Positions 1 through 64,000 of a stretch of DNA of 64,000 nucleotides are shown piece by piece. The notes beneath the pieces were generated by a model. That model saw only the letters and a list, made by a program, of their open reading frames with translations, was not told the origin of the DNA and made no database searches. Source of the stretch: a virus (taxonomy: Duplodnaviria; Heunggongvirae; Uroviricota; Caudoviricetes); IMG/VR virus record IMGVR_UViG_3300035520_000763, positions 7,032 to 71,031 of that record; one strand, given 5' to 3'. Within the stretch, counting starts at the first letter, position 1. Each line of letters starts with the position of its first letter. Both the position numbers and the translations under genes were made by a program.

Positions 1-937
1 TCTTACAATAGATTAAATAGTCATCCTTGGTATTATATGTTTCTATAAAATCCTTTAACCAGTCAATGTATTTTTGCGTGTCTTTATTGTCTTTCTGTAT
101 ACGATACATTCCATATACGGAAAGAGCTAATGAAGAAGTTTTGATTTTTACAGGATTCTCAAATGCTTCATCTAATTTATCAAGAGAATTTCTTATCGCT
201 TCGACTTTTGCCAAAGTTTTATCTTTTGTTTCTGAACTAGAAATTAATTCGTTATAATGAGCAATAAATTTATTCATATCATCGTTTCTAAATGAGCCAA
301 AATCATATTCATTGTTAATTTCAGTCAGCATCAAAATCTGTAAAACAACATCTCTGTCCAAATTCTTTTTGTATTGTGCTTTAGTTAAAACCTTTTCAAA
401 GAATGGATGAGAAGCGAGAGAGTACACAATTTCTCTTGTTTCATCACTCTGAATCGTACTTCTTTTACATCCATTAGACAACGGATGTCCCATATTAATA
501 CGGTCAAAAATATCATTTATTTCTTCAGAAGTTGCATCAACCATTGTGATTACAGTAATATCTCTCGACATGAATCTGTCTTTTACTGCTTCATCAAGTT
601 TTGAATATTTCTTTCCCGCAATTTCGTACTCAACATCATCAATTATAATTGGCTTTAAATCCTTTGACAATGCAAATTTATCATTTGCAAAATCAGCAAG
701 ACCGGTAAATCTTTGCTTAAAGTCAACTACATCTAATATTTTTGTATTACTGTGGCGATTAAGAAGTGCAGGAAAAATTGGATATAAACGAAGAACTGAA
801 TCAATGAATAAACTAATTTCCTTTTTGTTCCATATTCCAGCACGTCTTTGAATTGGTAAATCAAAATTGTATTTCCCTTTGCTAATATCATTAATCAAAG
901 ACTGCATACTTTTCGGTTGACTTTTAATATCTTCCAT
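1..937 (-). CDS. DUF262 (GmrSD N-terminal / ParB-like) domain protein, runs off the left edge
   Basis: Not in the ORF track; translated by hand from ATG 937 (SD GGAG). MEDIKSQPKSMQSLINDISKGKYNFDLPIQRRAGIW...FIDSVLRLYPIFP...VVDFKQRFT...DIFDRINMG matches the DUF262 motifs QR, DGQQR (here DFKQR) and FxxxN. Open to base 2. Confidence 0.8.
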   Translation of the reverse strand, partial: MEDIKSQPKSMQSLINDISKGKYNFDLPIQRRAGIWNKKEISLFIDSVLRLYPIFPALLNRHSNTKILDVVDFKQRFTGLADFANDKFALSKDLKPIIIDDVEYEIAGKKYSKLDEAVKDRFMSRDITVITMVDATSEEINDIFDRINMGHPLSNGCKRSTIQSDETREIVYSLASHPFFEKVLTKAQYKKNLDRDVVLQILMLTEINNEYDFGSFRNDDMNKFIAHYNELISSSETKDKTLAKVEAIRNSLDKLDEAFENPVKIKTSSLALSVYGMYRIQKDNKDTQKYIDWLKDFIETYNTKDDYLIYCK

Positions 938-987
938 ACTTTTTTATCTCCTAAAATATTAAAATTTATTAAAAAACTTACTTTTTA

Positions 988-1016
988 AGAGTAGTACGAT
1001 TTCTATAAAATGTCAA
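988..1016 (-). promoter_or_regulatory. sigma70-type promoter for the DUF262 gene
   Basis: TTGACA-17 nt-TACTCT on the minus strand. Confidence 0.6.
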
Positions 1017-1039
1017 TATTTTTTATTAATTATCTGAAT

Positions 1040-1568
1040 TGTTGAATATATTTATCATACCTCTCACAATAAGATAAATATAACGCAAAGTAGTTCAACT
1101 TCTACTGTAATTTGAGTGCGTTTCTCATTCTTCCCTGAGCACACATTAACGATTTTCAACCGTCCAGTCCTTATGCTCGATGAACATAGTCCAATGCAAG
1201 AAATCTTGTTTAGGACTGTCTGCTGCGGATTACAATTCTCAACTTGAAAGTTGTTACCATACCTTATGCTTTCACATTTGCCGCTATAGCCTTTCGTTCT
1301 ATAGTTTGGATTTATCAAGTTTCATAGAAAAGTCCCCGACCTATGTTTATACTTTCATAGGTACTGAAAAGAATATAATATATTCTTCGCTGCGTTTCTT
1401 AAAAGCTGTAACTTTTAAAATAGCAGCCACTATTACATGCCAGTCATTCTCTACTGTTTAACTATTGGAGTCCTTGCTTTGTATTTAACAAAGTTCGTAC
1501 ACATCACTGCTAAACTCCACGGTAGCCAGGAAGGAAGAATTGTTGATTAAAGTAATCAACCTCATCAA
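1040..1568 (-). ncRNA. group I intron 2 of the tape-measure gene (5' end and catalytic core; 3' end not found in the window)
   Basis: P1: exon GCGGUGGU pairs with the intron IGS GCUACCGU (1526-1519), giving U-G at the splice site. P-like GUCGGGGAC (~1340), Q-like AAUCCGCAGC (~1230), R GUUCAUCGAGCA, and P7 GAGCA (1178-1174) / UGCUC (1141-1137). The left boundary is approximate. Confidence 0.7.
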
Positions 1569-1889
1569 ACCACCGCTTTTTTGTATTGCTGTAAATATTG
1601 TCGAAATTGCAATTGGAATTAATCCGAATTTATTGATTATATCATCTAGTGCTGATACACCAGTTGTTCCTAAATCTACAAACCACTTTAAAAGAGAACT
1701 ATCAAGAAGATCTGATTCTACCTCCTGTATTCTATTCTGGAATTGTGCTATTTTCGCATCGAGGGATTCCATATAAGCATCTAATTCATTTTGAGCTGAA
1801 TTATCAGATTCATAAGCAGAAGAATTAAAAGCTGAGACTAACATATCATGATTCTGAAGTATACTGGCAGCAATATTCGACCTGTTTTT
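1569..1889 (-). CDS. tape measure protein, exon 2 (107 codons)
   Basis: KNRSNIAASILQNHDMLVSAFNSS...KSGG is in frame with ORF 1485..1844, is preceded by a terminal G (1890) and continues exon 1 (...LLETIAG|KNRSNIAAS) seamlessly. Confidence 0.85.
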
Positions 1890-1921
1890 CTTTGTTGTTA
1901 AATAAGATTCGCAAAATCTTA

Positions 1922-2857
1922 CTAATGTTGATTACATAATTCTTTGTCTAAAATAATTTCAATATTATTATAATCCCCATATGGGATTCTTATAATCTTT
2001 ATGTTATTTTCAAAACAATAATTGTTTTTAATTTTATCATGATATACAGTTGTTTCATAATTTCTTGTTGCTTCTTCATAAGAAATTCCATTGAAGGTAA
2101 CTGGTTTATAATGGTGCTGCCCATCAAATTCGATAATAATATTTTGATTAGTCAAGTAAAAATCGAAGGGTAATGCATTTTTATCTTTACAATCATCAAA
2201 AATATATTGCTTTATATATGAATAGTTATTATGTTGTAAATAATTTTCTATTCTTTTTTCACCTTTAGAAAATTTATATTTCTTTTTATCAACACAATAT
2301 TTGCACCCAATAATATTGTCTCTATTCATATTTCCTCTACGCATATATTGAACACCAGCTTCTTTATGTTCATTGCAAATGAAACCAATACATATTCTTC
2401 CATTAATTGTTTTTGTTTCAATATACTCGAAATTTTTATCTTTACATAACTGTTTATCTTGTTCAATTTTATCTTTATTATAACCAGTTCTTCTGGCATT
2501 TTCTGTTATTTCTCTACCACACCAATAACAACCTCTACCAGATTCCAAATGACAAAGGCTTATAGTTTGTATCCCTTTATGTTCATGTTTTGGACATATA
2601 TATTTTAATGAATTAGTCGCCATGTCTTTAAAATCTTCTTCGTCAGAAATTAAAATATAATCTGTTTTTGCAAAGGCATTTTTTACATCTTCAAAACTAT
2701 GTTTTAATTTTTGACGTAACAAGCCCATTCTTTTTCTTTTATTAGCAATACTAATTTCCGTATGATTCGTAAGAAATAAAGATAACTCGTAATCAGTCAT
2801 TATTTGATAATTTTCCGTTATAAAATTTAATTCTTCATTAGTCCATTTATTTCGCAT
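1922..2857 (-). CDS. intron-encoded endonuclease, Vsr/DUF559-like (PD-(D/E)XK) C-terminus with Zn-finger and HTH-like N-terminal repeats
   Basis: C-terminal KGEKRIENYL...LPFDFYL...IIIEFDGQHHY; CPKH/CYWC and CNEH/CKYC pairs; SD GGAG; lies between P7 and the intron 3' end. Confidence 0.75.
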   Translation of the reverse strand: MRNKWTNEELNFITENYQIMTDYELSLFLTNHTEISIANKRKRMGLLRQKLKHSFEDVKNAFAKTDYILISDEEDFKDMATNSLKYICPKHEHKGIQTISLCHLESGRGCYWCGREITENARRTGYNKDKIEQDKQLCKDKNFEYIETKTINGRICIGFICNEHKEAGVQYMRRGNMNRDNIIGCKYCVDKKKYKFSKGEKRIENYLQHNNYSYIKQYIFDDCKDKNALPFDFYLTNQNIIIEFDGQHHYKPVTFNGISYEEATRNYETTVYHDKIKNNYCFENNIKIIRIPYGDYNNIEIILDKELCNQH

Positions 2858-2873
2858 ATTCTCCTTTCAAGAC

Positions 2874-2900
2874 AAAATAAAAAAGACCCAAAAGAGTCTT
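2874..2900 (-). terminator. intrinsic-terminator-like hairpin inside intron 1
   Basis: AAGACUC-UUUU-GGGUCUU followed by UUUUAUUUU. Confidence 0.55.
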
Positions 2901-3307
2901 TATGTATCAACATTCTTTATTTTTTCAATAAATGAACAGATCATGTCTTATTCCCTCGACTTTACGTTAGGGAACATACCTTTTCCATTTGACGGATTTT
3001 CACCGACTCCATTTGCGATTGAGCCGTACTTCTATTGGTTTAGATATTCAGGATTTCCACCTTTATTCTCTGGTCTAAACCTCCTCATCGGAGAATGATC
3101 GTTGAGCGTTTACCCTCGGCTTATCTGTCCTATGTTCTAGGATGACGTTAGGGTACTTCGTTGCAAATTAACCATTGTTATATCTCTAACTTTTTAATCC
3201 TTCATATAGTAGTTTCCTCTATATTGTGGCATAGAGCTTTAGGCAATCAATGCAGTTAAATATGTTCTTTGGAAATGTATTTCTATCATCTCCCTGGCAA
3301 AAATTTC

Positions 3308-6300
3308 ACCAGCTATCGTTTCCAGTAACAAGTTAAGATTATTTGTTCCTAATTCCTTATCTTTTTTAACAATGTCATCATATAAATCACTCAAACCTTC
3401 CATAATCTCGTAGGTTGATTTATAATTTCCATTAGCATCAAGAATATCAAATCCTTCACCACCAGCGGCAGCTTTAGTTGCATCTTTAATAGTATCTCTT
3501 AGCTTTGATACACTTTCGATATATCCTTCTGTATCTTCTCCTAATTCTTCAAGTTGTTCTTTACCTTCGGATGTTCCAACAAGTCGTAATGCAATTGTAC
3601 GCATTCCCGCGCCTACGCTATCAGCATCCTGAACTACAGCATTACCTGCCGTAACGAGAGCTAAAGCTTCATCCATTGAATTACCAGCTGTTTTTAAAGC
3701 ACTAGCCGATTTCTGTAAAGCAGAAGCCGCTTCATCTGTACTAATTGAGTAATTATTACCTACCTGGTTAAGTTTGTTGATGATATCCATTTTATCAAGG
3801 TCTGTATAGGCTTGACTCATGGCAATTAATGATTCAGTAGCATCGTCAATGTTATCAAATTCTGATACATTTAGTAAAATAGTAGTATCTTTAGCACTTT
3901 CAGAAGCCTGTTCCAAACTTTCTCCAAGTCTCATGTACGAAGCGGTCGCATCCTGTAACTCTAAAGCAGTAGTACCAATATCATCTGCAATTTCAAAAGT
4001 TGTCTGTTGAAATGCTTTTAAACTACTAACAGTTTCATCAGATACTTTTCTCATTTCTGTTAAAGCAGTATCCAATTCGCGAACTGTCTCAACCGTTTCG
4101 CCCAACTTGTTAATAATTGAATACACACTAAAATACATGCTAACAATTTGGGAAATATTGTTATAAAAAGCTTTATCTTTTAATATATCCAGCCAACTTT
4201 TACCAGCTCGACCAGCTTCACGTTCATGCTGTATAATAGTGAGACATTCAGCATCTATTTCTTTTAACGGTTTTGTTGGATTACCACTAACTAATTGATT
4301 ATAATATTTTTGAATAGCCGCTTTTGCCTCTTTGGACATTCTGGTATTCTCTTGCAGATATTTATTTAATTTCTCTGCCATTTTAGAAACGCCATCATCA
4401 GTCCATCCACGTTCACCAAGAGTAACACCTTTTTCCATCTGTTTAATGGTATTTTCAAGGTCTTTTTCTAAATTTTTAACTCTTTTTTCTTCAGCGGGTG
4501 AAACTATGCCATCATTTTTTTGAATATCTTGAATGGCGGTTTTATATTCATCTATTTGTTTTTGTAAATCAATTAATTTCTGTTTCCAAGAATCAAAAAT
4601 ATGCTCATCATCTGGCTTAATCTTAAAAGTATTCAGTTTGTTTTGGAATTTTTCAAGAGAGCTTTCCCATGAAGAGAACATAGAATTAGTAGATGTTTGC
4701 TCAGTTTTTCTTTGAACTGTATCAAGAGAATGACTTACATTATTTATACTTTCATTGATTTTGTTTATATGATTTGGTAAAAGAGTACCAGCATTTAATG
4801 CTTCTGATAATACTTCAGAAATTTTATTATCGAGTCTTTCAAGATCCTCGACGTCTCCCTCTAAAGCTTTATTACCATTAACTCTAGTTCCAACTTCTTT
4901 GTATTGGTTGATAAGAGCAATAATTTCTTGATATTTTTGCTTTGATTTTTCTAGTCCAGTATCTGTTTCATTTTTACCTTGTACTTTTGATAAATTACTT
5001 TCATATGTAGCAACGGTTTGTAATGCCTCTGCTCGACGCTTCTCATTAGAAATAATATTATCATATACAGATAATTGTTCCCCAAGAGATTTATGTATTG
5101 CCTGTTCAGTGGCAAGTTCTTGTTTAAGAGCAGTCGTATTTTGTCCGTTGCTTTCTGCGGTTTTTATATCAGTGCGCAATTTTAAAATTCGCTGTAAAGA
5201 ATTTTCTTGCTGTTCTAACAAAGATGTAGCAGACTTGATTTCAGCAGTATATACAGTACGGTCATCTCTAGCAGAATAATATACGCTTGAATCGTCATTA
5301 TATGTTTTTGTACCAGAACTATCAACAGAAACTAATTTAGCCCTAAGTTCTTCTAATTTAGCAATAGTTTCATCTGTAATTGTGCCATATTTACGGGCTT
5401 TTTCTATAAGTGCATCGTATTTAGCAACTTCTTCAGCACTAGCAACCTCTGTACTTTTCCCACCTAATTGACCAGTAGTAGGGTTGTTCGCTTTCTTTTT
5501 ATAAGCAGCAATTTCCTGATATTCTTTAAGTAATTTCTCGACTTCAAGAAACTCTTGTTCTGTAGAAGAGTCACGTTTTTGTCCTTTAAGATTATTTATT
5601 TTAGTCTCTATTTCAAGACGTTTGGTTTCCAACTCATTAAGATCTTTGGCATTTGTAACAGGTTTTTCTAAATCGTTGTTTGCTTTTGAATCATAAGTCA
5701 TCTGAATATGATTTAATTGTTGCTCATATTTTGCTAATTGGCGAGTAGCTTGTGTGATTGCCTTAGAATCAGCGTTACTTGATTTAGCAGTTTGTATATT
5801 ATTTTGCTTTTGTATTTCAGTATTTAAACGTTGCTGATTTTCTAAAATACGCTGTTGTTGAGTTTGAGTATCAGTACAATATTCATCCTGTTGAGCATAC
5901 AAATTAAGAGTCTTTTGCAATTCGTCTCTACGTTGTTGCGTAAGTCGGATTAGTTCTTCGTCAGCAGTAGTATCATAATTTGGATATGCCGCCTTAGTCT
6001 TATTCATATCCGTAGTTAGTTTATTTATTTGATTATCTGCCTTGATAATCTGATTAGCTACTTGCTCGAAATTAGTATTTAGACTTTGAACAGTCGGAAC
6101 CCATTCCTTAGTTTCATTATTCCAAGTCATTAAAGTTCTTTGGAGTTGTCCATCCTGTAGTCTTTCTAAATAAGAAAAACTACCTTCATAGCCTGTGACA
6201 TTACCGTTATCATCCATGATTGCTCTAAGTTCTTTTAGCCAAGATTGAGAAATAATATCTTTCCCTTCGGTTAGAACAGTCATTAATTCTCGTGCTCTAT

Positions 6301-6898
6301 TTTCAGTAGCAGATATAGACTCTTGCAGTTTTTCTTGACCATCAACAGCGGCAGAAGCGAATTGCTCTGTACCCCCAGATGAAAGATTCGTTTTATTACT
6401 ACTTACTTTACTCTGTGCTTTTGCTAAATTCTCAGTAGCACTAGCAAGACCTTCAGTAGCTTTTTGTGCATTTTGGATTTGACCGACATTAGCATTTGCA
6501 TTCTTTCCGATATTACCAAAATCCGTATTAGCTTCCGTAATGTGTTTCGTCAGCGTAGTCAAAGAAGCGTCAATACTTTGAATAGAAGATAACAGATTTT
6601 TTGCACCTGAATTACCATCTATCTTACCAAAAGCATTACTTAAATCTTTCACTTCTGATGTAACGGCAGTAAGTTCTTTTGTTAAATTCTCAAATTGTTT
6701 GAAATCGCCAGTACCTTTCCCAAGACTTTTTAACATCTTATCAAGATTAGCGATAGTACTTTCTAATTGTTCTTTATTTACGCCAATATCAATAGTATAT
6801 TGTTTATTATTTACTTCTTTTTCTAAAGTTTCTAGTTGTTTCTGAGCTGTACTAATATCCAACTCAATTTTTTTCTGCCATGCAGATAATCCACTCAT
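3308..6898 (-). CDS. tail tape measure protein, exon 1 (1197 codons)
   Basis: Long helical coiled-coil protein with a TP901-type TMP core (ELDTALTEMRKV...GNNYSISTDE...GAGMRTIALRL). The last ~22 aa of the 1219-aa ORF are read-in to the intron. Confidence 0.9.
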
Positions 6899-6911
6899 TT
6901 AATGCGTCACC

Positions 6912-7370
6912 TCACTTTAAAATTTTATTAACTTCTTTGTCTATAATTTTATCAATGCGACCACCAAAACCACTTTCAATGTCTGCATCAACATACATAT
7001 AAGGAGGTAGTGACTGTTTCATCATCCACCTGCCATGACCATGTTCACCGCCCATAAAGAAAAAATCAAAAGCAGTACTTGGTTGTAACTTATTACCACC
7101 AATCCAACTAGGATATGAATTCATATAACCTGAATCGACAGACATTGTAATAACGTTTCCTTTGCCACTTGTTCTTGCACTTTTAAGAACATTCATAAAA
7201 TTATTTGTGCGTTGATATGCTTGTGGATTATAGTCGTTATAGTAATCAACCAAGGAATAACTCACAGACTCTTTGAATAATTTATTTACCTCTGGTGCAA
7301 TTTTTTCTGCAATATGTTCTTTAAGATCTATTAATTGTTTGTTCCAATCATCTGTTAAATTTCCACTCAT
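6912..7370 (-). CDS. putative neck/tail-completion protein (HK97 gp10-like position)
   Basis: Likely start MSGNLTD (SD GAGG); motif YNDYNPQAYQRTNNF; directly upstream of the TMP gene. Confidence 0.5.
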   Translation of the reverse strand: MSGNLTDDWNKQLIDLKEHIAEKIAPEVNKLFKESVSYSLVDYYNDYNPQAYQRTNNFMNVLKSARTSGKGNVITMSVDSGYMNSYPSWIGGNKLQPSTAFDFFFMGGEHGHGRWMMKQSLPPYMYVDADIESGFGGRIDKIIDKEVNKILK

Positions 7371-7400
7371 CCTATACCTCTTTTCAAATTGTGTATAATC

Positions 7401-7431
7401 AAAAATAGGAGAGTAGTAATAACCACTCTCC
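7401..7431 (-). terminator. hairpin plus U-tract, member of the dispersed GGAGAG...CUCUCCUAUUUU family
   Basis: GGAGAGUGG-UUAUUA-CUACUCUCC-UAUUUUU. Related copies at 16242, 19728, 28365, 29632 and 35627. Confidence 0.6.
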
Positions 7432-7506
7432 AAAGAAATAGCCCTGCAAGCTATGACCCTTGCAGGACTCAAAATTAACATTAATAAACAATAAAAAAGA
7501 GACTGA

Positions 7507-8148
7507 TTACTTATCAATCTCTTTTACATAGTTTTTATTATAATCGCACAAATCTCTAATATCCGCACACTCAGTACTGTCTTTATTATATACAATTTCT
7601 ATATCTGTTGCGTTTGCGGTATTTAATATCACAATTCTAGTATCATCATCCGTGAAATCATAAAGTATACCTTCATCTTTATCTTTAATAATATATGAAC
7701 CCAATGCTATATGAGGTTCATTAGAATAATTTTCGTAAATATGAATTATTCCATCATATATAATATCCTCATAATGTACAATAGCTCTCATTGGATAATC
7801 ATTATCCATTAAATCATCCCACAAATATAAATTTCCAGTATCCCTAATCTTTAACCAATCTAAAATATACAATGATATTTTTTTATTCCTTAACACCCTT
7901 GCAAGAATATAAGCAAAAATCACTGCCGAAAGTACAATCAATATATTGTCGGCTATTTTAGAAATAGTAAATGGTATGAGATACGCAATATTGCAATAAA
8001 CATATCCAACAACAACAGAAGACATTAATATATGTTCAACATCTGAAGTATTCTGTTTTAAAGCGACAAAATGGAATGTTTTAGTAAAAACGTAACCTGT
8101 AACAATATACAATATAGCCTGTGGTAAAATTTTAATCAGTTCTTCTAT
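7507..8148 (-). CDS. membrane protein, DUF6338-like moron
   Basis: Three N-terminal hydrophobic segments and an acidic beta-rich C-terminus; the frame extends upstream to an ATA after the SD AAGGTG. Confidence 0.55.
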   Translation of the reverse strand: MEELIKILPQAILYIVTGYVFTKTFHFVALKQNTSDVEHILMSSVVVGYVYCNIAYLIPFTISKIADNILIVLSAVIFAYILARVLRNKKISLYILDWLKIRDTGNLYLWDDLMDNDYPMRAIVHYEDIIYDGIIHIYENYSNEPHIALGSYIIKDKDEGILYDFTDDDTRIVILNTANATDIEIVYNKDSTECADIRDLCDYNKNYVKEIDK

Positions 8149-8154
8149 AAGAGA

Positions 8155-8301
8155 TCACCTTCCATTTTCTTTATTCTTATTTGATTTATCATCTTTAGTA
8201 GTAGGTTGTTTGTGAGGAAATCGTCTACTAAAATTTTGTTTTCCAATTGGTTTATTAGATTTCTCATCCTTAGTATCGTTACCTTTGCAATCCATATTCA
8301 T
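8155..8301 (-). CDS. 48-aa highly charged peptide
   Basis: MNMDCKGNDTKDEKSNKPIGKQNFSRRFPHKQPTTKDDKSNKNKENGR; SD GGAGG; stop overlaps the SD of the next gene. Confidence 0.6.
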   Translation of the reverse strand: MNMDCKGNDTKDEKSNKPIGKQNFSRRFPHKQPTTKDDKSNKNKENGR

Positions 8302-8343
8302 ATTAAACCTCCAATCATATAAAATATATTATGTAATAATATT

Positions 8344-8372
8344 ATTATACAATGATTAGTTTAATATATCAA
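8344..8372 (-). promoter_or_regulatory. moron promoter
   Basis: TTGATA-17 nt-TATAAT. Confidence 0.7.
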
Positions 8373-8465
8373 TCTTAATATTAAAACCTACATATCAAAA
8401 ATATTAAAATCAAAAAGTTCTTTATTTTCAACGATTTTTCAAAAACGATTTTCACCATGGAACAA

Positions 8466-8720
8466 TTATTTTATATTAGTTTTTTCTTCTAAATAATTCC
8501 AAATTCTTTCTTTTGTATCAATGGAATATGTAATTATTCCTTTCTTTGTTCCGTTCCAAAAATCAGATTCTTCTTCTTTATTTAAATATATTTTAACTGC
8601 TTGTTCTTGTTCTTTTTCTAATCTGTAATTTGCAAGCATTAATAATGCTTCACCCAAAGTTCCATCAAAATCCTCTGGAAGTTTAAAACAACAATTTTCT
8701 ATATGTAACATTTTATCCAT
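8466..8720 (-). CDS. hypothetical protein
   Basis: 84-aa ORF with phage-like composition. Confidence 0.6.
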   Translation of the reverse strand: MDKMLHIENCCFKLPEDFDGTLGEALLMLANYRLEKEQEQAVKIYLNKEEESDFWNGTKKGIITYSIDTKERIWNYLEEKTNIK

Positions 8721-8758
8721 ATTTAATTCTTAATTACCTCTAGCTTTCACTATATATA

Positions 8759-8941
8759 TTATATAACAATCTCATAAATAACCCCTTCGGCATTTTTCGG
8801 AGCTTTAGTTCCCCAACCATTCTTTTTCCTTAATTCATAATAATCGCCGCAATCAGCAGCAGTAAGTTCTTCACCTTTATTAATATTTATTTGATGCTTT
8901 CCATCAGTTATTTCTACATCTTGCAAAAAACGTGCTTTCAT
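8759..8941 (-). CDS. hypothetical protein (SH3-like beta pattern)
   Basis: 60-aa ORF, SD AGGA. Confidence 0.55.
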   Translation of the reverse strand: MKARFLQDVEITDGKHQININKGEELTAADCGDYYELRKKNGWGTKAPKNAEGVIYEIVI

Positions 8942-8963
8942 AATTTTATCCTTTCAATCCAAA

Positions 8964-9395
8964 TTATCTCAAAAATCCACGCAATTCAGTTGTAACTTCA
9001 TGTCTTGGCAATGGCTGCCGTTTAATCGGTTCTAATACATATATGTAATTATTATCACTTCTTGATCCGGAATAATATTTAAAACGATAATTCTTATATG
9101 TGGTAGAATATTCTTTATTTTCAAATGAAGTTATAGGGTTAGTGTAAAATCCTTTTTCTATTATAGTATTTATTTTATAATCATTTATATATGCGTTATA
9201 TAAATTTACGTCAAACAACGCTAAATTAACAATAATTTCACCATTATGACAAACAGATAAATCACTGATTTGTTTAACATTAATTAAATAATCACCAAAT
9301 GAAAAAATAAGCATATTTATACGATCAATTACAATCGGTTCATCTAATTCGTTATCATAATCATATACCTTAAATTCTCCAAAATGTTCTCTCAT
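8964..9395 (-). CDS. hypothetical protein
   Basis: 143-aa ORF in the operon. Confidence 0.65.
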   Translation of the reverse strand: MREHFGEFKVYDYDNELDEPIVIDRINMLIFSFGDYLINVKQISDLSVCHNGEIIVNLALFDVNLYNAYINDYKINTIIEKGFYTNPITSFENKEYSTTYKNYRFKYYSGSRSDNNYIYVLEPIKRQPLPRHEVTTELRGFLR

Positions 9396-9400
9396 AATTT

Positions 9401-9646
9401 TTAATCCTTTGCTTCTTCCAACAATTCATTAACATTATCTTTCATGAACTGACTCACTTTAATATATCCTTCAATATTATTCTTCTCTCCAAAACCTCTG
9501 AATTTTACTCTGGCAGGATAAACATTTGTGATTTTATTATCTTCCATTTCTACGGTAATCGCCCATCCAAAAGTATGTAAAATCATGTTAATCCACCAAA
9601 GCATTCCACATTCACGAAATTCGCCCCATGTTTTCTTTGTTATCAT
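9401..9646 (-). CDS. conserved phage hypothetical protein
   Basis: 81 aa, FRECGMLWWINMILHTFGWAI motif typical of a small phage family. Confidence 0.65.
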   Translation of the reverse strand: MITKKTWGEFRECGMLWWINMILHTFGWAITVEMEDNKITNVYPARVKFRGFGEKNNIEGYIKVSQFMKDNVNELLEEAKD

Positions 9647-9693
9647 GTTATTTTATCCTTTGTTATTTTTCATCATTTTATTTAAAAACATAC

Positions 9694-10278
9694 TCATGGT
9701 ATTTTTTGATTATTAGTCGTTTTAACAATATCGCTTAATTGATTGATTTTATCTTCATCAAGATTACCAATTTCATCTGCCAACTTTTCAAGAATAGGAT
9801 TGATAGTTACATTCGCCAATTGTCCAAAACGTGTAATTTGATTGCTTATAAACGCTTGTGTAGAAAGTTCGTTAGCCATAATATCGTCAACACTCATATC
9901 TAATAATATCTTAAAATCAGACACTTCATTTTCAGGAATCATGCTCAAAATTTCCTTAACCAAACCGTTTTCTGCAAGTAAATCATATTCTGCCGCTGTA
10001 TTACTAAAATTAATATCAATATTTGTATACATATCAATAATGTTCAAAGTGAATAGGAGATAGCGAGCAACTGAATCAACTCTGATATTACCTGTTTCTT
10101 TTCCATCTTTGTTGTATTCATGAGTTGTTATTTTTGCTATACGTTTTGCTTTTGATAATTTTTCTGTAAATGCAATATATGTTTTTGTTTGTAAATTATC
10201 TTTTAAATAGGTCTTTTTTAAATTATCACTTACAGGCTTATTATATCCGTTAATAAAATCTTTTACCGTCATATTCAT
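9694..10278 (-). CDS. putative tail assembly chaperone
   Basis: 194 aa, lies between the tail tube and TMP genes. Confidence 0.5.
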   Translation of the reverse strand: MNMTVKDFINGYNKPVSDNLKKTYLKDNLQTKTYIAFTEKLSKAKRIAKITTHEYNKDGKETGNIRVDSVARYLLFTLNIIDMYTNIDINFSNTAAEYDLLAENGLVKEILSMIPENEVSDFKILLDMSVDDIMANELSTQAFISNQITRFGQLANVTINPILEKLADEIGNLDEDKINQLSDIVKTTNNQKIP

Positions 10279-10302
10279 TATTTTCCTTTCAATCCTAATA
10301 AT

Positions 10303-10530
10303 CTATATTTCTACATCGTAATTACACCATTTCTGATATAACTCTTTGGTTTCATTCTTTCTAAAAATCATTATAATTATTTTCCTGTCGTTCTTTCCAT
10401 CGTAACTTGTGTAAATGTCAATCGGATATACTTCATTTGACAGATAAAATAACTGCTGTTTTTGATTAACAATGCGTACTGATTCTGTCGAATTATATTC
10501 AATCTCAGCTAAGTTTGATTTAACATTCAT
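10303..10530 (-). CDS. small conserved phage protein (DUF5659-like)
   Basis: 75 aa, ending IFRKNETKELYQKW. Confidence 0.5.
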   Translation of the reverse strand: MNVKSNLAEIEYNSTESVRIVNQKQQLFYLSNEVYPIDIYTSYDGKNDRKIIIMIFRKNETKELYQKWCNYDVEI

Positions 10531-10646
10531 ACCTTCTCCTTTTATTCCTTATCATAATATTTAGAATTCTAAAAATCGTAAAAAATAGGGGAATACAAAA
10601 ATTGAATAGTCAATTCTTATATTCCCCTATATATTTATAAAAATCA

Positions 10647-11066
10647 CTATTCAACATCTTCAACAGTCTTCTTCTTAGACTTCCGATAATTCTTTGTCTT
10701 TATTTCTTCTTCAACATCATCTTCTGATTTCATAATGTTTTCCAAAGGTTCTTCAATAATTTTATTTTCTTCAATAACAGGTGTAATTACCACATTTTCT
10801 TCTGTCATAATTTTTGCAATAGAATTTTTGTAGCTTTCACCGAAGTTTTCAATATTAGATAAATTCAGTTTATCTAACTGTGCTTTTGCTTCATTTGCTG
10901 TTAATCTGCCGTCTTCAAAAGAAGATGTTATATTATATATATCCCGACATTTTTCTGAACAAAAACAAAATCTCCATGTCTCATTTGGATTATCTTCTTT
11001 ACAATGCGGACAATATGTATATTCATTAAAATCTACACAGCAACGTCTTAATTTACTATTAGCCAT
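10647..11066 (-). CDS. Cys-rich (Zn-binding) hypothetical protein
   Basis: CC..YTYCPHC..FCSEKC, with an acidic then Lys-rich tail. Confidence 0.65.
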   Translation of the reverse strand: MANSKLRRCCVDFNEYTYCPHCKEDNPNETWRFCFCSEKCRDIYNITSSFEDGRLTANEAKAQLDKLNLSNIENFGESYKNSIAKIMTEENVVITPVIEENKIIEEPLENIMKSEDDVEEEIKTKNYRKSKKKTVEDVE

Positions 11067-11132
11067 TCGTTTCCTCCTTAAAAATAGGGCAGTGTGTTAA
11101 GCACCACCCATAACTAATAATTCAGAATTGAA

Positions 11133-11972
11133 TTAGGCTACTTCCTCATCCTCATCAATAAAGTAAAGTTCAAATAATACTTTATTGGTAGAGCATGTAT
11201 CAAGCATGATTGCACCATTGAAATCCATATTCTGATTATCCCCGCCAGAAAGATTTAAAGTGAATTCTGGAGAAGGAATGAATGAAGGAATATAGATTAC
11301 GGCAGCCTTGAAGTTTTCCTTATCACAAGGATCTACAACAAGAGCTTTGAAATACAATTCATGAGAAGCTGGGAACTTGTCACCAGAGTTCACAATCTTA
11401 GCACCACTGTAAACAGTTTTCTTATACTTAACAATATACTGCACTTCATCTGAATCAATAGGTGGTATAAGTGTTGCACTGGCGGCTACATAACCCTCTT
11501 CTCCGGCAGTACCAGATTCCTCCACAGTTGTAATTGCATATTGAGTAGTAGTAGCAGCAGAACCAAGAGTATATTCTGCACCAATAGAACCTTTTGTGCT
11601 TAAAGCATTTACAACTACAGAGCCTTCTACATATCCTGTAATATCAAGTGTTTTACCTGCATCAACAGTTGTAATGATAGGCATTACAATACCATTATCC
11701 TTTGTTGCAATTTCTGCAGATGTAGCAGAGAGTGTCTCAATAACTGCAAGGTTAATAAATGCATTAGTACCATTTACTTCACCCTTTTTGCCTGAATATT
11801 TCCTATACACTAAGTTACCCTGTGCATCAGTAATATCTGTAGAATCAGCAGTAATTTCAATACTTGTGTCACTCAAATTTGTGAGTGCGTATAAAGGTGT
11901 ACCATTAGATTTTGCACCATAACCGAACTGTAAACGCTCGACTATGATATCTCCAAGTCTAAACGAAGCCAT
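11133..11972 (-). CDS. major tail (tube) protein
   Basis: 279 aa, beta-rich, Thr/Ala/Ser-rich, canonical position in the tail module. Confidence 0.7.
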   Translation of the reverse strand: MASFRLGDIIVERLQFGYGAKSNGTPLYALTNLSDTSIEITADSTDITDAQGNLVYRKYSGKKGEVNGTNAFINLAVIETLSATSAEIATKDNGIVMPIITTVDAGKTLDITGYVEGSVVVNALSTKGSIGAEYTLGSAATTTQYAITTVEESGTAGEEGYVAASATLIPPIDSDEVQYIVKYKKTVYSGAKIVNSGDKFPASHELYFKALVVDPCDKENFKAAVIYIPSFIPSPEFTLNLSGGDNQNMDFNGAIMLDTCSTNKVLFELYFIDEDEEVA

Positions 11973-12049
11973 ATTTTTTCCTCCTTATAATTTTGTTTTT
12001 TAATTTTTTTGCAATAAAAAAAGAACGGTTAAAACCGCTCTTAGTAACG

Positions 12050-12919
12050 TTAAGAAATATTCCTAAAGAAATTAAAATTTTCCTTATCAATTTTGCTGGT
12101 ATCACAAAATCCACTATATGAACCATCAAGCAAAGCTCTACTTGATTCATAAATTTGCAATCTTTGTACTGAGTCCATAAACTGATAAATTCCAACCTCT
12201 TTTAGTTCTTTTAATTTGTATTTAAATCCTGGATGATTAACACAAGTAGAAATTAATGGGAGAAGAGTAGAATTATCTGAATCTTTTTTCTGAGATAAAT
12301 TCATCCTATCTTCCTGTATCATCCAGCTTTTTGCTGTTTTCCCTTTTGCTTTTTCCACTTTTGGATGTATATTCATCATTGTACGAATATACTCAGCTAT
12401 TACCATATAATCATCTTCTGATATAAGTAAATTTTGACTTGCACTGAACAAACATAATCTCTGTTCATCATTATTCTCAGAAATATTTTCAAATGATCCG
12501 ATTGCGCGTAAAAGAGCGTTAAGGTTTAATAATTTAAAATCATCAAATTGAATATTTTTAAATAAAAGTTTTAATGGGTCTTTTTCGACAGTTGGAATGA
12601 GCATTGAAAACACTTCAATATCCTTAATCTTGCACCAATCTATTTTATTTTCCCAAAGGAATAATCGAATCGAAGTAGAGTTATAAAGAAAAGGAGAGAG
12701 AGCACGATAAAAATTTTCTTCACCGATTTCAAGAATGTCACCGATTGTAGGCATTGATATTTTAATATTAGGTACAACCTCGTAATCTTCACCAAAGTAC
12801 ATTTTCAACTTGTCAAAATGATACTCTTTTTTTTCGGATTTTTGTTTTGATTTATTTGTATCCTCGATAATTGCATTTTGCAATATATCAAGAGCTTCAA
12901 CATTACTGTTATTTTCCAA
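12050..12919 (-). CDS. conserved virion morphogenesis protein
   Basis: 289-aa ORF in the structural operon. Confidence 0.55.
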   Translation of the reverse strand: MENNSNVEALDILQNAIIEDTNKSKQKSEKKEYHFDKLKMYFGEDYEVVPNIKISMPTIGDILEIGEENFYRALSPFLYNSTSIRLFLWENKIDWCKIKDIEVFSMLIPTVEKDPLKLLFKNIQFDDFKLLNLNALLRAIGSFENISENNDEQRLCLFSASQNLLISEDDYMVIAEYIRTMMNIHPKVEKAKGKTAKSWMIQEDRMNLSQKKDSDNSTLLPLISTCVNHPGFKYKLKELKEVGIYQFMDSVQRLQIYESSRALLDGSYSGFCDTSKIDKENFNFFRNIS

Positions 12920-12933
12920 TCAAAACCACCATC

Positions 12934-13572
12934 CTACTTACGCAATTTATAATTTGCGCTTATGTTTGTTTTCCCATTGTAAGGTGTGTTTACTAGACCA
13001 TTTAAATCAACGATTTGGAAAATGAGAGTACGCATAATGTAATCATTATCAGTTGTAGATCCTTTAGAAGAAACGAGTTTTGCTTGCATACCAAAAATAT
13101 TAGACCAATTAAACCTTTCTCGCAAAATAGAAGCTATTAAGTCATGTCTTGGAATGCCAGTTCTTATGTCTATAGCATCTTCATCTTTTACAAAAATCAT
13201 AAAAGTTATTTCTGTATATTTTTGAATATTATTATTCCTAGGCAATTCATCAAAACCCACTTCATAACATATATAACTGTTTACTTTCGTTTTCGTTTCC
13301 GGAAATGATAAGAATGGTCTGATATTTGCAGATTCTCCGAAATACCTATCCCATTCACCTAAAGGATTTTGATTTTCATCCCAATTGATATTTCCATCAT
13401 CATCAAACAATTCAGATTCTAAATCTTGTTCATGCAAAGCATATAATAGTTCTGGACACTTCAATAAAGCATTTTTGATAATGTCCTTGTATTTAATATT
13501 GTCATCATCAGGAGTAGAAGCGTAAGCACGAAGCTTATTTAATAAATCATCTTTCGTTACAATATCTGGCAT
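12934..13572 (-). CDS. putative tail terminator/neck protein
   Basis: 212 aa; RIxPF-like ANIRPF...YEVGFDE...ITFMIFV...RHDLIASILRERF pattern; position. Confidence 0.5.
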   Translation of the reverse strand: MPDIVTKDDLLNKLRAYASTPDDDNIKYKDIIKNALLKCPELLYALHEQDLESELFDDDGNINWDENQNPLGEWDRYFGESANIRPFLSFPETKTKVNSYICYEVGFDELPRNNNIQKYTEITFMIFVKDEDAIDIRTGIPRHDLIASILRERFNWSNIFGMQAKLVSSKGSTTDNDYIMRTLIFQIVDLNGLVNTPYNGKTNISANYKLRK

Positions 13573-13583
13573 AATTCACCTCC

Positions 13584-14834
13584 TTAGACGACTAGCTCAA
13601 ATTGAGCAGTTGTTTCAATTGCTTCTGTTGCTGTGCATACAACACACTTTATATCCAATGTCTTTCCGAGATAACTTCTATCATCGGTAAATTTCAATTT
13701 TATCTGATTAAACGTAGAAGTGTTTAACCAAGTTACTGCATCTGTCAAATCCTCATCGCCTACACTGCAAGTCCACTTGAAATCAGCAGAAGAGTAGTTA
13801 TCCGTGATTTCAGTATCGGAATCATTGTAGATTTTTGCAGTGAGAGTTTTGTAACTTCCGGCAATTTTGATTGTGGATGTTGCGGCGGTGATTTTAGAAT
13901 AGTTGATTGTGGTAGGAGCTATGTCAGATGGGTCAGTTGGAGTGAGAGAGGAATCTGTTTCATAATAATCAGCGTACATTGCCGTGATATTACCGTCAGA
14001 ATCTCTTTCGATGTAATCTGTGTGATCGTTCCAAAATGTCTGGTACAAAGTGAGTTTCTGTAAACCAATTGGTTTAGTATTCTCAATTTTTGTCACTGAC
14101 CATATAGTAGGATTGTCAGTTTTTGCGCTTACAACCAATCGAATTGTTTTATTGGTATCTGAGTTATACCAGAATTTTGCAGTGATTGGATTTAGTGGGA
14201 ACCATATCTTATCCTGGTTATCAGGATGTGTAAAATATCGGTCGGTATACTGTCCGATCGTGTAGGAGTTCTGATTCCTGGTGATTCCCCACATTTTTCG
14301 TAAGATTCTTTCTTGTCCATTTCGTTCTACCCAAGTTAAATAATAATCAACCGGTAAAACAAGATATTTAACAAATTGATTTGCTATTTCTTTGTCACAA
14401 ATTATCCACTTATGATAAACTCCTGTATCATCTGGAATATCACAGTACATTCCAATTGGGAAAGCTACATCATAGCGATTGTGATAATCAGTTTCAAAAT
14501 AATAAAGTTCATCATTTTCATTAAAGCTTAATTTCTGCGATGGACGAAATTGCAAGTAATATTCTACTTGATCTTTATCTAAAGAACGATAGCTTTTAAT
14601 TATAAATTTTGCATCAATGCGAGTTTTTGTGGTATGCTCGTATGTCATATGATCTTTGAGTGATGGTTGGTCATCGTGATAATAATCGTAGATATAGCAA
14701 ACACGACTCTGCGGGTCATTCCAAAAAGTTTCTTCCATCACAAAATCACTATTTTCTTTATGGATCTGACCAATTGTTTTTGCACCATTATTCTTAGCGG
14801 CAGAAATTTGCCTCGCAGTATTTAAACTAGGCAT
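13584..14834 (-). CDS. putative head-closure/neck protein with C-terminal Ig-like domain
   Basis: Likely start MPSLNT (SD GGAGG); beta-rich C-terminal ~110 aa. Confidence 0.5.
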   Translation of the reverse strand: MPSLNTARQISAAKNNGAKTIGQIHKENSDFVMEETFWNDPQSRVCYIYDYYHDDQPSLKDHMTYEHTTKTRIDAKFIIKSYRSLDKDQVEYYLQFRPSQKLSFNENDELYYFETDYHNRYDVAFPIGMYCDIPDDTGVYHKWIICDKEIANQFVKYLVLPVDYYLTWVERNGQERILRKMWGITRNQNSYTIGQYTDRYFTHPDNQDKIWFPLNPITAKFWYNSDTNKTIRLVVSAKTDNPTIWSVTKIENTKPIGLQKLTLYQTFWNDHTDYIERDSDGNITAMYADYYETDSSLTPTDPSDIAPTTINYSKITAATSTIKIAGSYKTLTAKIYNDSDTEITDNYSSADFKWTCSVGDEDLTDAVTWLNTSTFNQIKLKFTDDRSYLGKTLDIKCVVCTATEAIETTAQFELVV

Positions 14835-15177
14835 CAATATCCACCTCCTCAAACATTTGCTTAACATATCCATGTGCGTCTAAAATCAATCTTCTAAATA
14901 CAGGATAGTTAAACGGTTTATGACGAACTTCATCATAGGCTGCTTGAAGTGTAGACATAAGTGATACCATATGAACCGGCTCACCCAATAACTCATTAAA
15001 CCCACCATATCTATATAACAAGTTATTGAAATATCTTAAATAATCATCTTCTGAACTAAATAATTGTTCAGTAATTCTTTTATCTTTATGAAGTAGTAAT
15101 TTATGTATTTCAGAGTGCATAATTTCAGCATTGAGTTCAATTTGATTGTCAGAGAATTCACCATATAAATATTCCAT
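14827..15177 (-). CDS. virion morphogenesis hypothetical protein
   Basis: 116 aa, overlaps the next gene. Confidence 0.55.
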   Translation of the reverse strand: MEYLYGEFSDNQIELNAEIMHSEIHKLLLHKDKRITEQLFSSEDDYLRYFNNLLYRYGGFNELLGEPVHMVSLMSTLQAAYDEVRHKPFNYPVFRRLILDAHGYVKQMFEEVDIDA

Positions 15178-15180
15178 AGT

Positions 15181-15630
15181 TTAATCTCCATTAATATAAG
15201 AGTTATACATGTAACCGTAATCTCTAATCTTTTTATTTAACTCAGTTTTCATGCTATCAAGACGGTTAATCATATTACTATGACCATCCAAAATTTTTTT
15301 CTCTTCCTTACCGCCTATCATTGGAGCAGTATATAATACTGAATCTACTCTTGGCTGTAACCATTCAATTACCATACCAAGCGTAAAAATGTCAGTTACA
15401 AATTCATCATCTGAAAATTCATCGACTGAATTATTTAACTCATATGTAATCTGCATTATTTCATCATCCAATGTGATAGAAGAAAAGAGTCTGCGTACTC
15501 TTGGATTGCCGATAACCATATGCAATCTTTCTACATAAATTTCATTTAATACATTTTCATCTAAAGACAATTCTTTTGGGTCGTCTATTTTTCCACGAAC
15601 CCGACTAAATATTGTTTCATAGGAGAGCAT
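15181..15630 (-). CDS. putative head-tail adaptor
   Basis: 149 aa, helical, follows the capsid cluster. Confidence 0.5.
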   Translation of the reverse strand: MLSYETIFSRVRGKIDDPKELSLDENVLNEIYVERLHMVIGNPRVRRLFSSITLDDEIMQITYELNNSVDEFSDDEFVTDIFTLGMVIEWLQPRVDSVLYTAPMIGGKEEKKILDGHSNMINRLDSMKTELNKKIRDYGYMYNSYINGD

Positions 15631-15643
15631 AGTAAGCCTCCTT

Positions 15644-16216
15644 CTACTTTACAAATAATTCACTTAGTAAATTAAAGTCAGAATCAAAAATTTCACTCAA
15701 AGCTCTTACCTTAGAAATACTATCCAAACGTCCAGATGCAATTTCTGTTGCAATCATTTTGCATAGAACGTTTTGTGTTGCAGCAGGAAGTTTTGCAATT
15801 TCAGTTTTCATACGAGATATTGGAAGAGATAAAATTTCCAATAAATCTTCATTAGTGTACATAGATTCATATACACGCTTTACCGATGGGAAATCCTCTA
15901 ACAAATCATCGTCCAAAATCACAAATCTTGGTAAGAAAATATGGTCTGAACCTTTTCTGATAAGTGACACTAAATCTCTATAATTGATTTCACATTCTTT
16001 ACCGTAATCTTTAAACTCATATGAATTACCAGATTTACAAGTAACATTTAATCCACCAACGCAAACAGACTGACATAAAATATAATCAGAATCAGTAAAT
16101 TCTTTCTTTACTTTTTTTTCTTCAACTTGTTTTGAAGTAGTTTCTATCACTTCATCAGTCTTATTTTCCGCAACTTCATCTACTTGCTTAGTGGCGGTTT
16201 TCTTTGTATAAGCCAT
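15644..16216 (-). CDS. hypothetical protein (post-capsid gene)
   Basis: Likely start MAYTKK (SD GGAAAG). Confidence 0.6.
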   Translation of the reverse strand: MAYTKKTATKQVDEVAENKTDEVIETTSKQVEEKKVKKEFTDSDYILCQSVCVGGLNVTCKSGNSYEFKDYGKECEINYRDLVSLIRKGSDHIFLPRFVILDDDLLEDFPSVKRVYESMYTNEDLLEILSLPISRMKTEIAKLPAATQNVLCKMIATEIASGRLDSISKVRALSEIFDSDFNLLSELFVK

Positions 16217-16288
16217 AATAATTTTCCTTTCTTTTCCATACAAAATAGGAGAGTACAAAAGCACTCCCCTAAATATAGTTTAATTAAA

Positions 16289-17401
16289 TTAATCTTCAGT
16301 AATAACCCATTCTCCGAAGTACCGACCGAGACGAGTAGCAACACCAAACTCTCTCTGAACTTCATATTTCATAAGGTCAGCGATATTGCTGTTAGCTTCA
16401 CCTCTGTCAGTAATTTCCTCAATAAGAGTTTCACCAACATCAACCATATCAACGAGTTTATTGTCACCTGCTGCAAATATCCAAAGAGTATCATCCCTAT
16501 ACATATCTTTTGTTACATTGTTCTTTGCAAAACGCTGTGGAATTTCAATAAGCTGATAACGACCATAATTACCAAGTCTACCAAGAGAAGCTACAGACTC
16601 CTTCTGAGAATCAGCAATCCAATCAACATTAACGAGATTTTCAAGTTCCTGAAGACCTACCATAGTACCCATAATAACAACATCAGCGTTATCATTTGCT
16701 ACAGATACATTCTGAAGAACCTTGTTAAATTTCTTACGGTTTACCGTATTCAGCGCACCGGTTTCAACAAAGCCAGTCTGAACAGGAAGTTTCTTAGGTG
16801 CTTCGTAAAGTTCAGCAAGAACAAGTTCCTGTGTCTTTTCTGTAAATGCCGTAGTAATTGCATCAATAAGCTTTGTCCAGTCTTCCTGACCGATTAAATA
16901 TAAATCAATATCACCACCAACAGCAGCACCATAAAGGTCTGTTTCAATAGAATAAGTCTTGCCTTCTGGCAATCTCTGGAGCATTGTATCATGGTGTCTC
17001 TTACCCATTCTTGCAACAGAAAGAATTACATCATCTGCTTCATTTACAAAAAGATTTTCCTGACCTTCTTTAAGATTCTTGTAATTAACAAGTGCATTAA
17101 ACCACTCATTCTCTTTAAGACCAGTAGTAACAGTCCAATCAACAACTTCCTCAATTACATCGAACCACTGACGACCATAATCTCTGTATGCACGTTTACG
17201 ATCTCTTAATGAGGAATCTTTTGTAATACCAAAGATTTTACGTGACATTTCTCTAAGAGTTTCTTCAGCTTCCTTCTTAGTAATTCCTTCTTCAAGGTCA
17301 TTCTTATATAAGTCAAACATTAAATTCTTAACTTCATCATATGTAGTTTTCATTTCTGCAAAAATACCAAGTGTTCTTGTATCAAAATTCATCTTACTCA
17401 T
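16289..17401 (-). CDS. major capsid protein
   Basis: 370 aa, follows the protease and decoration genes; HK97-fold-like organisation. Confidence 0.8.
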   Translation of the reverse strand: MSKMNFDTRTLGIFAEMKTTYDEVKNLMFDLYKNDLEEGITKKEAEETLREMSRKIFGITKDSSLRDRKRAYRDYGRQWFDVIEEVVDWTVTTGLKENEWFNALVNYKNLKEGQENLFVNEADDVILSVARMGKRHHDTMLQRLPEGKTYSIETDLYGAAVGGDIDLYLIGQEDWTKLIDAITTAFTEKTQELVLAELYEAPKKLPVQTGFVETGALNTVNRKKFNKVLQNVSVANDNADVVIMGTMVGLQELENLVNVDWIADSQKESVASLGRLGNYGRYQLIEIPQRFAKNNVTKDMYRDDTLWIFAAGDNKLVDMVDVGETLIEEITDRGEANSNIADLMKYEVQREFGVATRLGRYFGEWVITED

Positions 17402-17427
17402 TATTCTCTAATCCTCCTTTCTAATTA

Positions 17428-17910
17428 TTAGGCAACAACGTGCTTCTGACCGCTGATAGTTACCTTTGCACCAGCTTTAGGTGTACCTTCAAATGCGTTT
17501 TCACTAAGTTCGTAAACATCAGTTACAGTAAGAAGTAAGCCTCTAACAGTTTTTGTTCTGTCTGCACTTGCTTCATTAAAGAAGTTCTTTTTAGCTGTAA
17601 ACTTTGCATTGTAGTCTTCAGCAATTTCAGGAACTTCATAAATAAGAATTGCTGGTTCATTAGGGTCAATCTTCTTAACCTCTACATACCAGTTTCCATC
17701 AGCAGCTTGCTCGGTAATTTCTCCCTCAAAAGCAGATGGTGCGGCAGCTACCTTATACTGATCGAAACTTACATAATCACCTTTACCAACAACAGTACCG
17801 TTGTCTGTGTCTTCACTAATTACCATGTTTAATGTTCTACCAACACGTTCAGAGAGGACTTTGGTAGGATAAGCATAGTTGTGTTCTTCTACGGAATATC
17901 TAATTGCCAT
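17428..17910 (-). CDS. head decoration/cement protein
   Basis: 160 aa between scaffold and capsid, as in SPbeta-like phages. Confidence 0.6.
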   Translation of the reverse strand: MAIRYSVEEHNYAYPTKVLSERVGRTLNMVISEDTDNGTVVGKGDYVSFDQYKVAAAPSAFEGEITEQAADGNWYVEVKKIDPNEPAILIYEVPEIAEDYNAKFTAKKNFFNEASADRTKTVRGLLLTVTDVYELSENAFEGTPKAGAKVTISGQKHVVA

Positions 17911-18004
17911 AGTGTTTTTCCTCCTTTATTTTTAAAATTTTGGCATAATAAAAAGCCGTACAGTTTTGCACGACTTCAAATAATAATTGTTACATTTTCT
18001 TTAT

Positions 18005-19672
18005 TTAATTCTTGTTAAATAAGTTTCCATAACGACTAGGTTTCTTCTTTGTATTATTTGGATTTGCAAACAGTTTTACAGAAACTGTCTTTCTCTCTTC
18101 TGTCTCTGTAGTAGCAGAGAATTTACCGCCGTTAAGAGCATATTCACCAAGAAGAATCTTAGCTTCTTTCTCTAAATCTTCAACAGAGTATTCGTCCATC
18201 TTGGAATATAATTCTGCATAAGAAGCATTTTTAAATTTACCTTCTTTATCTTTTTCAGCGAGTACAGAATAATCTTTCTTAGAAAGAACTGCTTCACGCT
18301 GAGAGTGAAGTTCTTTCTGCTCTGTGTTAGATTTGAATTCTACGAGAGAAGCGTAGTTGGAACGCATTTCTTTAAGAGATTCCTGTTCCTCTGCGGTTAC
18401 AAATTCAGCAAATACTTCAACTCTGTCACCTGTAAGAGAAAATACATCATCTTCCTCTTTATAAGTTTGTTTGAAATACTTGCCATTCCAATAATCTTCC
18501 ATAATGACATACTTTTCATATACAGTAACGCCATAGTATGTATTGTCAGCCTCGCCATATTGGGTATTTACTAGCTGCGAGATAGCCCATATCTTTTCAT
18601 CCAGAGAAATTTCAAAACATTTATCTCCATGCTGAATAGATACAGAATAATTTCCCTCTGACTCTGTTGGAGTTTCCCCTGTTTCAGGTTCTTCTTGATT
18701 TTCTGTCGCTTCTGTTTCTTCTGACTCAGTAGTATCTTCAACAGTTTCTTCTTCGGAGGTTTCATCGACTGTTTCCTCAGATTCATTCTCTGTTACAGTT
18801 ACTTCCTCCTCAGTGGTTTCTTCTGTTTCAGTCACTTCCTCAGTATCAGCAACTTCCTCAAAATCTTTCTCCACGATTGTTCCTCCTTCCTTAATTTTGT
18901 CATTTATATCAAGACTTGAAAGAATAGTATTTAATTTCTCTAAAGCCTCAATTAACTTATCATTTTGATCATAATTTAATTGTTTATTGTCAATACTGAA
19001 ATCTTCTATTTTGAAATTTGAACCAGCCATACCTGGTTTTGTTTTTGCTGACAAAAGTGTTAAGCCTGATACATAAAAATCGTCTAAAACCAAAGTATTA
19101 TTTTTGCTATTAAAGCTCATAGATCTAATACAAAGTTCAATTGAGCAATCAACAGTGCCGCGCCTATTTAAAATATCAATTGCATCTTGGCAATATTCGT
19201 CATATAAATAGCCATGTAGAACAGCTCTATTTACTTCGGCTTCTTCATCATATTCAATAGATGTTTTTGTACCATCAATAACACCAATAGGCTGTTCTTG
19301 ATAAATCATTTTATCTTCGCCATTTTCATCTGTTTCAATGAAATAATCATGGGAACCAAAATCTAATTCGCCGGTTTCTTCATCTTTCTTAATGTGTGCT
19401 AATATAGGACGCAAATGAGATGATGGAACATTTTCTTTAAAAGATTCTTCTTCAATTTCAGATTTGTTCAAGTTGACATGATCGTGAAAAGCACGGCTTA
19501 TAAATGGTGTGAGTCCTTCAGTTAAGCGGTCAGCAGATTTATCTTTCTTTTCAAAGTTTCCTAACATTTGAACTACAAGTTCTTTTCCATATTCAGAACT
19601 ATTAAAATGAGTATAATTATTCTTTTTGCAGAAATTGTATAGTTTATCAATGGTCATAATTCTTTTTGACAT
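18005..19672 (-). CDS. prohead protease-scaffold fusion
   Basis: N-terminal HDHVNLN...GTVDCSIEL...GLTLL protease-like domain, long Glu/Thr-rich linker, helical C-terminus. Confidence 0.7.
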   Translation of the reverse strand: MSKRIMTIDKLYNFCKKNNYTHFNSSEYGKELVVQMLGNFEKKDKSADRLTEGLTPFISRAFHDHVNLNKSEIEEESFKENVPSSHLRPILAHIKKDEETGELDFGSHDYFIETDENGEDKMIYQEQPIGVIDGTKTSIEYDEEAEVNRAVLHGYLYDEYCQDAIDILNRRGTVDCSIELCIRSMSFNSKNNTLVLDDFYVSGLTLLSAKTKPGMAGSNFKIEDFSIDNKQLNYDQNDKLIEALEKLNTILSSLDINDKIKEGGTIVEKDFEEVADTEEVTETEETTEEEVTVTENESEETVDETSEEETVEDTTESEETEATENQEEPETGETPTESEGNYSVSIQHGDKCFEISLDEKIWAISQLVNTQYGEADNTYYGVTVYEKYVIMEDYWNGKYFKQTYKEEDDVFSLTGDRVEVFAEFVTAEEQESLKEMRSNYASLVEFKSNTEQKELHSQREAVLSKKDYSVLAEKDKEGKFKNASYAELYSKMDEYSVEDLEKEAKILLGEYALNGGKFSATTETEERKTVSVKLFANPNNTKKKPSRYGNLFNKN

Positions 19673-19750
19673 TCTTTAGCCTTACCTCCTTTCTTAAATA
19701 ATCTGCTTAAAAAATAAGCATAATAAAAACCACTCAGAATAGGAGAGTGG

Positions 19751-19930
19751 CTAAATACATAACATATTACTATATTGTATCTTTGATTTATCTATATCAT
19801 CTGAAAACTGTAGCTTGTCAGTATTCAGAAATGTAGCATAACCATCAGAATTATCTACTTGCTGAAAGCCTAATTTTAGGAGTTCGATAGCAGTAGACAC
19901 ATCATTAGTTTTTATAAAATTTTGTTTCAT
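19751..19930 (-). CDS. 59-aa hypothetical protein
   Basis: MKQNFIKTNDVSTAIELLKLGFQQV...; SD GGAG; below the ORF-track cutoff. Confidence 0.65.
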   Translation of the reverse strand: MKQNFIKTNDVSTAIELLKLGFQQVDNSDGYATFLNTDKLQFSDDIDKSKIQYSNMLCI

Positions 19931-19941
19931 CCTATCACTCC

Positions 19942-21483
19942 CTAATTATCATTTAATTCTTCGTCTTTTGTCCTTGATCCAGCATCACTTATTTCCGTAT
20001 CACTAGATTCAGGTCTACCACCTTCAGAGCCAGATACAGTATTTGAACTCGTAAGATTTTGAAATCTCTCAGTAAGTCCTAATACATCATTCTCTAAGAA
20101 ATTCAAAGACAATGTATCTAATTCACTAAATCCATTAAGACTGTTAATCGCAAGAATATTAGGATAACCATACTGTAAATCTTTTTGCATAGATTCTTTA
20201 AATGCGTCTTTTGTATATGCAGAAATTTCAAAAAACTTTACTTTCGAAGGATTAGAAACCTGATAAGAGAGCATACGATTTGTCCAACCTTGAATCTGAC
20301 CTAGTAAATTTGAAATGGCAAATTCTGTATCAGCCCTTGTCGCTGAACGGAATGCCTCTGCACCAGAGATAGTAGAGGAGTTAAGAATCTGAGCACCGCC
20401 AGAAGTATTTAATACTTCTTTGGTTGCCTTCTGAACTTTCGTTGTGTCTGTTGCTTGGTCATCAGAGAATGAAATAGTGTCTAAGGGGATAGGCGTGATA
20501 GCAGCTCCCACATAGTCGGGCAAACTCTCGACCATTTTGTTATAATAGTCCACAGCCAAATCGACATTTACAGCCCACTGGTCTGGGTCAGTTGCCCCTG
20601 AAAGTGTAGGTATTGTTGCCGTGATTAACTTATAAATCTGTTGCTCATCAGCCACAGCCTGTACATCAGATAAATTAAGCAATCCTATTAAATCTATAAA
20701 TAATCCGCTGTAAATCGGGACAACTGTTTCCCAAGATTCAGCTCTCGACTTAGTACATATTGCGTATTCATTGGGCATAGGTTGCCATTTATTTTTATTA
20801 TTTCCACCATATGCCTTATACATGGAAGATAACGGTTCACCTAAAAATTCAAGAACATCTTCATATTTTTTGTAATTGCTCATGTCTACATAAAAAGAAA
20901 AGTCACCAGTAAAATACTTTCCAGAAATTTTGCAGTATTCTGGTGGGATTTTTAAAATGAACATACCTGTTTCATCTAACCAACAACAACCATAAAACAC
21001 ATCTTCAATAAAGTTATTGATTAGTGGTGAAAGCATATTATTCTGTAAATCCATTAATTCCAAGGTTTTTAAAGTTTCATAATAGGATTTCAAAATTGAT
21101 TCTTTATCATTATCCTGAGTTGGATCATATGGCGGTACAACATATCTTGCATTCAAATCAAACATTGTCGCATTGTACATTATTAATCTGAAATATACTT
21201 GACAACGATAGAAAAGGTAGCGGGAAAGTCCACGTAGTTCATCTTCGTAACTATCTATATTTTGAAGATATGTAATAACATTCTCTTTACTATAAGAACT
21301 GATAGATATCTGACGAACGGTTTTAGTTACATCACGAACTTGTTTAAAGGCTTGTTTTGACTGTTCAAAACGTTGCTGATTTTGTTGTAGTTTTTCCATA
21401 TACTGTTTTCGTTCAGCAGCAGTTGGTTGTTTCTTTGTAGTTGTAGGAGATGTTTCTGACATCTCTTTTTTAGATTGTGCCAT
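19942..21483 (-). CDS. portal protein
   Basis: 513 aa directly after the large terminase. Confidence 0.8.
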   Translation of the reverse strand: MAQSKKEMSETSPTTTKKQPTAAERKQYMEKLQQNQQRFEQSKQAFKQVRDVTKTVRQISISSYSKENVITYLQNIDSYEDELRGLSRYLFYRCQVYFRLIMYNATMFDLNARYVVPPYDPTQDNDKESILKSYYETLKTLELMDLQNNMLSPLINNFIEDVFYGCCWLDETGMFILKIPPEYCKISGKYFTGDFSFYVDMSNYKKYEDVLEFLGEPLSSMYKAYGGNNKNKWQPMPNEYAICTKSRAESWETVVPIYSGLFIDLIGLLNLSDVQAVADEQQIYKLITATIPTLSGATDPDQWAVNVDLAVDYYNKMVESLPDYVGAAITPIPLDTISFSDDQATDTTKVQKATKEVLNTSGGAQILNSSTISGAEAFRSATRADTEFAISNLLGQIQGWTNRMLSYQVSNPSKVKFFEISAYTKDAFKESMQKDLQYGYPNILAINSLNGFSELDTLSLNFLENDVLGLTERFQNLTSSNTVSGSEGGRPESSDTEISDAGSRTKDEELNDN

Positions 21484-21555
21484 TTATTAGATAAACACCT
21501 CCTTTCGAGATTTTTGTATTTTGATTTTAAGATTATATTTTTCGTGATTGTGGGA

Positions 21556-23607
21556 CTATATTTTTCTGGATTTTGGTCGAGTCGGTTGACGGATTGGAAG
21601 TTTGTTGATTAGACCCTTTGTATCTGTTTGAATTCTTCTATTCGTTATGTTTTTTCTTCTTTCACACATCAAGCCAAACGAGATCATACACGCCGTATAC
21701 GACCTATCATCATGGAGCTTATTAGCTTTTTCAGGCGTAAGTTCAAAAGAGTCTTTTCCAGAATCTCTTTTTTTTCGAACCATATTAACTAATTCCTCTT
21801 TTAAAGCATCCATATTTGCTAAAGCAATTTTATCTTGCCAATCGAGTTTAATTATCTTAGTATTTACTGATTGTATCTTCCCAAGTTCATCATTTAGCTT
21901 TACTTCAAATTCCTTCTCATTTAATTTCTGCTTTTTTAACTCTTTTGTGATTTCTTCCCTCGCAGCTTTTAATTTTTCTTCATCTATATCAAAAGTAGTT
22001 AAATAATCTTTATTGTCATATGGAGCAGTAAAACTAATTTTATCTTGATTCATCAATTCAATCATTGCTTCATACATTTCTGATTTATAAGCAGCAGGAG
22101 ACATAAGATGTACTTTATCAACAGCATTAGGAAATTTCTTTACATATTCTGCCGAATATTCTTTATCAATTAACCCTCTATGTACAATACCGGCAGAATC
22201 TGTCCAATCAGGCATCAGGTAGTCAGCGATGTTGACACCACCACCCCCGCTTCCTGCGTCAATGTATATACCTACTATATTCCCATATGCATCAGCACCA
22301 CCATTGTAGTCTAATATTACTTTTTTCAAATACTCAATTTGATCTGGTGTTTGCATAGGCGATTTTATTTTCTTACCGACATCAATAAGATTTATACAAT
22401 TCACTAATCTAACACGCTTATCTATACTTCCGTCTACTTGTTCAAATTCATATAATTCTCCAACTAAAATAACAGAATTATCTCTGGAACGAGCCGGATC
22501 GTATGAGATGATGAATTTTTTATCACCTGTGTCATTATATAGAAGGGGTTTTCTTACTTCTTCATTTCTTGTAATAACACCACGCTTAATAATGGCATCA
22601 CTTCCAGCTTCTGTGGTAAATTCACAGTAATATTCACGCCTAGCTTTTTCGGGGTTTGTTCTCATTTCAGATTCAACAGAAGAACGAGAGAGTAGTGGAG
22701 ATATTATTTCACCATGAAGAGTTGGTTTAAAAGCAATTTCACAATCTATATGTAATACGCAATAATCAGGATCACCAATAATTTGTTTTTTTGAAAAGTC
22801 TCTATATAGTTTCCAAAATTTAGTGTCAGTAGATGAAGCAGAACTAATATAAAATTTTTGATATGGAATTTCTTGTGGATAGCATCTTTGCCTAATAGGG
22901 TCAATAGATTTACCATCTTGCGTTTTACCGGTTTTCAGACTTCTTTCTACAATAGCAAAGGCACTATAAACATTCATCATTTCTTCTGATAAGAAGCCAC
23001 TTTCATCAAAAATTATGCTGCCTCGAAACCCCCTTTTAGCGTCTATATTACTATTAAGAGTCATTGTCATGGAATTATTATAATTTGTATATTTGAATCC
23101 ATTTGACGAATGGCTGAATCCGTCACCAGCAGCATTATTTATTTCAACTTCATTCTTAAATATATAACCAGTAGAACCTTGAAAAGTGTCAATATTATCA
23201 TTTGCCAAACGTTCTAATGTGGTAAAAGTTTGTTCAGCCTGACCGCCAGAACCGCTTGCAATGTAAGCCCAATAGTTGCAAAAACACATATCTTTAGCCA
23301 TTAACTCTAAATCAATTACTGTGCTTTTACCGAAACCTCTTGTGCATACACAAAGCACATTTGGACATATCCAACTCCTCTGTACCATAAGTGCTTGCGC
23401 ATCTAAAAGTTCTATATTGAACATGATATCAATCATCTTCACTGGATTGCATTGAAAATATTTTTGCATATTTGCAATTTTCACCAATGATTCTACTTTC
23501 CGCATAGACATATTATAAGATTGCGGTTTGACATAGATACCGTATTGCTTATATATATCTTTGTCATAATCTAAGTATAACTCATTTACATAATCAATTT
23601 TCCTCAT
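21556..23607 (-). CDS. terL: terminase large subunit
   Basis: Walker A TRGFGKST, Walker B IIFDESGF, nuclease ISYDPARSRD and HDDRSY. Confidence 0.92.
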   Translation of the reverse strand: MRKIDYVNELYLDYDKDIYKQYGIYVKPQSYNMSMRKVESLVKIANMQKYFQCNPVKMIDIMFNIELLDAQALMVQRSWICPNVLCVCTRGFGKSTVIDLELMAKDMCFCNYWAYIASGSGGQAEQTFTTLERLANDNIDTFQGSTGYIFKNEVEINNAAGDGFSHSSNGFKYTNYNNSMTMTLNSNIDAKRGFRGSIIFDESGFLSEEMMNVYSAFAIVERSLKTGKTQDGKSIDPIRQRCYPQEIPYQKFYISSASSTDTKFWKLYRDFSKKQIIGDPDYCVLHIDCEIAFKPTLHGEIISPLLSRSSVESEMRTNPEKARREYYCEFTTEAGSDAIIKRGVITRNEEVRKPLLYNDTGDKKFIISYDPARSRDNSVILVGELYEFEQVDGSIDKRVRLVNCINLIDVGKKIKSPMQTPDQIEYLKKVILDYNGGADAYGNIVGIYIDAGSGGGGVNIADYLMPDWTDSAGIVHRGLIDKEYSAEYVKKFPNAVDKVHLMSPAAYKSEMYEAMIELMNQDKISFTAPYDNKDYLTTFDIDEEKLKAAREEITKELKKQKLNEKEFEVKLNDELGKIQSVNTKIIKLDWQDKIALANMDALKEELVNMVRKKRDSGKDSFELTPEKANKLHDDRSYTACMISFGLMCERRKNITNRRIQTDTKGLINKLPIRQPTRPKSRKI

Positions 23608-24928
23608 CTGACACCTCATTTACTTGACTTTCAGTGTCGATATTTTCATTTTTAATTTTATCCTCATCTGCATTAAAAACAGAATACAAGTCTCTTAAAT
23701 CTACAAGATTCTTGTTTATATCAATATTGTTATCATTCATGTAATCCTTTAGGTCTAAATTTTCACGAAGCAGAATGCGGTTAATTTCTTTATATGAATT
23801 GCGTTCCTTTCTTAATTCAGAATTAACACTACGCATTTCGGCAATCATATCAGACCAATCAGATTCATCTAGGCGAAGTTGCTTAAATATGGAAGCATCA
23901 CTTATTTCTTGTACCTGTTGCATACCTTTACAAGTAGCAATATCAAAACCATTTACTTCGCCTTCTCTAAGATTTAAATCTTTAATCCTTTTTATTTTAC
24001 CAGTCCAAGTGTTTTCGCCTTTTTTAGCATTTTTGTTGTACTTTAAAGAGATACAACTGTCTTGTGCCAAGTTTGTAATAACAGAAGTAATCTTTCCTTT
24101 GCTATCCTGTAAAGAACGAATAGTTGCAGAATTTTTTTCAATATCATTAACATCTGACATAAGTTTTGCAACCGTATCATCAATTTTGGATTGTTGAAGA
24201 AAACCACGAACAATAGCAATAGCAGAAGAAGTACGCATCATATCTTCATTAGCATCTTCACTTGCATCAAGTAGTCCTAACAATTGAGAATATAAAAAAG
24301 GTTGGTCTGCTAAATCTTCTTTCTCAAATGGGTCGTAATTTAATAATCTTACGACATCCTCTTTATTTTTTATAAAACTATCATATGTATCTTGTCCCAT
24401 ATGTTGTTCTATTAATTTTGATTCGTCTTGTGGTTTCTCGTCATCATAGACAACCTTTTCCTTAAAGAAGTCTGAATCAAAATAAGTTAAGCCAACATAA
24501 TTTACCATTTGGATGTTTTTCGAATATGCAGACCACACATTATGTTTTACTTTTCCAGCAACCAAATTTTCAGATTCTTGAATACTGGCATTCCACACAG
24601 TATTAAGAAAGGGCTTTTGTAAATATTTAAGAGCTAGGATAACGCTTTCTTTCGTAGGTTCGTGTTCTTCTCCATTCTTATCTACACGTAAAGCGATTTT
24701 TCTCGCACATTCACGGCAGATAGGAGTACAGGTTGTCTCGCCGTACATAGGATCGGTATTTATATAAAATCCTTTTTCTCTATCTTTATGTTTTTTACAC
24801 ATCAGGCAAAAAGCTGTACTTTCAAATTTATCCAATTTCTCTTGTAGTTCATTTACTTTTTCTCTTGCTTGCACAGCCGTCAATTTAGCCGGTTGTACTT
24901 CTTTTTTTGTAGCCAAATTAACGACCAC
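23594..24928 (-). CDS. putative terminase small subunit (N-terminal Zn finger)
   Basis: CLMC...CREC, helical C-terminus, overlaps the terL start. Confidence 0.55.
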   Translation of the reverse strand: MVVNLATKKEVQPAKLTAVQAREKVNELQEKLDKFESTAFCLMCKKHKDREKGFYINTDPMYGETTCTPICRECARKIALRVDKNGEEHEPTKESVILALKYLQKPFLNTVWNASIQESENLVAGKVKHNVWSAYSKNIQMVNYVGLTYFDSDFFKEKVVYDDEKPQDESKLIEQHMGQDTYDSFIKNKEDVVRLLNYDPFEKEDLADQPFLYSQLLGLLDASEDANEDMMRTSSAIAIVRGFLQQSKIDDTVAKLMSDVNDIEKNSATIRSLQDSKGKITSVITNLAQDSCISLKYNKNAKKGENTWTGKIKRIKDLNLREGEVNGFDIATCKGMQQVQEISDASIFKQLRLDESDWSDMIAEMRSVNSELRKERNSYKEINRILLRENLDLKDYMNDNNIDINKNLVDLRDLYSVFNADEDKIKNENIDTESQVNEVSDEEN

Positions 24929-24957
24929 CTCCTTTTAATCCAATAAAAAAAAGAGTA

Positions 24958-25989
24958 TTAACCTACTCTTTTTTGCTCATCTAATTTATGCATTTGATAT
25001 TCTTCCTCGTATAACCAAATATACCCCTTGTAACTAGACTTTATATGTCTACAACATTGTGAAATCATATTTTCATGAAATCCATTTCGTCCCGCTTCAT
25101 GAATAGAGTTAAAAATATTTATTATATGATAATCATTATCAATTTGATAAATTTTATGTACTTTTACAGATTCCAATTTTCTCTTTGCTTCATCACAATA
25201 TTTTTTATCAATAATTCTATCTTTATCATTAACAAATTTCCATATATATCCATAAGCAGATAAAGAATGATGGTTGCAACAAGAATTAATCTTTGAAGGA
25301 TTAAAACCGGCTTCCTTTATTTCACAGCCATGATTCCATATTTTTATTAAATTTCCATCTAAATCATATTGTTCAACAGGTTTCTTTTGCTTCCTATTTA
25401 AATGATAATCTATATCAAAATTATCATAATCATCTTTATATATCCAAATAAATCCTTTAACTGTTTTACTAATTCCTTTATTGCAACAAGAGTAAATTCC
25501 GCGACTGTCTATATTATTATTCTTCGCCACTTGTGCTACACTCCAATATTCTGCAACAATATTTCCATCAAAATCAATTTGTAAAACTTCCTTTGGATTC
25601 CTTATTTGACTAAAATATTTTCGTTGTTCATCTGTCCATTCTACAGTTGTATAATTGTCTTGTCCTCCAGATGTCATATTATATCCATTTTTAAATGAAT
25701 CATAATAATCAATCCAGTATTTTTCTCTGTCGTTTAAATCAGTTTCTTCACAAATCTCTAATATTTCAAAATCAAAACAATCTCCATTGTATTTATTCCA
25801 TGCATTAACAAGCCCTTTATTTTCCGATGGATTTGAACTCTTACAACATTCTAAATGTTCTCTTAATCTTTTCCTTATATCTTTGGCTTGTCCTATATAC
25901 ATATTATGACTATATATGTTTTCTATCTTGTATATTCCTGTAATATTCCAATCAATCACTTTTAAATTTTCCAAATCTAATTTCTTCAT
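24958..25989 (-). CDS. free-standing GIY-YIG homing endonuclease with NUMOD1-like repeats
   Basis: TGIYKIEN...MYIGQA...R...E..REKYWI...GYN; three repeated V.QYDLDGN...I...C...KG(F/Y)IW units. Confidence 0.88.
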   Translation of the reverse strand: MKKLDLENLKVIDWNITGIYKIENIYSHNMYIGQAKDIRKRLREHLECCKSSNPSENKGLVNAWNKYNGDCFDFEILEICEETDLNDREKYWIDYYDSFKNGYNMTSGGQDNYTTVEWTDEQRKYFSQIRNPKEVLQIDFDGNIVAEYWSVAQVAKNNNIDSRGIYSCCNKGISKTVKGFIWIYKDDYDNFDIDYHLNRKQKKPVEQYDLDGNLIKIWNHGCEIKEAGFNPSKINSCCNHHSLSAYGYIWKFVNDKDRIIDKKYCDEAKRKLESVKVHKIYQIDNDYHIINIFNSIHEAGRNGFHENMISQCCRHIKSSYKGYIWLYEEEYQMHKLDEQKRVG

Positions 25990-26033
25990 TCATTTAGCCT
26001 TCTTTCCCTAGCTTCCAAACACTTAATAAAACA

Positions 26034-26094
26034 GTGGAAGAGTGGTGAGGCTAGTTACCACATCACAAGGTTTGCAACTCCTTGCGTCTTCCAC
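26034..26094 (-). ncRNA. three-way-junction RNA upstream of the GIY-YIG gene (c4-antisense-like architecture)
   Basis: Outer stem GUGGAAGA/UCUUCCAC, hairpins CAAGG/CCUUG and GUGGU/ACCAC; the loop CUAGCCU is complementary to the RBS region AGGCUA/GCUAG. Confidence 0.45.
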
Positions 26095-26100
26095 CAAAAT

Positions 26101-26174
26101 CGCCAACCATCAGACTCGAACTGACAAAGCCCATCATAACCGACAAGCCGTTTTCCCATTTAAACTATGTTAGC
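26101..26174 (-). pseudogene. tRNA-like element with a non-canonical anticodon arm
   Basis: Acceptor GCUAAC/GUUGGC, D-arm GUUU/AAAC with GG, T-arm GUCAG-UUCGAGU-CUGAU; the anticodon arm is extended and G-U-rich, with no clear 7-nt loop. Confidence 0.55.
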
Positions 26175-26279
26175 GTACAAATCATACTTATAATTTCTCT
26201 ATTCCTCGTTCCAATTAAAACCAAAATATGTTATAATAAACCAAATCAACAACATAACTACAAAGAGAGGAGTCAAACT

Positions 26280-26513
26280 ATGCTTATATCAGGTGAAATA
26301 ACATGTTCTAAATGCAATAACATAATTGAATGGGAATATTTAGTACCACAAAGATTGAGTTCAAGAACATTACAAGTAGATAAATTAGACAAAAGTAAAG
26401 TGCGTCCTACAAAATTATCTAAAACAGATACAAATGAATATACATTTGAATGTAGATGTAAGAAATGTGATGCTTTAAATCGGTTCACTTATTACACTGA
26501 ACTTCGTTTATAA
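26280..26513 (+). CDS. 77-aa Zn-ribbon protein (antisense moron)
   Basis: MLISGEITCSKC...CKKC; SD GAGGAG; upstream TG-n-TATAAT at ~26229-26237. Confidence 0.65.
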   Translation: MLISGEITCSKCNNIIEWEYLVPQRLSSRTLQVDKLDKSKVRPTKLSKTDTNEYTFECRCKKCDALNRFTYYTELRL

Positions 26514-26684
26514 TTCAACTTGAAATTCAACAATATACTCATCATCAATGGATTGTTCCGTAATTTTTACACATTCATTCCAATGCTCTTTCACATAATC
26601 TGCAATAGCAGTAGATACTTTCTCCTTAATCTCAACAGAAGAAGTATCTATTTCTTTATTGTCAAAAATTTTAATTCCTACCAT
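26508..26684 (-). CDS. 58-aa hypothetical protein
   Basis: MVGIKIFDNKEIDTSSVEIKEKV...; SD AAGGAG. Confidence 0.6.
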   Translation of the reverse strand: MVGIKIFDNKEIDTSSVEIKEKVSTAIADYVKEHWNECVKITEQSIDDEYIVEFQVEL

Positions 26685-26794
26685 ATATTTCTCCTTTTAA
26701 TCTATTTCATTCCAAACAAAAAGAGCCGTATATTTCAACGACTCTTTTACCGATTGACCGCCAGATCAATCATAACTGTATTTAATTTGAAAAA

Positions 26795-27505
26795 TTATTT
26801 ATTGTCAACATTATGTTCTTTAATATGTATTAGAAAACTTCTTAATACAATTCGTATACGATATTTTTCGTATCTTACTTTTCTACATAAGAATATAAAA
26901 AATAAAATGATTAAAATTATTATTTCAATACAATAAAATTTATAATGTGAAGAATATTTCAATATCATATATAAATCTAAAATTATATTTGAAATACATC
27001 CTAAAAATAAAGAACGGCTCATTTCAGAAATTGCAATCATTTTATCAGGTTTATATATTAAATTATTTTTCTCACAAGTATTCAAACAATATGAAAAAAT
27101 TAATGAATTTAAAGCTTTTTCTTGTTCTTTATTCATATGGTCGATATTTTTGATATTAAAAAAATTAACATAATAATCTCTAATATGCATAGCATCTTTA
27201 TAAGATAATTCATCATTAAAAATTTTTCTATATTTTTCTTCTGTTAAAAATATTTCTCGTGGGTTCCCACCATATAAAATTTTATACAAAAATAGGTTAT
27301 CAAAAATAGTACCAATTTCTTGATAAATTACACCAAATAAATAGCTGATTATAAAGAAAACTATATATTTTTCATTTCCAAAACTTTCCCATAAATCATA
27401 ATATTCATATGACAAAGAAACACTAAAAGAAGTAGAAATTATAATCCCAGGAATCAACATCGTAAACAAATCAAAAACATTAAATTTTTCTACAAAACTG
27501 TCCAT
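26795..27505 (-). CDS. four-helix membrane protein (moron)
   Basis: FDLFTMLIPG...YLFG.IYQEIG plus two C-terminal TM helices; very low GC; own TATAAT at ~27545. Confidence 0.65.
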   Translation of the reverse strand: MDSFVEKFNVFDLFTMLIPGIIISTSFSVSLSYEYYDLWESFGNEKYIVFFIISYLFGVIYQEIGTIFDNLFLYKILYGGNPREIFLTEEKYRKIFNDELSYKDAMHIRDYYVNFFNIKNIDHMNKEQEKALNSLIFSYCLNTCEKNNLIYKPDKMIAISEMSRSLFLGCISNIILDLYMILKYSSHYKFYCIEIIILIILFFIFLCRKVRYEKYRIRIVLRSFLIHIKEHNVDNK

Positions 27506-27678
27506 AATCTTATATCTCCACGAATAAATTTATGAAGATATTATACCATATACTAATATAGTTTTCTATCTCGGCTTTCTTATTTTATGTCTAAAATTAT
27601 AGATTACCAAAAATATATGTACCAAGTTCCGCAAATTAAACTAGATGGTACAAATAAAAGAGTATATACTTTTCCAAT

Positions 27679-27928
27679 AAAAAGACCTATATGTTTTGAC
27701 ACATATAAGCCCTAAAAATATTTCTATTAAATTATATTTTTAATATAGGGTTCGTTGCCGATTGTATTTTTCTCCATACTTAGCTTTTGGCTAATCCAGC
27801 GATTGTCTCTTGTGCGAACACAAAACGCAGCTGGCATCTCCCAATCCCTATATGTTATTTTTAAAATAAAATTTCTTTATTTATAGGCAATCAAAAAAGA
27901 CCTATATGCTTTGATACACATATAAGTC
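27679..27928. repeat. two imperfect direct repeats (terminator-like hairpins on the minus strand) bracketing the structured element
   Basis: AAAAAGACCTATATGTTTTGACACATATAAG (27679-27709) and AAAAAAGACCTATATGCTTTGATACACATATAAG (27893-27926). Confidence 0.7.
27743..27853. ncRNA. compact multibranched structured RNA candidate
   Basis: Closing stem AUAUAGGG/CCCUAUAU, GAUUG/CAAUC, CCAGC/GCUGG, UUGUG-UUCG-CACAA, UUAGC/GCUAA; GC-rich island in an AT-rich spacer. Confidence 0.4.
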
Positions 27929-27973
27929 AAAAAAATAATATTATTCTTTTTTCAAAATAGAATAATATGTTTT

Positions 27974-28270
27974 TTAATCTAAATCTAAATTTTCATGTTC
28001 CATAAATTCATCAAAATCCTCATCGCCAATCATGTCAGATACATCATTTATATCATCAAGTTCACTTTCTAACTCATTTAAACATTTCTCGTCAAAATCA
28101 ACTTTCTTAATATCATCGTCTTTATATTGTTTCCTTGTCTGCTCTATAATGAAATCAATTTTTTCATCTGTCTCCATACATTCATAAAAATCGTCGATCT
28201 CAAAATATACTTCGACTTCATTTTCTACTCCATTTGTTTTTATAATATTAACAAATACTGAATATTTCAT
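27974..28270 (-). CDS. very acidic hypothetical protein (moron)
   Basis: Start MKYSV (SD GGAGG); own promoter TTGACA-16-TATAAT at ~28306-28333. Confidence 0.7.
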   Translation of the reverse strand: MKYSVFVNIIKTNGVENEVEVYFEIDDFYECMETDEKIDFIIEQTRKQYKDDDIKKVDFDEKCLNELESELDDINDVSDMIGDEDFDEFMEHENLDLD

Positions 28271-28414
28271 AATTATTTCCTCCATTTATATTAGATTATA
28301 TCCAAATTATATAACATATTGGTATCTTGTCAAGTTTAAATGGATGCATCTGGGGTTCACACCCAAAATAGGAGAGCAGTAGTGTAACGACTACTCTCCA
28401 ATATGAAAAATCAA

Positions 28415-28708
28415 TTATTCTTTTTCTCTCCAAATTAAATCAGTAGAATATTCAAGGGTATCAACCGGAATGAAATCTGTTGCCTTATAACTATTCAATA
28501 ACTCAATACATTTCTTCTCTAATTCATCTCTATCCTCTGTCGCATAGACAACAACCTCTGTTTCACCGGTAGGAACTAATACAGTTTCAGTTTTAACTTC
28601 CTGAGTTTCATCGTCAGTAACTTCTTTCGTTTCTTCTTTTGTAATGTCCTGTTTTACGGTAAGAAATCTGTATAAATTAGATTTATCTTTGATTAAAATT
28701 GAATACAT
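28415..28708 (-). CDS. hypothetical protein
   Basis: 97 aa, SD GGAGG. Confidence 0.7.
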   Translation of the reverse strand: MYSILIKDKSNLYRFLTVKQDITKEETKEVTDDETQEVKTETVLVPTGETEVVVYATEDRDELEKKCIELLNSYKATDFIPVDTLEYSTDLIWREKE

Positions 28709-28722
28709 AATAATCCTCCATC

Positions 28723-29202
28723 CTACAATACAACATCTGTAGACTGTTCAATATTGTTAGCAAGAGCACGAATCTCAGTTAACTTCTCAGATACAGCAGT
28801 CTTAATTTTCTCAATGAACAATACTGCATAAGCCTGTCCCAAAAGTTCAGGAGAATTAAATACAGTATTATTTTCATATTCTGCTGAAGGAATCTTGTCA
28901 ATATCAATTACTAACTCAGCAGCGAAATTCTCATCAAGAGCAATTTTCTTATTGATTAAATTCTTAATTGTAACTTCTTCAATATCTGTATCATCAGCAG
29001 GATCACTTGTCACAATAGGAACTCCGTTAGAAAGTTTCATACCGCTTGAAAAATCAATCGTGGCATATTCGATTGTCCTTGTAAAATTATGAAGCTGATT
29101 TTTTTCAGTATCCAAGTCTATCACACTGTTACCGAGTTCAACTGCACTTATTTTAGCAGTAATAATATTTTCATTAATTTCAATATTCTGTGTTAATTTC
29201 AT
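28723..29202 (-). CDS. hypothetical protein
   Basis: 159 aa, SD GAGG. Confidence 0.7.
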   Translation of the reverse strand: MKLTQNIEINENIITAKISAVELGNSVIDLDTEKNQLHNFTRTIEYATIDFSSGMKLSNGVPIVTSDPADDTDIEEVTIKNLINKKIALDENFAAELVIDIDKIPSAEYENNTVFNSPELLGQAYAVLFIEKIKTAVSEKLTEIRALANNIEQSTDVVL

Positions 29203-29231
29203 TTTACATTTTCCTCACTTTCTCAATATTC

Positions 29232-29519
29232 TCAACTATTTGTATCATCTAACTGACTGTATAATTCTCTCAAATTTACCACAATATTCTTAATCGTGTC
29301 CCTATCAAGAGAACACTGCAAATCCTGATATTTTAAATCAGTGTTATCTATCAAAAAGTCTACCTTATTTGTATCATGATTTACTTCAAATTTAGCAATA
29401 GTAGAAGATGAGAAGAGTAGTTCTAACTCTTCTAATGTCTTGCCATTATCACTTCGAATACTACGAACTTCACCTAATTTTAAAGGTCTTTCGATATTTA
29501 AATCTGACAAATATATCAC
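29232..29519 (-). CDS. hypothetical protein
   Basis: 95-aa ORF. Confidence 0.6.
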   Translation of the reverse strand: MIYLSDLNIERPLKLGEVRSIRSDNGKTLEELELLFSSSTIAKFEVNHDTNKVDFLIDNTDLKYQDLQCSLDRDTIKNIVVNLRELYSQLDDTNS

Positions 29520-29559
29520 CTGCTTTCTTTTATATTTTTTTTCTTTTTTATCTTTATAG

Positions 29560-29632
29560 CTGACATAGTAGGACTCGAACCTACGACATACAGATTAACA
29601 GTCTGTCGTTCTACCTTCTGAACTATATGTCA
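29560..29632 (-). tRNA. tRNA-Asn (GUU), CCA not encoded
   Basis: UGACAUA/UAUGUCA acceptor, GUUC/GAAC D-arm, ACAGA-CU-GUU-AA-UCUGU, GUAGG-UUCGAGU-CCUAC. Confidence 0.95.
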
Positions 29633-29744
29633 AAAATAGGAGAGGAGCGACCTCTCCAAAAACATAATAATAGGATGGTAATTCCTATAGCCCGTTTGTT
29701 ACCGGCAAACCGACTGTTTTATTATGTCAAATTGTGCGCTGCGC

Positions 29745-29813
29745 AAGCCATATCAGGATTCGAACCTGTATTTCCGGTCAAGACCAGCGTTCTTTCCGTT
29801 GAACTAATGACGC
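29745..29813 (-). pseudogene. degenerate tRNA with a 4-nt anticodon loop
   Basis: Intact D-arm (GUUC/GAAC) and T-loop (CAGG-UUCGAAU-CCUG); anticodon stem CUGGU/ACCGG closes only CUUG; imperfect acceptor stem. Confidence 0.6.
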
Positions 29814-29999
29814 ACACAGGTAGAAGAACAGCGGGTGCAAATTCTTCAATTGAACAACAGCGTAAAGCACTAACTAGCTGTATTCCGGATTCCCGGATAT
29901 CCAGTTTTAAGTTATTAAACTTTGCGTAATACTTTGATAAGGTTTAATGTCTCTTATCCGACATACATTTTGTTTGCCCATTCAAGGGTTCTTTTTTGT

Positions 30000-30143
30000 T
30001 TATTCTTCTAAACAACACATAGCAGCATCCAAATCAGTATTATGATATTTACCACATTCGCTGCAAATATAATGAATTCCATATTCATCACAAATACATT
30101 CGGATGCTATATATAATTCTTCTTCGTTTTCATTCATATTCAT
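30000..30143 (-). CDS. 47-aa Cys-rich peptide
   Basis: MNMNENEEELYIASECICDEYGIHYICSECGKYHNTDLDAAMCCLEE. Confidence 0.5.
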   Translation of the reverse strand: MNMNENEEELYIASECICDEYGIHYICSECGKYHNTDLDAAMCCLEE

Positions 30144-30231
30144 TTTCTTTCTTTAATTGACAAATTATGGGATTATTGTAGAATAATGGAGGCACTACCA
30201 AAAGTGGTAGGCGGTTAGTCCTTCTCCAGAT

Positions 30232-30400
30232 TAACTGAACCCTCTGTTTACTTGAACTTTTCATGTTTAAGCAACGTGAAATTCCTGCTTCATAGACTTC
30301 GTAATCTCCATCTTCACAGGCGTAACTTCGGATAGTTCCTACCCTAGCATTATGTATTTTAAGTCATTTCTAATACTCTCAATCCTTCATTCTCAATATT
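30232..30400 (-). ncRNA. TnpB omega/reRNA scaffold, right end and putative guide
   Basis: Typical downstream tract GUAGGAACUAUCCGAAGUUACGCCUGUG...GAAGCAGGAA...GUUCAA ending at ~30252; the next ~20 nt (GUAAACAGAGGGUUCAGUUA) would be the guide. Boundaries are approximate. Confidence 0.6.
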
Positions 30401-31471
30401 GATAGCAGCATTTTCATCCCTATCTAATTCAGAATGACAATTAGGACAAATCCATTTTCTAATATCTACTGATTTCTTACCATCTCTATGACCACAAATA
30501 TGACATATCTGAGAAGAAGGGTAATATCTATCTATAACAGATATTACTTTTCCACACCATTGAGATTTATATGTAATCTGTCTACGAAACTCTGATAAAG
30601 AAACATCATTCATATGTTTATTTCTTGTTTTAGAATCAGTTTCTTTCATAGACTTTACATCCAAATCTTCAAGACATATAACATCATATTGCCTTACAAT
30701 ATCCGTAGTCAATTTATGTAAGAAATCATTTCGTTGATTAGAAATATGTTTCTGTAAATTTGCAACTTTAATTCTTGTTTTATTCCAATTTGAACTACCA
30801 ATTGTTTTTCTTGATAATTCTCTTTGTAATTTGGCAAGTTTCTTTTCTGATTTCTCATAAAATCTAGGATTTTCTATTTTAATTCCATCAGAAAATATTG
30901 CGAAATCTACAATTCCTAAATCTATCCCAACTGTTTTACCAGTCCTTTCATATTGTGAAAATTCAATATTAGTACAGCATAACGAACAGTAGTAGTGTCC
31001 ATTTGGTTCTTGCGATATTGTTGCGTTAAGTATTCTTCCTTGTGGTATCAAATTGTTTTTCGTTTTTACCATTCCAAGTTTAGGAAGTTTAATATATTTA
31101 CCGCAATACTTAATATTTTTATGTGAATATTTTGATTTGTACGAAAAACTATGTGTCTTCTTAGACTTAAACTTTGGATAGCCAGCATGTTCCTTAAAAA
31201 ACTTTTGATATGCGTTATCTAAATCTTTCAATGATGATTGAAGAGCAGTGGAATCAACTTCTTTTAACCAATCCAACTCAGCTTTGAGTTGTTTCATATC
31301 ATTAGCACATTGAACATATGAGAATGTTTCTTTATTCTGTTCATACATTTCAATACGTTTTGTGAGATATTTATTATATACAAAACGGCAACATCCAAAT
31401 GTCTTTACAATAATTTCTTTCTGTTTCTTATTTGGATATATCCTATATTTATAAGATTTTTCTATTTTCAT
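30359..31471 (-). mobile_element. tnpB: IS200/IS605-family TnpB RNA-guided nuclease, no tnpA
   Basis: Start MKIEKSYKYRIYPN; RuvC GIDLG, CLEDL and DRDENAAINI; Zn finger CHICG...CPNC. Confidence 0.92.
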
Positions 31472-31559
31472 CACCTTACTTTTAATTAAAAATTGGTAAT
31501 AAAAAAGAGCAGTCATCTATTTGACTACTCTAATGATTTTTATTGTTTTATACAATCGG

Positions 31560-31660
31560 TAAACGAAAATAACCGCCCCAGCGACCAAACTAGGCGGTTA
31601 TAATCTATTATAATCAATTATTTGGGCTAACCGCTTGCTATAACGGTAGTGCCTTTGTTT
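31560..31660 (-). ncRNA. small RNA resembling a type I toxin-antitoxin antitoxin
   Basis: Upstream TTGACA (~31701-31696); GGCACUACC...GCGGUUAGCC 5' part; terminator UAACCGCC...GGCGGUUAUUUU (31566-31601). Confidence 0.4.
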
Positions 31661-31711
31661 TTATCTGCTTATATACTATACTTTTTTGAATTGAATGTCA
31701 ACATTTTTATT

Positions 31712-31888
31712 TTAAATGAATTTATTCTGTGTCATCATTATCTCATTTTCATGCACTCGAAGTGCTATTTTCTTTTCAAGAACTGCCCAGTCTTCTGGTG
31801 TACCCTTATCCTCTTGTCGTATATCCACAACCCTGCCGCCAAAATTCAGACCAGCCATTTCTCTTTCAAATTCCTCATTAAAATTCAT
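31712..31888 (-). CDS. 58-aa hypothetical protein
   Basis: MNFNEEFEREMAGLNFGGRVVDIRQEDKG...; SD GGAG. Confidence 0.6.
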   Translation of the reverse strand: MNFNEEFEREMAGLNFGGRVVDIRQEDKGTPEDWAVLEKKIALRVHENEIMMTQNKFI

Positions 31889-32053
31889 TTCTACTCCATA
31901 TTAATAATACTTAGATTTTTATAATTTATTGAATAGTAGAAGTTATTAATTATGTCAAGCAAAAAATAATTAGACATATTTGGCTAGTTAGATAGAAAAA
32001 TTGGCGTTAAGTGGACAGAAGTGGCAAGTTAAATAAATGCCTCATCAGATTCA

Positions 32054-33109
32054 TCATTTTAAATCAGACAAAGTTTTTTCTTCTTGTTTTATAATTCCGT
32101 CAGAAGAAAAATATTTCCCAAAATCATCAACTGCTTCCGCATCGTCATATACGGAAATTAAGTCTTGCGTAGACCACCCAAAATATTCTTGTATAATTTT
32201 AGGTGGGAGATTGTATTTGCAAAGCCTAGAACATAACTGATGTCTTAAGCAGTGAAAATAAAATGGCTTGCCTAAAATATTTGTACATGTTTCTGCATAA
32301 CTATCCATCGTAGTTATTTTTGCCTGAACCCATTTTCCGTCTTCCATAGTACAAAGCAAATATTCGCAATCAATGCCTTTTTCTTCACGTTCTTTTATCC
32401 ATAAATCATAATATCTTTTAAAATCAAGAAGAGTATATTTATAGAGCATCTTTCCAGTTTTATTACCTCTTCCTTTTGTACGGATTTTCTCAGGTGTCTT
32501 CCACATTGCATCAAATATAATATTTTCTTCTTTAAAATAATCAACTTTAAAACGTGTTAATTCACGTTTCCGTGAACCGGAAAATACAGCAAGAGCAACA
32601 GCGCAAGCAACATTGTACTTTTTCTTTTCTACTAATTTATTTAACAAATCATCTACTTCTTCATCAGATAATATAGTTTTTTCTCTTACTGGCTCATTAA
32701 CAGGACTTTCAATTCTTCGTACAACCGGCTTATAGGATTCGTATAAATCATCACAGATATTGTAGATGTAATTGGAAAGAGAAGATAATGTTGATTTTAC
32801 TCTTCTTACACGAGCACTTGACCATCCATTTTCATTTAATCCAAAATCTTGAAAACGTGCGAATTCACGTTTGTTTATATCTACGAAAAATTTGTTTTCA
32901 TTATGCAAAACATTCCAACAGAAAAAATAGTCAAGATCATGCTCGTAAGATTCCAAAGTTGTCTTTGCTCTATCAATAGAACGAAGATATGCTAAAAAAT
33001 CTTTTTTTAATTGAATATTTTCAGGACTTACTTGTTCTAATAGATCTTCTGTTACAAGCGGATTGTACACAGTACCTCTTGTAGTATGAGTATCTTTCTT
33101 TTTACTCAT
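32054..33109 (-). CDS. tyrosine recombinase (XerC/D-like)
   Basis: SAM-like N-domain; SGSR(K)REL, K, HCLRH, GWS...VY catalytic set. Confidence 0.9.
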   Translation of the reverse strand: MSKKKDTHTTRGTVYNPLVTEDLLEQVSPENIQLKKDFLAYLRSIDRAKTTLESYEHDLDYFFCWNVLHNENKFFVDINKREFARFQDFGLNENGWSSARVRRVKSTLSSLSNYIYNICDDLYESYKPVVRRIESPVNEPVREKTILSDEEVDDLLNKLVEKKKYNVACAVALAVFSGSRKRELTRFKVDYFKEENIIFDAMWKTPEKIRTKGRGNKTGKMLYKYTLLDFKRYYDLWIKEREEKGIDCEYLLCTMEDGKWVQAKITTMDSYAETCTNILGKPFYFHCLRHQLCSRLCKYNLPPKIIQEYFGWSTQDLISVYDDAEAVDDFGKYFSSDGIIKQEEKTLSDLK

Positions 33110-33153
33110 TATTTCCTCCTTTCATTCAAATATAAAAAGAAGCGATAATAATA

Positions 33154-34188
33154 TTAAACCGCTTCTTGTTTTCTCATTTTTATATATTCATAAATTTGTT
33201 CTGGTGTATTATTTCTTTCTCCATAAATAAAATGAAAACTATTTGGATAATTTATAAGATGACATGACTCACACAAAGTAATTCCATTAGTGATTTCATA
33301 TCTTAAATCTTCGTATTCGGAAAAATTATATAAATGATGTGCATTTAAATTACCACCGCGTTTACCACAACATTGACAAGTATAATTATCTCTTTTAAAA
33401 ACTTTTCTTTGCCACTCTTTATAATATGTATTATTTCTCGCCATATGTTGTTCGGTAGTAGAAAATCCTTTAAATTCTTCAACTGAAATTCCGTGCTGTC
33501 TACAAGATGATTTGATCCTATTCTCCATCGTAGATTGCGATAATCTTACCTTTTCATATCCATCTTTTTCATTATAGTAAATAGATAATAGTTCACTTCT
33601 GTTTGGTATCTGATAACCATAAGAACGAATAACATTGATAACAGTATTTCCAGTTAAATCATACATGTCACCAATTTCTTCAGAAGTCTTATGTTGCTTA
33701 AAATACAAATCTTCAATAACATCTTTTGTTAATTTCTCTGTTTTTGATTTATATTTATTATTTAATTGAAAATATGAAATCCACTCTCTAAGTGTTCTTT
33801 GGTTAATACCACATTCTTTTGCAATATCATTAGCTTCTCTACCTTTTACAATATATTCATTATATAGCCAATCCTTGTTTCTGTATGGGATTTCAACGAA
33901 TATTAAATTTCCATTCTCATCTCTTGTTTTCTTTTTATGAGTAAGACATTCTGGGCAGCAATATTTATTTTCACGTAAATGTAAATAATCTTTCCAAATA
34001 ATTTGTTTCAATTTTCTACAATAATCACATTGTATTGTGACTTCTTGCGTAGAACCATTACTTAAATCATCAACGCTAATTTCAAATTCATCACCATAAT
34101 TAGTAAATATATATCCACGCTCAATATAATGCTTTTTATTTGCTGGGAACCATTTTACTTTTAGTTTCTTTGTAATTAACATTCTCAC
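33154..34188 (-). CDS. HNH endonuclease with Zn-ribbon and HTH domains
   Basis: RDNYTCQCCG...NAHH...NGITLCESCH; N-terminal CDYC...CPEC. Confidence 0.85.
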   Translation of the reverse strand: MRMLITKKLKVKWFPANKKHYIERGYIFTNYGDEFEISVDDLSNGSTQEVTIQCDYCRKLKQIIWKDYLHLRENKYCCPECLTHKKKTRDENGNLIFVEIPYRNKDWLYNEYIVKGREANDIAKECGINQRTLREWISYFQLNNKYKSKTEKLTKDVIEDLYFKQHKTSEEIGDMYDLTGNTVINVIRSYGYQIPNRSELLSIYYNEKDGYEKVRLSQSTMENRIKSSCRQHGISVEEFKGFSTTEQHMARNNTYYKEWQRKVFKRDNYTCQCCGKRGGNLNAHHLYNFSEYEDLRYEITNGITLCESCHLINYPNSFHFIYGERNNTPEQIYEYIKMRKQEAV

Positions 34189-34197
34189 AATTTTCTT

Positions 34198-34383
34198 CTA
34201 CACTGTCGCAGTAGACGCTAAATAGTTCTCAAGTTCTTCTGTTCTTTCAAAGTAATAGGTGTAATTCCCATCATTAAACTTATCTTTTCTGAAATTCGTA
34301 TAATTGAAACCTGCAACAATAAGCTCAACCATTTTTTCTCTTATAGTACACCTATACCAATTCTTTTCATCTTTCATCTTCAT
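34198..34383 (-). CDS. small conserved phage protein (DUF5659-like)
   Basis: 61 aa, LIVAGF...YYFERTEEL. Confidence 0.55.
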   Translation of the reverse strand: MKMKDEKNWYRCTIREKMVELIVAGFNYTNFRKDKFNDGNYTYYFERTEELENYLASTATV

Positions 34384-34419
34384 TTACCTACTTTCCACCT
34401 ACAATTTTCAATAAAAAGA

Positions 34420-34475
34420 ATGGGAGAGAGGTAGGTGACTCTACTATGTTGGCTCATGACTTCCAACATTCCCAT
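34420..34475 (-). ncRNA. second c4-like three-way-junction RNA
   Basis: AUGGGA/UCCCAU outer stem, GUUGG/CCAAC and AGAG/CUCU hairpins; the loop CACCUAC pairs with the twice-repeated GUAGGU(G) just before the start codon at 34383. Confidence 0.45.
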
Positions 34476-34536
34476 CCAATCAAAAAGAGCCTATGACATT
34501 TGACCGCCATAGACCCTAAAATTACAATATTATTTC

Positions 34537-35247
34537 TTAGTAGAAAAACTTTCTCCAATCATTTAATTCGTCCTGTATATGACACCAACTAAGCAGAAAA
34601 TCATGCACACTATCTAAATACTCATTCTCAATATCTTCAATAGCTTCGATAAATTCTTTCTTACTAACTTCATTACCATTTAATGTAAATTTTTCCTTTA
34701 CAGAAGAAGTAGTGGTTAGTTTCTTACTTGATTTTTCTTTGTTGTTAGTATAATCATCGCACTCGAATCGTTCAGAACATTTTTCACAATTCTTTTCATT
34801 GTGTCTGTCATTATATCCATCTTCATCCTCAAAGCCAAATACAAGAATAGAATCTTCCTCTAAAGCCAAATAATCAATATCTTTCTTCTTAAAACTATCA
34901 TGGATATAATTCAAGGCACTAAATCCGTCTGAACTTATTAATTTGCCATCATATCCCCTTGTTTCTTCAATAAATAATCTTCCGTCATCAGCAATAGTGA
35001 TTAAAACTTCGTTTTCGTCATCATGCAGCAAATGACATTCAGACTCATCATCTACATAAAAGTCTTCGTAATAGTCATCTAGTAAAATTCCCAAAATCTG
35101 ACGTGCTACATATGCAGGAGCATACATAGAAAGTTCTTGATTTCTACGTAATGCATTATATTCCTGAAAAATATCATCAGCCAATTCATTATAAGAATCA
35201 AGAATTATATCCTGAACATAATCTTCACTTTTATAATCATATAGCAT
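34537..35247 (-). CDS. acidic hypothetical protein
   Basis: 236-aa ORF. Confidence 0.7.
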   Translation of the reverse strand: MLYDYKSEDYVQDIILDSYNELADDIFQEYNALRRNQELSMYAPAYVARQILGILLDDYYEDFYVDDESECHLLHDDENEVLITIADDGRLFIEETRGYDGKLISSDGFSALNYIHDSFKKKDIDYLALEEDSILVFGFEDEDGYNDRHNEKNCEKCSERFECDDYTNNKEKSSKKLTTTSSVKEKFTLNGNEVSKKEFIEAIEDIENEYLDSVHDFLLSWCHIQDELNDWRKFFY

Positions 35248-35261
35248 AAAGTTCCACCACC

Positions 35262-35552
35262 TTAGTCAGTAAGAATATTCTTAAAACTCTTGCTAATCTT
35301 AAATTTAGGCTCCTTATGCTCTGGAACAATATACTCCTCGCCCTTTCTATTTCCCATCATTATCTTTCCCTTACGTTCTGGGACAGTCTTTACACTAAAT
35401 TTTCCAATGCCAGGAATGCTCACATCGTCATCTGCCTTAACTGCATCTTCAATAACAGCAGTAATAGCTGATAAAATATCTGCTACGTCCTTCTGAGGGA
35501 TATCAATAGTTGCCTTTTCCTGAATCTTCTTAATAAAATCTACCTTTGTCAT
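35262..35552 (-). CDS. hup: HU family DNA-binding protein
   Basis: MTKVDFIKKI...VSIPGIGKFSVK..PERKG...YIVPEHKEPKFK. Confidence 0.9.
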   Translation of the reverse strand: MTKVDFIKKIQEKATIDIPQKDVADILSAITAVIEDAVKADDDVSIPGIGKFSVKTVPERKGKIMMGNRKGEEYIVPEHKEPKFKISKSFKNILTD

Positions 35553-35669
35553 AAACTTAACATTTCTCCTTTTTATTCATTTATTTTTTATATTTGTCAT
35601 GATTAATATAGTGAAATCGTGACATCAAAATAGGAGAGCAACAAAAGCCACTCTCCATAAATAACATTT

Positions 35670-35858
35670 TTATATTTTTATATTTTTTACCCATGCTGGC
35701 AGTAATAGCCACCTAACATTTTGTTCCTTATGTTTCGCATAATTTTCCCTTACAAAACTATGTACTTCTTCCAAACTCCCCTTATTAGTATCTTCTAATA
35801 TACGATACTCTAACGGATTTTCATCGACACAAATTATTCTAAAATACTCAATCTCCAT
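35670..35858 (-). CDS. hypothetical protein
   Basis: 62-aa ORF. Confidence 0.5.
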   Translation of the reverse strand: MEIEYFRIICVDENPLEYRILEDTNKGSLEEVHSFVRENYAKHKEQNVRWLLLPAWVKNIKI

Positions 35859-36072
35859 AATATTCCCTCCAATCTAAGAAAAACACATCAGTTACATTCA
35901 TTTGCAATGCACGAGCAATAGAAATCATTGTAGATTGAGTAGGGTCTTCTTCAAAATTTGCAATCTTATTTAAAGCAGACTTCGAAACACCCGACTTCCT
36001 GCTCAATTCCCTATATGTTATGCCATTTTCATACATAATCACTGACAATCTATTTGTATCATGCATTTGCAT
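35848..36072 (-). CDS. XRE-family HTH regulator
   Basis: ITYRELSRKSGVSKSALNKIAN...PT...IARAL. Confidence 0.85.
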   Translation of the reverse strand: MQMHDTNRLSVIMYENGITYRELSRKSGVSKSALNKIANFEEDPTQSTMISIARALQMNVTDVFFLDWREYYGD

Positions 36073-36215
36073 ACTCCTTTAAGATTTAAAAGAAGTATGT
36101 GTATTTCCAGCTAGAAATATCCCCTAAATTGATAATATTCTAATTTGTGTCCTTTATGGTGGACATTTTTAATTATATAGATACATTTAAAATTTCCAAT
36201 AATATCCGCCGAAAA

Positions 36216-36746
36216 TCATAAATGTGTTTTATTTAAAAATGTTTCAATATCATATCTATAATTTGTTCTCAATAAATGATTTTTTATTTCGATTGGATTC
36301 ATTTTTAACACATCATCAATATTAATAGATTTTTTTGATAGAGCAGAAGTGTACTGTACAAAATCTTCAATACCGACAAAATACGTCTTATTATCCAAAT
36401 CTCTAAAATTAATTATAAATCCAAATACACCTTTGTGTTTAGACCATTTTTGAAGTCCTAATATTTGACACTTACGAATCATGAACGACTGTTTCTTTGT
36501 TTTGTCCTCGAAATCTTCTCGCCAAAAAGTCAATGATTTTTCTTTTGTGGATTTAAGTTCAAGTCCATAAAATGTTCTTGTATTGTCATCGAACAAGATA
36601 AAATCACATTCGTTATTAGATGAAAACCTTGTTTCATTTCCTCCGCTCCATGCGGCAGCATTATCATTTAATCTTTTATGTAATACATGTTCAGGAAGAG
36701 ATTGGATAAAAGAATTTTCAAAAACCTTTCCGAAATTTTGAGCTAT
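36216..36746 (-). CDS. recU: RecU-like Holliday junction resolvase
   Basis: GKVFE...CDFILF...GLELKST...Q..GL; likely ATA start after AGGTGGTG. Confidence 0.7.
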   Translation of the reverse strand: MAQNFGKVFENSFIQSLPEHVLHKRLNDNAAAWSGGNETRFSSNNECDFILFDDNTRTFYGLELKSTKEKSLTFWREDFEDKTKKQSFMIRKCQILGLQKWSKHKGVFGFIINFRDLDNKTYFVGIEDFVQYTSALSKKSINIDDVLKMNPIEIKNHLLRTNYRYDIETFLNKTHL

Positions 36747-36937
36747 TCTTTCTTCACCACCTTTAACCATGACCAGTCTTGTTTTTGCCCGCATTTTGGA
36801 CACTTTTTATCTGTTGGAGTAATTTCAGTCCAGCAGCGATAACACTGAGCATACCAGCCGTCAGGATTGATGTATGGTTCAACCGGTGTTGATTTTGATA
36901 TATCTTGCAAATTCATAGTACAACTTCCTTTTGTCAT
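36743..36937 (-). CDS. small Zn-ribbon protein
   Basis: CYRC...CPKCGQ. Confidence 0.6.
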   Translation of the reverse strand: MTKGSCTMNLQDISKSTPVEPYINPDGWYAQCYRCWTEITPTDKKCPKCGQKQDWSWLKVVKKE

Positions 36938-36956
36938 CAGTATATGAGTTATGGAA

Positions 36957-38177
36957 TTAAGTTAATTCAATTGGATAACAACATTTAATACCTTTATCAT
37001 TCACAACTAATATGGTTTGTGAAGGGTTCCCAGTCAATCTCTTTTGGCGAGTATATTCATCACCAGAACCGCAAAGACTTCCAGATTGAACAACCTTAAT
37101 ACCAGATATGTCTTCCATTGCAGGATAATGTTTATGACCACACAAGATACAATAAGGTGTCATTTTTGCCCACAGACATAATTTTGCAATTGATGCATCA
37201 GATACTGTATCAAAATCACCATGAACAGCAAAATATAACCTCTCTCTTACAAAAAATGTTGAAAGTGTATCATCAACGGTTTCATCTATAACAGTAATGT
37301 TGCTTACATTTTTCAACATTGATTTGATAAACCAAATAATAAGCGTATCTAATCTTTCTCCAAGCAGCGCATCTTCTTTTTCATCTAAACGACTATGATT
37401 TCCAGATACTCCCCTTAATTCTACTGTATTAAAATATTTTCCTAATTCATAAACAAAATCAGATATATATTCACAAGCTAATTTTACTTGCTCAATTACA
37501 TTTTCTTTATTTGTTACGGAGATTACTTTGTGTATAGATCCTGATATAAGATCTCCTAAAAGAACACAAACGCAATTTTCTGCTTTATGAATTTTTTGAA
37601 TTTCAATAATTTCAGATAAATATTGATTTAAACGTTCTTTTGCAATTTCTGAATCATAAACACCATTAAAATTATAATATGTAGCACCAATATGTAAATC
37701 TGATAAACAAACAATCATATCATTTTCGCTATGGGCAACGAGTGGTGTATAAGATAAATATCTATTATCAGAAATATCAGATAACATATTTTCTAATTTT
37801 TCAACAGTTGTTTCAAGACGAGATTCTTCACGCAATCTACGATTTATGTCAAGTCTTTCATCAAAAAGTTTTCTTTTTTCTTTCTGGATTTCCTGCTTTT
37901 CTAACCTTAATTTTTGGAAATATTCATCAGTATTACCATCAGTTTTCTTCTGGCTTTCTTTCCACTTATAATATTCGGACACAAAAGAGCCACCAGTAAT
38001 AAACTGACTGCTCTTACGTAGAGTGTCATAATGAATATTTAGATTATATTTTTCTACAAGTTCATTCCATTCTACATCTGTTATTTTTTGAACTTTATTA
38101 GAACAATCCTTTAATAATCGTTCATATGATTCTGGTGTTAATCCATACTTTGATAATTCTTCTTCAAAATTATACAA
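36957..38177 (-). CDS. calcineurin-like metallophosphoesterase (SPbeta YonJ-like position)
   Basis: LSDLHIG, LGDLISG, GNH, HGD and GHKH motifs. Confidence 0.88.
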   Translation of the reverse strand: MYNFEEELSKYGLTPESYERLLKDCSNKVQKITDVEWNELVEKYNLNIHYDTLRKSSQFITGGSFVSEYYKWKESQKKTDGNTDEYFQKLRLEKQEIQKEKRKLFDERLDINRRLREESRLETTVEKLENMLSDISDNRYLSYTPLVAHSENDMIVCLSDLHIGATYYNFNGVYDSEIAKERLNQYLSEIIEIQKIHKAENCVCVLLGDLISGSIHKVISVTNKENVIEQVKLACEYISDFVYELGKYFNTVELRGVSGNHSRLDEKEDALLGERLDTLIIWFIKSMLKNVSNITVIDETVDDTLSTFFVRERLYFAVHGDFDTVSDASIAKLCLWAKMTPYCILCGHKHYPAMEDISGIKVVQSGSLCGSGDEYTRQKRLTGNPSQTILVVNDKGIKCCYPIELT

Positions 38178-38192
38178 TCAAACACCAACTCT

Positions 38193-38396
38193 CTATTCTT
38201 TATCATCTGGGAGTTCGAATACCAACTTAAAATCACAAGTAGTAATTCCATCTGGAATCTCAGCAATAACCTGCTCAGTAATATCTTCGCCAGTATTAGT
38301 GTCAATCAACTTTAAATTCTCTACTGAAATATTCTTTAAATCTAAAGTCTTCTTACATGGTGTTGTTTTACTTTCCGTTTTCTTGATCTTAAACAT
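38193..38396 (-). CDS. hypothetical protein
   Basis: 67 aa, SD AAGGAG. Confidence 0.65.
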   Translation of the reverse strand: MFKIKKTESKTTPCKKTLDLKNISVENLKLIDTNTGEDITEQVIAEIPDGITTCDFKLVFELPDDKE

Positions 38397-38542
38397 ATAT
38401 TATTTTCTCCTTTTATTCCTTTATATTTTTATGCATATTTGAGTAAATATCCGTAAAAATAACTATTGTGCGGATATTTGCTTAACTAAATTGTATCAGC
38501 TAATACTAATAGATTTTTGTCTCAATACCTACCCAAAAGAAA

Positions 38543-39130
38543 ACAAGTGACAATACTACAGAATAGTAGTACTATCACTTGTCATAGAGAGGTAAATAGA
38601 TTGTAAAAATTGCAAAAAGCATCTATTATCAGACACTTACAAAAGAACTGAAATATCTTTCATAATTTCAACCAATTTTCGTACCTATAAGCAGATACAT
38701 CATAATTGAGCTTTTAACTCCTATTTTCTTCCTCATTAAACCATTTGTTTAATATCTAATATCTGTACTCGAAAGTACCTTTTGATCAAATCTTGTGAAT
38801 AACGAAACGATTTTCAAAATATCAAAATATCAAAATATCAAATTGTTGAAATTACAAATTAGCAAAATAACGCTTCACGATACATATCACGCCAATTATT
38901 TTTGATAATTTGAGCCAGTATAATGACTGGTCGGTATTAAAGACTTTCATCTTTATCTTCTTTTTATATGTAAAGTAAGTTTTATTCACTTATCTATTCT
39001 TTTAGTACTATATGGTTAATACAAAACCTTGCAGCATTACACTTCACCTGCAACCGAAGCGATTGACAATCACAAAATCCACTTCAGTTCTTGCGCAAGT
39101 GCCTGATATTGGTAGAAGAGGAGAGTAGTA
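38543..39130 (-). ncRNA. large structured RNA candidate (3' of the 204-aa gene)
   Basis: 26-nt long-range helix 39083-39108 / 38627-38652 with three G-U pairs; inner helix 38841-38854 / 38663-38677; many hairpins; (UAUUUUGA)x3; terminal terminator hairpin. Confidence 0.65.
38814..38842. repeat. octamer tandem repeat (TCAAAATA)x3.6
   Basis: TCAAAATATCAAAATATCAAAATATCAAA. Confidence 0.9.
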
Positions 39131-39745
39131 CTATCGAAGCACTACATCCTCAAATTTATCATTTACATCATAGGTTGGTTCAAAATTAACAGCCGTATTA
39201 ATTTCAATTGCATCCAACTTTGCTGATACTTCATCACATTCCTTAGAAATCTTTTTAATTAGACCCTTTACATCGTTACGGTCAAACTGAATAGAAGTTT
39301 TCTCAATTACATTGTAGTAATATCTAATCTGATTACCGTCCTGAAAATTGAATTTATAATCTGAGCCTTGTTTCTGCTTTTCCGAAGGCTTAATATCAAC
39401 AATATTATTTAATGCATAAACAAATTGCTGCTTTTTCTTATTCATTGAAATTGCATTATCTATATTAATCTCTGTACCGGCTTTTGCCTTTGCGATAGCA
39501 TCTTGCAGAGATTCCTTCTCTTTAATTACTTTAACAGCAAAATCAATAACGTCATTTGGTGTAAAATCTACGTCATATGGTTTCTGTGCGGTAATCACTT
39601 CATCAGAAGCTTCGTTATTGGCTTTTGAACGCAGATGTTCTTCTATTGTAGTAGTTACAAAACCTCTGTTAGATAAATATTGATGCGCCGTGATTAGCAG
39701 ATTATCAAGATAATTTGCATAACGATAAGATTCCTTTAAATTCAT
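39131..39745 (-). CDS. 204-aa coiled-coil protein, possibly a remote DIP1984/DUF6847-like family member
   Basis: Helical hairpin pattern; C-terminal TSIQFDRNDVKGLIKKISKECDEVSAKLDAIEINT resembles the family's STVDV...LSKE.RELD.KIQ..N (by eye only). Confidence 0.45.
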   Translation of the reverse strand: MNLKESYRYANYLDNLLITAHQYLSNRGFVTTTIEEHLRSKANNEASDEVITAQKPYDVDFTPNDVIDFAVKVIKEKESLQDAIAKAKAGTEINIDNAISMNKKKQQFVYALNNIVDIKPSEKQKQGSDYKFNFQDGNQIRYYYNVIEKTSIQFDRNDVKGLIKKISKECDEVSAKLDAIEINTAVNFEPTYDVNDKFEDVVLR

Positions 39746-39815
39746 ATTTTTCTCCTTTTAATCCTTTGGTTTTTTATTATAATTTTCTACTTGTCTAAGA
39801 ACTAATTTTATAATT

Positions 39816-40082
39816 TTATTGTTTTAACTTTTTACTAGGTTTAAAACTTATACACTTTGCAGTTGGTATTTCTTCAATGTTTCCATCAACACTTTTTCCA
39901 ATATACGAATTTCTAATGTAAGGCGTAAATGTTCCAAAACCCTCAATTTTAATTTTTCTATTACTTATTAATTCTTCTTTTAAAACATTAATAAACGAAT
40001 TTATAATTTGTTCAATATCCTTTTTAGTAAATTTTTCACGATTATTATTCCAAACCGTATTTATTATTTCGTTTTTTACTAT
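39816..40082 (-). CDS. second HU/IHF family protein (ATA start, missed by the ORF track)
   Basis: (M)VKNEIINTVW...TKKDIEQIINSFINVLKEEL...IKIEGFGTF...IPTAKCISFKPSKKLK; SD AAGGAG. Confidence 0.8.
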   Translation of the reverse strand: MVKNEIINTVWNNNREKFTKKDIEQIINSFINVLKEELISNRKIKIEGFGTFTPYIRNSYIGKSVDGNIEEIPTAKCISFKPSKKLKQ

Positions 40083-40178
40083 GAAATACCACTCCTTTTT
40101 ATCCTATCCTAAAGCATCCTTATGAAGCATAAAAATTATTTCGGTGCTATCGAAATAATTTTATACTTCCAAAAAAAT

Positions 40179-43019
40179 TTAGGGAACTTTTTTTGAAAAA
40201 TTGCAGTTATAAATAGAGATTTCACCAGTATCATCCTCAATTAAAAACGTGTCTATTTTATTATATTGATTCAATAAATCTGTTAAAATATCATTTTTAT
40301 AATTGAACAATATATAAAACAAAATGTTCTTGATGGATAAATTTTTTTGAGATTCTAATTGTTTTAATAAACGATACATTGTATGTTCGTTAAGTTTCAT
40401 TCTATTTATATCATATAATAAATTCTCTTTTGCTCTAACAATTCGTTCATGTTTTTCTTCACCAGATAAGAATGGGTCAGAAGCAACAACCTTATTATAC
40501 GAAAGAGTAGTATTTGCCAAATTAAGTATTTTAGGTATTTGTTTTTTTACAACTTTATTTATATCATAATTTTTTGGCTTAAAAATTTCTGCTATTGATA
40601 AAAAATCACTGCCTTTTGATTTTGAAGAACGTTTATTTCCAATACAATCATGTAAAATATCCATGCTTGTATTGTATTTTTGATAATCTTTTTTATCAAC
40701 ATTCTTATAATTTTTTGTATCAGCAATATATCCAAGAAAATATGGCATTTTTTTTCTACCATCCGTCATAGTTAAAAGATTTTCATACTTTTTACGCATT
40801 TTTTTTAATTCAATAGTATTATCAACAGGATATTCTTTCTTTGCTTTATCAATTTCAATATTAGACATAACATCTAATTGACATACATCATAATAAATTT
40901 CTTTTATGTGTTCATATTGACTCTCCACGGACTCGCCAGACTTAGCCACTATATCCCATAATAAAGAATTTAATTCCTGAGATAAATTTACAATCTCTCC
41001 AATTTTATTATTGCTCGTCTTATCATCCAAATCCGTCAAATCTTCATATGTATAATGTCTTTTAGATTTTGGTGGATTAATATTTCTTGTTGGAACTTTG
41101 AAAAGATGGTAATTTCTTTTTGCTGCATTAATTAAAATTTGATTATTAGTTATAAGCAAACTATCACTATCGAAATCTGCTCCCGACAGTCTTTCAAGTA
41201 TATTTTCATTTATACTATTAATACATATAATATTTGATGTAAGATTAAAATACATATCTATATTTTCATTTGCGACATTTTCGGCGATAAATAGATTGCC
41301 TATGGTAACATGAGGCGATCTGCTGCCTAAAATTGTAATATTATAATCATATCTAGTATTATGTATAGTCCCTGGTGATAGAGTAGGAGTGCCATCAAAT
41401 TTTCCAATAGACTGTAATAACATTTCATATGGATTTCCTAACAATGTAGCATAGGTGCCGTCTAATAAAATATGTCCTTTTTTCATATTTCTTAAATATG
41501 ACCTGCATAAATCTTTTTTGAAATCATAATAAATTTTCGTCTGTTCAAATCCACAATCATAATTTAGCATTTTATAAACAACTTCATTTTTGTTTCTCAT
41601 TATATTATCATCTTTAAATTCGTTTTCTGCTTTAAATTTTAAATGATAACGCATTACATCAACATCAGTATTTAAAAGATTAATATAATCAAGACCATCT
41701 TTAACTATGTTAGATATTTCTTCTTCTGAAAGCTGTAATGTATTTAACAATTGATAATGCGCCTGTACTAAACGCCCATCAAAAAAATGAGTATCTTTAT
41801 CATATTTAACTACCCCAAAATAAGGATATATATTATCAAACCATGTCTGTAAATCTCCAAATTTGAAAAATTTGATACTCGATGGAGTAGTAATAAGCTT
41901 AATATCAGAAATATCTTTAGCAATAGTGGTACCATTTAATTGTGAAATATCTTTAATTCCATTATCAGAAAAGAATTTTTGAATATTTGTATTAAAACAA
42001 CATGATTTAAAAAACTTATTTCTTAAAAGAATCATGCCTTTAGTAGAATATTCACTCATCAACGATATATCAATTAAGGACTGTCCGTCCCAAATTGAAT
42101 TTTTAATAGTCATTTCCTTTTCTTCTGTTTTTAAAAAACCATTTTCTCCTAAATCGGTACATACTGCCTCTTCTTTAAAAATACTTTCATAATCATCAAT
42201 AACTAAAAAATTTTCTGGTTTAATTTCGATAGTTCCAATTATGCTGCTGGTTGGAAGTGCAATATATGCTTCAAACGCAGCAATGTCTAATTCTTCACCA
42301 TTTTTTATATCTAAACCACATTGTTCAGATTTATGCATATCAAAATAAAGTCGTTTATCAATGAATAAACATTTACCAACTCTTGCAGAGCCACTTGAAC
42401 GCTTAAAACGGCAATAATTGATTCCATTACACCGAAATCCTTCTTTATAACACCATTTTCGCAGCTCTTTTGCAGATTTTATGGTTTTCAAAGTCCCCGC
42501 TAATCTATAAGTGTAAGTCATATTCTGCGTATCATATTCACAAACAAATGGTTTGATTAACAAAGAATTATCAATCTTATTATAAAATGGCTCGTCAATT
42601 TTAATAGCTACCAAAATTTCTGTACCGTCCTCATCTACATCAGTAGCATAACCATTATCCAAATTATAATCTCTAAGATTATATCCATTTTTTACATATG
42701 TGTTTTTTGCTGTTTTATTAAATTCTTTAACAGCATATTTAAATGTTACATTTATAATCTTTGAAGAATATTCTTTACCTTTTGCAAAAAATGATAATGA
42801 ATCTTTTTTCTTTTTTTCTTCTTTGTTATAAACTTTTTCTGCAACATTGCGAAGTTCTATCAAATCTAAGCTATAATCAAAAGCATTAATATACCTATTG
42901 AAATTATCTGTTCCATCCTTACGGGTGAGAGCGTACCCATAAGGAACATTTTTAATATAATTGTTTGCTAAATACAAATCTTTAGCATCTATAGATGGTA
43001 TATAAATTGAGTTACTCAT
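40179..43019 (-). CDS. yonO: YonO-like single-subunit DNA-dependent RNA polymerase (RdRP-like two-barrel)
   Basis: 946 aa from MSNSIY; KRSSGSARVGKCLF, IWDGQSL, LRNKFFK, GSRSPH, and the metal-binding LSGADFDSD. Confidence 0.85.
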   Translation of the reverse strand: MSNSIYIPSIDAKDLYLANNYIKNVPYGYALTRKDGTDNFNRYINAFDYSLDLIELRNVAEKVYNKEEKKKKDSLSFFAKGKEYSSKIINVTFKYAVKEFNKTAKNTYVKNGYNLRDYNLDNGYATDVDEDGTEILVAIKIDEPFYNKIDNSLLIKPFVCEYDTQNMTYTYRLAGTLKTIKSAKELRKWCYKEGFRCNGINYCRFKRSSGSARVGKCLFIDKRLYFDMHKSEQCGLDIKNGEELDIAAFEAYIALPTSSIIGTIEIKPENFLVIDDYESIFKEEAVCTDLGENGFLKTEEKEMTIKNSIWDGQSLIDISLMSEYSTKGMILLRNKFFKSCCFNTNIQKFFSDNGIKDISQLNGTTIAKDISDIKLITTPSSIKFFKFGDLQTWFDNIYPYFGVVKYDKDTHFFDGRLVQAHYQLLNTLQLSEEEISNIVKDGLDYINLLNTDVDVMRYHLKFKAENEFKDDNIMRNKNEVVYKMLNYDCGFEQTKIYYDFKKDLCRSYLRNMKKGHILLDGTYATLLGNPYEMLLQSIGKFDGTPTLSPGTIHNTRYDYNITILGSRSPHVTIGNLFIAENVANENIDMYFNLTSNIICINSINENILERLSGADFDSDSLLITNNQILINAAKRNYHLFKVPTRNINPPKSKRHYTYEDLTDLDDKTSNNKIGEIVNLSQELNSLLWDIVAKSGESVESQYEHIKEIYYDVCQLDVMSNIEIDKAKKEYPVDNTIELKKMRKKYENLLTMTDGRKKMPYFLGYIADTKNYKNVDKKDYQKYNTSMDILHDCIGNKRSSKSKGSDFLSIAEIFKPKNYDINKVVKKQIPKILNLANTTLSYNKVVASDPFLSGEEKHERIVRAKENLLYDINRMKLNEHTMYRLLKQLESQKNLSIKNILFYILFNYKNDILTDLLNQYNKIDTFLIEDDTGEISIYNCNFSKKVP

Positions 43020-44865
43020 TAAAATCATCCTCCCAAAAAATTCGGCAATCATTATATTTTTCAACGTAATTTATTATATTACGCATAGTATTTTCTAATA
43101 AAAGAGTAATAGCGTTTTCAGAAGTGAAATCACAGTCACATAAAGATACTTCATCTGATTCATATATTTCTTTTAAATTGATTTTTATTAGAACACTCGG
43201 TATTCCACAAGAAAATGAAAAAATTGCCTTCCATAAGTTATTCTTACAATTATTTATTTTATCAACAAGTCTCAAAGGAACTTCGTATTCACTCAAAAAA
43301 TTTCCAAAACAATTTCTTAATCCATCAATACATTCTTCAAAATTATTATCAAGCATTGTATCATATATACAATGAGAATCAATATATCCTTTTAATCGAA
43401 TTCCAGAACATTTATAGTCATAATAATTTTTTTCATATTTCAAGGTAATATTACAATTTATATTTTTATGATTCTTCAAATCATTTATCATTAAAATATG
43501 CTTTTCATTTTTTAAAATGCTTTCTAAATATTCTTTGTCATGGATTTCTTTAATAGCATACTGTATATTTTCTTCTAAATCTTTTAAATCAAAAACATCT
43601 TTTAAATAATGATTACTAAACACTTCTTCAAAATTTTTATCATGGATTTTTGCAAGAACGGTATATTTTCCGTCTTTAAGTCTTATTTTGTATTGTTCCC
43701 TCTCAAATTTTGATAAGTCTGTTTCAAGATCTAATATTTTCTGCCCAATTTCAATTGTTTCATGATAGATATATTTAAACTTACTACGAGCTTCTTTTGG
43801 AATACTAATCTCTTCTAAAGTATGTACCATTTTACTAAATACAATTCTTGGAAATTTAGCAGAATTAAATTGATTTATATTCCAATTGTTATAATGTATC
43901 AAAATAGAATTGTAAGATATATGTTGTGTTTCAATAGACAATTTAATTCCAGCTTCATAAGTTCTTCCCTTTATATGTTCCAAACTAAAATAAACATTGT
44001 CATTTTTTGGAAGTCCTAATTCATTTCTCGCCTGCTCTTCAATTCCATCGTTAATAATTTTTAAAACATCATCTTTTAAGTATTTTACGCAATTTTTCTT
44101 CTTGATTATTTCATAACAAGATACTTGATCCTCATAACACATTTCCTTAATTGTTTCTGTGACTTTATCACGCTGGTCTTCACTCATGATATATTGCCAT
44201 AACCAATCCAGTTTTTCTATTCGCTGTTTATAATTAAGTAAATCTTTTCTGGTTATTTGATTTTTTAGCTTTTGAATAGTGTTAGCATAAAAATCTCTTT
44301 TTATATATTCCTTTGAATAGCATTTACCATCATGATATAAATATGTAAAACTCGGAATTTCATTTACGTCAGTTTTATACATATATTCTTTAATATTAAC
44401 TTCTACAACATCATTTTCCAACTCATTCCATTTACAAAAATAATCATCACCTGTTTTTCTGTTCGTAAAAAACATTTCAAAATAAATAACTTCACCGGTA
44501 GAGGTATAAACCGTTACATCTGGTCTATAATCACCAAACTTCGTATTCCACGTTTTTTCAACTTCGATATAATCAACTTCAAACAATTCATCTTCTATAT
44601 AAAACTTACTTCCTTTTTCAAAAAGCCAATTTTTACAAAAGAAATGAAGCTGACTTTCTTTTGTACACAATCCAGTTATATGATAATAATGCGATTGTTC
44701 CTTTGTACTACTTAATGCTCTTGGTTTAACGTTTCCACCACAACAAGGGCAGTAGTAGTCCTTTTCTTTTTCTGCTTTACTAATATGAATAAGATTCGCA
44801 AATTTATCATCGGAGTTTCCATCATAAGCGATGATTAGTTGCGGCAAATATTCAAAAATATCCAT
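43012..44865 (-). CDS. CoiA-like nuclease-domain protein
   Basis: YCPCCG...HYYH...C..ES.LH...YRPDV...FEMFFTN. Confidence 0.65.
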   Translation of the reverse strand: MDIFEYLPQLIIAYDGNSDDKFANLIHISKAEKEKDYYCPCCGGNVKPRALSSTKEQSHYYHITGLCTKESQLHFFCKNWLFEKGSKFYIEDELFEVDYIEVEKTWNTKFGDYRPDVTVYTSTGEVIYFEMFFTNRKTGDDYFCKWNELENDVVEVNIKEYMYKTDVNEIPSFTYLYHDGKCYSKEYIKRDFYANTIQKLKNQITRKDLLNYKQRIEKLDWLWQYIMSEDQRDKVTETIKEMCYEDQVSCYEIIKKKNCVKYLKDDVLKIINDGIEEQARNELGLPKNDNVYFSLEHIKGRTYEAGIKLSIETQHISYNSILIHYNNWNINQFNSAKFPRIVFSKMVHTLEEISIPKEARSKFKYIYHETIEIGQKILDLETDLSKFEREQYKIRLKDGKYTVLAKIHDKNFEEVFSNHYLKDVFDLKDLEENIQYAIKEIHDKEYLESILKNEKHILMINDLKNHKNINCNITLKYEKNYYDYKCSGIRLKGYIDSHCIYDTMLDNNFEECIDGLRNCFGNFLSEYEVPLRLVDKINNCKNNLWKAIFSFSCGIPSVLIKINLKEIYESDEVSLCDCDFTSENAITLLLENTMRNIINYVEKYNDCRIFWEDDFNE

Positions 44866-44887
44866 TCATTTTCCTCCTTCAATTCAT

Positions 44888-45166
44888 TCAATCATCATAA
44901 GTCCCTAAATAGAAATCCAAATCTCTATCACATCCGATTTCTTTAAGAAACCTATTAAAATCTTCTTCCGTCATATTTTCATTAGGCATAAAATTATCAC
45001 ACACTATATGAATATCCTCTGCATCTGATAACTCTTTCTTTGCATTCTTCACTGCATTCTTAATGCATTTGCTGATATATTTTTCTCGTGTAATATTCCA
45101 TTTCTTAGGCTGATTATCAATAGTATCAAAAATGCAATATAATCCATTCGGTTGTTTTATAAGCAT
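44888..45166 (-). CDS. hypothetical protein
   Basis: 92 aa, KQPNGLYC motif. Confidence 0.65.
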   Translation of the reverse strand: MLIKQPNGLYCIFDTIDNQPKKWNITREKYISKCIKNAVKNAKKELSDAEDIHIVCDNFMPNENMTEEDFNRFLKEIGCDRDLDFYLGTYDD

Positions 45167-45222
45167 AATTCACCTCATTACATATAGAATTTATTTAATT
45201 ATTTATCATAATTTCCAAATCC

Positions 45223-45513
45223 TTAATCATAGAAAGAACTTCTTTCATGAAATACCATAAAACCATTTGCGAATTCGTAAGCAATCTGATATTCCTCTAT
45301 TGCAGAAGAGCAATCTATGGCATAATTTGGTTTAAATGTAACTTCACACCATATTTCACAACCATTTTCGTCAGTTGATTTAAAGAATTTACTTGATAGT
45401 TTCTCAACGAATTCAGAATAAATACAATATGGGTATCCATTTTCTTCACAAATTTTTTCATATTCAAAATCATAGTTTTTATCTGTAATACTTATATTCT
45501 TTCTATTATTCAA
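45223..45513 (-). CDS. hypothetical protein
   Basis: 96 aa, SD GGAG. Confidence 0.6.
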   Translation of the reverse strand: MNNRKNISITDKNYDFEYEKICEENGYPYCIYSEFVEKLSSKFFKSTDENGCEIWCEVTFKPNYAIDCSSAIEEYQIAYEFANGFMVFHERSSFYD

Positions 45514-45549
45514 TAAAATCTCCTTAGTTATTACATTAAAATTTCTAAT

Positions 45550-45738
45550 TTATGCCCGTAAGATTCCTGTAAAATATGAAAACAATATACAAAATATACA
45601 AATCCACCATTGTGACGTGTTTGTTCCATAATCAATTCTGGTTAATACAATACTAGTAACAAATAAACAAATATAAAAAATAAATTTTGCAAATGATTTA
45701 ATCAAATCATTTAAATCTTCATTTAAATCTTTTTTCAT
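45550..45738 (-). CDS. small membrane protein
   Basis: Two hydrophobic helices. Confidence 0.55.
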   Translation of the reverse strand: MKKDLNEDLNDLIKSFAKFIFYICLFVTSIVLTRIDYGTNTSQWWICIFCILFSYFTGILRA

Positions 45739-45744
45739 AATAAT

Positions 45745-45987
45745 TTATATATTCCTTTCCTCCATAATCCCGATATCACAACCCGTCCATTCTACAATAT
45801 TTCTTGTAGTCATTTCAGACAAACAGTCATAATGAGTATATTCACCTTCACAATTCACAACATACTCTTCTCCCTCATATATGCCTTCATCACAAATAGA
45901 GCAGTAGCGATATGCTTTGGGCGGTGTATAATTCGGACATCTTGAATCATGATCTCCACCGATTCCAAAACAATATTTACAAGCTAT
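45745..45987 (-). CDS. 80-aa Cys/His-rich protein (ATA start)
   Basis: (M)ACKYCFGIGGDHDSRCPNY...CSICDEGI...HYDCL; SD AGGGGTG 7 nt upstream. Confidence 0.7.
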   Translation of the reverse strand: MACKYCFGIGGDHDSRCPNYTPPKAYRYCSICDEGIYEGEEYVVNCEGEYTHYDCLSEMTTRNIVEWTGCDIGIMEERNI

Positions 45988-46415
45988 ACGGCAACACCCC
46001 TTTCAACATTTTCTATATGTTCAGATACATAACCTTCATTACTCGTATAGTATATATCTTTAATCCCCAAATCTTTAATAGCCGCCATACAGGAAGGGCA
46101 TGGACGAGCCATACCAAACGGCTGATCTTTCCGTATCCTGTATATGTATAATTTAACTTTCGAAAAGTTAATATCTAAATGCTTAATACCGTTTAAACAA
46201 CTAATCTCAGCATGAAGTTTCGGCAGCAATCTATCATCATTTTTTCTATATCTGTTATAATATTTCTGCGTTGGGTGAGTCTTATTACAGTTACATCCAA
46301 TTCCTATAACCTGTCCATGATATACTGCAATACAGCCCAAATGCGTTTTATGGTAATCAGATATGTTGGCAACTTGTCTCGCTTTCTGGAAATATTTGTA
46401 ATCTGTATTAGTCAT
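45984..46415 (-). CDS. CMP/dCMP-type zinc deaminase
   Basis: HLGCIAV...GIGCN...HAEISCL...RPCPSC. Confidence 0.85.
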   Translation of the reverse strand: MTNTDYKYFQKARQVANISDYHKTHLGCIAVYHGQVIGIGCNCNKTHPTQKYYNRYRKNDDRLLPKLHAEISCLNGIKHLDINFSKVKLYIYRIRKDQPFGMARPCPSCMAAIKDLGIKDIYYTSNEGYVSEHIENVERGVAV

Positions 46416-46761
46416 CAATGCTGCCACATCTTTCTTTCTCAAAAAATTCAGTTCCTTTATCAAAACACTTCATCATATATTCATACCGCTCAATATAATA
46501 ATCATAAAAACCAGCGGTTAGAAGAGTAGCAATATGTTTCAGAACTGCTGAATTAATAAACCTATGATCGGTATCAAATTCAACTTTTTGCTGCTTATCA
46601 ATCAAATCAAGAATATTTACTGTATTGTCTTTAATATAAAATGCTACTTCATATTTCTTAGTTTCATAATTAAATAATTCAATAGCTATAATCGTGTAGC
46701 CGTTATGTAAATCAATTGCTAATGTATCATTTCCAATTTTTGTATACGCAAGTTTATTCAT
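46408..46761 (-). CDS. hypothetical protein
   Basis: 117-aa ORF. Confidence 0.65.
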   Translation of the reverse strand: MNKLAYTKIGNDTLAIDLHNGYTIIAIELFNYETKKYEVAFYIKDNTVNILDLIDKQQKVEFDTDHRFINSAVLKHIATLLTAGFYDYYIERYEYMMKCFDKGTEFFEKERCGSIDD

Positions 46762-46984
46762 TCTTTAAATCCTTTCCATTTGTAAAATTGTTATTTCTAT
46801 CCCTATTCTTTATATTCTGTTTACATGCTCTGTCAAAAGCCCAACCTGATACAATATTTTGGACAACATGTTCACTTGGATGAGATGTGTCAAAATCTGA
46901 AAGATAAATTTTTCCTCCATAGGTAGAATGGTCTGTCTTATAGTTTCTATAATGGTTACTTATTGTGTAATATTCCTTTGTCAT
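46754..46984 (-). CDS. hypothetical protein
   Basis: 76-aa ORF, SD AAGGAG. Confidence 0.6.
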   Translation of the reverse strand: MTKEYYTISNHYRNYKTDHSTYGGKIYLSDFDTSHPSEHVVQNIVSGWAFDRACKQNIKNRDRNNNFTNGKDLKNE

Positions 46985-47141
46985 GTAATATAAGTTTCTC
47001 CTTTTTTCGTTTTTTAATTTTATTAATAATTTTGTTTGAAGTTGTCATGAATGACTCCTTTGTGTGATTGGTTAATAGTTGCGGTGAGAGAGTGGTGTGG
47101 TGGTTATAGGTGTTATTTCTGCTTTTTATTTTTATATTGAT

Positions 47142-47546
47142 TTATTTCAAAATTGGTTTATCTTGTATTTTTAATTTTGATAATCTTAAAAATAAGGAAT
47201 GAATTTTCTTTGCATTATAACTACATGGTGCAATATTTTTTGGCTTTTCGCATTTTCCAACAATATAAACATTTGGATTATTTGTAAAATACCCACAAAA
47301 ATTCATTTCCTTTATATAATTGTTTTGTAAACCATTAAGAAAATCTAAAGTTACATTTGTTGTAGATAAGTCAAATTGCAAATATTTCATCCCATATTCA
47401 CTATGATTACAATGGTTTGAACACAAACATTTAACTTGATAAATATTTTCATCTACTTTTATAGGGATACTGTTTATCCCAAAATATGCCGTGCCAAATT
47501 CCGAATATCCAATCCAATCTTTCCATCGTTCACCTATTTCTAACAT
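47142..47546 (-). CDS. hypothetical protein
   Basis: 134-aa ORF, SD AGGAG. Confidence 0.6.
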   Translation of the reverse strand: MLEIGERWKDWIGYSEFGTAYFGINSIPIKVDENIYQVKCLCSNHCNHSEYGMKYLQFDLSTTNVTLDFLNGLQNNYIKEMNFCGYFTNNPNVYIVGKCEKPKNIAPCSYNAKKIHSLFLRLSKLKIQDKPILK

Positions 47547-47567
47547 TCCATATTTCTCCTTTTTACA

Positions 47568-48386
47568 TTAATCTTGATAAAATTTTTTACTTACATAATT
47601 CTTTTCTCTTAAATACATAATTCCATATTCTAATTCTTTTTCATAATCATATTCTTCCTTAGAGCATTTAAAAATTTGATTATTTCTTCCTGTATATCTA
47701 TAGGGACATATATAAATAATGTCATCAGTATGCCAATTCCCAGAAGAATCTTTGTAACGTGGCATACGATGCGTAACAACTAAACCAAGTTTTTCTAATA
47801 CAAGAGTTGCTTTTGACACCATAGTAGGTGTTATACCAATAAAAGTTGCAATAGTCTTAAATTGTGAATAGAAAATTTCCGGTTTTTTCTTCTTTGAACT
47901 TTCTGAATGACCAGTACTAACATTTGTTCTAATCCATGTAAAAGCGCGTATATAAGAAAGTAATAATAATAAAATACTTCTATTGAGTGGACGGTATGTT
48001 GATTTGTAGTTGTTTATTATTTCTATTTCAAAATCGTAAATTAATCCAAAATTGTTTTTAGGTCTTATTTTTTCGTCATTCAAAAGAGATGATTGAAATG
48101 TTGATTGTAAATAATTCCCTATATCAAAATCTATCAAATATCCATTTTCAAAGTACCATTGCATACAATCCTTGAATTTTGTATAAATGTTTTTAGTATC
48201 CCCCCTATGCCAATTTGGTTTATACCCACACCACTGAATCATATAAATAGGGGAGTAGTGAACCATTTTTTCCCATGTTTGATTATAATTAAAATATAAA
48301 AATATAGATGAACGATGTTCTGGTATAGTGTTAGCTAAAATTACTTCTTTTGGAAATTTAATAAAATGTTGGATAGTATCAGGCAA
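47568..48386 (-). CDS. winged-HTH protein (replication-initiator/regulator-like)
   Basis: YSQFKTIATFIGITPTMVSKATLVLEKLGLV HTH pattern. Confidence 0.5.
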   Translation of the reverse strand: MPDTIQHFIKFPKEVILANTIPEHRSSIFLYFNYNQTWEKMVHYSPIYMIQWCGYKPNWHRGDTKNIYTKFKDCMQWYFENGYLIDFDIGNYLQSTFQSSLLNDEKIRPKNNFGLIYDFEIEIINNYKSTYRPLNRSILLLLLSYIRAFTWIRTNVSTGHSESSKKKKPEIFYSQFKTIATFIGITPTMVSKATLVLEKLGLVVTHRMPRYKDSSGNWHTDDIIYICPYRYTGRNNQIFKCSKEEYDYEKELEYGIMYLREKNYVSKKFYQD

Positions 48387-48439
48387 TATAATTTCTGTTG
48401 GCGTTTTATTATTTTCTATGTATATCTACTTCCTTTCTT

Positions 48440-49288
48440 CTATACCCATTTTGTTTTTCTATATTTCACACGATTATATTCCTTCTGTAAAATACATTTT
48501 CTCTCTTCATAAGAATAAATTTCTTGTGAAATTATCAGTTGCGCATCATATCTTTCCAGTCGTTCTATATCATCTAATTGATCTTCTGTGAAATAGTTGC
48601 GAATTTGGTCATTTGATGGTATATTATTCTCTTTTCTATATTGCGTTGCAGACATTCCAAGTATCACAGAATTTAATAATGAAAATTCAACAGAATATAA
48701 GTTACCATTTGTCATCCATTCCGGAACGCCATTAAGTAATTTTTCTCTTTTTATAATTAAAGCTCCACGAAGTTCTTTACAGTTAATAAGAGTATTCTTA
48801 CGATTTTTATTCCAGCTAAATCTATTCTTGAATGCTTTTTCTATTATAATGAAGTATCTTCTTACCAATACTCCAATTTCAGTACGTTCTACCATTGCTA
48901 ATTGCTTCGCACAATCGAGAGTAAGAATATAATCGACAGTTTCCTTTGTGGGAATTTTATTTTTTACGGTTTCATAAAAATGCGAAGTCGTAAAGTAATC
49001 TACATTTTCAATTAGTTGATAACCATCAATACGATTTTTTATCCAATCTGTAAATTTCTGACCAGAATTTAATTGTTTATGTAAGTCTCTTGCATTAATT
49101 GTTGAATCATCATTCTCTGCTTGTAAAACTGGCAAAAGTGCTTGATATTCAAGAATTGTAGCTATTTCATCATCGGTTAATCCATATTGTGATAATTCTT
49201 CTTTTGTAAACTTTCCATCTTTGAACGATTCACTTTCATACTCTTTTTCAGTTCTGTTTCTTAATTCATTTTTGTTGGTTATTCTCAT
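48440..49288 (-). CDS. AntA/AntB-type antirepressor
   Basis: INARDLHKQL...FTDWIKNRI..YQLIENVDY...DY.LTLDCAKQLAMVE. Confidence 0.85.
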   Translation of the reverse strand: MRITNKNELRNRTEKEYESESFKDGKFTKEELSQYGLTDDEIATILEYQALLPVLQAENDDSTINARDLHKQLNSGQKFTDWIKNRIDGYQLIENVDYFTTSHFYETVKNKIPTKETVDYILTLDCAKQLAMVERTEIGVLVRRYFIIIEKAFKNRFSWNKNRKNTLINCKELRGALIIKREKLLNGVPEWMTNGNLYSVEFSLLNSVILGMSATQYRKENNIPSNDQIRNYFTEDQLDDIERLERYDAQLIISQEIYSYEERKCILQKEYNRVKYRKTKWV

Positions 49289-49329
49289 AAATAAAATTCC
49301 TTTCTATGCTTTAGTGTGTTAAAGTTTAT

Positions 49330-49388
49330 CACACTGTAGTGTGATATATATTCAATTTTTTTGCCAATATATATCACACTACAGTGTG
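49330..49388. repeat. perfect 23-bp inverted repeat, each arm containing the CACACT-N2-AGTGTG palindrome
   Basis: CACACTGTAGTGTGATATATATT-13 nt-AATATATATCACACTACAGTGTG. Confidence 0.85.
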
Positions 49389-49522
49389 CAAATCTCACGT
49401 TCTTTTTATAAATAAAGACTGATTATATTAAATAAAGACTACTATCGTACTTTATTCCCTATCGTGAATAAAGTACTCTATTATTTTTTCTTTGATTGTT
49501 ATTGTTTGCTTATATACATTTT

Positions 49523-49672
49523 CTATTTTTCATTTTTATCTTCATTAAACAATTCTCTCCATGATTTTTTTGTTCTAAATATTTTTCTATTCTTTCTTTC
49601 ATATTTTGTTCTTTTCATTTCTTTCAATGATTTCTCTAATTCATATGAAAATTTATTGTTTTTACATTCCAT
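49523..49672 (-). CDS. 49-aa basic peptide
   Basis: MECKNNKFSYELEKSLKEMKRTK...; SD AAGGAG. Confidence 0.45.
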   Translation of the reverse strand: MECKNNKFSYELEKSLKEMKRTKYERKNRKIFRTKKSWRELFNEDKNEK

Positions 49673-49686
49673 AATATTATTTCTCC

Positions 49687-49962
49687 TTATTTTCGTTCTT
49701 CATTAGGATTTAATCCATGTTCCAATTCCCATTGGATATGTGCTTTTCTTGCATTGCTTACAGCTTCATTACCTGTATTGGTTATTCCAGAAGCTCCATC
49801 AGTTACAACAAAGCAATTTAGATTTCTCTTATTAGCTAGGTTAATCACATCTTTTACAAATCTTTGTTCTTTGGTTAGATTTGTTCTTATAGACTTTGGC
49901 ATTGGTGGTATAGTAGGTTGGTTTGGAATGCCATATTTTCTTGTTCGTTTTAAAATCATCAT
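49687..49962 (-). CDS. hypothetical protein
   Basis: 91-aa ORF, SD AAGGAG. Confidence 0.6.
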   Translation of the reverse strand: MMILKRTRKYGIPNQPTIPPMPKSIRTNLTKEQRFVKDVINLANKRNLNCFVVTDGASGITNTGNEAVSNARKAHIQWELEHGLNPNEERK

Positions 49963-49989
49963 AATAATTTTCTCCTTTTATTTATTTTT

Positions 49990-50180
49990 ATTCTGTTTCT
50001 AGCTTCGAGGCGAGTTCATCAAATATATTCTTCTTGTGAGAGTTTTGTTTCTCCTCAATATGTAACTTCTCCATAATTGAATCCAATGTTAATGAAAATA
50101 AATCTTTTACGTCTTTGTAATGGTTAATAACATCTATTGCATAAGGATTAGTATCTGATTCAAACTCTGATTTATGAAAC
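49990..50180 (-). pseudogene. orphan C-terminal gene fragment
   Basis: Open frame FHKSEFESDTNPYAIDV...KNIFDELASKLETE* with no start or SD and an in-frame TAA upstream. Confidence 0.35.
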
Positions 50181-50673
50181 TGATATTAGATTATCTTTTG
50201 TTAAAATCTCTCTTTCTTATTTCTGTATTTTTGTTATCTGGTAGGTATTTATATATTTGTTTTTGCTATGGTTTAAAAGTATCCCCTATGCATAGATATT
50301 CTCTATTTAACTAAATGAGATTGATTAAAATTGGTATTAAAAGAGTAATCATTGCAGATATGCTATGTTTGAATGCGAATAGTAGATATTTAAAATTTAT
50401 TGTATTTGTTGATGTTGCACAAAATAGATAATGCAAAATTGTACAATATGTATAACAATATATTTTTATAGATGAAATATGACCTTGCATTTGGCTTATA
50501 GAGCAATTATTTTTGCATTAGCCAAGAGATATTCACCTAAAAGATAAAATGCGTTTAAAGCATGAATAAATGCGTTAAAAAGGTATATGCTGATTTTAAT
50601 GTTGATTTTGGACATAAAAAAAGACAAATATTTCTATCTGTCTTAAAAAATATATCTATTTTTTTGTAAAATA

Positions 50674-51639
50674 TTATAATGTCAACCAATTATTATCTGG
50701 TTTGGCTATGAGTCTTGCATTATTATATGCCATATCTAATGTTAAACAAGTTTTTCCTTGATATCTGTTATTTATCTTTGTTACTGCAATTGCAACATCA
50801 GGCTTGTTGTCAGACATTAAGCATAATGGAAGTAATAATTGAATTTGTCCATCATAATATTGAGGTATTGCTAATTTATAATTACAAGATACACGCTTTT
50901 TCATTGTGTCTATTGCGCCATTGAGAATAGTTACCATATTGTTACTATTTAGAAATTCTTTCGGCAGTCTTCTTTTATTTCTATCATCATTCAAAATATG
51001 TTTGTATTGGACATCAATAGGATAATGCCAGTCGAATAATAATAGTTCCGGGTGTTCAAAATAGTTTGCTCTTTCTGGTCTTTCAGAAACTCCAATGTTG
51101 CTCAATTCATATTCAGTGAGAAATTGTATCTCTGAACCAGATTGATATGCATAAATAGTTTCATAATATTTTGTAAATAATCCAGTATTGAATAAAGCAT
51201 AATCTTGTCCTATTGCTATATTTTTTTCCGAAGATAGTTTAACACATGTTTTTACAAGGTAATTGGCAAGTATCCCATTATCAGGATATTGCTCATTTGA
51301 CCATGTTTCTGATAACGCTATCTTTGCAAGCTGTTCTGTGTAATTATTCCAGTTTACATTGAAATATGCCATATATTCATATCCTTTCGTGTTTAAGAAT
51401 GATGCCATCATTATATCATCTTTGTCTAATCTATGAAAGAATGGCTTTGTGATATTTAATTTAAAATTGTAGGTGGTATATAAATTTGTATTTTTACATA
51501 CAGCATGGTCATAGTCGGCTATAATTGGTATTTGTTTTGCAGCAAGATATGCTTCTTGTGGCGTAGTTGCATGTACTAACGCAAAATATTCATAGCTATC
51601 ACCATAGGATACTGTTATTGGTATAAGGTATGTGTTCAT
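50674..51639 (-). CDS. DUF3825 domain protein
   Basis: FNTGLFT...RANYF...NYKLAIPQYY...QLLLPLCL...TCLTLDMAYNNARLI. Confidence 0.8.
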   Translation of the reverse strand: MNTYLIPITVSYGDSYEYFALVHATTPQEAYLAAKQIPIIADYDHAVCKNTNLYTTYNFKLNITKPFFHRLDKDDIMMASFLNTKGYEYMAYFNVNWNNYTEQLAKIALSETWSNEQYPDNGILANYLVKTCVKLSSEKNIAIGQDYALFNTGLFTKYYETIYAYQSGSEIQFLTEYELSNIGVSERPERANYFEHPELLLFDWHYPIDVQYKHILNDDRNKRRLPKEFLNSNNMVTILNGAIDTMKKRVSCNYKLAIPQYYDGQIQLLLPLCLMSDNKPDVAIAVTKINNRYQGKTCLTLDMAYNNARLIAKPDNNWLTL

Positions 51640-51666
51640 AGTTTTGTTTTAGTCTCCTTTGATTTA

Positions 51667-52539
51667 TTAATTAATTTCTTTAACAACTTCTCTGTCAAAT
51701 AAAGTTTTACGCTTGAAATTTTTAATTTCTTCTTCAGTTTGAATACCATATTTTACAAGACTTGAATCTATAAGCAGTGTTAATGCATCTCTAAGTTTAG
51801 TATTATGCTCTATGGCATCCATCTGATAACATTCTTCTTTGGGCAGGTGATTTTCATAGCAATAATCTTCATAAATTTGATTAATATCTACATCATATGT
51901 ATCTTCTAACTCTTTATAGATACTGGAATATAATTCGTTTCTTGAACAGTGAAAATATTCCATAAGCATTTTGTATTTTGGTGCCATTTTCTTATACCAT
52001 GCGGACGGGTAGCGTTTTTCTGCCAAGTAACGATTTTGCTGTGATTGCTTCAATTCCTGAATATCCTGCTGCATGGTACTTATATTTTGCGTGAGAGTAG
52101 TAATGGCTTGTGACATATATGTAATTGCATCTGCTATTGGTTTCATATCTACTTGCTGCGATGATTTTGAAATTAATTCGTTGTTACGATAGGCTTCGAT
52201 TATATCCCATACCCAATCCATAAATTCGTTGGCTTTTGGTTGTCTTGACCAACGGCATATTTCCATAATCCCTCTTTCAGTGTAGTAAACTGTTTCAACG
52301 TCTACACCGCTACCTCCATTTTGAGGGTGTCGGTTCTCTATTATACGTGTACATAAACTTTCTATCCGGTCTTTGTGTTTGAGATGAATTGTTTGAATGG
52401 CTTTTGATGGATTTGCATACTCAAGTGCCGTTCCAATTTGTTCTCTTGTGAGCAGGATATTGTCATTCATATTACAGTAAAAATTACACTGCAATTCTCC
52501 AAAAGTTTCTGTTGTGATAAGTTTCAAATTGTTTTTCAT
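51667..52539 (-). CDS. BRO-N domain antirepressor-like protein
   Basis: LLTREQIGTALEY...YYTERGIMEICRWSRQPKANEFMDWV. Confidence 0.85.
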   Translation of the reverse strand: MKNNLKLITTETFGELQCNFYCNMNDNILLTREQIGTALEYANPSKAIQTIHLKHKDRIESLCTRIIENRHPQNGGSGVDVETVYYTERGIMEICRWSRQPKANEFMDWVWDIIEAYRNNELISKSSQQVDMKPIADAITYMSQAITTLTQNISTMQQDIQELKQSQQNRYLAEKRYPSAWYKKMAPKYKMLMEYFHCSRNELYSSIYKELEDTYDVDINQIYEDYCYENHLPKEECYQMDAIEHNTKLRDALTLLIDSSLVKYGIQTEEEIKNFKRKTLFDREVVKEIN

Positions 52540-53630
52540 AAATTTTAATCTCCTTTGTTTTTAAATTATTAAAATTCGTCTTATAATAGATATTTCTACA
52601 TTTAGGATTGAAATTTATGTGTTTTATTTTCATGTGTGGGTTGGGATTGTTTGGTTGTTTATATAACTGCTCAAATTTAAGTTTTTGAGTGTAAATTTTG
52701 ACTTTTTATTTTAGACAAGTATTTTATCACTGGGATAGTTTGGGTTGAAATTAGGAGTGATTTTAAAGGATTTGATTCGAGGATTTGGGTAAGAGGGGGA
52801 TGGGAGAGGAGACGGGAGATAAGAGAGATAAGAAAAACTGAATGATAATTTTGCAGCGAGTTTTTTGCAGTTTGAGATGATTTTTTAGATATCGTGATCT
52901 GAATAGCATTTTAATAGGTAGAAAGAGATTCGATTTTTAGTTGAAAATTAAGGGATTTTGATGAATGAGAGAGCTGTGATTTGGTTAGAAATTAGAAACG
53001 GGTCTGAACAAGATTTTAATTTTTTATTAGTATTGAAATAGGTTAAAAGGGCTGAAAATTAGGTGGTTTACGATAGAGATGCCGATATCGAATTTTGAGT
53101 GACAAAGTGCGGATTGAGACTGATTTTTGTTTGTTTTTGAGGATTGGTGATAGGGGCTGATTTTTTAAGTTTGTGTGTGGATGAATCAGCATACTGATTT
53201 TAGAAAAAGAACAGACGTTCTGTTAGTTTAAACTACCCCGGGTTAGTCTAAAACATCTAAAGTGTCGGAAAATGATTATTTTTCCGATAGATTAGTTAGG
53301 CATTGCTAATAATTGTTAGACTATACTTATTTTGGTGACTGCTCAACTGGTATGATATGTCAGAACATTTGTTTGTGTAAAGTGTTTTTACTTGACAACA
53401 TATATGTGAGCTGGTAATATCGTCAATTTTAGAATGTTATACACTAAAATGATTATAACATTTCAAAATAAAACTAAAATAATAATCAAAATGTAACACT
53501 TAAATTATTATATAACACTCGTTCTGTAATACAACATTCAAAAGGTATATTACATTCAAAAATGAAGTATTGGATAAAATAGGGCTTTTTCAATATTTGA
53601 AAATATTTTTGAATTTTTTTAAAAAAGTGG

Positions 53631-53758
53631 TTGACAACTAAAATAAACTATACTAAGGTATAGTCAATCCAAACAAAACAACTACTTTTCAACTAACAAA
53701 AACTTTTTCAAAAAAATTCAAAAAAGTAGTTGACAAGAAAACTATACTATGATATAGT
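53631..53758 (+). promoter_or_regulatory. tandem early promoters in imperfect repeats
   Basis: TTGACA-17-TAAGGT (53631) and TTGACA-17-TATAGT (53730-53758); both preceded by AAAAAAGT(G/A)G and containing AACTATACT. Confidence 0.7.
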
Positions 53759-54586
53759 TAATACAACGAAACAAGAAAGAAGGCGATAAACTGAAAAACA
53801 TATAAAAAGTAAAACAAGTGAATAAATAGCAAATTCCCATTGAAAGAACTGCAATTCAATCAACAGGAATAGTGCTAGAATAAGAATAACTATACATATC
53901 TCAATCTTTATTCTAGCACATCTGCAAAAAATTCACAATAGGACACGAAAAAATTTTATATTATAATCATCAATGTGTCAGACGTCCTAGACGTCTAAAT
54001 TAAGACTAGCAAAATAATAGGAGGATAAAAGCTAGTGCGGGCAGGCGAAAAAAAATATAAAGTTTCTGCTGATTTCAATTAGAACGTTTTCAGCATACAA
54101 ATTAAATAAAAGTGGTTTTATGGTTTTCCCGCAAAAACCTATGAGGACGGCTTTGATTACAGAATGAAAAAAACTGTATAGCCCTAAGATTAGCAATCTT
54201 TGTATACTTCAAAGTATATGCCTTCACCTAGTTTTTAATCAAACTAGAAGAGTGAGAAAACACTAATACAATAGTTATATTTTTAGAGTATATTCTAGGA
54301 GTGCTCAATAATAAAATATAATGACAGTAAATAAAATCATAACCGATTGACAAACACGGTTATAACTTTGTAAATTCAATAGCCAAACTTATAGCAAGGT
54401 TGAAATAAAAAGGCTTATGTTATAAACAAATTAACAGGTAAAAGGGTGGCACCTTCTGAAATGGGAATTGATAGAGTAATGTCTATATTTTCCATTTTTT
54501 TAATTTGTTTATAATCTCTAAGCTGGTTTGTTGCATTTACAAAAAATATCCATCTTGTTATAATTATAGCAGGAGGTGAAAAAAAA

Positions 54587-54751
54587 GTGGGTGAAAATAT
54601 GCCGACAGATATGCAGTACAAAGATAATTTGAGGAAGGATAAGTTTTTTAATGACTTACTCATTGCCACTATCAAAAATGGTGACAGTGAAAAAGCGTTA
54701 GAATATCTTGAAAAAGATAATGAACGTATTGAAAAAGCATTAGAAGAATAA
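54587..54751 (+). CDS. 54-aa hypothetical protein
   Basis: MGENMPTDMQYKDNLRK...; SD AGGAGGTG; promoter TTTACA-17-TATAAT (~54536-54564). Confidence 0.7.
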   Translation: MGENMPTDMQYKDNLRKDKFFNDLLIATIKNGDSEKALEYLEKDNERIEKALEE

Positions 54752-54904
54752 TCCTAGTTATAGAGTGTGGACAATAAAAGTCTGCACTCTATTTTTATAA
54801 TTACGTCATTGAATTTTGGAATGTTTAAAGGTTCGATCCCTTGCGTATATTTTGCCAACAAATAATTTTGCACCTATGCGTAAAATAGGAGAATAGGAGA
54901 CATT

Positions 54905-55723
54905 ATGAGTAACATATTATCAATTAATTTTTATGCAGAGAACATTACAGATGAGGCTAAATCTGAATTTATGCAGGCAGTAGCTCATGAAACGGCTGAT
55001 ATGTCTATTCAGCTTGTAAGCTCACAGATTGACAGTCTCAATAATAAGATTGCCAATAAGAAGGGTAATTATTCCGAGGAAGAAGTGGCTGCGTTCCGAG
55101 CACAGTTAGAGACTACCCAGAAGACACTCGAAACACTTCAGGAAGACAGCAATGATACACTTGAAGTCTACAATAAAGTAGTAGAAGCAATGTCTGTAAA
55201 AAACCAGGATGGTTTCGGCAATAAGAAGGATGTGGTTAGAACTGTACTCCGTGTATTAGGCTCATGGGATAATTCCAAACTGGTGAAATATGCAATCATT
55301 CCAGCTTTTGAATCACCTGCATTATACGAAGCTTTAGAGGCTATTCACGTCAACAGTAAAGCTAGTGAGAATGGCAATATTACCATGTCTAATGATGTAA
55401 AAGCTGCATACAAGAAGGCTTCAGACGAATTAGAATCAATCATCAAGAATACTTTTAGCCTTCCTTTTGCAACTCCGTACACTGACAAGACCCGTGTGAA
55501 GTTGACAGCAGAGGACAAAAAACTTCTGAACGATAGCTATATTAAGGGATTTTCTAACAAATTCGACACAGATGATGATACCGGTGTTGTAACTTTCAAG
55601 AAGCGTACCATTAACACGCTCGTAAAGGCAAAGAAAGACAGGAAAACAGGCAAAATGACATACGACTATTCAGGACTTGCGAGCACTATTAGTAACATTG
55701 TAATTAAGCATTATTTTGCATAA
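54905..55723 (+). CDS. first large early gene, hypothetical
   Basis: 272 aa, strong SD. Confidence 0.8.
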   Translation: MSNILSINFYAENITDEAKSEFMQAVAHETADMSIQLVSSQIDSLNNKIANKKGNYSEEEVAAFRAQLETTQKTLETLQEDSNDTLEVYNKVVEAMSVKNQDGFGNKKDVVRTVLRVLGSWDNSKLVKYAIIPAFESPALYEALEAIHVNSKASENGNITMSNDVKAAYKKASDELESIIKNTFSLPFATPYTDKTRVKLTAEDKKLLNDSYIKGFSNKFDTDDDTGVVTFKKRTINTLVKAKKDRKTGKMTYDYSGLASTISNIVIKHYFA

Positions 55724-55919
55724 GGAGGACATTGTTATGACAAGGGAAATATGCAAATCAATACTGGAATCAAGACCACACGACCATGCGTACATGAAAC
55801 ATTTTTCAAGAATAGTACGACCACTTTCTGCTGGATTTTATGAAATGGAAGATATGGAAACAGGTTGTGTATCAGTAGGGAATTTAGATGAAGCAGTAAA
55901 TTTCTTATTCTTTACATAA
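55716..55919 (+). CDS. hypothetical protein
   Basis: 67 aa; likely start MTREIC after GGAGG. Confidence 0.6.
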   Translation: MHKEDIVMTREICKSILESRPHDHAYMKHFSRIVRPLSAGFYEMEDMETGCVSVGNLDEAVNFLFFT

Positions 55920-56035
55920 TAGATATGTTGTGTTTAGTTAGAGGGGATAACTTCGGTTATCCCTTTTATAGTAGGCATAATATGTGCAATATATTTAAAA
56001 ACTATTTATGGACTATTTGACAACAATATCCTACT

Positions 56036-56359
56036 ATGTTAAAATGTAGTTACATAAAGATGGAGGTGAAAAATTTGATAGTATATAACAAATTATGCGA
56101 CTACTTAAAAATGAACAACATGAAATATATTGACTTACAACATGAAATTGGGTTTAGTCCGTCTGTAACTGCAAAATTTCAAAAAAATAGACCAATGAAC
56201 ACAGAAAGTATAAATAAAGTCTGTGAATATCTTCATGTCCAACCATCTGAAATTATGGAATGGATACCAGATGCAGACTACGAAAAGGCAAACGCAGAAA
56301 AATTAGAAATAGAAAATCAAATTGCCGAATTACAAGCAAAATTAAAAAAAATAAAATAG
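56036..56359 (+). CDS. Cro/CI-type HTH regulator
   Basis: YNKL...MKYIDL...SPSVTAKF...TESINKVCEYLHVQPSEIME; promoter TTGACA-17-TAAAAT (56017-56045); the true start is probably the TTG near 56075. Confidence 0.8.
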   Translation: MLKCSYIKMEVKNLIVYNKLCDYLKMNNMKYIDLQHEIGFSPSVTAKFQKNRPMNTESINKVCEYLHVQPSEIMEWIPDADYEKANAEKLEIENQIAELQAKLKKIK

Positions 56360-56376
56360 GGCGCAAATAAAAATTA

Positions 56377-56628
56377 CTATACTGGTCTATTGATACCGCA
56401 ATAATGTTCTGTAATGCTCCTATTATCAGTGAAACCATTTTCGTCTATTTCGCCATCGAATATTTCATTTTCATTATTAAATTTTTCAACGATGGCAGAA
56501 ATAATAAAATCGTCAACATCAGAATAGGATATTTCATCAAATTCTGTTTCGTAAATATACGTTTCTAGTATAGCAAATAATTCTTTTGCTATAGGCAAAT
56601 TATGTATTATTGTTTGTTTTTTGTCCAT
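56377..56628 (-). CDS. acidic hypothetical protein (antisense moron)
   Basis: 83 aa; own promoter TTGCAT-17-TATAAT (56700-56672). Confidence 0.65.
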   Translation of the reverse strand: MDKKQTIIHNLPIAKELFAILETYIYETEFDEISYSDVDDFIISAIVEKFNNENEIFDGEIDENGFTDNRSITEHYCGINRPV

Positions 56629-56943
56629 ATTGTACCACCTTTAATATTATTTTTACGCCCTATTTGTTTATATTATACAGAAATATAGTACAATATGCAA
56701 GCGAAATCATACACATATACCCAAGCACCCAAAACAAAAGGGTGCTATTTTTATGCCTAAAATTCAAAAGGCAAACCCCAAATACCATATGCAATCCGTC
56801 TGAAATGTGTATGGTGTGGCACAAAATACTGAAAGGCAGGTGAGTGTTAAACGAAGATGGTGGCTGTAGTGAAAAGTGCTACGTTTTAAAGGTAAACGAA
56901 AATATGGTGGTATTTACCACAACGCACAGAAGGGAGAATTATT

Positions 56944-57156
56944 ATGTTTATGACATTCACAACCAAAAAGGGAAACTATGTAGTAGATATCCCAACAATG
57001 ACACTTTACAAGGCAAACGGCGAAAAGATAACTCGCGGTTATTTCCACATTGCTGCCATTATCCTCCGAGAGAACTTGCTCACATTCGAGAAGTACGATT
57101 ACGATGGAAATTACCAGTACGGATTTTCAAAAGGCAAATCACGAGCAATGGCATAA
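56944..57156 (+). CDS. hypothetical protein
   Basis: 70 aa, SD GGAG. Confidence 0.65.
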   Translation: MFMTFTTKKGNYVVDIPTMTLYKANGEKITRGYFHIAAIILRENLLTFEKYDYDGNYQYGFSKGKSRAMA

Positions 57157-57215
57157 ATTCTGATTGACAACGCTGCGATTATGTCTTATGCTAAAGGCAA
57201 ATGGGAGGTGATTAC

Positions 57216-57401
57216 ATGCCAACAAACGAAAAAGAATATAATGGTAATTTATACGACCAATTAAGTTTGCTTGAAGAAATTGAAGAAGTAGCAACAGAAA
57301 CGCAGGATATACAAGAAGTGTTAAAGACTGTTGCAAAACTTAAAAAGCGAGTGGAGCGAAAGTTGTATCAAAATCCATCGTTACCAGATAACATCAAATA
57401 A
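57216..57401 (+). CDS. hypothetical protein
   Basis: Start MPTNEK after GGAGGTG. Confidence 0.65.
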   Translation: MPTNEKEYNGNLYDQLSLLEEIEEVATETQDIQEVLKTVAKLKKRVERKLYQNPSLPDNIK

Positions 57402-57605
57402 TTTTATAAACTGAAACAAATAACGTCTTACATCATGTAAAGCGTTATTTTTATGCACATCAATAAGCCGCATATCAAGGGAGACACATGACCTATGCTC
57501 TGTGTCTTTTTTGATTGGTGAGAGTGCAAACGCAAATTGATAAAGATTTCAAGGCATTGGCAACATATTGTCAATGCCTTTTTTTAGAAGGGAGATGAAA
57601 AAGTC

Positions 57606-57761
57606 ATGAGTAGAGAAAGTTACAACTATAAGAGAAAAGCCGTATCAGCGGCGAAAGATTTAGGCTATTCAAAAGAGATAGTCAATCTTTTAAAGAAAGC
57701 AACATCAGAAATAGAAATTGCACGGATTATGAAATCTGCAAGGGAAGGAGTGATTGCATGA
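57606..57761 (+). CDS. 51-aa hypothetical protein
   Basis: MSRESYNYKRKAVSAAKDLGY...; ATGA overlap with the next gene. Confidence 0.65.
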   Translation: MSRESYNYKRKAVSAAKDLGYSKEIVNLLKKATSEIEIARIMKSAREGVIA

Positions 57762-58072
57762 GTTTTAAAAACAAATTAAAAGCCGGAATTATTGCGGCTG
57801 TTTTTTCTGCTACTGTCTTTGTTAGTGCTGTACTTCCACGGAATTATGTTCACACATATGCTGTACCAAGTGAAAGTAACGAATTGCATTATGAATATTA
57901 TACGGAAGCACTTTGCCGTGTCGTGTCTGTCTCACCTGATGAAACAGAAGTAACGGTACGTTACAAGGGAAACGACTATACTTTTGAAACAGATGGCTGT
58001 ACAGATTGCAAAGTCGGTGAGAAGTGGCTTGTTACATTCAACGAGAATATGGAAATTATTTCCGTAGAATAG
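57758..58072 (+). CDS. secreted/membrane-anchored small protein
   Basis: N-terminal signal/TM segment, beta-rich C-terminus. Confidence 0.65.
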   Translation: MSFKNKLKAGIIAAVFSATVFVSAVLPRNYVHTYAVPSESNELHYEYYTEALCRVVSVSPDETEVTVRYKGNDYTFETDGCTDCKVGEKWLVTFNENMEIISVE

Positions 58073-58082
58073 GAGATGATAT

Positions 58083-58203
58083 ATGAAAGGTTACTACACA
58101 AACGGAGTATACTTTTGGTTATATTCCATCTATAGGAAAATATATGCAGTTTGAAACGGAAACAGAATACATAGACTATATGCATGAAACAGAAGGGAAG
58201 TGA
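58083..58203 (+). pseudogene. small gene with a +1 frameshift in a T4 run
   Basis: MKGYYTNGVYF then GYIPSIGKYMQFETETEYIDYMHETEGK* in the shifted frame; 121 nt = 40 codons + 1. Confidence 0.5.
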
Positions 58204-58301
58204 TAAAATATGTCTGATTTCAATAAATAAACGGCTGGTTAATCACTAGCCGTTATTTTTGTGCAACAAAATAAAATAAAACAGAAAGGTAAGGTAAAAG
58301 T

Positions 58302-59231
58302 ATGGCAAAAAGAGTTTACTTAAAAGCAAAAGAAGCGGAAGCGGAAATGCAGGAAGCAAGAGAAGTGGAAGGATTCACAGGTAAAAATGAGAAGTTACTT
58401 ATTTCTAACATGGTGAAAAACGCAAAGCTAAATTCGCGGATTGGAGATAAGTTACTAATGGTAGTTAATCCTATGAATATACATATTCCCGATTGGCAGA
58501 GACGGATCAAATTGGCAAACGCATATGCAATCGGGAATAATTACAATTCTTATAAATGGGATGAGCCGAAAGTATTGTTTTACAATGGGATTCTGATTTG
58601 CATTGACGGACAGCACAGAATTTATGGAGCTTTTAAATCTGGAAAAGAAGACGTTGTTGTAGAAGTAATGGAATGTAGCCTTGAAGAAGCAATAGACTTG
58701 TTCCTTAGTCAGTCAAGTGATCGTGCAAAAATGCAGCCAATGGATATCTATCATGCAGCTTTGGCGGGAGGGAAACCGGAATACATAAGGTTAAGAGATG
58801 TTTGCCATAGCAATAATGTAGCGGTTAAGGGAGATGATGAAACTGAAAATACTGTAGGTACATTGACTTCTATCTCTGACGGAATTGATGTTGCAAAGAA
58901 AAATCCTGAATTGCTTAATATGATTTTGAAATTATTAGGCAAATTACAGTGGAATGGTTACGCAGATACATATAATGGGAAAGCATATACAGCCAAGATA
59001 ATTCGTGCTATTAGAAAATTATATGCTTACTGCCAAGGCAGAGAAGAACAAATGGAAGAAGCTTTACTTAAAAACTGCACAGGAACAGAATTTTTTGTGG
59101 AAAATATTATGGATAAAACGCAAGCACAGATTTTTGATTATCTTGCGGAAATTGTTAGATATGAAGCAGAAAGTCCATTTAGAATTAACAAACAGAAAGG
59201 GAAAACAGTAGCAAGAAAGAAAACAAGCTGA
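58302..59231 (+). CDS. ParB/Srx-like DGQHR-domain protein (DUF6551-like)
   Basis: WQR...DEPKV...IDGQHRIYGA...LFLSQ. Confidence 0.75.
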   Translation: MAKRVYLKAKEAEAEMQEAREVEGFTGKNEKLLISNMVKNAKLNSRIGDKLLMVVNPMNIHIPDWQRRIKLANAYAIGNNYNSYKWDEPKVLFYNGILICIDGQHRIYGAFKSGKEDVVVEVMECSLEEAIDLFLSQSSDRAKMQPMDIYHAALAGGKPEYIRLRDVCHSNNVAVKGDDETENTVGTLTSISDGIDVAKKNPELLNMILKLLGKLQWNGYADTYNGKAYTAKIIRAIRKLYAYCQGREEQMEEALLKNCTGTEFFVENIMDKTQAQIFDYLAEIVRYEAESPFRINKQKGKTVARKKTS

Positions 59232-59339
59232 TTAAACAAAAACACAAATTCAGTTTAGATGCGGTTTTATATAAAGCAGACATTTTGGGAGAGTGTCTGC
59301 TCATTATCAATACAAAAAAAAGAAAGAGGTGAAAGCTAT

Positions 59340-59543
59340 ATGTAAGATGTAAATACACGAGAATTTCAAGGAAAATTAGCAGAAAATGGCTATATTCCTG
59401 TGCGCCGTAAGGGAAGTCATACAATATATGAAGCGAATCGGACAATCACAGATTCGATGTCAGTACCAACGGCAGACACTACAATCAACGGCTGTTTAGC
59501 AAAGAGGCTGACAAAGCAGATGGAAGAATTTATGAGGAGGTGA
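59340..59543 (+). pseudogene. hicA: HicA-family mRNA interferase with a stop at codon 2
   Basis: SD GAGGTG, then ATG-TAA-GAT..., then NTREFQGKLAENGYIPVRRKGSHTIYE...SVP...NGCLAKRL. Confidence 0.65.
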
Positions 59544-59547
59544 AACG

Positions 59548-59931
59548 ATGTTATCACACACAGAAATGAAATCTTTACTAAAAGAAAAGAGAGAAAGCAC
59601 ACGTTATTTCACGAAAGATTTTTATAGTACATTTATTTCTGACTATAGAGAAGCGGTAAATGATTGTATTAAAGGTATTGATAGAGAAGCGTATGTAAAA
59701 ACAAAGCAAACAGATTTCTATAACAGAAATAGTTGTGCATATTGTGTGTTCCTAGAAATTTTCAACAGTAAGGCAAACCTTCAGAAATTCACAATTATCT
59801 ATTCAGTTGATGAATGGGGAAACGGGACAAGACGGATTGAACGCTATGCGGAAAATATGGAAATCATGAAGCTTTTGGCAAAAGCATGGATGGAACAACC
59901 TTTTAGTTATGTTGAAGTAAAAGTTGCGTAA
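59548..59931 (+). CDS. hypothetical protein
   Basis: 127 aa, SD GGAGGTG. Confidence 0.7.
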   Translation: MLSHTEMKSLLKEKRESTRYFTKDFYSTFISDYREAVNDCIKGIDREAYVKTKQTDFYNRNSCAYCVFLEIFNSKANLQKFTIIYSVDEWGNGTRRIERYAENMEIMKLLAKAWMEQPFSYVEVKVA

Positions 59932-59946
59932 GGAGGAAAACAAAAA

Positions 59947-60321
59947 ATGATTGAAGTAATTATGGAAAAGGGAGAATATGCTTTAATCAAGCGAGGTAAC
60001 GATTTAAAAGAATATGCAGTTGTACAAGGACTTAATAAAGAAGATTATACTTGGAATTATACAGTCAGTTATTATGAGTATGAGTTTAAGGAAAAGAAAA
60101 CAAAAAATGAAGCAGCGCAATTCATGAGAGCTTTAGATTGTTTTAGAAGTTGCACAGAAGCTAATTATATTCCTCGATGCAGACTTGAAGAGTTAGCAAC
60201 ACTTTTTAAAGATGGACTTATTGAGGATGACAAAGAAGCTGCTATGGAATACTTTGAAAATACTTGCGAAATGACTGAAAGCGAAATGGAATATTTTGGA
60301 ATTATAGAAAGTGAGGATTGA
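59947..60321 (+). CDS. hypothetical protein
   Basis: 124 aa, SD AAGGAGG. Confidence 0.7.
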   Translation: MIEVIMEKGEYALIKRGNDLKEYAVVQGLNKEDYTWNYTVSYYEYEFKEKKTKNEAAQFMRALDCFRSCTEANYIPRCRLEELATLFKDGLIEDDKEAAMEYFENTCEMTESEMEYFGIIESED

Positions 60322-60545
60322 TTATGACCGGTTTAGAATACAATGAACAAAACTGGAAAGAATGTCTTGAAGCATTGAACTTTACAGAAGGTAAAAATGT
60401 AGGTTTTGGCGGTATGGTTGTTTATAATGATAAAGGTATCCCAGCATTTAATTATGATTCAGATGAACGGAAACAACAATTATACTTATTCTTATCAGGT
60501 GCGGTTTATTGGAAATTACACACAATGCAAGGAGGGATATCATGA
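60318..60545 (+). CDS. hypothetical protein
   Basis: 75 aa. Confidence 0.65.
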   Translation: MIMTGLEYNEQNWKECLEALNFTEGKNVGFGGMVVYNDKGIPAFNYDSDERKQQLYLFLSGAVYWKLHTMQGGIS

Positions 60546-60762
60546 AAACATTAGAAGAAATATTACAAACATTAGGTAGTGAAAAACCATTCCGAGAAAA
60601 GCCAATCAGATATGATGATGGGCAAAAAAATGGTTGACAAAATCTGGAAACGAGACTTATGGAAAACTTACGGAAATCATATACGCAGTTGGAGAAATTT
60701 GCGGTTGTAATGTAGAAGATATTATTGAAACATTAGATCTTATAGCAGATAAGGAGGTGTAG
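60542..60762 (+). pseudogene. small gene frameshifted at an A7 run
   Basis: MKTLEEILQTLGSEKPF...DDGQK, then WLTKSGNETYGKLTEII...DKEV* in the -1 frame; 221 nt = one base short. Confidence 0.55.
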
Positions 60763-60766
60763 CAAT

Positions 60767-60952
60767 ATGCAAGTACACACAGAACGAGGATTAATTTGGG
60801 TAGAAGCTGAATATCAGTCGGAAGAAAGAGCGAAAATGGATGGTTATTCGTATGCATTTTATAGTAAAGAATTAGATAAAAAAGTATACAGCAAATGTTT
60901 GGATGACAGAGGGTTGAGACATACATTTGCTCTGATTGTAGGATATGAATAA
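60767..60952 (+). CDS. hypothetical protein
   Basis: 61 aa, SD AAGGAGG. Confidence 0.65.
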   Translation: MQVHTERGLIWVEAEYQSEERAKMDGYSYAFYSKELDKKVYSKCLDDRGLRHTFALIVGYE

Positions 60953-60972
60953 TATAGAAGGGAGAAATCAAA

Positions 60973-61134
60973 ATGAAAGCAATAAACATTGAATGGGACA
61001 CAGATGGCGAAGACATTGACTTACCAACGGAAATTGGAATCCCTGAAGGAATGACAGATGAAGAAGAGATTTCTGATTATCTGTCAGACGAAACAGGATT
61101 TTGCCACTATGGATTTGAATTAGTAGAAGATTAA
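60973..61134 (+). CDS. 53-aa very acidic protein
   Basis: MKAINIEWDTDGEDIDLPTEIGIPEGMTDEEEISDYLSDETGFCHYGFELVED. Confidence 0.7.
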   Translation: MKAINIEWDTDGEDIDLPTEIGIPEGMTDEEEISDYLSDETGFCHYGFELVED

Positions 61135-61153
61135 AGGAAGGACGGTTGATAAT

Positions 61154-61339
61154 ATGCGAGAGTTTGGAACTAATGAATATGGAGATAAAAACGGCTTTGA
61201 AATTAAATGCAAAAGATGTGGAAATAACAATGCTAGAATTGTTCCGACAAGTTTTATTGAAGACGGCAAAACAAAGAAAATTGTTTTAGAACTTCGCTGT
61301 ACTTGTGGAAATAAATATGGAGCAACTATTTATGGATAA
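61154..61339 (+). CDS. small Zn-ribbon protein
   Basis: CKRCG...CTCGN. Confidence 0.65.
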   Translation: MREFGTNEYGDKNGFEIKCKRCGNNNARIVPTSFIEDGKTKKIVLELRCTCGNKYGATIYG

Positions 61340-61362
61340 AAGAGCGGTTTTATAAGGAGGCG

Positions 61363-61668
61363 TTGAGGATGGATTTTAAACAGTATGCGGAGTATAAGAG
61401 AAAAGAAGCTCATAAGGAAATCATAAAAGAAATCTGCATGATTGTTAATAACTGTGCAGATTGTCATGATGAAAAAACAAGGCAGACGGAATGTGTTCCT
61501 GATCAACGAGTAGACCTGTATAAAGTAACGGAAACTTCATTTTACATTGATGCTTATGACAGTAAGACAAACAGAAAATTGTTAGATATGGGAAATGAAT
61601 ATGAATATAAAACAGGTATTGTAATTGAGGATGATGATACTAGCTATATCAAGTTTTGGAAAGAGTAA
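61363..61668 (+). CDS. hypothetical protein
   Basis: 101 aa, SD AAGGAGG. Confidence 0.65.
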   Translation: MRMDFKQYAEYKRKEAHKEIIKEICMIVNNCADCHDEKTRQTECVPDQRVDLYKVTETSFYIDAYDSKTNRKLLDMGNEYEYKTGIVIEDDDTSYIKFWKE

Positions 61669-61777
61669 ATAAAAGGACAGTTCTATAAACAGAAAAAAGA
61701 TATTAGCAAAAAAGCTAATGTCTTTTTTAGTTGAAAAGAAGAAGTATATAAAAGTAAACAAAAAAGGAGGAACAATT

Positions 61778-62320
61778 ATGATTAGTAAAAAATTAGCAGG
61801 AACATGGTTTTGTGGAAATGAGGCAAGTGATTATGCAAAAGAGAATGGATATTTAGATTACGCAACATTGGCAAAGGCTTTTGATGCAGTATTGAACAAC
61901 AACATAATCAAAGCGACAAGCGAAATTGGATTCTGGGACATTGAAAATGGATCAGAAGAATATTATGAAGATAATAACGGAAATCGTTATACCTATGATG
62001 AAAAAGAGGAACGAATTTCAGAACTCGAAGAAAAGATTGAAGAGTTGGAAGAGAGAGAAACCGAAGAATCAGAAACGGAAATTGAAGAAATTAGAAAAGA
62101 TATTGAAAGATTGAATGATGCTTATTATGATGACATTTTCCAGTATTTCATTATATCCGATTCAGGTGCAGAAATTTTAAAAGATTGGACAGACGAAATT
62201 GTATTTTATAATGAAGCACTTGATATGTATGTATGGGGAGTCACACATTGTGGAACTTCTTGGGACTATGTATTAACAGATATCAAGTTAAATTGTGGAG
62301 ATGAAGCTTTTAAAAATTGA
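61778..62320 (+). CDS. acidic conserved phage protein
   Basis: Start MISKK after AAGGAGG; DIFQYFIISD...YVWGVTHCGTSWDYVLTDI motif; Glu-rich coiled-coil insert. Confidence 0.7.
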   Translation: MISKKLAGTWFCGNEASDYAKENGYLDYATLAKAFDAVLNNNIIKATSEIGFWDIENGSEEYYEDNNGNRYTYDEKEERISELEEKIEELEERETEESETEIEEIRKDIERLNDAYYDDIFQYFIISDSGAEILKDWTDEIVFYNEALDMYVWGVTHCGTSWDYVLTDIKLNCGDEAFKN

Positions 62321-62520
62321 AAGGAGATATTGATATGGCATATGTAAGAAAAACAGTTGATTGCTATGCAATTGAAGGAAACAACGGGTACGGATGGGAT
62401 ATTGAATGTAACTGCGAAAATTACAAAGACGCAAAAGAACAATTAAAAACCTATAAGGAAAATGTAGATTATCCGGTTCGAATCAAAAAGTGGAGAGAAA
62501 GGATTGAGGATGAAAAGTAA
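62317..62520 (+). CDS. hypothetical protein
   Basis: 67 aa; likely start MAYVRK. Confidence 0.65.
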   Translation: MKGDIDMAYVRKTVDCYAIEGNNGYGWDIECNCENYKDAKEQLKTYKENVDYPVRIKKWRERIEDEK

Positions 62521-62836
62521 AATGAAAGACAAAGTAAAAGTAATTTTCCGCAAAGATAAAAAGACCGGCGAAATCATAGCTTTCTTTCCAGAAACGCCTG
62601 TTAATCATTATAACATAATGTCTTATATACATATAGGGCAGCATTCAGAAGCAAGTTATGAATTCTATTTGACGGGTACGAAAAAGGCACAACCAGATGA
62701 ATACGAATTCTTGTTAAAGGAACTCAAAGGAATCTACGAGGATGATGAAACGGAATTAATAATAAGAACAAAAATTAATCATAAAGATTTAGATAAGGCA
62801 TGGAAATATGAAGAAAATTGGAGGAAACGTAGATGA
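62504..62836 (+). CDS. conserved phage hypothetical protein
   Basis: VIFRK...IIAFFPE...SY.HIGQHSEAS motif. Confidence 0.7.
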   Translation: MRMKSKMKDKVKVIFRKDKKTGEIIAFFPETPVNHYNIMSYIHIGQHSEASYEFYLTGTKKAQPDEYEFLLKELKGIYEDDETELIIRTKINHKDLDKAWKYEENWRKRR

Positions 62837-62991
62837 AATATATTGACATGTATCCATGGCAAGATAATACAGGGAATTGGTGTGTCGTAAAAGTTGCAGA
62901 AGGACATAGAGATATAGCACACGGAGTCTGGGAAACAAAAGATGGAGCTATAAATTATTGCGAGAAGCATGAATTTAAAGTAACCAAATAA
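62833..62991 (+). CDS. 52-aa hypothetical protein
   Basis: MKYIDMYPWQDNTGNWCVVKVAEG... Confidence 0.55.
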   Translation: MKYIDMYPWQDNTGNWCVVKVAEGHRDIAHGVWETKDGAINYCEKHEFKVTK

Positions 62992-63022
62992 AACATAGTT
63001 TCTATAAGGAAGGAGAATAGAT

Positions 63023-63259
63023 ATGCGAAAAGGATTATTTGATTATGTTGCACATGATTGTAGAAGTATGTATTTAAATGAATACAAAAATATAGATGGT
63101 TGTGGTGATTTGGTTGAATGTTGCAACTGTGGAGAAGTGATGTTGGTTGACATAGGTTCTGAAGATTGCCCGCTATGTGAAAAGAAAGGCTGTTTGAAAT
63201 GGGCTGATGAAGATTATGAAGAGTGGGATGGAACAGAAGAGAACTTGACATTGATTTAG
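63023..63259 (+). CDS. Cys-rich acidic protein
   Basis: CCNCG...CPLC. Confidence 0.65.
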   Translation: MRKGLFDYVAHDCRSMYLNEYKNIDGCGDLVECCNCGEVMLVDIGSEDCPLCEKKGCLKWADEDYEEWDGTEENLTLI

Positions 63260-63276
63260 AAGGGAGAGTTGATTGT

Positions 63277-64000
63277 ATGATGCGAGAAGAAGTTGAAATG
63301 TGTTCAAACTGCATGGGAGAAAACATTATCCAGTGGGACGTTGAAAAAGATGGATATGAAGTAAAATGCCAGCATTGTGGAGAAAAGATTATGCTCTGCG
63401 ATGCTTGTTTTCATTCTGACGATAATGAAGTACATAAATGTGATTGGCATGAAGATAAAGGCTGCTGGAGAAAGAGAAATCAAAGATATATTCGATATCC
63501 GGAAATTGACAGATGTTCAGATAAACAGTATCTATACGATAATTTAACGCATTTTGTATTGTCATGGATTGAAAAGATTCTTGAATTTTATAATTCAGGA
63601 AAAATTGATTTATTAATTCCACGATTTGATAATGATGAAATTGATTTTGATGGAGAGTGGAAATTAATTATAAAGAATAAATCATACAAAGCAAATGGAA
63701 ATGAGGTGCTTGTCTTGAAATGGTATGAAGGTTTTGAAGATACTGGTTATCTGGTTGGATGTCTTAGTTCGTTAGAGTTTGAAAGATATTTTTACTCAAT
63801 AGAGAAAGATGAATATAATGGAAAAGTAATTCATCTTTCTGGGAATTTGTATGAAAATGATGCACAAGCTGATACGCAAGATTATTTTAGACTTGCTGAA
63901 TGGACATTCTTATATATTCAGATAAATGAAGCAAAGGAAATGATAAAAAATAATACATTTTATGATTATGTAGATGAAAAAATTGATTATCTTAGTAATT
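63277..64000 (+). CDS. hypothetical protein with N-terminal Zn fingers, runs off the right edge
   Basis: MMREEVEMCSNC...CQHCG...CDAC; open to 64000. Confidence 0.7.
   Translation, partial: MMREEVEMCSNCMGENIIQWDVEKDGYEVKCQHCGEKIMLCDACFHSDDNEVHKCDWHEDKGCWRKRNQRYIRYPEIDRCSDKQYLYDNLTHFVLSWIEKILEFYNSGKIDLLIPRFDNDEIDFDGEWKLIIKNKSYKANGNEVLVLKWYEGFEDTGYLVGCLSSLEFERYFYSIEKDEYNGKVIHLSGNLYENDAQADTQDYFRLAEWTFLYIQINEAKEMIKNNTFYDYVDEKIDYLSN

Follow-up and report, generated by a model that had tools for sequence, protein, structure and literature searches.

A probable divergent group I-type intron in a phage tape-measure gene, with an island of predicted defence genes as its cargo

In the 64,000-nucleotide stretch of phage DNA analysed here (the window), the second exon of the tape-measure protein (TMP) gene runs into what resembles the 5' part of a group I intron, and that RNA is followed by a DUF262 gene. 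The question is where the TMP gene continues, if it does, and how its parts would be joined. A preliminary description of the locus, made from the sequence of the window, had offered three options: an intron carrying non-endonuclease cargo in a very large P9 loop, a discontinuous intron spliced in trans, or a TMP that simply ends here. All window positions given below refer to the minus strand. L001 is the genome contig of this phage; it reaches 7,031 nt to the left of the window, and only the first 1,568 nt of the intron in question (intron 2) lie within the window.

By translation, exon 2 occupies positions 1569-1889 (107 codons, KNRSNIAAS…AIQKSGG), and in relatives without intron 1 it joins exon 1 without a gap. 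Its end was described correctly as AGC GGT GGT, since AAA AGC GGT GGT is read at 1580-1569, and nothing TMP-like follows the RNA inside the window, again as described. The exon-2 frame stays open for 27 codons into the RNA and then meets a stop at 1487-1485. This read-through tail of 27 residues after KSGG (LMRLITLINNSSFLATVEF…) is alike in all lineages, and we account for its conservation by the location of P1a, the guide and P2 within it. A split intein was considered and rejected, because the tail starts with Leu and is much too short for an N-intein. The conserved 5' ribozyme part of intron 2, from the P1 guide to P9 and the 5' strand of a long-range helix, covers about 510 nt (1060-1568) and is kept in six lineages, while the cargo and the flanking protein diverge.

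The leftward extension of the contig, which the preliminary description had proposed as a check, yielded what it was meant to look for: an omega-G and then a TMP exon without a start, in frame after KSGG, outside the window. This puts the 3' splice site at L001 2174, 6,426 nt downstream of exon 2, with an in-frame join (KSGG/PGKIISD…). On the minus strand, the open frame that holds exon 3 (L001 2242-2) has 747 codons or more and is cut by the contig end. The G at position -1 of exon 3 is invariant in 10 distinct loci, while positions -2 and -3 vary (UCG, ACG, UUG). When compared to the uninterrupted TMP P0145 (2,537 aa), exon 2 corresponds to residues 512-610 and exon 3 to residues 617-969, with 6 residues between them, and P0145 reads straight across the exon 2/exon 3 junction. 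SPbeta resembles this phage in genome size and in a tail module with DUF6558, and all three exons are collinear with its YomI (NP_046584.1; exon 1 at 349-578, exon 2 at about 610-690 and exon 3 at 744-848); unlike the TMP of this phage, YomI is one uninterrupted ORF of 2,285 aa. Because YomI and P0145 are both collinear across the junction, the option that the TMP ends at exon 2 is not supported.

We then consider the RNA itself. The claimed core at 1340-1137 agrees with our assignment, in which the P4 5' strand lies at about 1338-1335 and the second strand of P7 reaches 1137. P7 (1137-1178) is also as claimed: GAGCA at 1178-1174 pairs with UGCUC at 1141-1137, and the relative L004 has the compensatory GAGUA/UACUC. 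It encloses the 3' strand of P3 and the P8 hairpin (1163-1149). The 5' strand of P3, CAGU at 1453-1456, pairs with ACUG at 1168-1165, between P7 and P8; of its four pairs, three have both partners changed, and all stay intact across 7 sequences. P3 and P7 together give the group I pseudoknot topology, enclosing the P4-P6 domain and P8. In the alignment of the 5' ribozyme part, 29 of the 87 RNAalifold pairs are changed on both sides. By helix, compensatory changes are present in P1a, P2, P3, P4, the P5 arm, P6 (3/5 pairs), P7 (1 pair), P8 (2 pairs) and P9 (5/6); no pair of P7 or P8 is broken.

The P4-P5 arm (1222-1341) consists of P4, CGGG/UCCG, with one R-Y compensatory pair, and a long P5 helix with a three-way tip that bears two GAAA tetraloops. 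The arm forms in each lineage, with differing sequence, and in 6 of 8 cases its duplex energy is better than that of all or almost all shuffled sequences. The Q-like strand AAUCCGCAGC at 1231-1222 is the 3' strand of P4, and the Q element UAAUCCGCAGC is identical to the RF00028 consensus over 11 consecutive nt. The R element retains GUUCA (GUUCA…CGA…A.AA), and the sequences of P7 and of J8/7 (S) are off consensus (for P7, GAGCA/UGCUC versus GACUA/UAGUC). A further departure from group I is the spacing of P3 and P4, which is usually 3-5 nt and here amounts to about 115 nt with two hairpins. Two earlier assignments were dropped. The first versions of P3, UUCAGU/ACUGGA in this phage and UUUAACU/GGUUAGA in L004, used a second strand that belongs to the long P5 helix, and a P4 of CGG/CCG (alignment columns 316-318 and 372-374) crossed a helix supported by covariation and had no covariation of its own.

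The preliminary description had also set a search for a group I core with Infernal as a test beforehand, and formally this came out negative. RF00028 gave no match, either at its gathering threshold of 50 bits or at E<=10, in the 3.6 kb and 571 nt queries or in the relative L006. As a positive control, the introns of SPbeta bnrdE and bnrdF were recovered with the same tool (92, 42 and 37 bits). We judge the negative result insufficient, because covariation carries the core helices and Q matches the Rfam consensus as stated above. RF00028 measures likeness to a model and not mechanism, and the element is therefore filed as "group I-type, divergent". The U·G in P1, the omega-G, P10 and the P3/P7 core topology are all present. 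The intron-2 RNA is called here a divergent group I-type intron, for which guanosine-initiated self-splicing is predicted. In the phage GenBank collection no DNA match to the region was found by megablast or blastn, nor any match to exon 2 by tblastn. A scan of viral contigs with a 15-nt core pattern gave mostly chance matches, and its candidates were then screened with a profile.

The two splice sites would be tied to the ribozyme by its guide pairings. P1 was described accurately: the last 8 nt of exon 2, GCGGUGGU (1576-1569), pair with the internal guide GCUACCGU (1519-1526), with U·G at the junction. In L176 the guide variant GCCACCGU turns a G·U into a G-C and P1 becomes fully paired, and lineages C and D have one internal U·U mismatch. 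The P10 guide UUCCUGG (1526-1532) is complementary to the first 7 nt of exon 3, CCAGGAA (L001 2173-2167). P10 comprises 7 bp in all six lineages in which both ends are available. It includes a compensatory change from G-C to A-U (CCAGGAA/UUCCUGG in this phage versus UAGGAAA/UUUCCUA in relatives), and two further single changes produce G·U. In this phage the only copy of the target 7-mer within the 8.6 kb downstream is exactly at the proposed splice site; across lineages there are 1-2 copies over a downstream stretch of up to 9 kb, and the proposed site is always the one reached first. A pyrimidine tract in the P1 loop (1531-1540), sharing 2 nt with the P10 guide in this phage, pairs with a purine tract after P7 (J7/9, 1136-1127). 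This pairing of 8-10 bp, in which one change is compensatory, is also given by RNAalifold (49-56 with 467-474). The tract and J7/9 are a candidate placeholder pairing, which may mask the exon-3 guide before the 3' splice site is made. In this ribozyme the 3' splice site would be synthesised long after the core, and the element lends itself to testing.

Between the two ends of the intron, one more pairing is found. The strand UUAUUGUGAGAGG (1060-1072) pairs with L001 2227-2215, 40 nt upstream of the omega-G. This long-range helix has 13 bp in this phage, including two G·U positions, and 7-11 bp in relatives (7 bp in lineage D). It occurs at the same aligned place in all lineages, and in lineage C both partners of three pairs have changed (AAAGAGAGG/CCUCUCUUU). 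The pairing fits a closure of the cargo into a loop after P9. Of the three options, cargo in the P9 loop thus fits the evidence, namely the omega-G with an in-frame exon 3, P10 and the closing helix. The helix is open to other readings, which weigh against it: its 3' strand is the antisense of the ribosome-binding site of a zinc-ribbon gene, the same covariation would be expected of terminal inverted repeats, and other duplexes of 8-13 bp arise by chance in AT-rich sequence (L030, L149).

The cargo loop would start in the window at 1-1059, with a weak promoter-like site and the DUF262/GmrSD_N gene, and the remaining part of the intron is at L001 2174-7031. The loop has about 5.8 kb and six genes on both strands, two of them reverse-strand. 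The DUF262 gene had been called correctly; it runs from an ATG at 937 to L001 6961 (335 aa) and matches Pfam GmrSD_N (1.3e-11) and PADLOC NsnA (3.4e-34). No homing endonuclease (LAGLIDADG, GIY-YIG, HNH or His-Cys box) was found among the six cargo ORFs with Pfam, PHROGs and PADLOC. Across relatives intron 2 is 1,921-6,426 nt long, and the cargo families seen are GmrSD_N (DUF262)/NsnA, PBECR4, NYN, TIR, DUF3800, ToxN, MazF/PemK, a DndB-like protein with an N6_N4 methylase, and an AAA_15 ATPase. Relatives that are nearly identical elsewhere carry different cargo between the same flanks, which consist of the ribozyme, the zinc-ribbon gene and exon 3. The zinc-ribbon gene, a reverse-strand gene with a double zinc ribbon adjoining the 3' splice site, is always present; its protein has no family in Pfam, PHROGs or PADLOC, and the Atlas gives generic zinc-ribbon clusters only. 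With varied predicted defence and toxin genes at one position between conserved flanks, the loop has, as judged from gene content, the character of a prophage defence hotspot.

The expression signals in the cargo bear on whether one RNA could cover it. A sigma70 promoter had been claimed at 988-1016; its first hexamer is a perfect TTGACA (1016-1011), its second hexamer agrees at only 3 of 6 positions, and a consensus scan did not list the site, so that the promoter is weaker than claimed. Three terminator-like hairpins on the sense strand lie in the cargo (L001 2994-2970, 5169-5144 and 5880-5863), where 1.9 are expected for the whole scan. Because of these hairpins and the two reverse-strand genes, a continuous precursor needs read-through.

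From the above, we propose that intron 2 is probably a divergent group I-type intron of 6,426 nt, extending from L001 8599 to 2174, with its cargo in a loop after P9, and that it is spliced in frame. In late transcription the RNA would run through the cargo loop. The guide would hold exon 2 by P1 and exon 3 by the 7-bp P10, the terminal G would dock, and the exons would be ligated in frame (…AIQKSGG/PGKIISDEIGL…). The predicted RNA junction is …AAAAGCGGTGGT directly to CCAGGAAAAATA…, with the junction peptide …AIQKSGGPGKIISDEIGLTEALDGK, and the equivalent junction predicted for the abundant Lachnospira-type relatives joins …AAAAGCGGTGGT to ATAGGAAAAAT…. The product would be one TMP of roughly 3,000 residues. 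The cargo loop would serve as a protected site of insertion and exchange, in which defence, toxin and regulator genes are swapped among related prophages. Having their own signals, the cargo genes could be expressed in the lysogen, and the TMP would be needed only in lytic growth. An essential virion protein thus seems to depend on splicing across a defence island.

Three other readings were weighed against this proposal. The late transcript might instead end in the cargo, and a second transcript starting inside or behind it would carry the 3' strand of the long-range helix, the last 40-60 nt of the intron and exon 3, the two RNAs being assembled in trans through the helix and P10. We regard trans-splicing as unlikely, though it keeps a place because the cargo holds sense-strand terminators, in excess of the chance expectation given above. 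The genes on both strands also point that way, and a helix of 9-13 bp with the 7-bp P10 could join two RNAs; in lineage D, however, the helix has just 7 bp, which is weak for assembly in trans. No homologue of a YonO-type polymerase, the SPbeta enzyme that would favour read-through, was found in this record, which says little because the record is about 76% complete. A second transcript would need a promoter, and the sense strand offers no convincing one from the last terminator (L001 2970) to the helix strand (2227): the best candidates score 9/12, at chance frequency, and the stretch is the antisense of the zinc-ribbon gene. Organelles do contain group I introns that are naturally trans-spliced or back-spliced (PMC6545197), whereas our literature searches for phages and bacteria yielded no trans-spliced group I intron.

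The two halves might also be separate proteins, with TMP-N ending in the 27-residue tail at 1485, TMP-C starting at an ATG or TTG by the splice site, and the RNA acting in 3' end formation or cargo regulation or being the relic of an intron. The likeness of the tail in all lineages would agree with this, but the RNA elements inside the tail account for it. Likewise, in five loci exon 3 is preceded by TTG, and this phage has an in-frame ATG 4 codons ahead of the splice site, but L004- and L007-type phages have ACG directly before exon 3, and in the L007 type a stop stands two codons upstream of the conserved IGK and there is no ATG over 130 codons conserved in the protein. Exon 3 has no conserved start, the called starts differing among homologues, and a Shine-Dalgarno sequence before it is absent in all lineages. 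That Rfam calls no group I intron is in favour of separate proteins. Against them, the P10 guide follows changes at the very start of exon 3, for which a separate gene would give no reason, and fused relatives read through exactly here. We therefore consider this reading rather improbable, and less probable than splicing in trans. Least probable by far is a DNA element whose short inverted repeats are the two strands of the long-range helix, and which is removed or rearranged before late expression, so that the intron is compact again or the gene continuous. The cargo is indeed flanked by inverted repeats of 7-13 bp, which co-change between lineages, as repeats recognised by one enzyme would. 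Nevertheless, no recombinase or transposase was found in any examined cargo, inverted repeats lead to inversion and not excision, and flanking direct repeats are absent. In addition, the two G·U positions of this phage pair only as sense-strand RNA of the TMP gene, and after removal of the cargo the ribozyme would stay and splicing would still be required.

Returning to a single spliced intron with cargo after P9, we compared it with known systems. One parallel is the giant ND5-717 group I intron of corallimorpharian mitochondria, which is 18-19 kb long and whose cargo, in P8, consists of the organelle's own core genes (PMC6545197). There, as would be the case for intron 2, a peripheral segment has grown to many kb with other expressed genes and an essential gene needs splicing across them; here, in contrast, the host is a phage, the cargo lies after P9, and it is composed of variable accessory and defence genes on both strands. 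The hotspots of P2-like prophages and P4-like satellites (PMC9122126) share the fixed position, the conserved flanks and the differing anti-phage systems in close relatives. Those lie between genes, whereas the present one is inside an essential structural coding sequence and would be made harmless by RNA that is predicted to be spliced out.

The usual view of group I introns in bacteria and phages is that of compact selfish elements, with a homing endonuclease as their only possible cargo. We lean somewhat towards the view that, in an SPbeta-like prophage clade of gut Clostridia (Lachnospiraceae-type), a group I-type intron of the TMP gene has become a permanent docking site for exchangeable anti-phage and toxin modules. 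If this is true, the ribozyme allows an essential late gene to stay functional although kilobases of foreign genes, lying on both strands and equipped with promoters and terminators of their own, have entered it. Virion production could, in addition, be coupled to the state of the cargo by splicing or by its failure. Within the reach of our literature searches, such an element would be the first intron with a multi-gene, non-endonuclease cargo to be described from a bacterial virus, and it would represent a new class of defence hotspot. It would show that a phage intron can become a multi-gene carrier, so far seen only in some animal mitochondria, and that defence hotspots are found inside genes and not just between them. 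The second half of the TMP would then be what stands in metagenomic data, in thousands of cases, as "hypothetical proteins" of about 1,700-1,900 aa whose starts do not agree. For these phages, tail lengths and other properties predicted from the TMP would come out wrong without joining of the exons.

Introns in phage TMP and tail genes have been reported (PMC4299906, PMC3706429, PMC2504315). Intron 2 is like ordinary phage group I introns, for example those of SPbeta bnrdE and bnrdF, in its location in a phage gene, the U·G 5' site, the guide, the terminal G and the P3-P9 topology. The ordinary introns have 0.2-1.5 kb and at most one homing endonuclease gene; the intron 2 type, in contrast, has 1.9-6.4 kb and up to six unrelated genes, carries no recognisable homing endonuclease and is negative for RF00028. 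Intron 1 of the same TMP gene is of the ordinary kind, and its ORF matches the HNH endonuclease family phrog_559 (7.5e-36).

The source is a single contig of 138,604 bp (31% G+C), classified by IMG/VR as linear and about 76% complete. The window covers its positions 7032-71031; the contig continues for 7,031 nt past the window's left end, and window coordinates are obtained by subtracting 7031 from the L001 coordinates (L001, contig positions 1-9000). The tape-measure (TMP) gene occupies the left edge of the window on the minus strand, and its exon 1 (window 6898-3239) is a 1,219-codon ORF with a Pfam PhageMin_Tail match (4.4e-15). It is followed by intron 1 (window 1890-3238, minus), which has a P1 and a 311-aa HNH/homing endonuclease ORF (window 2857-1922, minus; phrog_559, 7.5e-36). 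This P1 is short and textbook, GCUGGU pairing with GCCAG, and an Rfam RF00028 search of intron 1 gave no detection. Because relatives without intron 1 (loci L004, L005 and L007) read unbroken as …LLLETIAGKNRSNIAAS… / …ETIAGKNRSNIAAS…, with exon 2 continuous with exon 1, exon 2 is fixed as window 1889-1569 (minus). As the preliminary description stated, it ends with AAA AGC GGT GGT (window 1580-1569), its final 8 bases pair with GCUACCGU (window 1526-1519) with a G opposite the splice-site U, and no TMP-like exon follows the intron core within the window. The exon 2 frame stops 27 codons on.

The same description had considered that the TMP might end here. When the contig was followed leftwards, an in-frame, start-less TMP exon was found after a G at L001 2174/2173. 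Its frame begins at L001 2242 and stays open for at least 747 codons on the minus strand, as far as the contig end; it matches residues 744-848 of the SPbeta tape-measure protein YomI (tblastn). Since exon 1 matches YomI 349-578 and exon 2 about 610-690, the three exons are collinear with one uninterrupted TMP. In some of the 2,555 relatives retrieved from 1.8 billion representative proteins, the exons are fused. For example, P0145 (2,537 aa) aligns with exon 2 over 512-610 and with exon 3 over 617-969, and its stretch between them, …GLIPVAISAIYTVTKAKDKNGLGKALLDYIGVTEKLGG…, corresponds to …GLIPIAISTIFTAIQKSGG plus PGKIISDEIGLTEALDG… of the studied phage. Exon 3 is cut by the contig start (L001 1-2) and a plus-strand ORF by the contig end (L002 9663-9998). 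Therefore, the two ends cannot be closed into a circle, and the remaining TMP and the distal tail genes are missing from the record.

The 3' splice site was located by aligning the DNA upstream of exon 3 in the studied phage and its relatives. A G always directly precedes the conserved exon 3 coding sequence in the aligned loci, the junction being UCG|CCAGGAAAA in the studied phage, ACG|AUAGGAAAA in the Lachnospira-type clade, which is abundant, and either UUG|AUAGGAAAA or UUG|UUAGGAAGA in other loci. When exon 2 is joined at this site, the frame is kept in every case. Intron 2 thus measures 6,426 nt (L001 8599-2174), and 1,921-5,494 nt in relatives. The seven bases lying 5' of the P1 guide can pair with the start of exon 3 (P10), as UUCCUGG/CCAGGAA in the studied phage versus UUUCCUA/UAGGAAA in others, where the G-C versus A-U difference is compensatory and two more single changes produce G·U. 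The 7-mer target of P10 was counted over up to 9 kb downstream of the 5' splice site: it occurs once in the studied phage, L004, L149 and L176, and twice in L007 and L006; the first occurrence is the proposed 3' splice site in every case checked.

Conservation over the approximately 510 nt following the 5' splice site exceeds that of the preceding protein and continues through the stop codon. Six lineages were compared: A (the studied phage), B (L004, L007 and L009 types), C (L149), D (L006 and L170), E (L030, its 5' end cut by the contig) and F (L176). RNAalifold predicted 87 pairs on the RNA alignment A2, with changes on both sides in 29 of the 87, and covariation was tabulated helix by helix on the same alignment. 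Compensatory changes occur in two pairs of the P1a hairpin, one pair of P2, three of the four pairs of P3 (CAGU/ACUG, window 1456-1453 with 1168-1165, minus; none broken), 3/5 of P6, 1/5 of P7, 2/6 of P8 and 5/6 of P9. The P7 reported earlier, GAGCA (1178-1174) paired to UGCUC (1141-1137), was confirmed, and L004 has the covarying version GAGUA/UACUC. P4 has a single R-Y switch, and the 7-bp helix adjoining it on the 5' side exists in four sequence versions. The long P5 arm has its own sequence in each lineage and yet pairs in all of them, better than all or nearly all shuffles in 6/8, and a three-way tip bears two GAAA tetraloops.

P3 and P7 form an interlocked, group I-like topology that encloses P4-P6 and P8, the Q strand (UAAUCCGCAGC) is identical to the RF00028 consensus across 11 nt, and the R element retains GUUCA. 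The Rfam group I search of the core gave zero matches, both at the gathering score and at E<=10. Of the positive controls from SPbeta, the bnrdE intron scored 92 bits and the bnrdF intron, which contains an ORF, 42 and 37 bits. The core departs from group I in about 115 nt with two hairpins between P3 and P4, in the long P5 arm, and in altered but compensated P7 and J8/7 sequences at positions that RF00028 treats as fixed letters; these departures probably explain the miss. With such a core, a negative search and a working control, we call intron 2 a divergent group I-type intron rather than a plain family member. The P9 region (window 1117-1126 and 1082-1087, minus) also appears pseudoknotted: a short stem UGAG/CUCA, covarying by eye as UAAG/CUUA and AGAGU/ACUCU, encloses a loop that pairs downstream as AACGCA/UGCGUU (5/6 pairs compensatory). 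In addition, the pyrimidine tract of the P1 loop (1540-1531) pairs with the purine tract immediately after P7 (1136-1127, minus) in a duplex of 8-10 bp that shows one compensatory change and overlaps the exon 3 guide by 2 nt in the studied phage. To our knowledge, no named group I pairing corresponds to it; speculatively, it might cover the guide as a P10 placeholder until exon 3 is transcribed.

The conserved RNA after P9 ends with UUAUUGUGAGAGG (window 1072-1060), which pairs with L001 2227-2215 over 13 bp, including two G·U, 40 nt upstream of the terminal intron G. Helices of 7-11 bp occupy the same aligned positions in other lineages, and in lineage C, AAAGAGAGG/CCUCUCUUU differs from UUGUGAGAGG/CCUCUCACAA by three pairs changed on both sides. 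Because both ends of the cargo, the genes inside intron 2, pair across lineages, the cargo would be looped out by a peripheral helix that lies beyond P9, an option envisaged in the preliminary description. We consider the helix probable but short of certain: its 3' strand is antisense to the neighbouring gene's ribosome-binding site, terminal inverted repeats would covary likewise, and DNA this rich in AT has chance duplexes of similar length. In most relatives the cargo begins with a conserved hairpin, GGACUGUCGUGAGACAGCCC, that lacks a U tract and lies about 60 nt past the 5' strand of the helix in L007, L009, L006, L170 and L004; the studied phage has the DUF262 promoter-like site in its place.

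The cargo of the studied phage consists of six genes: a DUF262/NsnA-like gene (L001 7968-6961, minus), an 82-aa ORF (6560-6312, minus), a PBECR4 nuclease-toxin domain protein (5915-5154, minus), a 197-aa coiled-coil membrane protein (4350-4943, plus), an NYN-domain protein (3964-3080, minus) and a 192-aa double zinc-ribbon protein (2238-2816, plus). The DUF262 gene (335 aa; GmrSD_N 1.3e-11, PADLOC NsnA 3.4e-34) indeed comes next after the exon 2 frame stop; the promoter ascribed to it has a perfect -35 hexamer, but its -10 is weak and it is absent from the consensus scan list. The cargo set is a different one in relatives whose ribozyme and exon flanks are nearly identical: HTH regulators with a TIR protein or DUF3800; GmrSD_N with ToxN and MazF/PemK; a DndB-like protein with an N6/N4 methylase; an AAA_15 ATPase; or an S24 repressor with large unknown proteins. 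In L149 3107-5487 (relative G001), for instance, ToxN, the toxin of a type III toxin-antitoxin system (6.9e-39), and MazF/PemK (7.9e-22) accompany the GmrSD_N protein. None of the cargo ORFs matched a homing endonuclease family. The sole constant gene is that of the zinc-ribbon protein (28-53% identity, protein alignment A3; about 190 aa, one ribbon at each terminus), which matched no known family and always adjoins the 3' splice site on the opposite strand; it might have a part in splicing, intron mobility or lysogeny. The 3' strand of the long-range helix contains the ribosome-binding site of this gene, and the 40 nt between that strand and the splice site contain its extended -10 promoter, TGTTATAAT (L001 2200-2208).

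The anatomy of intron 2, its covariation and the in-frame, collinear junction are observed, and from these sequences we infer that the exons are ligated at the RNA level. We favour, with some reserve, splicing in cis, in which a late transcript would read through the cargo and exons 2 and 3 would be joined. Splicing in trans, with two transcripts kept together by the long-range helix and P10, seems unlikely to us, even with three terminator-like hairpins on the sense strand of the cargo and no YonO-type polymerase found in the approximately 76%-complete record.

That the TMP is made as two separate proteins is a distinctly improbable reading. At least 17 of the best 150 clusters of exon 3 homologues start with 'MIGK…', exactly two residues ahead of the conserved Gly-Lys, and other called starts among these clusters are arbitrary internal Met residues; such scatter is the expected pattern of gene callers on a start-less exon. 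A Shine-Dalgarno sequence at the exon 3 start is absent in all lineages aligned, and L007-type phages have a stop two codons upstream of the junction and no ATG over 130 codons, yet these codons are conserved as protein. A rearrangement at the DNA level is scarcely credible.

Phage tail and TMP genes are already known to host group I introns. Giant group I introns with embedded genes occur in corallimorpharian mitochondria, where the ND5-717 intron, 18-19 kb long, carries the greater part of the genome within P8 and is excised by back-splicing (PMC6545197). Our literature search found no group I intron of a phage or bacterium whose cargo is multi-gene and other than an endonuclease, and no defence hotspot inside an intron. 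Prophage defence hotspots (PMC9122126) have the same pattern of varied cargo, but here the cargo lies inside a coding sequence. Some relatives have more inserted genes between exon 3 and the conserved DUF6558 tail gene (L006 11895-13583, L177 9393-11667), encoding a NUMOD1 protein, a proteasome-like protein and a CapR/DUF4379-like protein; these inserts may mark another variable spot or lie in an additional intron.

What the first reader, a model, noticed from the sequence alone, without database searches (positions are those of the whole stretch)
38543..39745. Candidate new protein-RNA module: coiled-coil gene followed by a ~590-nt ornate RNA with an octamer repeat and switchable ends
Seen: (a) a 26-nt inverted repeat (39083-39108 / 38627-38652) in which three of four differences are G-U wobbles on the minus strand only, pointing to selection on RNA rather than DNA; (b) an inner helix (38841-38854 / 38663-38677) enclosing (UAUUUUGA)x3 and GUAC-UUUCGA-GUAC, AUUAAAC/GUUUAAU and GAGUU/AGCUC hairpins; (c) further hairpins UUGCAG/CUGCAA, GUGAUU/AAUCGC and CCAGU/ACUGG; (d) a 12-nt direct repeat GAUAGUACUACU, once overlapping the gene's stop codon (39124-39135) and once in the 5' arm of the terminal terminator (38565-38576), so the stop-codon region can compete for the terminator's 3' arm. 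It is not a tRNA, and I find no group I or II intron core. Inference: the 204-aa protein (possibly DIP1984/DUF6847-like; I recall similar short-repeat-containing 3' regions behind that family but cannot verify this) oligomerises on this RNA, with the repeats as iterated binding sites. It lies in the operon directly behind the phage RNA polymerase and HU.
Basis: partly seen in the sequence, partly recalled or inferred. Interest (0 to 1): 0.85.

Follow-up and report, generated by a model that had tools for sequence, protein, structure and literature searches.

The report
New large phage RNA behind DIP1984-like gene
Right behind a small phage gene of unknown function lies a conserved, elaborately folded RNA of about 480-600 bases that is in no RNA catalogue and always travels with that gene, so the pair is probably an undescribed protein-RNA unit of gut-bacterial phages.

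Summary
The finding is real and larger than described. On the minus strand, the 204-aa gene (39745-39131) is followed by about 600 nt with no conserved reading frame, ending in an intrinsic terminator (38583-38542).

- **Structure:** comparison with more than 100 related loci (protein identity down to 33%, G+C 28-60%) shows a 29-bp closing helix P1, continued by P2 into a helix of about 46 bp. A nearly invariant H-type pseudoknot sits at its base, followed by a second pseudoknot and a variable interior of about 330 nt. All but the interior are backed by compensatory changes.
- **Strand:** G-U outnumbers A-C 149 to 36 in P1. This points to RNA on the gene's strand.
- **Linkage:** gene and RNA co-occur in both directions (90 of 91 loci; 32 of 32 motif hits).
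- **Catalogues:** Rfam 15, ARAGORN and the literature searched have nothing.
- **Protein:** acidic, predicted to form a homodimer, with the fold of PDB 3KDQ (the entry I take to be the DIP1984 protein). It fails the Pfam DUF6847 model.
- **Not supported:** The octamer repeat is specific to one clade.

Earlier notes of this scan report smaller, different RNAs behind DIP1984 genes on other DNA. I confirmed one such case. Function is unknown. A protein-RNA particle is my best guess.

The parts
39131..39745 (-). 204-aa gene: acidic coiled-coil protein with two helix / beta-hairpin / helix units and the fold of PDB 3KDQ; predicted homodimer
   Evidence: ORF. 1095 homologues. 1096 representatives of 50%-identity clusters. 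Fold match 3kdq_A with Z 9.5. pI 5.2. Dimer model ipSAE 0.69 against a best control of 0.00. No Pfam, PHROG, NCBIfam or PADLOC family.
39125..39145 (-). Hairpin GUAGUGC / GUACUAC with the stop codon (39133-39131) in its loop
   Evidence: Read from the sequence. Present in the minimum-energy fold. In 54 of 69 distinct relatives at least 4 bp enclose the stop codon.
39080..39108 (-). P1, 5' arm of the long-range closing helix
   Evidence: 93.5% of cells paired in 16 relatives, with up to 4 pair types per position.
39061..39077 (-). P2, 5' strand (G39067 bulged). It is separated from P1 only by a 2x2 AG/GA internal loop (39079-39078 / 38657-38656).
   Evidence: 92.2% of cells paired, with compensatory changes such as CG to UA and UA to CG.
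39029..39060 (-). PK1, an H-type pseudoknot. Stem a is 39060-39055 with 39046-39041. Stem b is 39053-39048 with 39034-39029. It is nearly invariant across the family.
   Evidence: 96.1% of cells paired and 0 of 500 shuffles reach the observed score. Pair 8-25 is GC in 55, CG in 6 and UA in 1. The closing pair of stem b has 5 pair types.
39005..39028 (-). Hairpin HP2 (39028-39025 / 39017-39014), whose loop (39022-39018) pairs with 39009-39005 to form a second pseudoknot, PK2, in the AT-rich clade
   Evidence: HP2 is 95% paired with UA, AU and CG at one position. PK2 has 80 of 80 cells paired, with GC/AU and UA/CG swaps.
38674..39004 (-). Variable AU-rich interior. It holds the octamer repeat (about 38810-38853) and hairpins specific to this window.
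   Evidence: Repeat family D1. Fold z -1.5. An 8-nt period and UUUG enrichment occur only in the AT-rich clade. No reading frame is conserved.
38658..38678 (-). Conserved 3' motif AAAUUGGUUGAAAUUAUGAAA, which contains the P2 3' strand (38673-38658)
   Evidence: The related motif AAAUGGUUGAAGUUGCAU occupies the same place in GC-rich relatives.
38627..38655 (-). P1, 3' arm
38542..38583 (-). Intrinsic terminator: 18-bp hairpin followed by a U tract
   Evidence: 88% of cells paired with many compensatory changes.
39816..40103 (-). Context: HU/IHF-like gene upstream, with no ATG, GTG or TTG start
40179..43064 (-). Context: 961-aa protein, phrog_8308, with a weak match to an RdRP-like family. I read it as a YonO-type phage RNA polymerase.
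   Evidence: Homologues lie upstream in 28 AT-rich loci only.

Best explanation
The 3' untranslated region of the 204-aa gene encodes a genuine, uncatalogued, large structured RNA. Its core is about 480 nt (39108-38627), or about 600 nt with the stop-codon hairpin and the terminator. Gene and RNA form one mobile two-part module found in phages and prophages of gut Clostridia.

Shown: the RNA's ends close in a quasi-continuous helix of about 46 bp (P1 plus P2). A nearly invariant H-type pseudoknot starts directly after the last P2 pair, so the two may stack (my inference). A second pseudoknot follows, the interior is variable, and a terminator ends the unit. Selection acts on the gene's strand.

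Inferred: gene and RNA are made as one transcript. The long perfect helix is cut by host RNase III, which would release a closed, nuclease-resistant RNA and leave the stop-codon hairpin as the 3' end of the mRNA. The RNA then works together with the dimeric protein as a ribonucleoprotein, with the invariant pseudoknot as the recognition site, either for the protein or for a conserved host component.

The cellular role is unknown. It may concern RNA metabolism during infection, or defence and counter-defence.
For: - **Conservation:** parts of the non-coding stretch are more conserved than the protein. One block is 85% identical over 78 nt where the protein is 58% identical. A core of about 34 nt is kept at 33% protein identity and across G+C of 28-60%.
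- **Closing helix:** found in 31 of 31 loci by RNAduplex and in 90 of 91 distinct loci above all shuffled controls. The arm sequences are unrelated between clades.
- **Strand asymmetry:** G-U 149 against A-C 36 under symmetric scoring, binomial p 1.6e-17.
- **Covariation:** PK1 is 96.1% paired and 0 of 500 shuffles reach it. P1 is 93.5%, P2 92.2%, PK2 80 of 80 cells, terminator 88%. The divergent clade keeps the pseudoknot topology with different letters.
- **Thermodynamics:** whole-RNA fold z -6.0, which recovers the stop hairpin, P1, P2, PK1 stem b and the terminator without constraints.
- **Linkage:** all 32 testable IMG/VR hits to the pseudoknot pattern have the gene directly upstream on the same strand. 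The pattern is single-copy in two host genomes.
- **Unit of inheritance:** the surrounding genes differ between clades, so the pair itself is what is kept together.
- **Transcript hints:** contigs from mouse-gut metatranscriptome libraries of 3 studies cover the homologous RNA. One 1325-nt contig runs from 13 nt before the ATG through the whole RNA. This shows presence in RNA libraries only.
- **Protein:** fold of 3KDQ. Canonical DUF6847 genes also carry a conserved, uncatalogued 3' block. Dimer model 0.69 against a best control of 0.00; the mark was reached by 20 of 30 proteins solved as pairs of one chain and 1 of 23 solved as single chains; the runs agree in at least 99% of contacts and the partner's pLDDT is 91.
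Against: - No direct evidence of a stable processed RNA, of RNase III cleavage, or of protein-RNA binding.
- The protein is acidic (pI 4.8-5.5 in 16 of 17) and matches no known RNA-binding domain.
- The pseudoknot is far more conserved than the protein. This fits a conserved host target or an intrinsic RNA activity at least as well as it fits binding by the encoded protein.
- The metatranscriptome evidence consists of contigs, so carried-over DNA is not excluded.
- The sequences used for covariation are related, so the shuffle statistics overstate independence.
Confidence: 0.55

Rival explanations
1. A stand-alone trans-acting RNA, in the manner of ROOL or GOLLD. The upstream gene only supplies the promoter or serves an accessory role. 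The invariant pseudoknot binds a universal host component (ribosome, RNA polymerase, a tRNA or RNA-processing enzyme) or has activity of its own.
For: The pseudoknot core is nearly invariant while the protein drops to 33% identity. The protein is acidic. A tRNA gene follows the terminator in 21 of 78 loci, a setting I recall as typical of GOLLD and ROOL (own knowledge).
Against: Linkage to this one gene family is strict, in the same orientation and at the same distance, in very different surroundings. The 3KDQ-fold relatives of family DUF6847 also carry a 3' RNA-like block of their own.
Confidence: 0.2
2. A purely cis-acting 3' UTR. The long helix and stop-codon hairpin would set mRNA stability (RNase III retroregulation, as at lambda sib) or control read-through into downstream genes or tRNAs. 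No product would act in trans.
For: The element starts at the stop codon with a hairpin and ends in a terminator. In this window a 12-nt repeat could let the stop region compete with the terminator. In GC-rich relatives the 3' end overlaps a convergent XRE-type (helix-turn-helix) regulator gene.
Against: About 480 nt with two pseudoknots and an invariant core is far more than such control needs. The stop-region/terminator interplay is not conserved (mean z -0.25). The stop hairpin is missing in 15 of 69 loci. Downstream genes differ between clades.
Confidence: 0.15
3. A DNA-level element: a replication origin with iterons, a recombination or packaging site, or a small transposable element bounded by inverted repeats.
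For: AT-rich sequence, octamer direct repeats and long inverted repeats. It lies next to DNA-metabolism genes.
Against: Strand asymmetry of G-U over A-C. Pseudoknot covariation. Fixed position and orientation behind one gene, and single copy per genome. Repeats are absent from GC-rich relatives. Inverted-repeat sequences covary rather than being conserved.
Confidence: 0.03
4. A toxin-antitoxin or abortive-infection pair with an RNA antitoxin (type III-like).
For: A mobile two-part protein-RNA module in accessory regions of prophages. One clade has short tandem repeats.
Against: The RNA lies downstream and is not an array of processed repeats. No ToxN-type, Abi or PADLOC family matches. The protein is an acidic coiled-coil dimer with no recognisable nuclease fold.
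Confidence: 0.05

Closest known systems
ROOL and GOLLD RNAs (Rfam RF03087, RF01998): large ornate non-coding RNAs of prophages
   Same: Several hundred nucleotides, multiple pseudoknots and long helices, carried by phages and prophages of Firmicutes, function unknown. A tRNA gene follows in 21 of 78 loci here, which I recall as typical of these RNAs (own knowledge).
   Different: No match to either covariance model in the window or in 15 relatives. This RNA is always the 3' UTR of one particular protein gene. ROOL and GOLLD have no known obligate protein-gene partner and form RNA-only assemblies (PMC12286853).
DIP1984 / DUF6847 genes (PF20935; I take PDB 3KDQ to be the DIP1984 protein) with their own 3' structured RNAs, as noted earlier in this scan
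   Same: A small coiled-coil protein of the same fold (Z 9.5), followed directly by a conserved, uncatalogued non-coding block. Found in bacteria and phages.
   Different: The protein here is about 60 aa longer and fails the Pfam model. The RNA is two to three times larger and shares no alignable sequence with the block behind canonical Lachnospirales DUF6847 genes. That partnership is itself unpublished as far as my searches reach.
TnpB / IscB with omega (reRNA) RNAs
   Same: The partner RNA is encoded at or behind the 3' end of the protein's own gene, contains a pseudoknot, and travels with the gene on mobile DNA.
   Different: No RuvC or HNH nuclease. The protein is a 204-aa acidic coiled coil. 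There is no guide segment or transposon end. No match to HEARO or other Rfam models at this site.
Ro60 (Rsr) with bacterial Y RNAs; OLE RNA with OapA/B/C
   Same: A dedicated structured RNA whose ends pair in a long stem, encoded next to its protein partner.
   Different: No TROVE or Oap domains. No Y RNA or OLE model match. Binding has not been tested.
RNase III processing helices flanking rRNAs and phage early RNAs (T7 R sites, lambda sib)
   Same: A helix of 25-50 bp, nearly perfect, formed by sequences flanking a long RNA domain.
   Different: Cleavage was not tested. The enclosed RNA is neither an rRNA nor an mRNA.

Membership tests
ROOL / GOLLD / OLE / HEARO / raiA and all other Rfam 15 families | Match to the family's covariance model at or near its gathering score | tested here: not met
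   Window at gathering threshold: only two tRNAs elsewhere. Region at E up to 10: only chance-level snoRNA and miRNA rows. In 15 homologous loci nothing lies on the RNA.
tRNA / tmRNA | Detected by ARAGORN or by the Rfam tRNA and tmRNA models | tested here: not met
   ARAGORN finds 0 genes in 36000-41000. Rfam finds none.
H-type pseudoknot | Two helices in a-b-a'-b' order, each supported by pairing and by compensatory change | tested here: met
   96.1% of cells paired, 4 pairs changed on both sides, 0 of 500 shuffles reach the score, slid controls 25-37% paired. The variant clade keeps the topology with different sequence.
Intrinsic terminator | G+C-containing hairpin followed by a U tract at the end of the unit | tested here: met
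   18-bp stem plus UUCUUUU at 38583-38542. The stem covaries in relatives.
RNase III substrate | About 20 bp or more of near-perfect double-stranded RNA | tested here: met
   P1 is 29 bp and P1 plus P2 about 46 bp. Helices are 19-54 bp in relatives.
RNase III substrate | Cleavage by RNase III in vivo or in vitro | not testable with these tools
   Only contigs were available, and these cannot show RNA ends.
DIP1984 / DUF6847 protein family (PF20935) | Pfam HMM score above the gathering threshold | tested here: not met
   0 families for the window protein. Best E 0.18 in 1 of 8 members. No hit in 18 diverse members. NCBIfam gives none.
DIP1984 / DUF6847 protein family (PF20935) | Fold of PDB 3KDQ, the solved structure I take to represent the family | tested here: met
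   VIA-align 3kdq_A: Z 9.5, rmsd 2.9 A, 145 of 152 residues. Foldseek probability 1.0, TM 0.55 / 0.71. An Atlas cluster in which 14% of members carry DUF6847 gives TM 0.48 / 0.55. Model pLDDT is 80.6.
DIP1984 / DUF6847 protein family (PF20935) | Gene followed by a conserved structured RNA (a feature proposed by earlier scan notes, not published) | tested here: met
   Here. Canonical family: in 11 of 11 Lachnospirales loci a conserved non-coding block with no Rfam match follows the gene. Its structure was not analysed further.
Type III toxin-antitoxin (ToxIN, CptIN, TenpIN) | Tandem-repeat antitoxin RNA upstream of an endoribonuclease toxin gene | tested here: not met
   The RNA is downstream. 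The 8-nt period occurs in one clade only. No toxin family in Pfam or PADLOC.
Ro60-Y RNA ribonucleoprotein | TROVE-domain protein plus a match to a Y RNA model | tested here: not met
   No Pfam domain. No Rfam match.

The most novel reading that the evidence does not exclude
The module may be a phage branch of a widespread, wholly undescribed class of ribonucleoprotein. In it, dimeric 3KDQ-fold (DIP1984-like) proteins would each work with a dedicated structured RNA encoded in their own 3' UTR. This branch would have evolved an RNA of 480-600 nt, excised by RNase III, whose invariant pseudoknot engages a conserved host machine during infection or lysogeny.
Probability: 0.35. Interest if true: 0.9.

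Novelty: new variant of a known kind. Interest (0 to 1): 0.8.

Why it matters
Large, highly structured bacterial RNAs are rare, and each class found so far (OLE, GOLLD, ROOL, raiA) has opened new biology. This one has several unusual strengths.

- **Abundance:** the partner protein family has 1096 cluster representatives at 50% identity.
- **Architecture:** supported by covariation, with a closing helix of about 46 bp and tandem pseudoknots.
- **A fixed genetic partner:** strict linkage to one gene gives an immediate experimental handle through pull-down, structure determination and deletion.
- **A tractable host:** cultured carriers exist, for example a Lachnospiraceae bacterium A4 prophage (L030).

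The finding also ties a phage lineage to the recurring, still unpublished pattern of 3KDQ-fold (DIP1984/DUF6847) genes followed by private RNAs. If that pattern is real, it would give a function-defining clue for a large family of unknown proteins.

Tried and rejected
- **Rfam:** window at gathering threshold, region at E up to 10, 15 homologous loci and 11 canonical DUF6847 loci. Nothing lies on the RNA.
- **ARAGORN:** no tRNA or tmRNA.
- **Protein family libraries** (Pfam, PHROGs, NCBIfam, PADLOC): nothing significant.
- **PDB by sequence,** with the single protein and with a profile: nothing.
- **GenBank phage records,** by DNA and by protein: no match.
- **RNA runs for the window itself:** no RNA holder was listed.
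rejected as the main pairing in favour of P2.
- **GUGAUU/AAUCGC hairpin:** rejected. It competes with P2 and pseudoknot stem a, and relies on bases that are specific to this window.
- **Switchable ends through the 12-nt repeat:** not conserved.
- **Octamer repeats as a family feature:** absent from GC-rich clades.
- **A conserved small ORF in the region:** frames are at most 45 aa here, and ORF positions differ between relatives.
- **A P2-like pairing in GC-rich relatives:** sought by eye and with RNAalifold. There the 3' motif pairs with an internal segment instead, and I did not resolve this.
- **Pseudoknot pattern in 400 sampled genomes of the class:** not found in those searched.
- **Literature searches** for DIP1984, DUF6847, DUF7873, 3KDQ and new large phage RNAs: nothing relevant.
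- **Not done:** no covariance model was built, because the full RNA exceeds the tool's 400-column limit.
Full report
**Setting.** The window is part of an IMG/VR virus record of 138.6 kb. All features lie on the minus strand. The order is:
- a 961-aa protein (phrog_8308, weakly RdRP-like; I read it as a YonO-type phage RNA polymerase);
- an HU/IHF-like ORF;
- the 204-aa gene at 39745-39131;
- about 590 nt in which no stop-to-stop frame exceeds 45 aa;
- an intrinsic terminator at 38583-38542.

**Checking the observation.** The 26-nt inverted repeat is real. It belongs to a 29-bp helix, P1 (39108-39080 with 38655-38627), that holds 5 G-U pairs, no A-C and one other mismatch. An unconstrained fold of 38540-39146 gives -162.2 kcal/mol with z -6.0. 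It recovers the stop-codon hairpin, P1, a second helix P2, the UUGCAG/CUGCAA hairpin and the terminator. The interior alone (38674-39004) folds no better than shuffles (z -1.5). The octamer repeat and the 12-nt direct repeat are both present.

**Relatives.**
- The protein has 1095 homologues in the 90%-identity cluster collection.
- A profile search finds 1096 representatives of 50%-identity clusters at E up to 0.001.
- I fetched 28 viral loci and 80 genome loci from Lachnospiraceae, Oscillospiraceae and other Clostridia. Protein identity goes down to 33% and G+C ranges from 28 to 60%.
- Related loci show a comparable stretch after the gene in which no ORF position is shared.
- Parts of that stretch are more conserved than the protein. 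One block is 85% identical over 78 nt where the protein is 58% identical.
- nhmmer finds a core of about 34 nt, CGGUUCAG-GUGCAG-AUGAACUAUAANG-CUGCAC, about 90 nt after the stop codon in nearly all loci.

**Structure supported by comparison.**
1. **Closing helix P1.** RNAduplex finds that the 25-33 nt before the core pair with a segment 220-480 nt downstream in all 31 loci tested, although the arm sequences are unrelated between clades. In a protein-anchored scan, 90 of 91 distinct loci exceed the maximum of the shuffled controls, with loops of 296-455 nt. With G-U and A-C scored alike, the helices hold 149 G-U against 36 A-C (p 1.6e-17). Selection therefore acts on the transcript of the gene's strand. 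The loci are related, so this p-value overstates independence.
2. **Pseudoknot PK1.** On an ungapped alignment of 62 sequences, the a-b-a'-b' structure has 96.1% of cells paired. The compensatory changes include GC to CG or UA at pair 8-25 and five pair types at the closing pair of stem b. No shuffle out of 500 reaches the observed score, and slid controls pair at 25-37%. A divergent clade (L043, L044, L048 and others) has different letters but the same topology, for example GCGUC-UGACAG-UACGC-AA-CUGUUG.
3. **P2, HP2 and PK2 in the AT-rich clade (16 sequences, including the window).**
   - P2 (39077-39061 with 38673-38658) is 92.2% paired with compensatory changes.
   - P2 is separated from P1 only by a 2x2 AG/GA loop, so the two form a rod of about 46 bp.
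   - PK1 stem a starts directly after the last P2 pair.
   - Hairpin HP2 is 95% paired.
   - The HP2 loop forms a second pseudoknot, PK2, with 80 of 80 cells paired and two swapped pairs.
4. **Stop-codon hairpin.** At least 4 bp enclose the stop codon in 54 of 69 distinct loci. The feature is frequent but not universal.
5. **Terminator.** It covaries in relatives, at 88% paired.

**What did not hold.**
- **Inner helix:** only 73.8% paired, with no compensation. It uses the same 3' strand as P2.
- **GUGAUU/AAUCGC:** competes with P2 and PK1 stem a, and depends on bases specific to this window.
- **The 12-nt repeat:** unique among 76 loci. Complementarity between the stop region and the terminator is not conserved (mean z -0.25).
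- **The 8-nt period and UUUG excess:** they recur in all 11 AT-rich relatives, mostly weakly, and are absent from GC-rich relatives.

**Linkage.**
- An exact scan of IMG/VR for the pseudoknot pattern gave 33 stretches. All 32 that could be tested have the gene 70-100 nt upstream on the same strand.
- The pattern is single-copy in two host genomes.
- It was not found in 400 other sampled genomes of the class. This fits a sporadic mobile element.
- The surroundings differ between clades. The polymerase lies upstream only in AT-rich viral loci (28 of 108).
- In about 37 GC-rich prophage loci, a convergent XRE-type (helix-turn-helix) regulator gene overlaps the 3' end of the RNA.
- A tRNA follows the terminator in 21 of 78 loci, mostly tRNA-Lys(UUU).
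- The gene-RNA pair is therefore the conserved unit.

**Is it known?** Rfam 15 has no match in the window, in 15 relatives, or in 11 canonical DUF6847 loci. ARAGORN finds nothing. GenBank phage records hold no relative. Literature searches found nothing on this RNA or on the protein family.

**The protein.**
- **Model:** AlphaFold2 gives pLDDT 80.6. The fold is two helix / beta-hairpin / helix units.
- **Best structural match:** PDB 3KDQ, a Corynebacterium diphtheriae protein of unknown function that I take to be DIP1984. VIA-align gives Z 9.5, rmsd 2.9 A and 145 of 152 residues. Prefoldin-like rows score lower.
- **ESM Atlas neighbours:** clusters in which part of the members carry DUF6847 (14-19%) or DUF7873 (26%).
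- **Sequence models:** none reach threshold.
- **Charge:** the protein is acidic, with pI 4.8-5.5 in 16 of 17 members.
- **Oligomer:** a homodimer model scores ipSAE 0.69 against a best control of 0.00. The mark was reached by 20 of 30 proteins solved as pairs of one chain and by 1 of 23 solved as single chains. The runs agree in at least 99% of contacts and the partner's pLDDT is 91.

**Expression.** No RNA run was listed for the window. For the homologous prophage of Lachnospiraceae bacterium A4 (L030), contigs from mouse-gut metatranscriptome libraries of three studies cover the RNA. One 1325-nt contig runs from 13 nt before the ATG through the whole RNA into a tRNA-like sequence. Contigs show presence in RNA libraries only. 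They cannot show RNA ends, and they do not exclude DNA carry-over.

**Earlier notes of this scan.** A word look-up returned nine notes. Eight were shown, and six of those carry follow-up reports. They describe DIP1984/DUF6847 genes in other genomes, each followed by a different uncatalogued RNA of about 200 nt. I treated these as leads and tested one case. Of 121 Lachnospirales genomes, 11 carry a PF20935 gene. In all 11 a conserved non-coding block follows the gene, with the motifs GGUUCGAAUCC, UUACCA and GAGGGUGGG..GGGGA, and with no Rfam match. That block is not alignable with the RNA here. The pattern of a 3KDQ-fold gene followed by a private RNA therefore holds in two RNA families unrelated in sequence. 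This raises my odds for a protein-RNA partnership. The large phage-type RNA itself did not appear in the look-ups.

**Interpretation.**
- **Shown:** a conserved, strand-specific, pseudoknotted RNA structure that is the 3' UTR of one gene family and moves with it.
- **Inferred:** co-transcription; excision by RNase III at the long helix, leaving the stop hairpin on the mRNA; and action together with the dimeric protein.
- **Against direct binding by the protein:** the protein is acidic, and PK1 is far more conserved than the protein.
- **Rival kept in play:** the points above leave room for a stand-alone RNA that targets a conserved host component.
- **Unlikely:** a purely cis-regulatory UTR, a DNA element, or a type III-like toxin-antitoxin pair, for the reasons listed under the rival explanations.

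**Verdict.** This is a new class of large structured RNA tied to a divergent 3KDQ-fold (DIP1984-like) gene. Its function is unknown and its interest is high.

Noticed in passing
window 39816-40103 (-): The HU/IHF-like ORF has no ATG, GTG or TTG start. An ATA codon (40083-40081) lies 9 nt after a strong AAAGGAG ribosome-binding site, which suggests a non-canonical start.
   Followed up: partly
L109:3977-4363 (-), L093:3994-4374 (-), and about 35 more GC-rich loci: A convergent XRE-type (helix-turn-helix) regulator gene overlaps the last ~100 nt of the RNA in antisense. The overlap covers the P1 3' arm and the terminator hairpin, and the hairpin itself encodes the conserved peptide EQQAE(S/A)CCS. 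This could allow antisense or RNase III cross-talk with a prophage regulator.
   Followed up: partly
L008:4212-4284, L023:4211-4285, L030, L036 and others: In AT-rich relatives a tRNA gene, mostly tRNA-Lys(UUU), follows soon after the RNA's terminator (21 of 78 loci). No tRNA follows in the window.
   Followed up: partly
L054:1275-1345: The pseudoknot core is tandemly duplicated in this locus: a second, slightly degenerate copy lies 35 nt after the first.
   Followed up: no
L143-L153 (downstream of canonical PF20935 genes): Canonical DUF6847 genes of Lachnospirales are followed by a conserved ~230-nt non-coding block. It carries a tRNA T-arm-like GGUUCGAAUCC and GAGGGUGGG..GGGGA motifs, and has no Rfam match. 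Genome G002 carries both this gene and the phage-type module.
   Followed up: partly
L047:1326-1396; L067:5390-5604: Known phage-associated RNAs lie near the module in relatives: a skipping-rope RNA upstream in L047, and a HEARO RNA plus two tRNAs downstream in L067.
   Followed up: no
window 43012-43064 (-): As listed, the 617-aa ORF (43012-44865) and the 961-aa polymerase ORF (TTG start at 43064) overlap by 53 nt. The polymerase start may lie further downstream.
   Followed up: no
L109:1300-5720: In this genome the module sits in an island of only about 4.4 kb, between a host MFS transporter gene and a LysR regulator gene. I found no recognisable integrase. It may be a prophage remnant or a small satellite-like element.
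   Followed up: no
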